IMG/VR virus record: IMGVR_UViG_3300005512_002967
Span: 1 to 36,447 of that record
Origin: a virus
Taxonomy: Duplodnaviria > Caudoviricetes
DNA: 36,447 bases
Direction: 5' to 3' (one strand)
Part shown: in pieces, positions 1 through 36,447 of the stretch
How positions within the stretch are numbered: the stretch's first letter is position 1
Layout of the letters: each line of letters starts with the position of its first letter
Notes under the pieces: model-generated
The model's input: the letters and a program-made list of their open reading frames with translations, nothing else
Databases searched by the model: none
What the model was told of the DNA's origin: nothing
Translations under genes and position numbers: made by a program

Positions 1-1
1 T

Positions 2-589
2 ATATCTTACGAAAATAAACTTAGTCATCTTAGTTCATGTCTTGGCACTGTTAACTTTATAGATCATTGTTACGAGGTAATGGGTGATAAAGATGTGTTT
101 GTTTTAGGTAACTCACATGCTTCACTAGCTCATTATGTAGTGCTTGAAAAATACGGTAAAGCAAATGCTAGAGAGTTAGTTAAAAAGCACGGCGTTCATG
201 CTAATCGTGATCCTGAGAATGGCATCCATGTATCAGGAGGTAGTCTTGGTCAGGCTGAAACTGTAGCAGTCGGAATGGCTCTTGCTGATAGAGACCGTGA
301 TGTTTACTTGGTAACAAGTGATGGAGCTTGCAATGAGGGGGCAATATGGGAAGCGTTGAGGATTGCAGCTGATAATCGTCTTGAAAATCTAAAAGTTGCT
401 GTTATTGCAAACGGAATGGGTGCATTGGGTAAGATTGATATCGACTACTTAGATTCACGCTTAAATGCCTTCTATCCCGTTTTGGTAGTTAGAAACAATA
501 TGTTTGCCTACCCAGAGTGGTTGCAAGGCTTTAATGGGCATTATGTAGTCATGGACGAGCAAAAATATAAGGAGGTAACAAATGAGTAA
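2..589 (+). CDS. Transketolase-like N-terminal (ThDP-binding) subunit, 5'-truncated by the window edge
   Basis: Frame is open from nt 2 (ISYENKLSHLSSCLGTVNF...), upstream of the ATG at 80. SHLSSCL, GSLGQ and the ThDP motif SDGACNEG..WEA...N are present. Confidence 0.88.
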   Translation: MSYENKLSHLSSCLGTVNFIDHCYEVMGDKDVFVLGNSHASLAHYVVLEKYGKANARELVKKHGVHANRDPENGIHVSGGSLGQAETVAVGMALADRDRDVYLVTSDGACNEGAIWEALRIAADNRLENLKVAVIANGMGALGKIDIDYLDSRLNAFYPVLVVRNNMFAYPEWLQGFNGHYVVMDEQKYKEVTNE

Positions 590-1082
590 AGAATTTCACC
601 CATCACAAAGAGGATATTTTGCAGGAGAACTTAGAGAGCAAATGAAAGAGAATGAAAATATCGTCTTAATAGTGTGCGATCTTGGTTATGGAATGTTTGA
701 CAAGATAAGAGAAGACTTTCCTGATCGTTTCTATAATGTAATGGCATCGGAACAGGCGGGGCTCGGAGTTGCTGTTGGGATGAGCCTTGAAGGTAAGACT
801 GTCTTTATATACTCAATTACAAACTTCCTGCTTTACAGAGGATATGAATGGATTCGCAACTATATAGATCATGAGAGTATTCCTGTTAAGTTAGTAGCTA
901 GTGGGCGAGATAAGGATTATGAACATGATGGGATTTCTCATTGGAGCGAGGATGCTAAACAAGTATTAGATAACTTCCCAAACATAGAGCAATACTGGCC
1001 TGAAGAAAAAGAGGATGTTCCAAAGATGGTTAAAGAGATGGTAGAGAGCGGTAAACCGTCATTTATAAGTCTTAAGCGTTAA
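582..1082 (+). CDS. Transketolase-like pyrimidine-binding subunit, lacking the C-terminal domain
   Basis: DLGYG, FPDRFYNV.ASEQ, G.A.G, YEWIRN, G.SH motifs. Ends at PSFISLKR, about where the Pyr domain ends. Confidence 0.85.
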   Translation: MSKEFHPSQRGYFAGELREQMKENENIVLIVCDLGYGMFDKIREDFPDRFYNVMASEQAGLGVAVGMSLEGKTVFIYSITNFLLYRGYEWIRNYIDHESIPVKLVASGRDKDYEHDGISHWSEDAKQVLDNFPNIEQYWPEEKEDVPKMVKEMVESGKPSFISLKR

Positions 1083-1097
1083 TAATTAAATAATAAT

Positions 1098-1763
1098 ATG
1101 AGCGATGTTAAGTTAGGTGCTATTTTTTATCCAACAGAAAGAGACGGTCAGAAGATCCCTTTTGAGTCTTTATACCTCCCCTATATCTGGCAGGAGATTT
1201 ATTTTGATGGAATTTATATTGATATATTCAACCAAAAGAAAGACATGGTTGTTGTGGATGTTGGAGCAAACTCAGGACTTGTTACTAAATATATGCGTGA
1301 TTATTGCAAGAAACTGTATGCAATAGAACCTTCCACAGAACACTTTGAAGCCCTTAAGAAAAACAAGGAATATAACAAATGGGATAATGTAGAACTTGCA
1401 AATGTGGCGATAGCTGATCGAGATGGAAAAATGAAGTTATCCAAACTAGACAACAATCTAACCTGCAACTCACTTATCAATGACTATAACCAAGGAGGAG
1501 AAGAAGTCGAGACTATGAGGATGGACACCTTCTTTGAGAAGAATGGTATTGAGGAGGTAGATTTCATGAAGTTCGATGTTGAGGGGGCAGAAGACATGAT
1601 CTTGAGAAGTGAAGGCTTTATCAAAGTAGCTCCTAAAATAAAAGCTATTGAGATTGAGTTCCACTATCCCACATGGCAACAATTAGTCGATCACATGATT
1701 AAACTGGGCTACACGGCTAGAAGATATGATTCAAGTGCAATTATTGTTTTGTTTACAAGATGA
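1098..1763 (+). CDS. FkbM-family SAM-dependent methyltransferase
   Basis: VVDVGANSG, AIEP and FMKFDVEGAE motifs. Confidence 0.9.
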   Translation: MSDVKLGAIFYPTERDGQKIPFESLYLPYIWQEIYFDGIYIDIFNQKKDMVVVDVGANSGLVTKYMRDYCKKLYAIEPSTEHFEALKKNKEYNKWDNVELANVAIADRDGKMKLSKLDNNLTCNSLINDYNQGGEEVETMRMDTFFEKNGIEEVDFMKFDVEGAEDMILRSEGFIKVAPKIKAIEIEFHYPTWQQLVDHMIKLGYTARRYDSSAIIVLFTR

Positions 1764-2503
1764 AGCCAATCGTATTTTTTACCATTGTAGACGACAATTA
1801 CTTTTATAGTGCTGGAACTCATATACTCATAAACTCATTCAAGAAATACCATCCTGATATACCTCTCGTGGTATACAGGCAGGATATGATTGATAAGATC
1901 TTCACTAAGAAGAAAGTAAACTTCTACAACGCCAAACCGACATTTGCCAAATTGTTAGCTGATGAGTACGAGCTGGTTGTTAACATAGACTGTGACACTG
2001 TAATCACAGGAAGGTTAACTGAGGTCATTGATGGCAAGTATGATGTGGGTGGTGCTTGGAACTTTAACTCCTACGAGAACGCAAGTTTTGAGAACATAGA
2101 CGAAAAGATGTATGTTCAAGCAGGACTTGTTGGCTCAAGAGATAAGAAGTTCTGGGATATATGGGAAAAAGCAAATAAAGACTGGGAGAAATATGTAAGA
2201 AAAGAAAATGATGTATTAAATTTAGTTTGGTACAACGATCCTTATGTTAGTAAATTAAATAAAGTAATATATGATAAGGACAATAACTATCTAGGCTGTA
2301 AGAGTCTTGGACGAGAGGCTGAAATGTATATCTTTGCAGACAAGTTGATGTTAGACGGTCAAGAAGTTAAAGCCTATCACCACGCCAAGGGTGATGTTAG
2401 ACCAAAGCTAGTATTTGAAACAATGGGATTTACACCACAAGTAACAAAATGGTTACATGAGACCGCTTATCAAGGAATTAGTTTTAAAGTTGAAGCCATA
2501 TAG
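1760..2503 (+). CDS. GT-A fold glycosyltransferase (GT8-like)
   Basis: N-terminal FFTIVDDNY...NSFKKYHPD, DxD motif (NIDCD), QAGL, ENDVLN and a C-terminal HH. Confidence 0.7.
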   Translation: MKPIVFFTIVDDNYFYSAGTHILINSFKKYHPDIPLVVYRQDMIDKIFTKKKVNFYNAKPTFAKLLADEYELVVNIDCDTVITGRLTEVIDGKYDVGGAWNFNSYENASFENIDEKMYVQAGLVGSRDKKFWDIWEKANKDWEKYVRKENDVLNLVWYNDPYVSKLNKVIYDKDNNYLGCKSLGREAEMYIFADKLMLDGQEVKAYHHAKGDVRPKLVFETMGFTPQVTKWLHETAYQGISFKVEAI

Positions 2504-3257
2504 CGTATTTTCACCACCATTTGAGGCAACGTCGGGAGGAATTAGGGTAATGTATGGACTCTATGGATGGTTACTGGCCAAGGGTCAAATAGTACATTTA
2601 AACGCTAGATATGCCCACAGCGACTTCATAGCAATATATCCTGAGATTGAAACGGGGAACCCTGCTCAAGCTAATAGTGTTGTCAGATACATTTTAAATA
2701 AGCCAGGAGTTATGGGTTCACAAAGAGACGGAAAGTTTGTAAGTGGTCCAACCTCTTTTGCAGATACAGATAAGATATTTGTATTTTCCGAACTGTTTAA
2801 CACAATGGGGGTTGACGAGGAACACAAGTTATTCTTACCAATAATAGACACTCACCTGTTCCGAGATATGGGTTTGAAGAGAGATAAGAAAGCAGTTTTT
2901 GTTGGTAAGGGTGAAGACAAGAGATTACACCCTCAAGGTTGTGTACTAATTGATAGGATGGTAGCACAAGACCAAGCAGAACTTGCACAGCTTCTTAATG
3001 AATGTGAGGTTATATACCAGTATGATCCAGTATCGGCCATGAGCGAGATTGCCCGTCTGTGTGGTTGTAGAGTCGTCTACTTAAGCGATCAATATACCAG
3101 AGAAGAATACGAGAGTTACGAACCTGGTATCAATGGCATTTCATTTGGGCTAGAGGAGGATAATAAACTAGATGTGGATAAATTTAGATCACATTATCTG
3201 GGGATGAAAGAGATGTTTAGTAAAAAATTAGATCGCTTTATTGAATTAACACAATGA
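2490..3257 (+). CDS. Putative GT-B glycosyltransferase (WavQ-like)
   Basis: SPPF...SGGIRV, IYPEI..GNP and EIARLCGC.V motifs. TTG start at 2490 preferred over ATG 2457. Confidence 0.6.
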   Translation: MKPYSVFSPPFEATSGGIRVMYGLYGWLLAKGQIVHLNARYAHSDFIAIYPEIETGNPAQANSVVRYILNKPGVMGSQRDGKFVSGPTSFADTDKIFVFSELFNTMGVDEEHKLFLPIIDTHLFRDMGLKRDKKAVFVGKGEDKRLHPQGCVLIDRMVAQDQAELAQLLNECEVIYQYDPVSAMSEIARLCGCRVVYLSDQYTREEYESYEPGINGISFGLEEDNKLDVDKFRSHYLGMKEMFSKKLDRFIELTQ

Positions 3258-4354
3258 AAAAAATTCGCATTTTCGCGTTTCCAAGCCACGGGAATAAAGA
3301 AAGAGTTTCAGGGGTAGACTTTGCTCGCATTATCCAACCGATGGAGGCTCTCAATGGTTACAAGAATGACAAATATGAGTTCCAAGTTGAGGTGTACGAC
3401 CCAAAGACAGCAAGCGACAAGATGAGCTGGGTTGAAATATCCGCCAGAACAGATATTTTATATCTTAACTATACAGCCCTACCTTGGGAGTTTGCACACA
3501 TGGGGCTTATGATGAGGAAAGCAGGAGTACCGATGGTTTTGGACTTAGACGATAATCTATGGAATGTAATGCCTGATAATCAAGCATACGAGTCTTACAA
3601 GAAAGGTGCTGATGGGATTCGTAACTTTACGGCTATTTGTAATGAGGTTGACTATGTCACCACAACAAACAGGTATCTTAAAAATGTAATAGCCTTTAAC
3701 AGTACCAAAGAACACAATAAAATAAAAGTGTTCCCCAACTATGTTAACTTATACCTCTATAACCATAAACCAGAGTTCAAGGATACCAACGACATAACAC
3801 TATTACACTTTGGTTCAACGACTCACTTTATAGACCTACAGGAACAAGAATTTGAGAATGGTATAGATATGATTATGAAGGAATACCCCAATGTTCGTCT
3901 CATGACTATTGGAGCAATGATTCCAAAGTATAAGAAAAAGTGGGGATTAAGGTATGAAAGTGGGTATGGTGATACAGATGTTTACAAGTGGATTAAAGAC
4001 AAATTTCCATCTTTTATGGATAGATGTGATATTTTTGTAACCCCATTACACAATAACGCCTATACCAAATGTAAATCTAGTATTAAGTTTCTAGAAGCAA
4101 GTAGTACAGGCAAGGTTGGGGTGTGGCAAAGAATAAGGCAGTATGAAGAGGTCATTGATGGCAAGAACGGCTTACTAGCGTCAACTGCGGATGAGTGGTA
4201 CTTGGCAATTAAAAAGCTCATTGACGACAAGGTTTTAAGAAAACAAATGGGAGAGAAAGCATTTGAAGATGTTAAGGCGTCATGGCAGGTAAAACAACAC
4301 ATAAACGATTATGCTGATTACTTTTCAGAGATATTTGAGAGTTATAAACCTTGA
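3254..4354 (+). CDS. GT4-like glycosyltransferase
   Basis: RIIQP, DLDDNLW, PNYV, KS.IKFLEAS and GKNGLL motifs. Confidence 0.85.
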   Translation: MKKIRIFAFPSHGNKERVSGVDFARIIQPMEALNGYKNDKYEFQVEVYDPKTASDKMSWVEISARTDILYLNYTALPWEFAHMGLMMRKAGVPMVLDLDDNLWNVMPDNQAYESYKKGADGIRNFTAICNEVDYVTTTNRYLKNVIAFNSTKEHNKIKVFPNYVNLYLYNHKPEFKDTNDITLLHFGSTTHFIDLQEQEFENGIDMIMKEYPNVRLMTIGAMIPKYKKKWGLRYESGYGDTDVYKWIKDKFPSFMDRCDIFVTPLHNNAYTKCKSSIKFLEASSTGKVGVWQRIRQYEEVIDGKNGLLASTADEWYLAIKKLIDDKVLRKQMGEKAFEDVKASWQVKQHINDYADYFSEIFESYKP

Positions 4355-4379
4355 CATTACTTAAATAATTTGATATCAA
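4351..4379 (+). promoter_or_regulatory. Putative sigma70 promoter
   Basis: TTGACA-N17-TATCAA with an extended TG; the -10 is imperfect. Confidence 0.45.
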
Positions 4380-4412
4380 TATATTAACTTTCTTGAGACA
4401 AGTTCCTCAAGT

Positions 4413-4446
4413 AGCGACAAACCTAATTATAGGAGTCGCTTTTTTT
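4413..4446 (+). terminator. Intrinsic terminator-like hairpin just before the ATG at 4465
   Basis: AGCGAC...GTCGCT stem, inner CCTA/TAGG pairing, then a T-run. Confidence 0.65.
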
Positions 4447-4464
4447 ATTATTTAAATAAATACT

Positions 4465-5709
4465 ATGGCAACTACAGGATTGTGGAACATCGGAGGATTT
4501 AATTTACCAGACTTTGGAATAAGTGAAAAATTAGGGATAGGACCAATCAACGCTAATGTTAACCCGTCACAAATGAGTCAATGGGAGACTGTTAAAAACC
4601 CGTCAACACAAACACCACTGCCAGTAGGAACAAAAGTCAGTCCAAATTATGGAGGAAGTGTTTTGGAAGGTCCAGTAAACCAACCAGATCAACAGACACA
4701 GTCGACACAACAATCATCTGGGGGTGGAAATAGCGGTGGCGGAAATTCTGGTGGGATTCCACCAGTTGATATGTCTAAGTATCAAGGTTGGACTGATCAA
4801 AACGCTATCAATGCAGACTGGGCTAACACATGGCAGTCTAAGATGAACCAATCTTCAGGTGGGCCAGACCAAGGCCAAATAAGAAATGAGATTTCTGCTG
4901 GATGGGATCAATACATTAACAGCCTTAATGACCAAATAGGAGGGTTACAATCACAAAGAGGTGCTCAAGAGGCTACCATTGGAAGTCAATACGGTCAAGG
5001 AGTTAACCAACTCAACCTCCAAAAAGAACAAGGGCTACAAGACCTTGGAAAACAAAAGGAGTCAGCACAACAGAACCAAGTTAAAAACTTAAGAGATATT
5101 AGTAGCAATATCAAAAACTCATTCATGGCTGGAAATAACTATCTAGGCTCTATGGGAGCAGGAGACTCAAGTGCTGCCAATCAGTACGCTTTTGCTTTAA
5201 CCAAGATGGGAACTCAACAAAGAAGTGATGTTATGCAGAACACAGCTAACATTATAAACGACATCCAAGGAAGAGAAACAAACCTTAACAATGTCTACAA
5301 CTCAGAGATTAACAACTTAGGATTTGAAAGAGATCAGGCTATAAACGGTGTTGCTCAATGGTTTGCAGACGCACAAAACCAGATTAAACAAATGCAGGCA
5401 CAGGGCCAACTTAATAAATCTCAAGATTTAGCTAACCTCTCAAAGGATATTTACAACCAAGCCCTAAAACGCCTTGATGATGTAAATAGCTATGCACAAC
5501 AGAAACAAGCAGCTCTTGATCAGTGGGCTATCAATCAATCCACAAACATCAATCAGGTTAAACAGAACTTGGCGGCAGTTTCTAATGTTTCCTATAACCA
5601 ACCACAAGCACAGGGATTAGTGGGAACACCAAGCGTTGATTCATCTGGGAACATGATAACGCCAAGGTTCTTTGGTGGAACAAATGAAAAAGATAGATTA
5701 TTTCAATAG
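4465..5709 (+). CDS. Putative internal virion (ejection) protein, Q/N-rich coiled coil
   Basis: Q/N/G-rich helical 414-aa protein directly before the giant protein. Function inferred from position and composition. Confidence 0.5.
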   Translation: MATTGLWNIGGFNLPDFGISEKLGIGPINANVNPSQMSQWETVKNPSTQTPLPVGTKVSPNYGGSVLEGPVNQPDQQTQSTQQSSGGGNSGGGNSGGIPPVDMSKYQGWTDQNAINADWANTWQSKMNQSSGGPDQGQIRNEISAGWDQYINSLNDQIGGLQSQRGAQEATIGSQYGQGVNQLNLQKEQGLQDLGKQKESAQQNQVKNLRDISSNIKNSFMAGNNYLGSMGAGDSSAANQYAFALTKMGTQQRSDVMQNTANIINDIQGRETNLNNVYNSEINNLGFERDQAINGVAQWFADAQNQIKQMQAQGQLNKSQDLANLSKDIYNQALKRLDDVNSYAQQKQAALDQWAINQSTNINQVKQNLAAVSNVSYNQPQAQGLVGTPSVDSSGNMITPRFFGGTNEKDRLFQ

Positions 5710-5721
5710 AAAGGAGGCATT

Positions 5722-8700
5722 ATGGCTTCCCTGAAAGACCTAAAAGATAGAATAAAGCAATATATAGCTCAATCTCCCAATAAAGTTGACGACAAACTTC
5801 TTGGATTTGGACAGAAGGCAGTAGGAACACTTAAAGGAATTGGTGGCAATCTTGCTAATGAGTTCAAACAGCAACAACAGATTAAATTTCAACCAGCTCA
5901 AAGAGCAATAAATTCTCAACCTGTTCAAGATTTTACAAGGTCGGCGTGGCAGGCAACACAAATACCAAAAGCTGGAAACATATTGCAGGCGGCAGGTAGA
6001 ACAGCACTCGGCACAGCACAACTTCCATTCTCACCACAAAACGCAGAAGTTAATCTACAAAAGGCCCTTGAGTTAAGACAAAAAACAGGAACAACTGGAA
6101 GCTATCAACAAGGGCTAATGCCAACACTTAAGACTCTTGGAAATGTTGGGGGAGCAACGGCAGGAACAATGTTAACAGTAGCTAACGTACCCAAAATGCT
6201 TACAGGTGCAGGGGCAACAAGGCTTGCCACATCATCTTTACTTGGTGGAGGATTAAATAAGATTATGGGAGGATCTTTTGCACAGGGGGCAGGACAAATG
6301 GCAGGACTAACACCAGCCATAAGTCAGTTTTCAGCACTAACCAATCCATATATAGCAAAATCACTTGCAAGACTTCCAATGGCAGGTGCGGTTGCATCAA
6401 AACTCCCTCCAGCACTAGCTAATGTTGCTCAAGGTGTAGGAATTGACATATCAACAGGACAAAAGACCACTCCATTAAGTATTGGAATTGATCTTGCAAC
6501 AGGGGCTTTGGGCGGATCGTCTCAATTTGCGGGGTTAAGATCGGTGGAAGCACCAAAAATAAAGATAGATAGTAAAAAGGTTGGTGTTGTAATGGATGCA
6601 ATTAGGTCTTTTAAGAGGGGGGACGTTCTTGATCCCTCAAAAAACAAGGTTGATAGAGAGTTTGTTAATACTGTCTATTCAATAGCTAGGGAATACTCCC
6701 CAGAAATGTTTAAGGATGGTAGGAATATAAACTATTTAAATGCCCTATCTATAGCCAATAAAGCGGTTGCGGAAAACATGGCTTATAAATACCCAGTTAC
6801 AAATCAAATACCAGCAATGGGATTGGTTGGAGATACTAAGCCTAAAGGACTAACACCAGAGGTAAACCCCCTCATCCAAGAAGCCCGTAAATATAAGAGT
6901 GCAGAGGAGTTTGTGAAGGCACAGGGGACACCTGTTTATCACGGGACACAGGCAAAATTTGATAAATTTGACAGCAAGTTTGCGACTGACGCAGAGGGAA
7001 GAATGTTAAATTTGGGTTGGGGAAAAGGTAATTTTTATTTCACAACAAAAAAAGGTGAAGCTCTAAAATATGCTACTAGAGAAAGAAGCGGCGAAGTCGC
7101 AAAGTTATATCCAAAAGGTGAACCTAATGTAATTGAAGCTTTTGTTGATGTTAAAAAGCCATTTGATATGGAAGTTGGAAAGAATGCTGAAAGGTGGCGA
7201 AAAGTTAGAGATGGATATTGGACTGACGGTGTTTCTGATTTTAATTATCATAAAATTCCAAAAGGTAAAACAAAAGCAGAAGCGTTTGTAGAGCAACTCA
7301 AAAAAGAAGGATATGACGGAATTGTTGACGGACAAGAAATAACTGCTTTTTCAGAAAACCAAATCAAAACCAAATCCCAACTAACAGACATCTACAACCA
7401 AGCTAAAGCACAACCAGAGGTAAACCCCTTAATAGCAGAAGCCCGTAAATATAAGAGTGCAGAGGAGTTTGTGAAGGCACAGCCAAAAGTATTTCATGGT
7501 GGAACATCTAAGGGTATGTTTAGCAAAGAAAAACAGAGGGTTGATGGAATATGGTTTTCAGACTCAAAGTCTACTGCGGCTGGATATGCTGGAACTAACG
7601 GAAATGTTACTGAGGCTGTATTAGACTTAAAAAATCCCAAAGTTTATCCCACAGAGGATAGTTACTGGTTAGATAAGACACGCAGTACATTGGAAAAACA
7701 AGGATATGACGGATTGATTATAAAAGATAAAGGACATTTGGCGGTATTTAGACCAGATCAAATCAAAACCAAATCCCAACTAACAGACATCTACAACCAA
7801 GCTAAAGCACAACCAGAGGTAAAGAGTGTGGGACAGCCGTTACAAGTTGGTGGTACGGGGATTATAGATCCTGTAAAAGCAGAAGAAGCAATGATTAGCT
7901 CCGTCAAGAGGGAGATGTATGACAAAGAGGATTTTAACTTATTTAACAGAGTTAAAACAATGGCAAGGTCTAAGTTATTCCAAGAAGGAGACATAGAGAC
8001 ATTGAGAAAAAAGAATGGCGGTGTGATAGATAAAGCAATAGAAAGAGTTAGGGAGGCAGAGCCAAATATTATAGATGATACTGAGGCTTTGGACTATATA
8101 ATAAACCTGCCCACACAAAGAGATACTGTTATGCCAAGGGAAAGTTTTGGAGTAGGCGATAGTGTTTATCTTGCAGAACCAACTCCCAAGACTTTGGAGA
8201 ACATAAAAATAAGAGACTTAAAAGCTGAGAAAAAGGTCGCTGATGCTGATTACAAGAACTGGCAAAGACAAGTATTCCAACAAGAGGGGGCTAGAAGTAC
8301 AGAACAAGGCAATTTAACCAACCAATTAAATAACTTAGGAAAGACAATAAGAAAAAATACGACTGCTGGCAATGTTCCAACTGAAGAAATAAAAGATATA
8401 TCTGGATTTAAAGCATATACAAAAGATATATACAGAAACTTTAAGGACGCTTATGGGAATAACTTCCCTAAGATTAAAAGTGCGTTGCTTGACCCGTTTG
8501 ATGAGGCCAAGGGAGATTTGTCAAGGTCATTTAAAAAGTGGTCAGATCGTGTAGATAGCGAAGTTGTAAAGGGATTTGGAATAAAGAAGGGGAGCAAAGA
8601 GAGTGCAGCCGTTCAACAGTTTGGAGAGGGTAAGGCAAAATATGAAGATTTAATATCTAAGTTTGGAGAAGCAAAAGCCAATAAAATTGTAGAGGCAGAC

Positions 8701-11085
8701 AAATGGTTTAGAAAAGAGTACGACCAACTTTTAACCGAGGTAAATGACACTATGAGAAAAATCTATCCCAACAATCCAGATAAGATAATTCCAAAAAGAA
8801 AAGACTACTATCGCCATTTTAGGGAAATGGGAAACGGGATAACGGGACTAATAAACATATTTGATAGCCCCTCAGGAATAGCGTCGTCTCTAGCAGGAAC
8901 AAGTGAGTACACAAAACCTAAGTCTAAGTGGTTATCTTTTGCACAAGAGAGGTTGGGTGACAAAACAGAGTTTGATGCTGTTGGTGGATTTTTAGATTAT
9001 GTAAAGGCGGCAGAATACAACAAGAAAATAGATCCCTTTACCAATCAATTTAGAAAGTTAGCAGAAGATCTGGCTTTTCAGACAGAAAAGGACCCTAAAA
9101 TAAATAACTTTATAGAGTATATAAACGACTTCGCCAACGATCTATCTGGAAAAACCAACCCTGCTGATAGATTTGTTCAAAAAGTAATTGGGAGGAAGCC
9201 AATGAGTGTTCTTAACTGGCTAAATAATCGTGTTAAAGCAAATGTAATCCTTGGCAATGCAAGCTCGTCAATAGCTCAGATATTTAACGTCCCACAGGGA
9301 ATAGCTGATGCTGGACCACAGAACGCAGTCAAAGGTCTTGGTTCGACTATTGCTAATTTATTTGGAGAAGCAACACCAATTAAAAAATCTAACTTCATAC
9401 AGGAGAGATTTGGTACTGATGTGTTTAATAAGTTTGATAGGGGGTTAATAAACAACACTCGTAATTTGGCTGCTTGGATGGTCGGTGCTTTAGATGAAGT
9501 GGGTACAAAATATATATGGAACGCCGAATATCAAAAAGCCATTTCTCAAGGGGTTCCAGACGCTATCAAATATGCAGATGACATGACTAGAAAAATGGTG
9601 GCTGGTAGAGGAATAGGTGAAGTCCCGTTAATCCAAAAGTCTAAAGTATTTCAACTGATTGCACCCTTCCAACTAGAAGTGTCAAACCTGTGGCATGTAA
9701 TGGGAGACTGGGTTAATGAAAAACAATTCGGTAAATTAGCCACTTTTGCTTTAGCTTCATTCGTTTTCAACAAGGGTGCAGAGCAGATAAGAGGAAATGA
9801 TGTCTCATTTGACCCAATACAAGCGTCTATCGATGCCTACAATGCCTACAAAGAAGAAGAAGATAAAAAAGTTGGAACTCTAAGAGCTGGGGGAAGATTG
9901 GCTGGTGAAGTCTTATCAAACCTTCCACTTGGACAAACCGTCGCTGGGATATATCCTGAATTTGGTGGCACTGTTGGCGATACAAAACTCCCAACAAGAA
10001 GCGATCTGTTCGGAGAGGGAGATCCAACAAGATTCGGGTCTGGACTACTGGCTCAAAAAGGCATCCAAGATCCGTTATATAAAATACTACCGTCTTTTGG
10101 TGGACAACAGCTTAAAAGAACTATTGAGGGGGTTGGTGCTACAAATAAAGGTTATTCGGAGTCAAAGACAGGAAAAGTTAGATTTCCAACAGAACAAGAT
10201 CCATTAAGAAATGCTCAAAGAGCTGTTTTTGGTCAATATTCAACTCCTAATGCTCGTGAGTATTTTGATAAAGACACAAGCGTTCTGGGAGATAAACAGT
10301 CGGATACATTCAAAAACTTAATGCAACAATCACCACAAAAGGCTCAAAACTATTACAACTCTATCATCTCTAAGAGAGAGGCAAATAAGAAAACATCACA
10401 AGCTCCTAAAACAGAAAAAACAGGATTGATGGAAAGGCTAACAGGTAAAGCACAGGCGGCAGAAGAAGCCCCAATGGCACTACCAGAAAAAGAAGATCAG
10501 GTAAAAGTCCTCTTCAAAGATGCTAAGAGTATTGTTGACAACTTTGAGGATAATATGACTAAAGCTCAGTATGGTTTAGTCTCTAAAACAGCAGAGGAAT
10601 ATCAAGCTGAGTACGATGAGGCAAAATCAATGCTTGACCGTATAAACAATGAAAAACCAGAGGCAGTTTATAACTTCGAGCTAGATGCCAACAAGTCAGG
10701 AGGGGGGAGAACGGTGGAAGAAAGGGCCAAGTGGACTTATGACTTATTAGACAAGACACCAGACGATAAACTACAGGAAAAGATAAATCAATTATGGGAG
10801 TCTAAAGTTCTAACAAGTGGATCTTCAGGCACAGCACAAGCGTTAAAAGATGAGTATGGTATTGATGTATTAAAGTACACAGGATCTAACAGTAAGATTA
10901 AAAAGTCACTAAAAATAGGTGGGTCAAAACTTAAGAAGTTTACAATGCCAAAACCTACCAAAATATCAACACCAGAACTTACCAAGAGCAAATTATCAAC
11001 AATGCCAAGCTTTAAGATCAAAGCACCACCTAAAATTAAGATGGGTGGAACAAGAAGAAGGGTGAAGTTGACAATACCGAAATAA
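5722..11085 (+). CDS. Large polyvalent ejection-type protein with two ADP-ribosyltransferase-like (ART-PolyVal-like) domains
   Basis: 1787 aa with a strong SD (AGGAGG). Two domains carry (Y/F)HG...(FYFT/IWFS)..A..YA...V.EA...K.P...GYDG...F...QIK. G/A-rich hydrophobic N-terminal region and Lys-rich C-tail. Confidence 0.7.
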   Translation: MASLKDLKDRIKQYIAQSPNKVDDKLLGFGQKAVGTLKGIGGNLANEFKQQQQIKFQPAQRAINSQPVQDFTRSAWQATQIPKAGNILQAAGRTALGTAQLPFSPQNAEVNLQKALELRQKTGTTGSYQQGLMPTLKTLGNVGGATAGTMLTVANVPKMLTGAGATRLATSSLLGGGLNKIMGGSFAQGAGQMAGLTPAISQFSALTNPYIAKSLARLPMAGAVASKLPPALANVAQGVGIDISTGQKTTPLSIGIDLATGALGGSSQFAGLRSVEAPKIKIDSKKVGVVMDAIRSFKRGDVLDPSKNKVDREFVNTVYSIAREYSPEMFKDGRNINYLNALSIANKAVAENMAYKYPVTNQIPAMGLVGDTKPKGLTPEVNPLIQEARKYKSAEEFVKAQGTPVYHGTQAKFDKFDSKFATDAEGRMLNLGWGKGNFYFTTKKGEALKYATRERSGEVAKLYPKGEPNVIEAFVDVKKPFDMEVGKNAERWRKVRDGYWTDGVSDFNYHKIPKGKTKAEAFVEQLKKEGYDGIVDGQEITAFSENQIKTKSQLTDIYNQAKAQPEVNPLIAEARKYKSAEEFVKAQPKVFHGGTSKGMFSKEKQRVDGIWFSDSKSTAAGYAGTNGNVTEAVLDLKNPKVYPTEDSYWLDKTRSTLEKQGYDGLIIKDKGHLAVFRPDQIKTKSQLTDIYNQAKAQPEVKSVGQPLQVGGTGIIDPVKAEEAMISSVKREMYDKEDFNLFNRVKTMARSKLFQEGDIETLRKKNGGVIDKAIERVREAEPNIIDDTEALDYIINLPTQRDTVMPRESFGVGDSVYLAEPTPKTLENIKIRDLKAEKKVADADYKNWQRQVFQQEGARSTEQGNLTNQLNNLGKTIRKNTTAGNVPTEEIKDISGFKAYTKDIYRNFKDAYGNNFPKIKSALLDPFDEAKGDLSRSFKKWSDRVDSEVVKGFGIKKGSKESAAVQQFGEGKAKYEDLISKFGEAKANKIVEADKWFRKEYDQLLTEVNDTMRKIYPNNPDKIIPKRKDYYRHFREMGNGITGLINIFDSPSGIASSLAGTSEYTKPKSKWLSFAQERLGDKTEFDAVGGFLDYVKAAEYNKKIDPFTNQFRKLAEDLAFQTEKDPKINNFIEYINDFANDLSGKTNPADRFVQKVIGRKPMSVLNWLNNRVKANVILGNASSSIAQIFNVPQGIADAGPQNAVKGLGSTIANLFGEATPIKKSNFIQERFGTDVFNKFDRGLINNTRNLAAWMVGALDEVGTKYIWNAEYQKAISQGVPDAIKYADDMTRKMVAGRGIGEVPLIQKSKVFQLIAPFQLEVSNLWHVMGDWVNEKQFGKLATFALASFVFNKGAEQIRGNDVSFDPIQASIDAYNAYKEEEDKKVGTLRAGGRLAGEVLSNLPLGQTVAGIYPEFGGTVGDTKLPTRSDLFGEGDPTRFGSGLLAQKGIQDPLYKILPSFGGQQLKRTIEGVGATNKGYSESKTGKVRFPTEQDPLRNAQRAVFGQYSTPNAREYFDKDTSVLGDKQSDTFKNLMQQSPQKAQNYYNSIISKREANKKTSQAPKTEKTGLMERLTGKAQAAEEAPMALPEKEDQVKVLFKDAKSIVDNFEDNMTKAQYGLVSKTAEEYQAEYDEAKSMLDRINNEKPEAVYNFELDANKSGGGRTVEERAKWTYDLLDKTPDDKLQEKINQLWESKVLTSGSSGTAQALKDEYGIDVLKYTGSNSKIKKSLKIGGSKLKKFTMPKPTKISTPELTKSKLSTMPSFKIKAPPKIKMGGTRRRVKLTIPK
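6855..7823 (+). repeat. Direct repeats bounding two in-frame ART cassettes
   Basis: 46 bp identical at 6879-6924 and 7437-7482; 65 bp identical at 7360-7424 and 7759-7823; 12-mer ACCAGAGGTAAA at 6855, 7413 and 7812. Confidence 0.95.
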
Positions 11086-11096
11086 AATAATATGAT
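11068..11096 (+). promoter_or_regulatory. Putative sigma70 promoter
   Basis: TTGACA-N17-TATGAT. Confidence 0.65.
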
Positions 11097-11129
11097 TAAG
11101 AAGATCTTTACTTATATAAGTGTTAAGTT

Positions 11130-11156
11130 AGACCGCCTTTGTTGCGGTCTTTTTTT
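11130..11156 (+). terminator. Intrinsic terminator
   Basis: AGACCGC-N7-GCGGTCT followed by a T-run, ending 2 nt before the next ATG. Confidence 0.75.
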
Positions 11157-11158
11157 AT

Positions 11159-11833
11159 ATGGCAATAGTTAAAACCCTAACCGAAGCAATCAGTTACATA
11201 AACAATCTCTATGAGATTGATTCTTCCCCACCATCTTCTGGAGAGGAAGATTATGAGGTATGGAAAGGACTACTTAATGTAGCCGTTAACCTATGGGAGA
11301 ATGAAGAGGGAGTAATGTGGAGGGAATTGTTTGTTAAGTTGGATGATGCTAGTACTGGAGATAAAACGGCAAGTGCTGGCGACTATTCGTATGATTGCCC
11401 TGATGACTTTGTAATGCCTGCTAGTGGATATGTATGGATTGGAGACAACACCAATAAAACAGCGTATAAAGTAATAAGACCAGACGAAGTTCAGTTAAGA
11501 GAAAATAATAGCGATAAATGGTGCTATTTCTTACAAGATGGTTCTCCAACACTAGAATTTAACCCTAATTGTCAGGTAGTTGCAGGAACAATAAGATATA
11601 ACTACTACAAAACAGCCACTGCCGTATCTTCTGGAACAGATGAGTTTGAAATGAGTGATCCAATGTTTGCAGTTTATTATGTTGTATCTGAATTAAAGAG
11701 GGAAGAGGGAGATACTTCGCCTGCTGTTATTGCCACCCAAAAAATGGAGGGAATGAAAACTAGAAACGAAGCAGTTCCTTTCTATCAGGAAAATTCAGTA
11801 ATTAACGATGCCGACATCGGGTTTGGAATATGA
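11159..11833 (+). CDS. Head-tail adaptor / tail tubular protein A-like
   Basis: Size, Y..P.DF motif, and position directly before the nozzle-like gene. Confidence 0.55.
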   Translation: MAIVKTLTEAISYINNLYEIDSSPPSSGEEDYEVWKGLLNVAVNLWENEEGVMWRELFVKLDDASTGDKTASAGDYSYDCPDDFVMPASGYVWIGDNTNKTAYKVIRPDEVQLRENNSDKWCYFLQDGSPTLEFNPNCQVVAGTIRYNYYKTATAVSSGTDEFEMSDPMFAVYYVVSELKREEGDTSPAVIATQKMEGMKTRNEAVPFYQENSVINDADIGFGI

Positions 11834-13839
11834 GACTTTCAGGAAGAACAACACAGGCAAAGGAAGCGAGGATAACAATAGATAAGTTTGATGGTGGATA
11901 TAACAACCTTGTTGATGAGGCTCGCATGGACACTAAGTTTGCTGTAGAAAGCAATAACATGATTCAAGTTCAGGATGGTATTTGGAAAACTAGATGGGGG
12001 CGTAAGTATTATGGTCCCGATTATCCTGCTACTCCCGATGGGGCTTCAGAATTTGTTAAGTCAGACGGAACAACTGAGCTTATTGTTGTATCAAATGGTA
12101 AAGTCTACAAATCTACAGATGGTGGAGCTATTTCTGAGATCACAGGGGCAACATTCACGGCTGGTGTTAAATGTTACTTTATGCAGATAACTGGATACTT
12201 ATATATTGCAAATGGAACAGACGACCTTGCAAGGTATGATGGAACAAACTTAACCAAGTACACTCAAATATCAGCTCCTGCCAATTTAACAGCCTCCCTA
12301 ACGGCTTCTGGACTAACTTCTGGTGTTTATACATACTACGCTCAAGTAACAGCCTTAAATACTATTGGAGAGACAGTTGGTTCAACCGAGGCTTCAATAA
12401 CTACCAACAAACTAAGGGATTCATGGACTGCTGGAACAGATCAGGTTGTTTGGAGCTGGGACGCCGTGTCAGGGGCTACTAGATACCAAATATATCTATC
12501 CGATCAGGCAGGATATGAAAACTTATTAGGTAATTCAGAGGTTACAAACTTTACAGACGATGGGACGGCAGACATTAACCCTTACATTGAGGTTCCTGAT
12601 GACAACACGACTGGAGCTCCTAAATTCACCTCAATGTGTGTTTCTTCTAACAGAATATGGGCGACAAATAACGCAAACGATATGTACAAGGTTTACTTCT
12701 CAGGAACAGGTCAGTTTATAGGTACATTCTCTGACTTTTATGGTGGTGGTTGGATCAACCTTGAAAAGGGAGGTCGTGAGACTCCTGTTGTTGTCAAGCA
12801 TTATCAGAGTGGTGCAGGAGACGGGAGAGCCACAGTTCTTGCAAAGACTCCTGATGGTCGTGGTGCTGTATGGCAGATAACAATTTCATCAGCCACAGTT
12901 GGATCATCAACATTCTCAGTACCTTCCGCTTCAAAGATTGTGGGTTCGTGGGGCACAGAAGCTGTTGGCGGTGTTGTTGCAACTGATAACGATATTGGAT
13001 TCCCTAATAGAAAAGGTTGGTTTTATCTCGGTCCACAACAAAACTATTACGGTATTCTTCGTACCCGTGAGATGAGTAGTAATATACGCCCATACTGGAG
13101 AAACCTAAATGGTGCTAATGTTAAAAACATTGTTGCCTATTACTACGATGCTAAGACTTTCATATCTGTAGCTACTGGAACTTCAGGAAATGATAGGATT
13201 GTGGTTCTTGACTCGGAGAAAAAAAACAACTGGTCTGTTGATTGGTCATTTGGTTCAAATGGATTTCTTGAGTATACAGATACGGCAGGATCAACGCATT
13301 TTTTGTCAATTCCCGTAAGCGGAACAAAACTTGAAGAAATATCAGAAAACTTCTTGGGAGATTTTGGAGGAGCTATTAACTACTCCTACATCTCACCGCT
13401 AATTCCTGTAAGTCAGAATAAAACTGATATTCTTAATTTCAGGGAGGCAGTAGTGGAACTTGGAAGACCTAAGGGGACAGTAAATTTTCAAGTTCTTGGT
13501 GTTGGTAAAAATGATGCCTTTAACACTATTGCGACAGCTACGGTTTCAAGCTTTGGAGCAAATACTGGTGTGGGAACTGATCTTGCAGGTGAATTATATC
13601 CATCAGAAACCAGAGCTAGTGCTAGTGGTGGTGCTGATAGTTGGGCAGTATATCTTCTTGAAGCTCCATCAGTATTCGCTCAGGCGACAACCAAAAAGGC
13701 AATTAAGAAGCGTGCAAAGCTATATTCACTACAATATAAGGTATACTCAAATACAGCAGACACACAGTATTCAATACTGTCATTACAAGCCAAAGGAAGA
13801 TTAGTAAATAGACGCTTACCTTCCAACTGGACAAATTAA
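11830..13839 (+). CDS. Tail nozzle / tail tubular protein B-like (P22 gp10-like) with an Fn3/Ig-like insert
   Basis: F.GG.N N-terminus, beta-rich propeller-like repeats, and a SAPANLTAS...WSWDAVSGATRYQIY Fn3-like segment. Confidence 0.6.
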   Translation: MRLSGRTTQAKEARITIDKFDGGYNNLVDEARMDTKFAVESNNMIQVQDGIWKTRWGRKYYGPDYPATPDGASEFVKSDGTTELIVVSNGKVYKSTDGGAISEITGATFTAGVKCYFMQITGYLYIANGTDDLARYDGTNLTKYTQISAPANLTASLTASGLTSGVYTYYAQVTALNTIGETVGSTEASITTNKLRDSWTAGTDQVVWSWDAVSGATRYQIYLSDQAGYENLLGNSEVTNFTDDGTADINPYIEVPDDNTTGAPKFTSMCVSSNRIWATNNANDMYKVYFSGTGQFIGTFSDFYGGGWINLEKGGRETPVVVKHYQSGAGDGRATVLAKTPDGRGAVWQITISSATVGSSTFSVPSASKIVGSWGTEAVGGVVATDNDIGFPNRKGWFYLGPQQNYYGILRTREMSSNIRPYWRNLNGANVKNIVAYYYDAKTFISVATGTSGNDRIVVLDSEKKNNWSVDWSFGSNGFLEYTDTAGSTHFLSIPVSGTKLEEISENFLGDFGGAINYSYISPLIPVSQNKTDILNFREAVVELGRPKGTVNFQVLGVGKNDAFNTIATATVSSFGANTGVGTDLAGELYPSETRASASGGADSWAVYLLEAPSVFAQATTKKAIKKRAKLYSLQYKVYSNTADTQYSILSLQAKGRLVNRRLPSNWTN

Positions 13840-13855
13840 TAGTTAAGAAAATAAA

Positions 13856-14734
13856 ATGGCTGCAGCAAATACAGACAAACTAAAAAAATTATCAAGAAAA
13901 TGGGTTGGTCAGATTGGATCTGGAGGAGTTACAGATGACACGGTGACAACAATTCCATTAGCTTCAACCACAAACCTACCAACAGATACGGCGGTTGTAG
14001 TAACTATTGACAGGGTTGACTCAAGTGGTACTAAAACCCCAACCCTTGAAGAGTCAGTTATTGGAGTGGTATCAGGATCAAATCTTATTAACTGTGTCAG
14101 AGGATCAGAGGGGACGGCTCAGGCACATAACGCTGGTGCAGTTGTTGAAGTCTTAGTAACAGCCAAAGGATACAACGATATTATTGATGGCTTCTTAGTT
14201 GCTCACAACCAAGACGGGACACATGGTAATCTTGGAAACGCCACAGCTTCAACGGTTAGTGCCTCAGATGTAACAGCCTCAAGGTCCATGACTGCTTGCG
14301 ACCTTACAGCCTCGACGATTATTGCAAACTCCGTAACAGCCAGAACTACAAATGCAGATCTAGCCTTAGCAGGAAATGGAACTGGAAAGGTTAAGATAAA
14401 CGCAAGGTATGGGACTCCACAAGCAGGAACAATATCAGCCTCCTCAGTAACGCTTGATATGAGTGTTGCCAACACCCACACAGTTACTCTTGCTAGTGCA
14501 ACAGGAACAACTCTTGTAGCTTCAAACGTATCAGTCGGACAACCGTTCCTTGTAAGAACTTTACAGCCTGCTGGGGGAAGTGCAACCGTTAACTGGTTTA
14601 CAGGTTCCACGGTTAAATGGGCAGGTGGATCAGCACCGACTCTAACGGCAACAGCTGATAAAGCGGATATGTTTGGCTTCCTATGTACTTCAGCTAGTAA
14701 TTATGACGGTGTAATAGTCGGACAAAATATATGA
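13856..14734 (+). CDS. Tail fibre / spike protein
   Basis: VRG.EGT.AQAH.AGA.V attachment motif, T/A/S pentad repeats, and a VKWAGGSAPTLT...D.FGF C-terminal domain. Confidence 0.65.
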   Translation: MAAANTDKLKKLSRKWVGQIGSGGVTDDTVTTIPLASTTNLPTDTAVVVTIDRVDSSGTKTPTLEESVIGVVSGSNLINCVRGSEGTAQAHNAGAVVEVLVTAKGYNDIIDGFLVAHNQDGTHGNLGNATASTVSASDVTASRSMTACDLTASTIIANSVTARTTNADLALAGNGTGKVKINARYGTPQAGTISASSVTLDMSVANTHTVTLASATGTTLVASNVSVGQPFLVRTLQPAGGSATVNWFTGSTVKWAGGSAPTLTATADKADMFGFLCTSASNYDGVIVGQNI

Positions 14735-14886
14735 AAAAGCTTAAAAAGAATATCACCACAACTAGACAATTTAGTTATGAGATTGACGGATCAACCCTTT
14801 CTTTCACTCTAAACATAGACAACAAAAAACAAGTAGACGCTTTTAGAAAGTGTTTAAAAGAAGCATTAAAAGATATTAAAGAATAA
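14731..14886 (+). CDS. Hypothetical protein, 51 aa (not in ORF track)
   Basis: MKKLKKNITT...; ATGA and TAATG overlaps with both neighbours. Confidence 0.6.
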   Translation: MKKLKKNITTTRQFSYEIDGSTLSFTLNIDNKKQVDAFRKCLKEALKDIKE

Positions 14887-16382
14887 TGGCACTATCAGCA
14901 ACAGGAGGAACAATAACATACGCTGGAGGAAAGACAATTCACACATTTACTTCTAGTGGTGATTTTGTAGTGTCTGGACCATCACAAAAAGAAGTTTATA
15001 CAACAGACCTTTACAGCGATGCAAATTTACAGGGGTATTGGAGGTTAGAAGCTGATGGAACTGATAGTAGTGGAAATGGTAACACTTTAACAGCTAGTGG
15101 TTCACCTACTCATGCTACAGGGAAATTTGGTAACGGTGTTGACTTGGAAGCTAGTTCATCACAATACTATGCGATAGCAGACGGTAGTCAAACAGGACTT
15201 GATGTAACAGGAGATTTTACAATCTCAACATGGATTAAGAGAGAAAGTATAGGCTCATTTCAAGCCATAGTTACAAAAGATGATATTTCTGACAGACAAA
15301 TAGAGTTCTATCTGGATAGTAACAACAAGGTTGTTATCGCTTACGAGGATACTGTCGCGGGAAGAACGACATTAACTACCACAAATGCTTTAACCACAAC
15401 AGGGGTGTGGTTTCATGTTGTCGCTAGAGTTGACATATCAACTGGTGTTCCAGAGGTTTTTGTAGACGGAACTAAGTGGACTGGTGTAACTAGCGGTGGT
15501 GGGACAACCGCCATTGTTTCTGGAGCTGCTGATTTCATGATTGGTGCTAGAGATAATGCTGGGGGAATTGACCTTTTTTTTGACGGAATGATTGATGATG
15601 TCGCAATCTGGGATAGAGCCTTAACAGATGAAGAAGTTGTAAGTCTATATGGAGTGAGAGCTGCCGTCCTAGTTATTGGTGGTGGTGGTTCAGGTGGAAA
15701 CGGAGGAGGTGGAGGTGGAGGAGCTGGTGGATACCAATATAACGACTCTTATGCTTTAACCGCTCAAACATATACTGTAACGGTTGGTACTGGTGGTGCT
15801 GCTCAAACAAGTTCCAACACAAAAGGAAATAATGGAAATAATAGTGTATTTGGAACAATAACAGCAAACGGTGGGGGTGGTGGTGGTGCTTACAACAACC
15901 AAGCTGGAAACAATGGTGGAAGTGGAGGAGGTGGTGGAGGTGCTGAATCTACAGGTGGAGCTGGTGGAACTGGAAGTCAGGGTTCAAACGGTGGAACGGG
16001 TGGTGTTGGCGCACCAAACTATAAAGGTGGTGGCGGTGGAGGTGCAACATCGGCTGGAACTTCTGGTGCAACTGTTGGAACTGGTGGAAATGGAACAGCA
16101 AACTCAATTACAGGAACATCTGTAACTTATGCTGGAGGTGGGGGGGGGAGTGCAAACACCGCAGCTGCTGGAGGTGAGGGTGGAACTGGTGGAGGGGGTG
16201 CTGGTGGTAATGCTCCGAGCAATGCTGCCAACCCTGGAGTTGCTGGAACAGACGGTCTAGGTGGTGGAGGGGGTGGTGGAGTTGGCACATCATCTGGCAA
16301 GGGAGGAAGCGGTGTTGTTATAATCAGTTACGACACTCCAGCGTCAACAACAGGAGCCGCCTTCTTATTAAACTTTATATAA
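14886..16382 (+). CDS. Glycine-rich virion protein with a LamG/concanavalin A-like domain (putative receptor binding)
   Basis: LQGYWRL..., FTISTWIK, WFHVV and FFDGMIDDVAIWDRALT (LamG). ATGGTIT..HTFTSSG, LVIGGGG and GGSGVVIISY (Gly-rich domain). Confidence 0.8.
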   Translation: MALSATGGTITYAGGKTIHTFTSSGDFVVSGPSQKEVYTTDLYSDANLQGYWRLEADGTDSSGNGNTLTASGSPTHATGKFGNGVDLEASSSQYYAIADGSQTGLDVTGDFTISTWIKRESIGSFQAIVTKDDISDRQIEFYLDSNNKVVIAYEDTVAGRTTLTTTNALTTTGVWFHVVARVDISTGVPEVFVDGTKWTGVTSGGGTTAIVSGAADFMIGARDNAGGIDLFFDGMIDDVAIWDRALTDEEVVSLYGVRAAVLVIGGGGSGGNGGGGGGGAGGYQYNDSYALTAQTYTVTVGTGGAAQTSSNTKGNNGNNSVFGTITANGGGGGGAYNNQAGNNGGSGGGGGGAESTGGAGGTGSQGSNGGTGGVGAPNYKGGGGGGATSAGTSGATVGTGGNGTANSITGTSVTYAGGGGGSANTAAAGGEGGTGGGGAGGNAPSNAANPGVAGTDGLGGGGGGGVGTSSGKGGSGVVIISYDTPASTTGAAFLLNFI

Positions 16383-16384
16383 AC

Positions 16385-16498
16385 ATGAAAGACAAACTTA
16401 AAAAACTACTACACGGAATGGGAATTTATTTAACAAGACCTAAACAGATTGAGTTAATAGAAAAAATTGTTAATATAAAAAAAAAGATTAGAAAATAA
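16385..16498 (+). CDS. Small basic hypothetical protein, 37 aa
   Basis: MKDKLKKLLHG...; fills the gap between genes. Confidence 0.35.
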   Translation: MKDKLKKLLHGMGIYLTRPKQIELIEKIVNIKKKIRK

Positions 16499-16516
16499 TA
16501 CATACTCAAGACATAC

Positions 16517-16786
16517 ATGTTCACAAGAAAAGACATCAAAAAAACCATTCTTACTATCATCACTTCTCTTTCTATCGGAGCTGTTGGTGGTATTAGCACT
16601 TATATTGCTACTGCTAACAGCAATCATTTCAATATATCCGCAAATTCAAGAAGGATCGAGGAGATCGAATCGAACTATGTGCATTCTGATAGGTACGAGT
16701 CAGACATCAAGGCTATCACCTCAGATCTTTCCGAACTTAAACAAGGAGATCAGAAAATACTTGATTATATTATTAGATTGCGATGA
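16517..16786 (+). CDS. Single-TM coiled-coil protein (holin-like or lysis accessory)
   Basis: N-terminal TM plus coiled coil, coupled to the endolysin start. Confidence 0.5.
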   Translation: MFTRKDIKKTILTIITSLSIGAVGGISTYIATANSNHFNISANSRRIEEIESNYVHSDRYESDIKAITSDLSELKQGDQKILDYIIRLR

Positions 16787-17634
16787 AGCTAAATGATTTT
16801 GTAAACAAGTGGAACGGTGAGCATGTAGAGGTGGCAGGATCTGCCAACGCCCTTAATCAATGTGTTGATCTTGCAAACTTATATATCAAAACTGTATGGG
16901 GTAAACCAATAATTCAATGGACAAATGCTGTTGATTTTCCTTCAAGAATGCCTGCCCCTGATTATGAGTTTATAGAGAATACACCCGAAGCCGTCCCTCC
17001 AGAAGGATGTTTAATGATTTGGAATAACACCAAAGTAGGACATATAGCAATTTTCATAGAAGGAAGTGTTAAGAGTTTTAGAAGCTTTGATCAAAACTAT
17101 CCCACTGGCTCACCTTGTCATATTCAAAACCATACATATTCAGGAGTATTTGGTTGGATTATTAAAAAAGATAGTATAATAAAACCACCTCAAATAGAGG
17201 CACAAATGAACGACCAAACAAAAATACCCCTCGGAGAAAAGTGGGGAGACGTGGAAATACAAGCCATAAGATCAATGCTTCGTGATAGTGACAAACTAAA
17301 AGACGAGCTTGAGAAATGGAAAACTAAATATGAAGAGTTGGTTAAAATTCAATTAGGTATGAAAGATGAATTTACTACAAAACTTGAAACTACTAAACAA
17401 CTCGCTGAGGATAGAAAAAGGGAACGAGATGAACTTATATCTGAATTGGCTAAAATCCTTGGCACAACACAGGAGAAAGCTGTTATTGTTGCAGACATTA
17501 AAAAAACTATTGCTGATAATGAAAAACTTAAAAATATCTCGGATAATCGGCCTGTCTATGGCGATAATTGGATTCAATCTCTTACAAAACTTTTAGGAGA
17601 CTTCTTTAATAATTTATATTTAAAAATTAAATAA
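16783..17634 (+). CDS. CHAP-domain endolysin with C-terminal coiled coil
   Basis: QCVDL, NA.DF, GHIAI and FDQNY CHAP motifs. Confidence 0.85.
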   Translation: MKLNDFVNKWNGEHVEVAGSANALNQCVDLANLYIKTVWGKPIIQWTNAVDFPSRMPAPDYEFIENTPEAVPPEGCLMIWNNTKVGHIAIFIEGSVKSFRSFDQNYPTGSPCHIQNHTYSGVFGWIIKKDSIIKPPQIEAQMNDQTKIPLGEKWGDVEIQAIRSMLRDSDKLKDELEKWKTKYEELVKIQLGMKDEFTTKLETTKQLAEDRKRERDELISELAKILGTTQEKAVIVADIKKTIADNEKLKNISDNRPVYGDNWIQSLTKLLGDFFNNLYLKIK

Positions 17635-17638
17635 TAAA

Positions 17639-17875
17639 ATGGCAAGAAAAAAAACCATCATAAGCAAGGTTAATGAAATTAAGCGTGAGGACGTCGCTAA
17701 ATGGGGTAAGAATGCTCTACTATTCACAATCCCTGCAATCATAGTATTTATAGGGTCAGTAGCCGATGTAATACCAAAAGACGCGTCCTACGGTGTGGTT
17801 TTGCTTTATGTACTCAACTTGTTAACTGATTTTCTAAAAAAATACCGTCAGGAGAATAAATATGAAATACATTAA
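17639..17875 (+). CDS. Putative holin
   Basis: Two hydrophobic segments with charged termini, directly after the endolysin. Confidence 0.55.
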   Translation: MARKKTIISKVNEIKREDVAKWGKNALLFTIPAIIVFIGSVADVIPKDASYGVVLLYVLNLLTDFLKKYRQENKYEIH

Positions 17876-18008
17876 GCCTAACATTACTGATAAACAACTG
17901 TTTGAGTGGATGGCTTACTGGAAAGAGATGCCAATCCAAGATCAAGTTAACTTAATACGCAAATACATCTTGGAGCAGATAGTCAAAAAAGATGACAAAA
18001 GAGATTGA
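17862..18008 (+). CDS. Hypothetical protein, 48 aa (not in ORF track)
   Basis: MKYIKPNITD...; preceded by AGGAG; fills the gap. Confidence 0.5.
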   Translation: MKYIKPNITDKQLFEWMAYWKEMPIQDQVNLIRKYILEQIVKKDDKRD

Positions 18009-18273
18009 AATAAAACCACTAACCAAAAGACAAAGAGAGGCAATACTAGACAGAGACGACCACACATCACAAATGCGCACATATTCAGAAGAAAAGGGCT
18101 GGCACTTAGCTTCCTACTGTGATAATCCAGAAGATTGTAACGACCTTCAAGTCCACCACATCAAACCTAGAAGAAAATGTAAGACCCAAGAGGAAGCAGA
18201 TAATCCACGCAATTTAATTACTTTGTTTTCCTGCCTACATACTGGAATTTGTAAGAAAAGGAGGATCAAATGA
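17992..18273 (+). CDS. HNH endonuclease-like protein
   Basis: ILDRDDHT...LQVHHIKP...NLITL..CLH. Confidence 0.7.
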   Translation: MTKEIEIKPLTKRQREAILDRDDHTSQMRTYSEEKGWHLASYCDNPEDCNDLQVHHIKPRRKCKTQEEADNPRNLITLFSCLHTGICKKRRIK

Positions 18274-18545
18274 CCGAAAAATACGCAGATGGTAAGTTTG
18301 TGGTACATCCTGACATTAAAGATGCTTTTAAAAAATACAAAGGCAGGGAAGTTGGTGGTGATTCACTGCAGAGGACATTTAGGTTTAGAAATGCAATGCT
18401 TGATGCCTGTGAGGATATTGTCTATTGGGATGGCGATCATGATGTTGAAATGAAGGAAATAGCAGAAGAGAGAACAGTTACCAAGGCAACTGCTGGCTGG
18501 AGATATCCAAAACGTATGTTTAGAAGACAGAAAAAAGAAAAGTAG
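18270..18545 (+). CDS. Hypothetical protein
   Basis: AGGAGG SD; ATGA coupling to the HNH gene. Confidence 0.65.
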   Translation: MTEKYADGKFVVHPDIKDAFKKYKGREVGGDSLQRTFRFRNAMLDACEDIVYWDGDHDVEMKEIAEERTVTKATAGWRYPKRMFRRQKKEK

Positions 18546-18560
18546 TATAATACAAACAAG

Positions 18561-18806
18561 ATGTCTAAAGAAAAGGACAGAATTTCCCAAGATTTGATAG
18601 AGAATGTTAATGGAATGTTGTCATCTGATATATCAACGATTGATGTTTATCGCAATGCTGTAGCAAATCAAGCAAGAATGGGAATGCTTGCCGAAGATGC
18701 AATAATGAGAGGCGAGGATAGAGAAGATTTAAATGAAATGATGCAACAAAACGCAGGTATTATTCATGTACTTGGTAATTTATTAAGAGGTAAAAAACTA
18801 AACTAA
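18561..18806 (+). CDS. Hypothetical protein
   Basis: ORF in tight operon packing. Confidence 0.6.
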   Translation: MSKEKDRISQDLIENVNGMLSSDISTIDVYRNAVANQARMGMLAEDAIMRGEDREDLNEMMQQNAGIIHVLGNLLRGKKLN

Positions 18807-19036
18807 TGGCTATTAAAGAAAAACTTAACTTAAACGGCATAGACCTTACATTTAAAGGATGGAGATTTAAAAGAGCTAGAGGGCATGACTTACCAGCACA
18901 GTTAAGAGGTAAGGATGTATCAATACCACAAGAAGCCTTATACACCGATTCAAACGGCACAGAGATAGGTTTTCATGCAGACAATCCAATTATTAAACAA
19001 GAAAAAAGTGTCATCTTTAAAAGAAAGCATAAATAG
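18806..19036 (+). CDS. Hypothetical protein
   Basis: TAATG coupling. Confidence 0.6.
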   Translation: MAIKEKLNLNGIDLTFKGWRFKRARGHDLPAQLRGKDVSIPQEALYTDSNGTEIGFHADNPIIKQEKSVIFKRKHK

Positions 19037-19199
19037 TTTAAAAGATTGGCAACTGTCTCATTGGTTTAAGACAGGTGAGATTCCAATAGTTAAAGAGGGA
19101 GAAAAACCTCCTTATGCTGAAGTGTATGAAGATGATGTAATTGATATTTACAACGACCAACCAGACTGGTATCACAGAGACAATGAAGGAAAGAGTTGA
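18975..19199 (+). CDS. Hypothetical protein (start uncertain)
   Basis: Fills the 19036-19183 gap; acidic C-terminal half. Confidence 0.4.
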   Translation: MQTIQLLNKKKVSSLKESINSLKDWQLSHWFKTGEIPIVKEGEKPPYAEVYEDDVIDIYNDQPDWYHRDNEGKS

Positions 19200-19326
19200 T
19201 CGTTTAAAGAGTGGGGATCGTGATACTTGGAGCAAAGAACTTAAGAAGGGGAAAAAATATTCACAGATTGTAGAGGAGATTGTAAAAAAGATCAAAGATG
19301 ATAAAGTGGACAGTAGCAAGAAGTAG
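19183..19326 (+). CDS. Hypothetical protein, 47 aa
   Basis: MKERVDRLKSG...; last ORF of the operon. Confidence 0.45.
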   Translation: MKERVDRLKSGDRDTWSKELKKGKKYSQIVEEIVKKIKDDKVDSSKK

Positions 19327-19407
19327 GTAACTCGTTATGAGTTCTTTTCGCCATTGGCTACTTCACATCCTTGCTAAATATTGATCCGTCAATCAATAAT
19401 ACCCTGT

Positions 19408-19436
19408 ATGGTATCATACTATATCAATTCTGTCAA
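19408..19436 (-). promoter_or_regulatory. Putative leftward sigma70 promoter
   Basis: Minus strand reads TTGACA-N17-TACCAT with an extended TG. Confidence 0.5.
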
Positions 19437-19483
19437 TCATGGTGTTTAACTGCTAATAGACAACTGTTATATAATAACCCTAC

Positions 19484-19540
19484 AAGCCCCCATCTAGTGA
19501 GTATCTCGGTAAACTCATTATTGACGGGGGCTTTTTGTTT
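19484..19540 (+). terminator. Long hairpin plus T-tract
   Basis: AAGCCCCC...GGGGGCTT outer stem, TAGTGAGT/ACTCATTA inner stem, then TTTTTGTTT. Confidence 0.65.
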
Positions 19541-19589
19541 ATAAGGGACATAAGGATAAGGGATATAAATCTGATACAGAAAGATATAG

Positions 19590-19623
19590 TTGACATGAGA
19601 GGGGCTACTTGTTACAGTAGCCC
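19590..19623 (+). promoter_or_regulatory. Promoter of the replication operon with an overlapping inverted repeat (operator candidate)
   Basis: TTGACA-N17-TACAGT; GGGCTACT-N6-AGTAGCCC overlaps the -10. Confidence 0.6.
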
Positions 19624-19624
19624 T

Positions 19625-19888
19625 ATGAAAACTCTCAATGATATTTTATCAGATACACAAGGAAACTTTTCAATCAAAGATGTGGCGGGAGCTTTTAGAG
19701 TAAATGAAAATACAGTGTCTAAATGGGTTTATGCGGGAAAATTAAAGGCTGAAAAGGTTGGTGGAGTATGGGTAATAAGAGGAAAATGGGTTAGTGAACA
19801 TATTCAAAATAATCAGAGTGGTGATTTTAAGAGTTTAGCGGAAATAATGGAGGGTTATAAATTACCTTTTGAAAGAGATGAAGAGTAG
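19625..19888 (+). CDS. Excisionase/MerR-like (HTH_17) DNA-binding protein
   Basis: FSIKDVAGAFRVNENTVSKWVYAGKLKAEKVGGVWVI. ATG 19625 preferred as start. Confidence 0.8.
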   Translation: MKTLNDILSDTQGNFSIKDVAGAFRVNENTVSKWVYAGKLKAEKVGGVWVIRGKWVSEHIQNNQSGDFKSLAEIMEGYKLPFERDEE

Positions 19889-20282
19889 AAAAGGGTTTAT
19901 TTTTTATAAGAGTTTTTACGATGCAATTAAGGTTTTAGATGATGATGATGACAAACTTTTTCTTTATGAAATGATAGTTTTTTATGGAATTTATGGAAGA
20001 AAAGCGGGCAAAAAATGGAAAAAAATGGAAGAAAAGTGGAAGAAAAACGAAAAAAAGAGCGTAACAAAAATGATCTTTATGTTAATAAAACCTCAACTTG
20101 ACGCTAACTGGAATAAATATGAAAACGGGAAAAAGGGCGGTGAGTATGGAAAACTAGGAGGTAGACCAAAAACCCCTAAGGGGTTATCTAAAAATAACCC
20201 CACAGAAACCCCTAAAGAAAAAGAAAAAGAAAAAGAAAAAGAAAAAGAAATTAATAAAGCATTTAATCCAAATATTTTTTAA
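19878..20282 (+). CDS. DUF6291-domain replication initiator-like protein
   Basis: FIFYKSFYDAI...IKPQLD...NGKKGG..GGRPK and a (KE)6 tract; directly upstream of the helicase. Confidence 0.7.
   Translation: MKSRKGFIFYKSFYDAIKVLDDDDDKLFLYEMIVFYGIYGRKAGKKWKKMEEKWKKNEKKSVTKMIFMLIKPQLDANWNKYENGKKGGEYGKLGGRPKTPKGLSKNNPTETPKEKEKEKEKEKEINKAFNPNIF
20214..20249 (+). repeat. (AAAGAA)6 tandem repeat encoding (KE)6
   Basis: Seen directly in the sequence. Confidence 0.9.
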
Positions 20283-20288
20283 ATTACT

Positions 20289-21533
20289 ATGAACAATAAT
20301 CCAAACCGTCGTCTACTCGAAAAAGTTATTACTATCTCTTTTCTTTTAAGAGGAAAAGAATTAAGTAAGTGGATTAAGTTTGTCGATGTTAAGGATTATG
20401 TTTTTGATATTCATAGAAAAATAGCACGGGCAGTACTCGGACTTGCTCGTAAAGATATTTGTGTGGATTTGTCTACGGTAATTAATTTTGACCCTAGTCT
20501 ATCTGCAGGAGAGTTAGCAGGGATGATCGCTGAGATTACAGATAAATTCTCAATGGGTGATTTATCCGCTGAGAATATCCCAAAACGAATTAAACAACTC
20601 AAAGAAATCAATTTAATTGAGTCGGCTAAAAAAGGTGAAGACATTTCAACCATCAGCCAGAAGATTGACGAGCTATCACGCCAAGGGTTAGATAAATTAC
20701 TCACACCAGAGGAGGTGGTGCAGAGAGCGTGCGAAATTATTGAGGAAAAAAACACTAAGCAGGAGGTAATGGTTAAGTATCCGTTTAAATTACTTAACGG
20801 TGCTACTCGTGGTATTCACAAAGGTCAGATGATTGTTGTGGCAGGTAGGCCAAGTGTTGGCAAGAGTGTGTTCTTGCAGAACATGGCTTTAACTAATCTC
20901 CTTGAAGGAAAAAGTGTTTTATTTGCCACAGCAGAAATGAGTATTGACTCTATGATTTTAAGATTTATGAGCCAATTATCAGGACAGAACTTGTTTTATA
21001 AAACCGAAGGAATTAAACCAGAGCATATAAAAGATTTTTGGAAGGATAAAAAACTATTCATGCACCAGTTTACATCAACCCATGAGCTTGAAGAGAAGCT
21101 TTTAGATCACAAGATTGACATAATTTACATTGACTATCTGCAAATTTTAACTCCAAAAAGTGGAAAGTTTACGGGGCTAAACGATAAGACCTCGCTTATT
21201 GTTGGTGATTTAGTGGACATAAAAAACAAATTTGATATTCCCGTGGTATGTGCCAGCCAGTTTAACCGAAATGCTGTAGATCAACCTTCAATGGCGGATT
21301 TATACCAATCAGGCAAGATTGAACAGGCGGCGGATGTAATTATTTCTTTGTATCGAGATAAAGATGATAAAGATATTAAAAATATGCGTAAAATTAGGAT
21401 TGATTTGCTTAAAAATAGAAATGGTATGACGTTTTGGAATGGTAGTGTTAAAACTTATTTTCTTTGGTTTGATGGAAATAGTTTTAGTTTTTGTGAGGAT
21501 GAGAAGCATTATGCTGAAGAAATATTTAAATAA
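20289..21533 (+). CDS. dnaB: DnaB-like replicative helicase
   Basis: Walker A GRPSVGKS, AEM, IDYLQ, SQFNR, SGKIEQAAD and KNRNG. Confidence 0.92.
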   Translation: MNNNPNRRLLEKVITISFLLRGKELSKWIKFVDVKDYVFDIHRKIARAVLGLARKDICVDLSTVINFDPSLSAGELAGMIAEITDKFSMGDLSAENIPKRIKQLKEINLIESAKKGEDISTISQKIDELSRQGLDKLLTPEEVVQRACEIIEEKNTKQEVMVKYPFKLLNGATRGIHKGQMIVVAGRPSVGKSVFLQNMALTNLLEGKSVLFATAEMSIDSMILRFMSQLSGQNLFYKTEGIKPEHIKDFWKDKKLFMHQFTSTHELEEKLLDHKIDIIYIDYLQILTPKSGKFTGLNDKTSLIVGDLVDIKNKFDIPVVCASQFNRNAVDQPSMADLYQSGKIEQAADVIISLYRDKDDKDIKNMRKIRIDLLKNRNGMTFWNGSVKTYFLWFDGNSFSFCEDEKHYAEEIFK

Positions 21534-21548
21534 ACGAGGCTAATCTAC

Positions 21549-21595
21549 TACTTGACACATTCCACAAAAGGAAGTAATATATACACAGTTATCAA
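21549..21595 (+). promoter_or_regulatory. Duplicated promoter, copy 1
   Basis: TTGACA-N17-TAATAT; 28 bp identical to 25929-25956. Confidence 0.8.
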
Positions 21596-21608
21596 ATTAG
21601 ACAAAAAT

Positions 21609-22172
21609 ATGAGCTTTTTACCAAAAGACTACAAAGAACCATCAGTTAGCAATTATATGCGTCTCTCAGACGGTGAGAACCGCTTTAGAGTGCTTTCAAG
21701 TGCCATTGTCGGTATGGAGTACTGGAAACAGGTCGGAGAGTCAAGAAAGCCCATTAGAAAGCGTCAGGGAGAGGCTATACCTGTAGGCGAGCTTGAAGTG
21801 AATCAAAACACTCAAGAATTAGAGAAACCAAAACATTTCTGGGCTTTTGTTGTTTACAACTACCAAGAAGAAGCAATTCAGATTTTAGAGATTACTCAAA
21901 AGACAATTCAACAGGCAATGTCCGCATATGTTAATAATCCAAAATGGGGCGATCCTAAAGAGTATGACTTTATCATTACCAGAACAGGTGAAAAGTTTGA
22001 CACTGTTTACACAGTAACAGTCGACCCAAAAGAAACTTTGAATAAAGGAATTACACAACTCTACAAGGATATGAATATTGATCTTGATCAACTGTTCTTG
22101 GGTGGTGATCCGTTCAATACTCAATCAGAATCAGACAAGGTGGCTGATGAAGTTGCCGAAGTGATGAAATGA
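21609..22172 (+). CDS. Single-stranded DNA-binding protein (gp32-like)
   Basis: L.DGENRFRVL, FWAFVVYNY, YDFIITRTG..DT.Y and an acidic C-tail. ATG 21609 chosen because the TTG at 21552 is the -35 box. Confidence 0.6.
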   Translation: MSFLPKDYKEPSVSNYMRLSDGENRFRVLSSAIVGMEYWKQVGESRKPIRKRQGEAIPVGELEVNQNTQELEKPKHFWAFVVYNYQEEAIQILEITQKTIQQAMSAYVNNPKWGDPKEYDFIITRTGEKFDTVYTVTVDPKETLNKGITQLYKDMNIDLDQLFLGGDPFNTQSESDKVADEVAEVMK

Positions 22173-22206
22173 TTTAAAAGATAGTTATCAATCAAAAAGA
22201 CAACAA

Positions 22207-22707
22207 ATGACTTATCACAAAAACAATAACTTTAATTACAACAGACGTAATAAATACGCAACAATAGGAGCATGGTTTTTGCTCTTAATGGCAGTATTGC
22301 TTTTCTTTGGCTTTCTTAAAAGCAAAGAGGTTGATAAAAAGGTTGTTTTACCAGTAAAAGCAGAAGAGAAGAACGAGGTAATAATTAGTTGTGATACTCC
22401 CAAGGGGTATTTAGAGTGCCAAGTTTACAAGGGGGTTATAACTTGGAAAGACCACGACAAACTATATCGTCTAGTTGATGAATGTGAGAATAGATCATGG
22501 GACACAAACGCTACTCATATAAATGTTCATAAAAACGGGCGTATATCAACAGATAGGGGAATATTCATGGTAAACGACTATTATCACCCAAAGTTAAGCA
22601 ATCAAGACGCTTTTGACTTCAAGAAAAATATAGATTATGCAATTAGCCTTTACAAGAAACAAGGTGTTAAACCTTGGGCTTGTGCAAGGATTTTAAATAT
22701 AAAATGA
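22207..22707 (+). CDS. Membrane-anchored lysozyme-like / lytic transglycosylase-like protein
   Basis: N-terminal TM; CE...A..N...TDRGIFMVN...N.DYA..LY...PW.C. Confidence 0.7.
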   Translation: MTYHKNNNFNYNRRNKYATIGAWFLLLMAVLLFFGFLKSKEVDKKVVLPVKAEEKNEVIISCDTPKGYLECQVYKGVITWKDHDKLYRLVDECENRSWDTNATHINVHKNGRISTDRGIFMVNDYYHPKLSNQDAFDFKKNIDYAISLYKKQGVKPWACARILNIK

Positions 22708-23030
22708 AAATAGATAGAAACAACAAACCAATATCCATTGACTTTGATGGTGTATTACACAAATGTTCAAAAGGATATCAAAACGGTGAGATTTATGATG
22801 AGCCAACAGAGGGGGCGGCATGGACTTGTCATAATCTTGCTAAAAAGTTTACTCTAATTGTAATGACTGCACGCCCAAAGAAGGAGCATAAAATGGTTGA
22901 AGAGTGGCTTGATAAACACGGCTTTCCTAAAATGTTAGTTACCAATAAAAAATATAATTCTCGTGCGTATATCGATGATCGGGCCATCCGCTTCACGGCT
23001 TGGCATGATGTTGTTAAATACTTTTTATAA
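22704..23030 (+). CDS. HAD-superfamily phosphatase (nucleotidase-like)
   Basis: IDFDGVL, TAR, K and YIDDRA motifs I-IV. Confidence 0.8.
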   Translation: MKIDRNNKPISIDFDGVLHKCSKGYQNGEIYDEPTEGAAWTCHNLAKKFTLIVMTARPKKEHKMVEEWLDKHGFPKMLVTNKKYNSRAYIDDRAIRFTAWHDVVKYFL

Positions 23031-23737
23031 TGTTTAACCCAATAGAAACTATCGAAACGGTGGGGATTCAGTCAAGAATAGAAATAGGAGACCTTGGTCT
23101 TATTCCTGCTATTAAAAAGACTTTCGGAGAGAACCTAACACAGGAGCAAAGAGTTGAGATGGTTGTTGCTATGGATAAGTTTAGGAATGAATTGGAAAGA
23201 CGCGGTATAAATACACCAAAAAACTTTGAGACAAATCTAACTAATACAAGTATAGAAACAGTAGATGAGTTTATCGACTTACCAGACCTAGACAAGCAAC
23301 TAAAAAACGGTGAAGGGCTTGAAGGATTTGCCCATGTTGTCTTAAAACTGGTTGATCTTGATGGATCAATAGCAATAGACGCAAAGCCTGCAAATTGGGT
23401 ATGTAATGATGATATTACTTTTATTGACTTCTACCCTCCAACATTAAACGTCGGCGGTAATGTAGAACCCTTTATCCCACAAGCATATAAACGCCCTCAA
23501 GAGCTGTTTAATTTTAACTACATAGACCCACGGGGACAGATCACCAAGTTATTAGCAGGGGCAAGGTTTACTTATCCCGACAGATTACAAGATTTGGAGG
23601 ATATAGCTTTGGCTTGTTGTGTTGGAACGCCTTATTATGAGTATATTGAGGAGCAAATAGCTAACGGTTATCCTGATATGAATTTGTTTTATGGAGGAGA
23701 TGATGAAAAGGCGATTAACAGACTAAAACAACTATGA
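23030..23737 (+). CDS. Protein-kinase-like fold enzyme
   Basis: AIKK (beta3 Lys), DAKPANW catalytic loop and FIDF (DFG-equivalent). Confidence 0.55.
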   Translation: MFNPIETIETVGIQSRIEIGDLGLIPAIKKTFGENLTQEQRVEMVVAMDKFRNELERRGINTPKNFETNLTNTSIETVDEFIDLPDLDKQLKNGEGLEGFAHVVLKLVDLDGSIAIDAKPANWVCNDDITFIDFYPPTLNVGGNVEPFIPQAYKRPQELFNFNYIDPRGQITKLLAGARFTYPDRLQDLEDIALACCVGTPYYEYIEEQIANGYPDMNLFYGGDDEKAINRLKQL

Positions 23738-24195
23738 AGCAAATGACACGCAAACAGTATGATAAATGGATTAAGACACTAGACCCTCACATTTGTACTT
23801 TTTGCGATCCAAGCAAACAAATAATTTTAAAAGAGTTTGAAAACTGGATATGGGTGGCAAACCTCGCCCCTTATTGGCCATATCATACGATGATCGTATC
23901 TCGCAGACACTTTGAAAAGTATTCTGATATGACCATGCAAGAAGCAGGAGAGTTGGTTAAGGTAATTGATTACGGAGAAAAGAAAATAATAGACGCTAAA
24001 ATAATCCGAGAAGATGGAACACAAATTAAAAAGGTTGTTTATTTTTGGAGATTTAGACTTGATAGATTGGATAGGGCAAGTGGAACGGTTAGACCTAACC
24101 ACTTCCACCTACACCTAACACCTGATAAAGATCATTTGTGGGATAGTCTTATTGATAGTAAAGCGATTAAAAACGACTTAACAAAGCTTCTATGA
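23734..24195 (+). CDS. HIT-family nucleotide hydrolase/transferase
   Basis: CTFC, N.APY...H.MI..RRH and the HFHLH histidine triad. Confidence 0.85.
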   Translation: MKQMTRKQYDKWIKTLDPHICTFCDPSKQIILKEFENWIWVANLAPYWPYHTMIVSRRHFEKYSDMTMQEAGELVKVIDYGEKKIIDAKIIREDGTQIKKVVYFWRFRLDRLDRASGTVRPNHFHLHLTPDKDHLWDSLIDSKAIKNDLTKLL

Positions 24196-24467
24196 AAACA
24201 ACAGCATTAAACGCCAAGGCTAACCGAAAACTAAAAGAGTTATTCTTAAAAGAAAATAACTTAACTTGTGAGGTAAGGCTTGATAGTAAGTGTTGGGTAT
24301 CGGCTGTAACATTTGCTCACAGACATAAAAGAAACTGGTACAAAGGTAAACCAGAAGAGCTATTATGGAGTAGAGATCAGGTTATTTTGGCTTGCCCTTA
24401 CTGCCATGACAAAATGGAGAGGGATAAAGAACTAACAGAACAATTATTTAATAAATTAAGACCATGA
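24192..24467 (+). CDS. Small HNH-like zinc-binding nuclease
   Basis: CE....C...AHRH...ACPYCH. Confidence 0.55.
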   Translation: MKTTALNAKANRKLKELFLKENNLTCEVRLDSKCWVSAVTFAHRHKRNWYKGKPEELLWSRDQVILACPYCHDKMERDKELTEQLFNKLRP

Positions 24468-24817
24468 GATACAACAAATACGGTAACAAGAAAACAGAAA
24501 TTGACGGCATTAAGTTTGACTCTAAAGCCGAGGCTAACAGATACCTAGAACTTTCAATGCTTGTTAAATATAAAAAAATTAAAGACTTGGTACTACAGCC
24601 AGCGTTTGAACTTCAACCGTCATTTAAGAAGGACGGTAGGACAATAAGAGCCATTAAGTATTACGCAGATTTTGCATATTACGACATGGGGCTTGATGAG
24701 TATATAGTGGAAGATGTGAAAGCGTCATTGACATTCAAGACAGAAGTATATAAAATAAAGAAAAAGATGTTTGAGTATACTCATCCAAATATAAAAATTA
24801 CAGAAGTATATGGTTAA
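24464..24817 (+). CDS. DUF1064-family PD-(D/E)XK nuclease
   Basis: NKYGNKK.EIDGIKFDSKAEA, LQP.FEL, Y.ADF.Y and VEDVK. Confidence 0.88.
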   Translation: MRYNKYGNKKTEIDGIKFDSKAEANRYLELSMLVKYKKIKDLVLQPAFELQPSFKKDGRTIRAIKYYADFAYYDMGLDEYIVEDVKASLTFKTEVYKIKKKMFEYTHPNIKITEVYG

Positions 24818-25469
24818 AAAATGTGAGTATTGTGAGAACGAGTTTAATGTAATGTACAAGTCTTCAAAAAAAAGATTCTGCTCTCATGTATGTGCCAACA
24901 GGAGTAGTTCTTTAGCTAGGCGTAGGAGGATAAAATTAAACTGTGTTGTGTGTGACAAGGAATTTGAGATCACCTATGGGGCTTATATACACAGGTCAAA
25001 GACATCCATACCAAGGTTTTGCTCAGTTAAGTGTTTATCCGCTGGGATGAAGAAGAAAGAATTATGGCGAAGTGTGTCTTGTGATAATTGTGGCAATGTG
25101 TTCGAAAAGCTTATCTGTAGAATTAACAGGAAAAACTTTTGCTCGATGAAATGTAGGCACTCTTTCGCGAAGGAAAGATATTTTGACCTTGTACCAAAAA
25201 GAAAAAAGACAGGATATTGGTATGAGAACGGGTACAGGATTTTATATGATGACAAAAAAAATGGAATTAAAGAACACCGTAATATAATGGAGACACATCT
25301 TGGAAGAAAGTTAAAAAAAGATGAAGTTGTACATCACATAAATGGAAAGAGGGATGATAACCGCATAGAAAATTTAGAATTACTATCATGGTCAGAACAT
25401 AGTTCATTGCATAGAACAAAAGAAAAATTTGAAGGTAAACACTTATTTGGTGGACACAATAACAATTAA
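24810..25469 (+). CDS. HNH homing endonuclease with three N-terminal CxxC...CxxxC zinc fingers
   Basis: EHR.IME..LGRKL...EVVHHING.RDDNRIENL. Confidence 0.88.
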   Translation: MVKKCEYCENEFNVMYKSSKKRFCSHVCANRSSSLARRRRIKLNCVVCDKEFEITYGAYIHRSKTSIPRFCSVKCLSAGMKKKELWRSVSCDNCGNVFEKLICRINRKNFCSMKCRHSFAKERYFDLVPKRKKTGYWYENGYRILYDDKKNGIKEHRNIMETHLGRKLKKDEVVHHINGKRDDNRIENLELLSWSEHSSLHRTKEKFEGKHLFGGHNNN

Positions 25470-25484
25470 TAATTATTAAATAAA

Positions 25485-25709
25485 ATGAAAGAAAAAATAG
25501 GTTGGGCTTTACTAATTAGCTATTGGATTCTGTCGCTATGGAATGCGATCAACTATAGTCACTTGGGATATATCTTAGGACTTATATTTGTACCTTTTAT
25601 AACGATCCCATTACAGGTTATAAGTTCACTTTTTACAGACTTTAGTTATGCGATGATTGATGTCGTTTGGCTAGGTATCGGACTTTTATTATTAACAAAA
25701 AAAGATTAA
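25485..25709 (+). CDS. Small multi-TM membrane protein
   Basis: Predominantly hydrophobic, 74 aa. Confidence 0.6.
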   Translation: MKEKIGWALLISYWILSLWNAINYSHLGYILGLIFVPFITIPLQVISSLFTDFSYAMIDVVWLGIGLLLLTKKD

Positions 25710-25775
25710 AAATACCGCCAATGTGTTATCAAGGGAAACAACGCCCTACATTGACGGCAAGACATATTATACAAA

Positions 25776-25928
25776 ATGAATACAAAACAGGAAATAATTA
25801 AGTTACTAAAAGTCAAAGAATATAGACGCAAGTATACATCTGAACAGATAGCAAAGATTTTAGAGGATAGAGGTATTAAAGTGAGTAGCCGATACGTAAG
25901 ATACGTGGCTAATGAACTAAAAAACTGA
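25776..25928 (+). CDS. Small HTH DNA-binding protein, 50 aa (not in ORF track)
   Basis: MNTKQEIIKLL...YTSEQIAKILEDRGIKVSSRYVRYV. Confidence 0.65.
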   Translation: MNTKQEIIKLLKVKEYRRKYTSEQIAKILEDRGIKVSSRYVRYVANELKN

Positions 25929-25975
25929 TACTTGACACATTCCACAAAAGGAAGTATATTTAAGACAGTTATCAA
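25929..25975 (+). promoter_or_regulatory. Duplicated promoter, copy 2
   Basis: TTGACA-N17-TATATT; matches copy 1, including the downstream ACAGTTATCAA. Confidence 0.8.
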
Positions 25976-25987
25976 TCAATAAACAAC

Positions 25988-26173
25988 ATGAACAACATCC
26001 CACAAGATCTTGTTATTAAAGTGAAAAACGCTACTGATCTTTACCTTGCAGGTTTAGGACAGCCAGCAATAGAAGTAATCCCAGAATACCGTAAGATGAG
26101 TATAGAAGAGAAGCAAGCAGTTATCCTTGAGATGAACTTGCTAGAAAATCAGAAATTATCTATGGTTATATGA
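25988..26173 (+). CDS. Hypothetical protein
   Basis: First ORF after the promoter. Confidence 0.6.
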   Translation: MNNIPQDLVIKVKNATDLYLAGLGQPAIEVIPEYRKMSIEEKQAVILEMNLLENQKLSMVI

Positions 26174-26280
26174 AAAACTTTGAAATAATAGAAGTAAACG
26201 GAGTTAAGTATGTCAAACTTGACGAAGTGTTAAAGGAAGTCGATGAGATTATTAGAAAACTAGAAGAAGCTAAAAAATGA
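26170..26280 (+). CDS. Hypothetical protein, 36 aa
   Basis: ATGA-coupled on both sides. Confidence 0.55.
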   Translation: MKNFEIIEVNGVKYVKLDEVLKEVDEIIRKLEEAKK

Positions 26281-26459
26281 GTCAAGTAATAGTAGGAAAT
26301 AGATTTGTATATATAAACGACTCTTTAAGACGAAAAGTATTTGAAGAGGCTAGAATTAAAGCGGTAAAAGATATTAAAAAAGAAAAACAAGAAGAGGACA
26401 GGCTTCTTATGATAGCCATTGATCGTGGGACAGTAAACGACGATGGCTCCGAGTGCTAA
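26277..26459 (+). CDS. Hypothetical protein
   Basis: ATGA coupling. Confidence 0.55.
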   Translation: MSQVIVGNRFVYINDSLRRKVFEEARIKAVKDIKKEKQEEDRLLMIAIDRGTVNDDGSEC

Positions 26460-26681
26460 CGCAGACACACTTGCCCTGAAGGACATCGGGGCAACGGAAC
26501 CTTAACGAAGTGGAGCTAGTACAGCTAAAGAGCAGTACAAAAACAGTAAAACTTGGTTAAGGCTTTGTTAAAAGTACATTGAAATTTGATAGCTTGGGAG
26601 AAAGCAAGGTCATACTTCGCAAAGTTGGTCGATAGTTCGTGAAGGGGAAAGCGTAAACCCTCACCCCAGGCTACCAGATTT
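26444..26681 (+). ncRNA. Candidate structured ncRNA(s)
   Basis: GC-richer, mostly non-coding stretch with two multibranch folds: 26444-26518 and 26582-26681. Confidence 0.35.
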
Positions 26682-26703
26682 TAACAATTAAATAAAAAGA
26701 ACT

Positions 26704-26868
26704 ATGAGAATAATTAAATTTTTAGTAACAGCAACAATTTGTTGGGCGTTCCTACCAATCATTCTTTTAATAGTATTCTTTGCTTGTGCTGTAATACCTT
26801 TTGTTGCGTTTATTGCACCAAGTAAAATTAGACTGTTTGAAAATAATAATTTTATATCAATTAAATAA
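26704..26868 (+). CDS. Small membrane protein, 54 aa
   Basis: MRIIKFLVTATICWAFLPII... Confidence 0.55.
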   Translation: MRIIKFLVTATICWAFLPIILLIVFFACAVIPFVAFIAPSKIRLFENNNFISIK

Positions 26869-26873
26869 AAACC

Positions 26874-27242
26874 ATGTCAGACACAACACTAAACAAGAGG
26901 AAATGGGAGGAGGAATTTGATGAACTAGATTTGGAATGGTATGACCCAAGAATTGATACTGTCGTAAAAGTAAAACCTCGCCACTTTGGAGGAGATAGCG
27001 ACAAGATACTTAAAGACTTCATCTCCAAAGTAGTAGACCAAGCCTATCAAAGAGGGAAGAGGGAAACATTTGATGTGGTGATAAAAGAGATAATGAATTT
27101 TTTTATTGAGGTGGATTCAAATAATAAGAATAGGGAATTTATAATTAATGGTAAGTGGTATGTCTTTAAGTTTGGATGTGATGGGATGCAAATTTTATTT
27201 GATTATTTATCTGGTGGTTATAAATTAAAAAATAAACAATGA
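26874..27242 (+). CDS. Hypothetical protein
   Basis: 122-aa ORF in an operon. Confidence 0.65.
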   Translation: MSDTTLNKRKWEEEFDELDLEWYDPRIDTVVKVKPRHFGGDSDKILKDFISKVVDQAYQRGKRETFDVVIKEIMNFFIEVDSNNKNREFIINGKWYVFKFGCDGMQILFDYLSGGYKLKNKQ

Positions 27243-27317
27243 ATAAAACAGAAGGGGAGATAACCATGCCAACTAAAAACCAATTACTAATTAAATAAAA
27301 GAGGGGGTGAAAAGTAA

Positions 27318-27566
27318 ATGGATGAAAAAAATGAGGATGGAGTAGACCTAACAAAAGAGATGGCTATTTTTGAAAGCAGAACCATGAGCAAGGAAGCACA
27401 AGATGAAGTTGAGAACATTAAACTTCATAGTGCCAATCTTTTGAGAATGTTTAACAAGGTAGTTTCACTAGAGGAGAGAAGTGAAGCTTCAAGACTGATG
27501 AACATAGCAAGAACCAACCTTGAGCAAACTGTCATGTGGGCAGTCAAGGCAATCAGTAGAATTTAG
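27318..27566 (+). CDS. Acb2/Tad1-like helical-hairpin protein (putative nucleotide-signal sponge)
   Basis: SRLMNIARTNLEQTVMWAVKAI matches the R...IA.T.LE...MWA.KA pattern; strong SD. Confidence 0.6.
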   Translation: MDEKNEDGVDLTKEMAIFESRTMSKEAQDEVENIKLHSANLLRMFNKVVSLEERSEASRLMNIARTNLEQTVMWAVKAISRI

Positions 27567-27567
27567 C

Positions 27568-27601
27568 CCCCTGCCCTCCCGACTTAATCGGGAGGATAGG
27601 G
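27568..27601 (+). terminator. Strong hairpin after the Acb2-like gene
   Basis: CCCTGCCCTCCCGA-N5-TCGGGAGGATAGGG; no clear U-tract. Confidence 0.5.
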
Positions 27602-27647
27602 AGTTAACACTAGAGTTGACAGTAGATTGTTAAAAATTAAAACTATT

Positions 27648-27827
27648 ATGAACAACATACTACCCATATTATCCATGACCCCATTTGTCTTGGTATATTT
27701 AATAGTCCTAGTAATTGGTCTTGATGAAAACTGGAGGTTAACACTGTCTACTCTAGGTGTACTTCTTCTTATAATCTTAATAGTTTGGGGGTTCGGGTGG
27801 GGATTGACTGAATTACTAATTAAATAA
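27648..27827 (+). CDS. Small two-TM membrane protein
   Basis: Two hydrophobic helices. Confidence 0.55.
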   Translation: MNNILPILSMTPFVLVYLIVLVIGLDENWRLTLSTLGVLLLIILIVWGFGWGLTELLIK

Positions 27828-27832
27828 AACTT

Positions 27833-28042
27833 ATGATTGATTTATTTTGGGGTGCTACTTGGGGGATTGTGTGGGGTGTGGCTGTTGGTTTAGCCATCTA
27901 TTCAATTCCCTATCTAATCCGTAAGGGATGGAATGACGCTGGCAAGAGTGTTAAGGTGTGTGATGTTTGCTGGAGAGAGGTAAAAAAAGTCAATAAAGCC
28001 TTAGATGAATATGAAAAGAGTCACAAGGTTAAAAGACTATGA
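27833..28042 (+). CDS. Small TM protein with CxxC
   Basis: N-terminal TM helix. Confidence 0.55.
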   Translation: MIDLFWGATWGIVWGVAVGLAIYSIPYLIRKGWNDAGKSVKVCDVCWREVKKVNKALDEYEKSHKVKRL

Positions 28043-28143
28043 ATAAAAACCTAAGACAATCAATACACTTTATTGTTAAAATACTTAATAGATTATTAGG
28101 TTATAGAATATGGAGTAAAGGTAAAGAGCCAATTATTAAATAA
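28039..28143 (+). CDS. Hypothetical protein, 34 aa
   Basis: ATGA coupling. Confidence 0.4.
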   Translation: MNKNLRQSIHFIVKILNRLLGYRIWSKGKEPIIK

Positions 28144-28151
28144 ATAAACAC

Positions 28152-28319
28152 ATGATAAAAGGTCAAATGGTCGTGATTACAAAGATGAGGAAAGAAGCTA
28201 AACACCATGAGCTAAAAGAAGGAAGGCTTGTTAAAGACATGGGTAATAAGTACCTTGTAGACCTTGGAGAGGGCGGTTATGTATTAGCACTCATGGTAGA
28301 AAGAACAGATGGCATATAA
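28152..28319 (+). CDS. Hypothetical protein, 55 aa
   Basis: MIKGQMVVITK...; A-rich leader. Confidence 0.5.
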   Translation: MIKGQMVVITKMRKEAKHHELKEGRLVKDMGNKYLVDLGEGGYVLALMVERTDGI

Positions 28320-28464
28320 TACGAGAAGGAGACTGGCAGAGAGGGTAATTGAACACCACAAGCTATTTCCTAAAGCAACAGTTGTTCAACTTTCAAAGTT
28401 ATTGGGAGGAAGCCCTGAGTGGACTTCTAAAATAATTAGTGAATATAAAAAGAAAAATGGATGA
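28309..28464 (+). CDS. Small HTH-like protein, 51 aa (not in ORF track)
   Basis: FPKATVVQLSKLLGGSPEWTSKII. Confidence 0.5.
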   Translation: MAYNTRRRLAERVIEHHKLFPKATVVQLSKLLGGSPEWTSKIISEYKKKNG

Positions 28465-28639
28465 GGTGATGCCAACACTAGGAGGAAATGTGATCCGAGT
28501 GGAAGATGAGAATAAACACAGGAAACATATCTGTTATAAGTGCGGTAATGAGATACCCCACCATGTAACAACTTGGTTTGGTTCTGTATGTTTAATTTGT
28601 AAGGAAAATGAAAGTAAACGAAAAGCTATTAAAGGTTAG
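28457..28639 (+). CDS. Small C4 zinc-finger protein
   Basis: CYKC...CLIC. Confidence 0.55.
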   Translation: MDEVMPTLGGNVIRVEDENKHRKHICYKCGNEIPHHVTTWFGSVCLICKENESKRKAIKG

Positions 28640-28844
28640 TGCGGGACAGATTGTTTTAGACGGAGAGTTGAATTTGGGTGATGATGTTATAATCAGAATA
28701 GATGGAACAGTCACTAAAACAGAAGACCACGACAACCAAGACGGAACCGTTAACAGAGTCTTTACAGTTAAAGGAACCATTGCAGACATCCTTAATGCAG
28801 AAGGCAAAAAAATCACTAGGGAGGAAGTGGAAAGATACAGATGA
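28608..28844 (+). CDS. Hypothetical protein
   Basis: Beta-rich 78-aa ORF with an AAGGA SD. Confidence 0.55.
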   Translation: MKVNEKLLKVSAGQIVLDGELNLGDDVIIRIDGTVTKTEDHDNQDGTVNRVFTVKGTIADILNAEGKKITREEVERYR

Positions 28845-29229
28845 AGTAGTCGATAATTTAGTAAGAGCATTTGAAGACGGAGCCAATATATCTGAAGCTT
28901 GCCGTATCGCTAAAATTGACAGACAGACTTACTACAACTGGTTAGAAGACAGCGAAGAGTTTTCGACATTGATGACCGATTCTCAGAATTATCCCGATGT
29001 AGTAGCCAAAATGGTACTTGTAAGAGCTATAAAAAAGAGTGATATTGATGTTTCTAAGTGGTGGGCCGAGAGAAGGATGAAGAATGAATTTAGTACGAGA
29101 AATGAGATGACAGGAAAAGATGGCGAACATTTAATACCAAGATTTACAGTACAAACTAAAGAGGCAAAACAAAACCTAGAACAACTTTATGAAGGACCTA
29201 ATAGCTCAGACAACAAGAGGATTTCTTGA
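28795..29229 (+). CDS. terS: Terminase small subunit
   Basis: HTH ISEACRIAKIDRQTYYNW, W..ERR and E.TGKDG; directly upstream of TerL. Start could be 28702. Confidence 0.8.
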   Translation: MQKAKKSLGRKWKDTDEVVDNLVRAFEDGANISEACRIAKIDRQTYYNWLEDSEEFSTLMTDSQNYPDVVAKMVLVRAIKKSDIDVSKWWAERRMKNEFSTRNEMTGKDGEHLIPRFTVQTKEAKQNLEQLYEGPNSSDNKRIS

Positions 29230-31168
29230 TGGATATAGATACATAGTACACGAGGGGGGTACTAGAAGTGGTAAGACACACAGCATACTAACCTCGCTTT
29301 ACCATATAACCAACTCAAGACCATCTATAACATCAGTAGTATCGGAGACATTCCCCCACCTAAGAAAGGGTGCAATAAGAGATTACAAACGCATTTTACA
29401 ATCACAGAAGATGTGGGATGAGAAGTTGTGGAATAAGACAGACTCAGTTCACACAATAGCAGAAGACAGGTTGTTAGAGTTCTTTAGTGCTGATAACTCA
29501 GATAAGGTGCACGGTCCTGAAAGAGACTTCCTTTTTTTAAACGAGGCACAAAACATATCCTATGATATAGCAAGACACCTATTTGTCAGAACCAAGAAGA
29601 CTATTTTTATAGACTTTAACCCGACAAGAGAGTTCTGGGCTCACGAAGAATTAAAGAATGACCCTAGGTGCTTATGGGTACACTCCACATACAAAGATAA
29701 CCCCCACCTAACAAGTGAGCAAGTAGAGGAGATTGAGAAGAATAAAGGCAAGAAGCAATGGTGGAGCATTTATGGAGAAGGGAAGGTTGCCGAGAGTGAG
29801 GGGTCAATTTATAAAGGATGGCAACAGATAGATGAGATACCACACGAAGCACGGCTTGAAAGGTTTGGACTAGATTTTGGATATACCAATGACCCAACAG
29901 CGATTGTAGCCGTTTATAGATATAATGGTGGCTTTATTTTAGATGAAATTACATACCAGAAGGGATTAAGTAACAAGCAGATAGCAGACATCCTACTCAA
30001 TCAAGAAAGTAAGGCTTTAGTAATAGCTGATAGTGCAGAACCTAAGAGCATTGACGAAATTAGGAGTTATGGAGTTAACATCATGCCATCCACTAAAGGA
30101 CAGGGTTCAGTTCTTCAAGGAATACAGTTTGTACAAGATCAAAGGATAAGTATTACGAAGAGGAGTCTTAATGGCATCAAGGAATACCGTAACTACTTGT
30201 GGTTGGTTGATAAAGACGGCCATGTTACTAACACGCCTGATGTAGGCTTCGATCATTTCAATGATGCCTGTTTTACAGGAGATACACAGATAGAAACCAT
30301 TTTGGGCAATAAACAGATTTTAGACATATCAGTTGGTGATCTTGTTAAGACTTCATCTGGATTCAGAAGAGTTACACATAAACATAATAACGGTATGAAA
30401 CTAGTATCTGAATACTTGTTGCAATTAGATACGTCTAGTATTAAAATCAAGGCAACTAAAGATCATAAAGTAAAAACAAACAAGGGATGGATAAAGATTT
30501 CAAAATTAAAGTCAGGGATGACTCTCTACTTGAGCAATCATTTAACAATAGGAAATATAAGCTATACCGAGGAGAAAAATACTTTTCCTGCTCCAATAGA
30601 AGAATGCACAGGGACGTTTATGAGTTCTATAACGGAAAGATACCCAAAGGATTTCATGCACACCATAAGGACGGCAACGCATGGAATAACAGACCTGAAA
30701 ATCTTATGTTGGTTGAAAAAAATAAACATTTATCTGAACACTGTAAAAGACGTGTTAAAGAAAATCCAGAGTGGTTTATCAGATTTCAGAAGGCTGGTAT
30801 CAAAAAAGCTGTCTTTTGGCACAAATCACCAGAGGGGATTGAATGGCATAGACAACATGGAAAAAACTCTTGGAAGAACAGAACTACTTATAGAAAACTT
30901 ATCTGTGAACAGTGTGGGGGAGTTTATAAAACAAGACATGCGGGGGTCTCTAAGTACTGCCATCAAAACTGTAAAGCTAAAGCACTTAGATATAGGAGAA
31001 AGTTGGAGAGAGAACGTCTACGATCTAACAGTCGAGGAAGATCATGAATATTTTGCGAATGGGATATTGGTTCACAACTGTAGATATGCCATAACTTCAA
31101 TGATGGCAGTAGAAGACCACGAGGATGCACCAGACGACTCATCACTATTTAATGAAGGATTTTACTAA
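29189..31168 (+). CDS. terL: Terminase large subunit (PBSX-like), intein-containing
   Basis: GGTRSGKT, FLNEA, DFNP, GLDFGY.NDP and DH..DA/CRY split by the intein. Confidence 0.95.
   Translation: MKDLIAQTTRGFLDGYRYIVHEGGTRSGKTHSILTSLYHITNSRPSITSVVSETFPHLRKGAIRDYKRILQSQKMWDEKLWNKTDSVHTIAEDRLLEFFSADNSDKVHGPERDFLFLNEAQNISYDIARHLFVRTKKTIFIDFNPTREFWAHEELKNDPRCLWVHSTYKDNPHLTSEQVEEIEKNKGKKQWWSIYGEGKVAESEGSIYKGWQQIDEIPHEARLERFGLDFGYTNDPTAIVAVYRYNGGFILDEITYQKGLSNKQIADILLNQESKALVIADSAEPKSIDEIRSYGVNIMPSTKGQGSVLQGIQFVQDQRISITKRSLNGIKEYRNYLWLVDKDGHVTNTPDVGFDHFNDACFTGDTQIETILGNKQILDISVGDLVKTSSGFRRVTHKHNNGMKLVSEYLLQLDTSSIKIKATKDHKVKTNKGWIKISKLKSGMTLYLSNHLTIGNISYTEEKNTFPAPIEECTGTFMSSITERYPKDFMHTIRTATHGITDLKILCWLKKINIYLNTVKDVLKKIQSGLSDFRRLVSKKLSFGTNHQRGLNGIDNMEKTLGRTELLIENLSVNSVGEFIKQDMRGSLSTAIKTVKLKHLDIGESWRENVYDLTVEEDHEYFANGILVHNCRYAITSMMAVEDHEDAPDDSSLFNEGFY
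30269..31078 (+). mobile_element. Intein (270 aa) in the TerL nuclease motif
   Basis: Block A CFTGDT.I, block B ATKDHKV...GW, block F VYDLTVE..H.YFANG, block G VHN/C. Confidence 0.93.
30487..31047 (+). CDS. HNH homing endonuclease nested out-of-frame within the intein
   Basis: MHRDVYE...GKIPKG.HAHHKDGN..NNRPENL plus a CEQC...YCHQNC zinc finger; own ATG and TGA. Confidence 0.85.
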   Translation: MDKDFKIKVRDDSLLEQSFNNRKYKLYRGEKYFSCSNRRMHRDVYEFYNGKIPKGFHAHHKDGNAWNNRPENLMLVEKNKHLSEHCKRRVKENPEWFIRFQKAGIKKAVFWHKSPEGIEWHRQHGKNSWKNRTTYRKLICEQCGGVYKTRHAGVSKYCHQNCKAKALRYRRKLERERLRSNSRGRS

Positions 31169-31386
31169 TGCACTCACTAGAAATAAGAAAGTGGAATATT
31201 CCTGCCCATATTGATATTGAAGATGATATTAAGAAGAGGCAAAATGGTAGAATAACATTCACACTAAGGTTTAACGCTGGAAACATTGTTGATTATAATT
31301 TAGTGGAATACATTGACCCTCGAACAAAGTACATTAATCTTAAACCAGCTGTTATCCAAGAACTTACCATTACACATTTTAGTTGA
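31168..31386 (+). CDS. Hypothetical protein (YezD/DUF2292-like pattern)
   Basis: Helix followed by NGRITFTLRFNAGNIV; TAATG coupling. Confidence 0.5.
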   Translation: MHSLEIRKWNIPAHIDIEDDIKKRQNGRITFTLRFNAGNIVDYNLVEYIDPRTKYINLKPAVIQELTITHFS

Positions 31387-31525
31387 GAATGAGGTTATAT
31401 CCTCACAGTTTGGCACTTTGACGCTTAGCTGTGAAATAAAAGATGGGGTTGTTAAGTACGACACAATCAACCTAGTTAAGAACAAACGCAAGAAATATAA
31501 CGGTCGTGAGCTTGACAAGATATAG
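31313..31525 (+). CDS. Hypothetical protein (YezD/DUF2292-like pattern)
   Basis: Helix followed by FGTLTLSCEIKDGVV and a basic tail. Confidence 0.5.
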   Translation: MTLEQSTLILNQLLSKNLPLHILVENEVISSQFGTLTLSCEIKDGVVKYDTINLVKNKRKKYNGRELDKI

Positions 31526-31541
31526 AATTGGTTGATATACT
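31512..31541 (+). promoter_or_regulatory. Putative sigma70 promoter of the head operon
   Basis: TTGACA-N18-TATACT with an extended TG. Confidence 0.65.
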
Positions 31542-31572
31542 CCCACTAAGCTAATACCGTATTAACGGACAT

Positions 31573-31601
31573 AAGGCACTCGCAACAGGGTGTCTTTTTT
31601 T
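31573..31601 (+). terminator. Intrinsic terminator-like hairpin just before the portal ATG
   Basis: AAGGCACT...GGTGTCTT followed by a T-run. Confidence 0.65.
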
Positions 31602-31603
31602 AT

Positions 31604-33394
31604 ATGAATACAATCCTACAAAGAAAACAAGCAGCAGAAGATTTTCTAAGCCAGAAAAGAGATTTGTGGGACAAACTAGAGCAAATCAATCACGGCCAGA
31701 TAGCAGACGGCGTATCAAGTAAGACAAAATCTCAAGTATTCGATCATAGACTATCCACTCTTAACTATGAGCGAGGATATAGAGTAATGGCACAACTTCC
31801 TACGGGTAAGGTAAGAGCAATTTCTAAGAATGATGAAGGTAGTTCTAAACTAATGGATTTGATTCTTGATAAGTACATATTCCTAAATGCTAACTCACAA
31901 TTTGATTTCCTAACCAAGCTTAGGATGATGGATATTTATTCTGGGGTATATGGTAACTTCTTTGGACTTGTTGACTGGACTGTAAATAAGAATGGATATG
32001 TTGGACCTGATTTGTGGATGCTTAACATAAGGGATGTATTCCCACAGGTGGGAGCTATGTCTATTGAGGATAGTGATTACATTATTGTTAGAAGTTGGAG
32101 ACCATTATCATTCTTTGAGGGACTTAAGAAAGATAAGAGCTATAAGAACATCCCAGAGATAATAAGAAAACTAAAGGACAACTCAGGATCAAAACAAAGC
32201 AGAGACTCAGACTCCAAGACCAAGAGAGAAGAAGATCATTATTCCAATGAATCGGCAACTAAGGGATCGGGATATTTTGAGGTTTTATCTATGTATGAAA
32301 AAGATAAGTGGACTGATTACTGTGTCGATGCTGATTTAGAGTTTAGAGAGATGGAAAATCCACATGATAACGGTGAGCTTCCTGTTGTTTGTAAATACTC
32401 AATTCCCCTGATTGATGACTTCTTTGGCACTTCTGATATGGAAAGAGGAGCACCTATGCAAATGACAATGAACTCGGTTTGGAACTTATATCTTGACTCG
32501 GTTAAGATGTCTATTTTTCCACCAGTATTGATAAACAAGGACAACATCGCACAAATGAGTTCTATTAAGTGGGGTCCCGCTCAAAAATGGATGGTTAGAA
32601 ATGCTGTTGGAAACTCCGTGTCACCAATACAATTAAACCCACAAGGAATTTCAACTTTCAACAATACCTATTCGGTAGCCAATGCCTCAATTCTTAATCT
32701 ATTTGGCACTTCAGATACTACGGTGACAAAAGGAACTGATGCAGGACAAGGCAAAACACCAGAAGCTCTTAAGATGCAAGGAGCAAGGGAAAACACTAGA
32801 GATAATGCAGATAGATACTACATGGAGAGGTTTTTATCTTCAGTAGTTAAGAAGATGGTTAATTTGGTGGCCAAGAAACAATCCTCAACTATAGCAATTA
32901 GAATGTTTAAGGACGAGATTGATGAGCTTTCCAAAGAATATCCAGAGATTGCCGAGATGTACGATGAAAAGACAGGAAAACTATCTATTGGTGGTAAGAA
33001 AGTAGGATCAACCCTTTATGATTGGGAAATAGTATCAGGGTCTACATACGCAAACGATCAAGACGCACAGAGAGAAAATTTGGCACAGTACATTTCACTA
33101 TATCTTAAGAGTGAGGGTCCAAACGGTAACATGCTAGATATTGCCCTACAAAGAAGCGGGTTTAAATTTAACTTTGGTGAGCTGTTTAAGAGAGGTATTA
33201 CTAACTCGGGTATTCAGGATTGGGATAAGATCTTAGAAGAGCAGAAAGAAGAGGAAATAGGTCAGCAGGTATTGGATCAAGACGCTCAAGCTTTCCAACA
33301 AGCATTACAGCAGATGCAGGGCGGTGTACCACCACAACCTCAAGAAATGATGGACCCAATGCAACAAGGATTACCAGTTAACCCAATGCAATGA
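31604..33394 (+). CDS. Portal protein (podovirus-type)
   Basis: 596 aa between TerL and scaffold; ENPH..GELP motif; Q/P/M-rich tail. Confidence 0.85.
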   Translation: MNTILQRKQAAEDFLSQKRDLWDKLEQINHGQIADGVSSKTKSQVFDHRLSTLNYERGYRVMAQLPTGKVRAISKNDEGSSKLMDLILDKYIFLNANSQFDFLTKLRMMDIYSGVYGNFFGLVDWTVNKNGYVGPDLWMLNIRDVFPQVGAMSIEDSDYIIVRSWRPLSFFEGLKKDKSYKNIPEIIRKLKDNSGSKQSRDSDSKTKREEDHYSNESATKGSGYFEVLSMYEKDKWTDYCVDADLEFREMENPHDNGELPVVCKYSIPLIDDFFGTSDMERGAPMQMTMNSVWNLYLDSVKMSIFPPVLINKDNIAQMSSIKWGPAQKWMVRNAVGNSVSPIQLNPQGISTFNNTYSVANASILNLFGTSDTTVTKGTDAGQGKTPEALKMQGARENTRDNADRYYMERFLSSVVKKMVNLVAKKQSSTIAIRMFKDEIDELSKEYPEIAEMYDEKTGKLSIGGKKVGSTLYDWEIVSGSTYANDQDAQRENLAQYISLYLKSEGPNGNMLDIALQRSGFKFNFGELFKRGITNSGIQDWDKILEEQKEEEIGQQVLDQDAQAFQQALQQMQGGVPPQPQEMMDPMQQGLPVNPMQ

Positions 33395-33714
33395 GCAACG
33401 AGGCTTTAAAACCAGTATTTACAAATGTTCCTTCTCTGATTAAACAGAAGAACTCAAACCCTGAAGCCTCAGAAGAAGAGCAGAGACTATTTACTATGAG
33501 TCATTCAGCAGGATGGAAAACATTTAGAGATATAGCAGAGAGGGCTTCTAAAGAGCTTGACGACATTAACAAGCAGGCAATAGCTGGAGGAGCCTCATTT
33601 GAAGAGATTGGAAGGAACACTCTAGTAATTAGCATGACTCAAGACATTATCAAAAGATTATTAAATAAAGTGGATGATGCCGTCGAAGCCTGTGAAAATG
33701 ACGGATCAAAATGA
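33391..33714 (+). CDS. Hypothetical head-module protein
   Basis: S.GW...helical protein directly after the portal. Confidence 0.6.
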   Translation: MSNEALKPVFTNVPSLIKQKNSNPEASEEEQRLFTMSHSAGWKTFRDIAERASKELDDINKQAIAGGASFEEIGRNTLVISMTQDIIKRLLNKVDDAVEACENDGSK

Positions 33715-33907
33715 AGAACTTGAAGAAGTTCTGGACTTTGACAAACCAGAGTTTAAGTTCGAGCCAAACGAACAACACGAATGGCGACAACAAGGACCAT
33801 ATCTAGTATGTAAGAGTTGTGAGTTACATCACGCCACTTACATAGGAATAGATAGGATATTAACAGGACTGGACGATAAAGGTCGCCCAATCTTAGTAAA
33901 GCGTTAG
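33698..33907 (+). CDS. Hypothetical protein with H/CxxC zinc ribbon
   Basis: HEWRQQGPYLVCKSCELHH. Confidence 0.6.
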   Translation: MTDQNEELEEVLDFDKPEFKFEPNEQHEWRQQGPYLVCKSCELHHATYIGIDRILTGLDDKGRPILVKR

Positions 33908-34006
33908 TTTTTACTCTTTAAGGAGAGTAAGCACTAGCCTTTTGCTAGGCTAAAGACACCATCGCACGATCTATAATCGGTGCGTTATCAATTAAATAGC
34001 AAAACT

Positions 34007-34753
34007 ATGTCTGATGAAGACAACTTGACGCTAAACACAGAAGCTGAGGAAGAGGTCAGCTTGCCCACCCCGTCAGTGGATGAACCAAAAGCGACTGAGG
34101 AAGCCCCTGAGATTGAATCTGAGCCGACGGGTGAAGAAGAAAGTCAAAATGAGGAAGAAACAGAAAAGGAAGAACCTAAAAAGGGTTATTCTAATAGGGT
34201 GCGTGAACTTGTAAAAGAACGCAACCAAGCAAAAGAAGAAGCTAAATCGCTATCTGAACGCTTGAAAGAGTTGACTACTCCAGCAGAAACGCCAGAGTAT
34301 ACGCCAACATTCAATGCAGGTGACGAAATTAGTCCAGAACAGTATCAATCCGACGTGATGCGTCGTGCAGATGCCTTAGTTAGTCTAAGGATGAAGCAAC
34401 AAGAAGCTGTCAGTAGGATTAACAACGAAGCCACAGATGTGATTAAGGCCTATTCAGAGCTTGACCCTGATAGTGATAACTTTAATTCGGAACTTTCTGA
34501 AGCAATAACTGAGGCTACGGAGTCTTATATCAAACAGAACCCGTACTCCGCATCAGTCAAAACCTACGTTGACAAGCTGATGAAGCCCTATAAGGGGGCA
34601 GTTGTTAAAGAAGTTGGTAAGGCTACCGAGACGATGGCGAAACAGGTATCGGAGTCCGCCCTCAGACCAACGTCTGTCAAACAGGAAGGGAAAACAGTAG
34701 ATCAAAAGTCTATTGAAGAGCTAGAGCAAGACTTGGGAATTGTAATAGCTTAA
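34007..34753 (+). CDS. Capsid scaffolding protein
   Basis: Acidic N-terminus, coiled coil, C-terminal SIEELE helix; directly upstream of the MCP. Confidence 0.75.
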   Translation: MSDEDNLTLNTEAEEEVSLPTPSVDEPKATEEAPEIESEPTGEEESQNEEETEKEEPKKGYSNRVRELVKERNQAKEEAKSLSERLKELTTPAETPEYTPTFNAGDEISPEQYQSDVMRRADALVSLRMKQQEAVSRINNEATDVIKAYSELDPDSDNFNSELSEAITEATESYIKQNPYSASVKTYVDKLMKPYKGAVVKEVGKATETMAKQVSESALRPTSVKQEGKTVDQKSIEELEQDLGIVIA

Positions 34754-34781
34754 ATACGTCGGAAAGGTGGTGAAATAAATT

Positions 34782-35735
34782 ATGGCAGCAGTCGGACAAG
34801 GAATGAGTGGGGCAACAAACCCTAACTTAACCTCTACATTAAGTCCTGAAGTATCTACTTATTACGAAAAAGTGTTCTTGCAAAGAGCAGAATATGAACT
34901 CGTACTTAAGGAAGGTGCACAGGTTAGAACACATCCAGCCAATGAGGGCAGAACAGTAAACTTTACTCGTTACCAACCTCTAGGTATTGTGACCTCTCCT
35001 ATTGGAGAAATGTCTAACCCAGTGACTTGTAACATAACCGCATGTACCGTGGCTATGACCTTGAGTGAGTACGGTGTCACAACCAACCACTCCAAACTCT
35101 TAACCTTAACTGGAATCGATTCTTCGATGAAAGAAAAGATTGAGTTAGTCGGTCAAAACATGGGAGAAACTCTTAACCGTTTGGTTAGAGCTGAATTGGA
35201 GAACGCTACCGCTTTCTATGGTAATGATCACGCAATCGACACACTAGCATCAGGAGATAATCTCGATGCTTGTAACATTCGCTTGATGGTTCAAAAACTA
35301 GAGTTAGCTAAAGCTAAGGCTTACAAGGACGGAATGTTCTTGGGTAAAACTGATCCTATCAGCAAATACCAACTATTAGGAGATACTACATGGGTTAACG
35401 GAAAGACTTACAGCGACATTAAAGACTTATACAATGGTGAAATGGGTGAATTGTACCAAGTGAGATGGCTCTTGAATAAAGACGTCAGCTCTGGAACAGA
35501 AGCAACTTCCACAGCTTCTTCAGCAGTGGTTCGTTACTACACCTATGTTCATGGTGATCAATCCTTCGGGGTATACGATCTCGCACAGGACAAACCAAAA
35601 CTATACATTCTTCCTAATGTTGTTGACAGTAACTCTCCAGCAGGTAGAATTTCTATCGTTTCTTGGGCAGGTTCTTACGCTACTAAGTTGCTCAACTCAG
35701 ATTGGGCACTTGCAGCTAGGTTTACCGCAGCTTAA
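34782..35735 (+). CDS. Major capsid protein (N4-gp56-like)
   Basis: P.NEG.TV.F.RY, L.EYG and GE.GE...VR motifs; strong SD AGGTGGTGA. Confidence 0.88.
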   Translation: MAAVGQGMSGATNPNLTSTLSPEVSTYYEKVFLQRAEYELVLKEGAQVRTHPANEGRTVNFTRYQPLGIVTSPIGEMSNPVTCNITACTVAMTLSEYGVTTNHSKLLTLTGIDSSMKEKIELVGQNMGETLNRLVRAELENATAFYGNDHAIDTLASGDNLDACNIRLMVQKLELAKAKAYKDGMFLGKTDPISKYQLLGDTTWVNGKTYSDIKDLYNGEMGELYQVRWLLNKDVSSGTEATSTASSAVVRYYTYVHGDQSFGVYDLAQDKPKLYILPNVVDSNSPAGRISIVSWAGSYATKLLNSDWALAARFTAA

Positions 35736-35742
35736 GTGTTAC

Positions 35743-35774
35743 CTTGATTCCCCCGCCCCAAGCGGGGGGTCAAG
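35743..35774 (+). terminator. GC-rich hairpin after the MCP gene
   Basis: CTTGATTCCCCCGC-loop-GCGGGGGGTCAAG; weak U-tract. Confidence 0.6.
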
Positions 35775-35791
35775 TAAATAATTAGTTATAT

Positions 35792-36208
35792 ATGTCATTT
35801 AAAGAACCAGTAGCCACAGAAACACAAAAACCTCGAGAAGTAAAAGAGGTAACTCCATCTTCTGGTGGTATTGTTGACAATGTGGAAGTTCCATACACAG
35901 ACTATGAGACCCAGAATGGAAAACCTTTTATAGTTGACCACTACGGTTTATCAGATCGATGGAAAGATTATGAGGGCGGTTTTGGGGAAGAAATTGCTAC
36001 AATAGATGGATATATCCAAGGAAAAATAACTAATGGGGATTTGGCAAATAGTCAATCAGCCATTAAAGAAGAGCTTAAGAAAATAGAGAAACTAACTAAT
36101 ATGAGTAAGGAAGAGAGGGTTGTTATTAAACTTGGAAATATATCAGCTTATGCTAAATTCTTAATGGAGGCAGATAATATTAAATTTAACGCACGTAAAT
36201 ACAGATGA
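35792..36208 (+). CDS. Hypothetical protein
   Basis: 138-aa ORF after the MCP. Confidence 0.7.
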   Translation: MSFKEPVATETQKPREVKEVTPSSGGIVDNVEVPYTDYETQNGKPFIVDHYGLSDRWKDYEGGFGEEIATIDGYIQGKITNGDLANSQSAIKEELKKIEKLTNMSKEERVVIKLGNISAYAKFLMEADNIKFNARKYR

Positions 36209-36336
36209 GTAACCCATTTACAATTCCATTTAAGATACCAGAGAAAACCGACATTGAAGTTAGGGTTTTAACCCCAACAAGTGCAGGAGACACTTCTTGT
36301 GGTGCTACATTTGAGGGTTGGTATGAAGATGTATAG
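36205..36336 (+). CDS. Small protein, 43 aa (possible gene remnant)
   Basis: MSNPFTIPFKIPEKTDIEVRV...; ATGA coupling. Confidence 0.45.
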   Translation: MSNPFTIPFKIPEKTDIEVRVLTPTSAGDTSCGATFEGWYEDV

Positions 36337-36353
36337 TGTATAATACCCTTAAG

Positions 36354-36447
36354 GTGAAAAAGGAAACATTGGTTACAGGTTCAAGCGGATTTATAGGAAG
36401 CCATTTAGTAGAGAGGTTAGATAATTTTAGGTCGGTTCCACATTCAG
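36354..36447 (+). CDS. NAD-dependent epimerase/dehydratase, 3'-truncated (not in ORF track)
   Basis: GTG start; MKKETLVTGSSGFIGSHLVERL carries the Rossmann TGxxGxxG motif. Confidence 0.85.
   Translation, partial: MKKETLVTGSSGFIGSHLVERLDNFRSVPHS

Follow-up and report, generated by a model that had tools for sequence, protein, structure and literature searches.

The window, by which we mean the whole stretch of DNA analysed here, is a 36,447-base tailed-phage record estimated by CheckV to be 63% complete. Its terminase small subunit gene (terS) is followed by the large subunit gene (terL), a portal-like gene and capsid genes. terL is of the PBSX type and carries an intein, and inside the intein, on the same strand and in another reading frame, lies a complete gene for an HNH endonuclease (Table 1). 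Removal of the intein from the 659-residue TerL gives a predicted spliced product of 389 amino acids. Three other contigs carry the same sequence at 99.98–100% identity; they probably represent the same population and hence provide no independent confirmation.

Table 1 Features of the terL locus in the window, with the basis of each assignment
Feature	Position	Strand	Basis or remark
Terminase small subunit (terS)	28702..29229	+	PHROG 4102, E 9.7e-16; context
terL, PBSX-type large terminase precursor with intein, 659 aa	29189..31168	+	Terminase_3, Terminase_3C
N-extein, 360 aa, ends ...DHFNDA	29189..30268	+	Aligned with intein-free TerL up to the junction
Class-1 intein, 270 aa, TerL residues 361-630	30269..31078	+	C1, T63-x-x-H66, D252, H259, H269-N270
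Hint fold, N-terminal part (intein aa 1-89)	30269..30535	+	AlphaFold2, pLDDT >90 per block
Intein-frame linker (aa 90-231), stop-free, mostly unstructured by prediction	30536..30961	+	pLDDT <50 at 92-132 and 169-229
Hint fold, C-terminal part (aa 232-270)	30962..31078	+	AlphaFold2 model
HNH endonuclease gene, 186 aa	30487..31047	+	Nested in intein, -1 frame; HNH_3 match
HNH start codon	30487..30489	+	Last base of G73 and first two of invariant W74 (GGA TGG)
HNH catalytic motif (aa 39-81: H59, H60, N68, N72, H81)	30601..30729	+	PF13392, E 1.1e-14
Predicted four-cysteine zinc finger (C140, C143, C158, C162)	30904..30972	+	Aligned relatives
C-extein, 29 aa, opens with +1 Cys (CRY...)	31079..31168	+	Sequence layout

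Class-1 inteins have Cys or Ser at position 1, a TxxH motif in block B, Asp and His in block F, a terminal His-Asn and Cys, Ser or Thr at position +1. By these sequence criteria the window element is a class-1 intein, with the junctions DHFNDA/CFTG at the N side and VHN/CRY at the C side (a slash marks the junction here and below). We compared it with a close set of 44 sequences, dereplicated at 90% and showing 55–65% nucleotide identity to the window. C1, T63, H66, D252, H259, H269 and N270 are invariant in 44/44 of this set, and the +1 residue is Cys. Consistently, a Pfam scan placed Intein_splicing on the element (E 8.8e-11) and detected no endonuclease family in the intein frame. An earlier note on this DNA, made from the letters alone, had likewise described intact splicing motifs and an in-frame middle free of endonuclease motifs, and its intein coordinates are exact. 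The window intein thus has no canonical in-frame endonuclease domain between blocks B and F; being contiguous, it is not a split intein with halves in separate open reading frames (ORFs) either. An AlphaFold2 model built from the alignment of the close set predicts a Hint fold in two parts joined by the linker. Queried with this model, Foldseek gave 42 matches at E ≤ 0.001, and all among the matches listed are Hint domains, with inteins such as gp41-1 and RecA at E about 1e-7. From the intact motifs, the predicted fold and the need for an intact terminase, we infer that the intein splices.

The HNH ORF is offset from the intein frame by 2 nt (intein frame 3, equivalent to −1) and spans intein codons 73–259. 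Its ATG and its TGA, the latter formed from the His-Glu codons CAT GAA (H259-E260), were both placed correctly in the earlier note, as were the ends of the ORF. The Pfam match is to HNH_3 (PF13392). The five catalytic-motif residues and the four cysteines are invariant in 25/25 aligned HNH proteins, a count that is biased for the zinc finger because its KYCHQNC part had served as a search pattern. The structure model of the HNH protein has a pLDDT of 92, and its closest structural match is the intron-encoded I-HmuI (PDB 1u3e), which covers residues 1–91 with a weak score (Foldseek E 0.067). The superposition is weak as well, with Z 6.4 against a noise level of 8 for the tool and an rmsd of 2.9 over 77 residues. 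I-HmuI has no counterpart to the C-terminal helices and zinc finger of the window HNH. An EndoVII fold was absent among the structural matches listed, and Pfam reported HNH_3 only.

Both frames lack stops over 561 nt of DNA with a GC content of 37%, confirming what had been noted from the letters. When the HNH protein was recoded with the codon usage of the window (20,000 draws), the intein frame acquired a mean of 6.9 stops, and one draw in 10,000 escaped stops altogether. With the intein recoded instead, the HNH frame acquired a mean of 15.5 stops and was never free of them. Both frames are therefore open beyond chance, and the window element is a non-canonical intein with a complete same-strand, out-of-frame endonuclease ORF.

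The overlap reaches into the predicted splicing fold at both ends of the HNH gene, over about 17 codons at its start (intein aa 73–89) and 28 codons at its end (aa 232–259). Both ends of the gene would thus have a dual function, and the earlier note's description of the off-frame translation as junk does not hold for these stretches. At intein aa 231–240 both frames are conserved, the intein frame at 0.75 and the HNH frame at 0.94, the latter value being inflated by the KYCHQNC search pattern. The HNH stop lies eight codons earlier, at Y-D or F-D codons of block F, in 31/44 of the close set; the H-E stop of the window is found in 3/44, and one of the 44 has a truncated HNH. Outside the overlap the most variable base is intein codon position 3 (0.52 and 0.51), and inside it is position 3 of the HNH frame (0.50 vs 0.30 and 0.35). 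Read in the HNH frame, the shared DNA gives proteins with a mean pairwise identity of 51% in the close set; read in the intein frame, the figure is 34%. The shift of the most variable position and the higher identity of the HNH protein both argue for purifying selection on the HNH frame. Among the findings that the earlier note had named as speaking against its reading are an HNH frame that is not conserved and homologues with the HNH in frame with the intein; the first is contradicted by these identities.

Relatives of the element were abundant. An initial scan yielded 82 viral loci (52 distinct), in all of which the HNH is nested in a longer ORF, in the phase of the window in 46 (three being window copies) and in the other phase in 36. 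Profile scans of three collections together with 13 annotated phage records gave 335 loci, reduced to 275 distinct ones; since the best 80 loci were kept per scan, the class proportions that follow are not census figures. Host genes were identified mainly via the flanking motif, and by a TerL profile for some only. In 187/275 loci the HNH lies nested within a contiguous intein of which both ends were found, in frame 3 as in the window in 152 and in frame 2 in 35. Another 12 frame-3 and 2 frame-2 loci have one intein end found. In 39 loci the HNH lies between the halves of a split intein, the C-half being in the window's phase in 32; N-halves are mostly 92–104 aa long, and the endonuclease end overlaps the C-half frame. 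For two of these split loci the assignment is uncertain: L267, where the contig is cut, and L171, which differs by single-base indels from a 98% identical phage. Cultured phages with the nested form include Tetrasphaera phage TJE1 and Rhodobacteraceae phage LS06-2018-MD07, and Lactobacillus phage CL2 has the split form. The HNH is free-standing in 22 loci. Eight further loci are contig-cut or otherwise interrupted, four have an open second frame without an intein, and one is fused to another protein. The family as a whole comprises at least 275 distinct loci, and 612 clusters at E ≤ 1e-30.

The free-standing copies adjoin terminase genes in 15/22 loci (12 by HMM, 3 by annotation), the neighbourhood to be expected of an enzyme that targets terL and encountered inteins at that gene. 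Their −1 frame is closed in 22/22 (1–9 stops), a result that is partly circular because the class was defined as not nested; two GC-rich free copies with an open second frame (L173 and L175) were classed separately. An HNH in frame within a whole intein was found in 0/275 distinct loci. In-frame forms were also looked for among proteins, where a blank is weak evidence. A single-sequence search of longer proteins gave 0/146 candidates. The corresponding profile search gave 2/7386: a TerL-IntN-HNH fusion without IntC (P0001, a single record) and, at 28% coverage, a reductase containing other HNH inteins. A search of 1.84 billion representatives, judged on its best 150, gave no protein with both intein ends in frame with the HNH and two that ran into IntC. 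These two (P0032 and P0106, each a single record) have lost the zinc finger. The contrary finding of homologues with the HNH in frame, named beforehand, is approached most closely by three single-record fusions or chimeras, none of them an intact in-frame intein. The HNH trees are poorly resolved, with 15/132 branches starred, and we therefore claim that free, nested and split forms are interleaved but not in which direction they changed. From the starred branches a minimum of 3 changes follows for the frame-3 nested form, with 2 for frame 2, 6 for split and 3 for free.

The intein sits in the motif DHxxDAxRY of terL, in which the terminase nuclease has the last Asp of its metal-binding set. 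The family uses three Cys sites within this motif. Among the 187 nested loci, H/CxD is occupied by 83 frame-3 and 10 frame-2 elements, Hx/CD by 32 and 25, and DA/CRY by 7 and 0; many of the remaining 30 are degenerate versions of the sites Hx/CD and DA/CRY. Within the close clade, 37 elements use H/CxD and 6 use Hx/CD, and DA/CRY occurs in the window only. The DH..DA/CRY site to which the earlier note assigned homing is accordingly the window's own junction, but the usual site of the family is H/CxDAxRY, four codons away and used by the sister elements. The window element groups with two H/CxD elements (99/86, starred, the bootstrap being not fully settled). The +1 Cys position of the window is Cys in 0/65 distinct intein-free relatives, which have Ile, Val, Leu, Gly, Thr or Met there, and the nearest intein-free alleles read DHFNDA-(L or V)-RY, without a usable nucleophile at the first two sites. 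These comparisons suggest that the element shifted by four codons and that a new +1 Cys either came in with it or fixed it in place; alternatively, it may have entered a rare allele in which the Cys already existed. Comparison of the junctions for DNA microhomology behind the four-codon shift gave nothing decisive.

Consistent with mobility, all 79 of the closest other TerL loci are intein-free and contiguous at the insertion site. In the 150 residues that precede the site, the window extein is 85% identical to the best intein-free allele and shows a median identity of 37% to TerLs with sister inteins, and in the tree it nests among intein-free alleles. This pattern indicates that the intein was gained horizontally. 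A patchy, horizontally acquired distribution of this kind is what is looked for in an HNH homing endonuclease. Across the clade, intein and extein identities are correlated (Spearman 0.45), and this residual correlation shows a contribution of vertical descent as well. Given this correlation and a nearest sister element only 65% identical to that of the window, we make no claim of recent homing.

The element is real and conserved, and it is probably functional. Our preferred reading, to which we give a probability of roughly 0.8, is that it is a mobile intein whose HNH is a separate −1-frame gene, likely initiated internally and predicted to cut intein-free terL. terL is read as one 659-residue precursor in which the HNH DNA supplies a linker, free of stops, that joins the two parts of the splicing domain. 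Judged from motifs and predicted fold, splicing would remove this linker and restore the 389-residue terminase. The frame overlap would be tolerable because the linker is discarded, so that the intein frame need only avoid stops. Ribosomes would start at the ATG in x-A/TG-G before Trp74 (the slash here dividing codons); as with most genes of this phage, initiation would proceed with no Shine-Dalgarno site. During co-infection the HNH, if it acts as I-HmuI does, would nick or cut the 3' end of intein-free terL near DHxxDAxRY, and repair would copy the element. As to origin, a free-standing, terL-targeting HNH gene may have entered a mini-intein at the same motif. The proposal of the earlier note, in which splicing discards the middle while a separately made nuclease drives homing into terL, fits all of the comparative evidence. 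That note had left open whether the nuclease is made independently or by frameshifting.

The frameshifting alternative, in which a −1 ribosomal shift out of the intein frame yields a TerL-IntN-HNH fusion, would account for the −1 position of the HNH frame after an A-rich run, and the database protein P0001 is just such a fusion. However, an HNH-frame stop lies 0–2 codons upstream of the ATG in 21/44 of the close set, and six codons upstream in the window. The start codon itself is ATG in 43/44 and GTG in 1/44, although, these sequences being kin, such counts do not amount to 44 independent trials. It is kept at a synonymous position, for the codon preceding the invariant W74 ends in A in 43/44, across Gly, Glu, Ser, Val, Thr, Gln and Lys, and A occupies 476/1105 (43%) of the four-fold sites of the same inteins. 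Frameshifting would not need an ATG. Additionally, no stable structure was found near the HNH start (z 0.43), and 37 loci use the other frame. The upstream stops together with the kept start favour internal initiation at the HNH ATG, and we consider frameshifting very unlikely. Neither the window nor the close clade has a Shine-Dalgarno site before the HNH start (median duplex energy +0.3), and by the same crude duplex energy 27/34 window genes, terL among them, also lack a strong match. Start-covering hairpins are known for some free-standing endonuclease genes; none covers the HNH start. A candidate promoter upstream of the HNH gene (30419–30447, 9-of-12 match) was rejected, as the promoter scan gave 5 sites against 5.3 expected. 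An assembly artefact, in which two compensating indels shifted an in-frame HNH, is a negligible prospect: the intein frame itself is open throughout, and the same offset recurs in four cultured-phage records and in 43 relatives at 55–65% identity, whose divergence excludes such an error for practical purposes.

Two further alternatives accept the nested gene and question its role. HK97 gp74 represents a terminase-associated type of HNH protein. The window HNH could be a packaging cofactor of this type, kept in terL for co-expression and not for homing, an idea raised for the brucellaphage HNH (PMC4422536). Nested, split and free members alike are indeed associated with terminase genes, and purifying selection on the HNH would suit this role as well. 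Against it, 76/79 of the closest intein-free terL loci have no HNH relative within their 2.5-kb flanks, so that close phages appear to package without one, and the other three (one sequence) have a partial relative upstream of terS. In the HNH tree, moreover, free-standing copies occur at scattered positions (17 changes for 20 rows), and the N-terminal part of the protein resembles I-HmuI. We regard a cofactor role as improbable, if slightly less so than frameshifting. About equally improbable is that the family is a homing one and the window copy a spent passenger that no longer cuts, or whose target is mismatched to the shifted site. Its position four codons from the site of its sisters, its reading eight codons beyond the usual stop and its long end branch (0.39) would fit such decay, but its catalytic residues, its zinc ligands and its start codon are all intact, and a one-residue insertion relative to its relatives keeps both frames. 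Even taken jointly, the four alternatives are unlikely next to the reading of a mobile intein with its own internally initiated nuclease.

A broader view, which we hold only tentatively and think somewhat less probable than its negation, is that a single HNH family directed against the final catalytic motif of the terminase nuclease has been paired repeatedly with inteins, in free, split or either off-frame nested form and practically never in frame. It would have crept between Cys sites one and four codons apart, in the window bringing its own +1 Cys. If such repeated pairing and site creep are true, the family offers a ready test system for how inteins gain new sites and for the origin of split inteins.

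The earlier note knew of no description of this arrangement, but an out-of-frame HNH inside a terL intein was published in 2015, and same-strand, out-of-frame endonucleases in inteins are the subject of two bioRxiv preprints. According to the 2015 paper, terL of all annotated brucellaphages holds an out-of-frame HNH gene encoded by its intein (PMC4422536), and the record of brucellaphage Tb (JN939331) confirms the nested layout. As in the window, the HNH is on the same strand and out of frame inside a large-terminase intein, with both frames open. In contrast to the window, it belongs to another HNH family, with Cys repeats first and the HNH motif last; it matches the window-family profile by the motif alone (E 2.6e-7), and it lies in frame 2 at a site in the ATPase domain (NRAD/CVIIDD). 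The brucellaphage element is an independent origin of the same layout.

Gosselin, Arsenault and Gogarten describe EndoVII-like genes in frame 3 of actinobacteriophage inteins and predict that such elements are common and overlooked (bioRxiv 10.1101/2025.01.02.630785). These inteins share with the window the same strand, frame 3 and an unstructured in-frame middle, and entry of a free-standing endonuclease into an intein is proposed as their origin. They differ in the enzyme, which is EndoVII-like instead of HNH_3 with a zinc finger, and in the second ORF, which by their account typically lies outside the splicing domain, whereas the window HNH overlaps it at both ends. None of the four phages that they name is among the 27 records matched by the window HNH in a collection that may not contain them. 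A second preprint reports a cyanobacterial dnaX intein with a LAGLIDADG endonuclease in the +2 frame (bioRxiv 10.64898/2026.09.14.751524); there, too, selection acts on the out-of-frame nuclease and the intein frame drifts, but the host gene is cellular and the enzyme of another type. The ShiLan domain is a hidden out-of-frame HNH in a phage methylase which resembles the window in its stop-free host frame and missing Shine-Dalgarno site and differs in having no splicing domain, so that the host protein must tolerate the insert (PMC11855218). Fractured genes carry split inteins, and a free-standing endonuclease gene separates the two intein parts (Dassa et al. 2009, PMC2677866). Their form is shared by the 39 split loci of the HNH family (2 doubtful) and not by the contiguous window intein, and their enzymes are GIY-YIG and Vsr-like, unlike this family.

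What we add to this prior art is the size of the family, the overlap into the splicing fold, the series of free, nested and split forms and the shifted site. Our literature search, which covered mainly openly accessible articles and the main text of preprints, returned no description of an I-HmuI-like HNH family of this kind, of three adjacent Cys sites in one terL motif, of fold overlap at both ends or of such a series. Published cases of the nested layout are few and the present family is large. As splicing frees one frame from constraint, its members form a clean natural set for studies of overlapping genes, and the short stretches that are structural in both frames add to this value. Since one family spans free, nested and split forms, it also allows phylogenetic and bench tests of models of intein origin and splitting. 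All four cultured-phage records with the nested form annotate terL only, and such inteins would consequently be filed as decayed.

Lactobacillus phage CL2 is, by its sequence, a cultured phage with a putative split-intein terminase. The N-terminal half of the intein forms the end of the annotated terL and is followed by the HNH gene, whose end overlaps the C-terminal half of the intein and the last terminase residues; the C-terminal half is absent from the record's annotation. No ATG for this half was seen in CL2; of the 39 split loci (two of them doubtful), many share this trait.

In four other cultured-phage records (L163–L166), the HNH gene is nested inside terL and unannotated in each. One of these, phage phiCDHM19 (L165), is 98% identical to Clostridium phage phiCD119 (L171) across the compared region. 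The phiCD119 terL appears fragmented because several single-base indels lie within the intein region; these are possibly sequencing errors, the phiCD119 record being older.

Among the nested relatives, a group of frame-2 inteins at the second site (Hx|CD; L050, L052 and L056–L079) retain Cys1 and carry Cys (VYCL) rather than Asp at block F position 4. Cys at this position is a trait of class-3 inteins. The flanks of three nested elements (L250, L252 and L254) do not match the DHxxDAxRY motif, and a DWGF motif precedes the L250 element; the family may therefore use additional insertion sites or host genes. The host ORFs of L003 and L061 (1086 and 1010 codons, respectively) are far longer than the other hosts and perhaps contain a second intein.

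HNH relatives were also found outside nested inteins. One (L243) forms an in-frame fusion with a protein other than a terminase, in an open frame of 480 codons, and a partial relative lies 5′ of terS in a phage lacking the intein (L107–L109, one sequence). The window itself carries a second, free-standing HNH gene.

Locations of features outside the nested element
Feature	Location	Strand	Remark
Split-intein terL region, Lactobacillus phage CL2	L167:447-2675		KR905067.1
Partial HNH relative	L107-L109:677-1087		
Second HNH endonuclease gene, 219 aa	window 24810-25469	+	shares some PHROG family matches with the nested HNH
Near-consensus sigma-70 promoter (11/12, extended -10) and terminator-like hairpin	window 31512-31596	+	promoter scan
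1787-aa ORF	window 5722-11085	+	
Long ORF	window 4465-5709		
Long ORF	window 11830-13839		

The 1787-aa ORF had no PHROG match at E 1e-5, and the same held for other long window ORFs, including the two listed. In the window, the sigma-70 promoter is followed by a terminator-like hairpin, with a portal-like gene immediately 3′. Initiation signals at the window's gene starts appear mixed; a strong Shine-Dalgarno match precedes 7 of the 34 genes, and the remaining genes have A/T-rich leaders.
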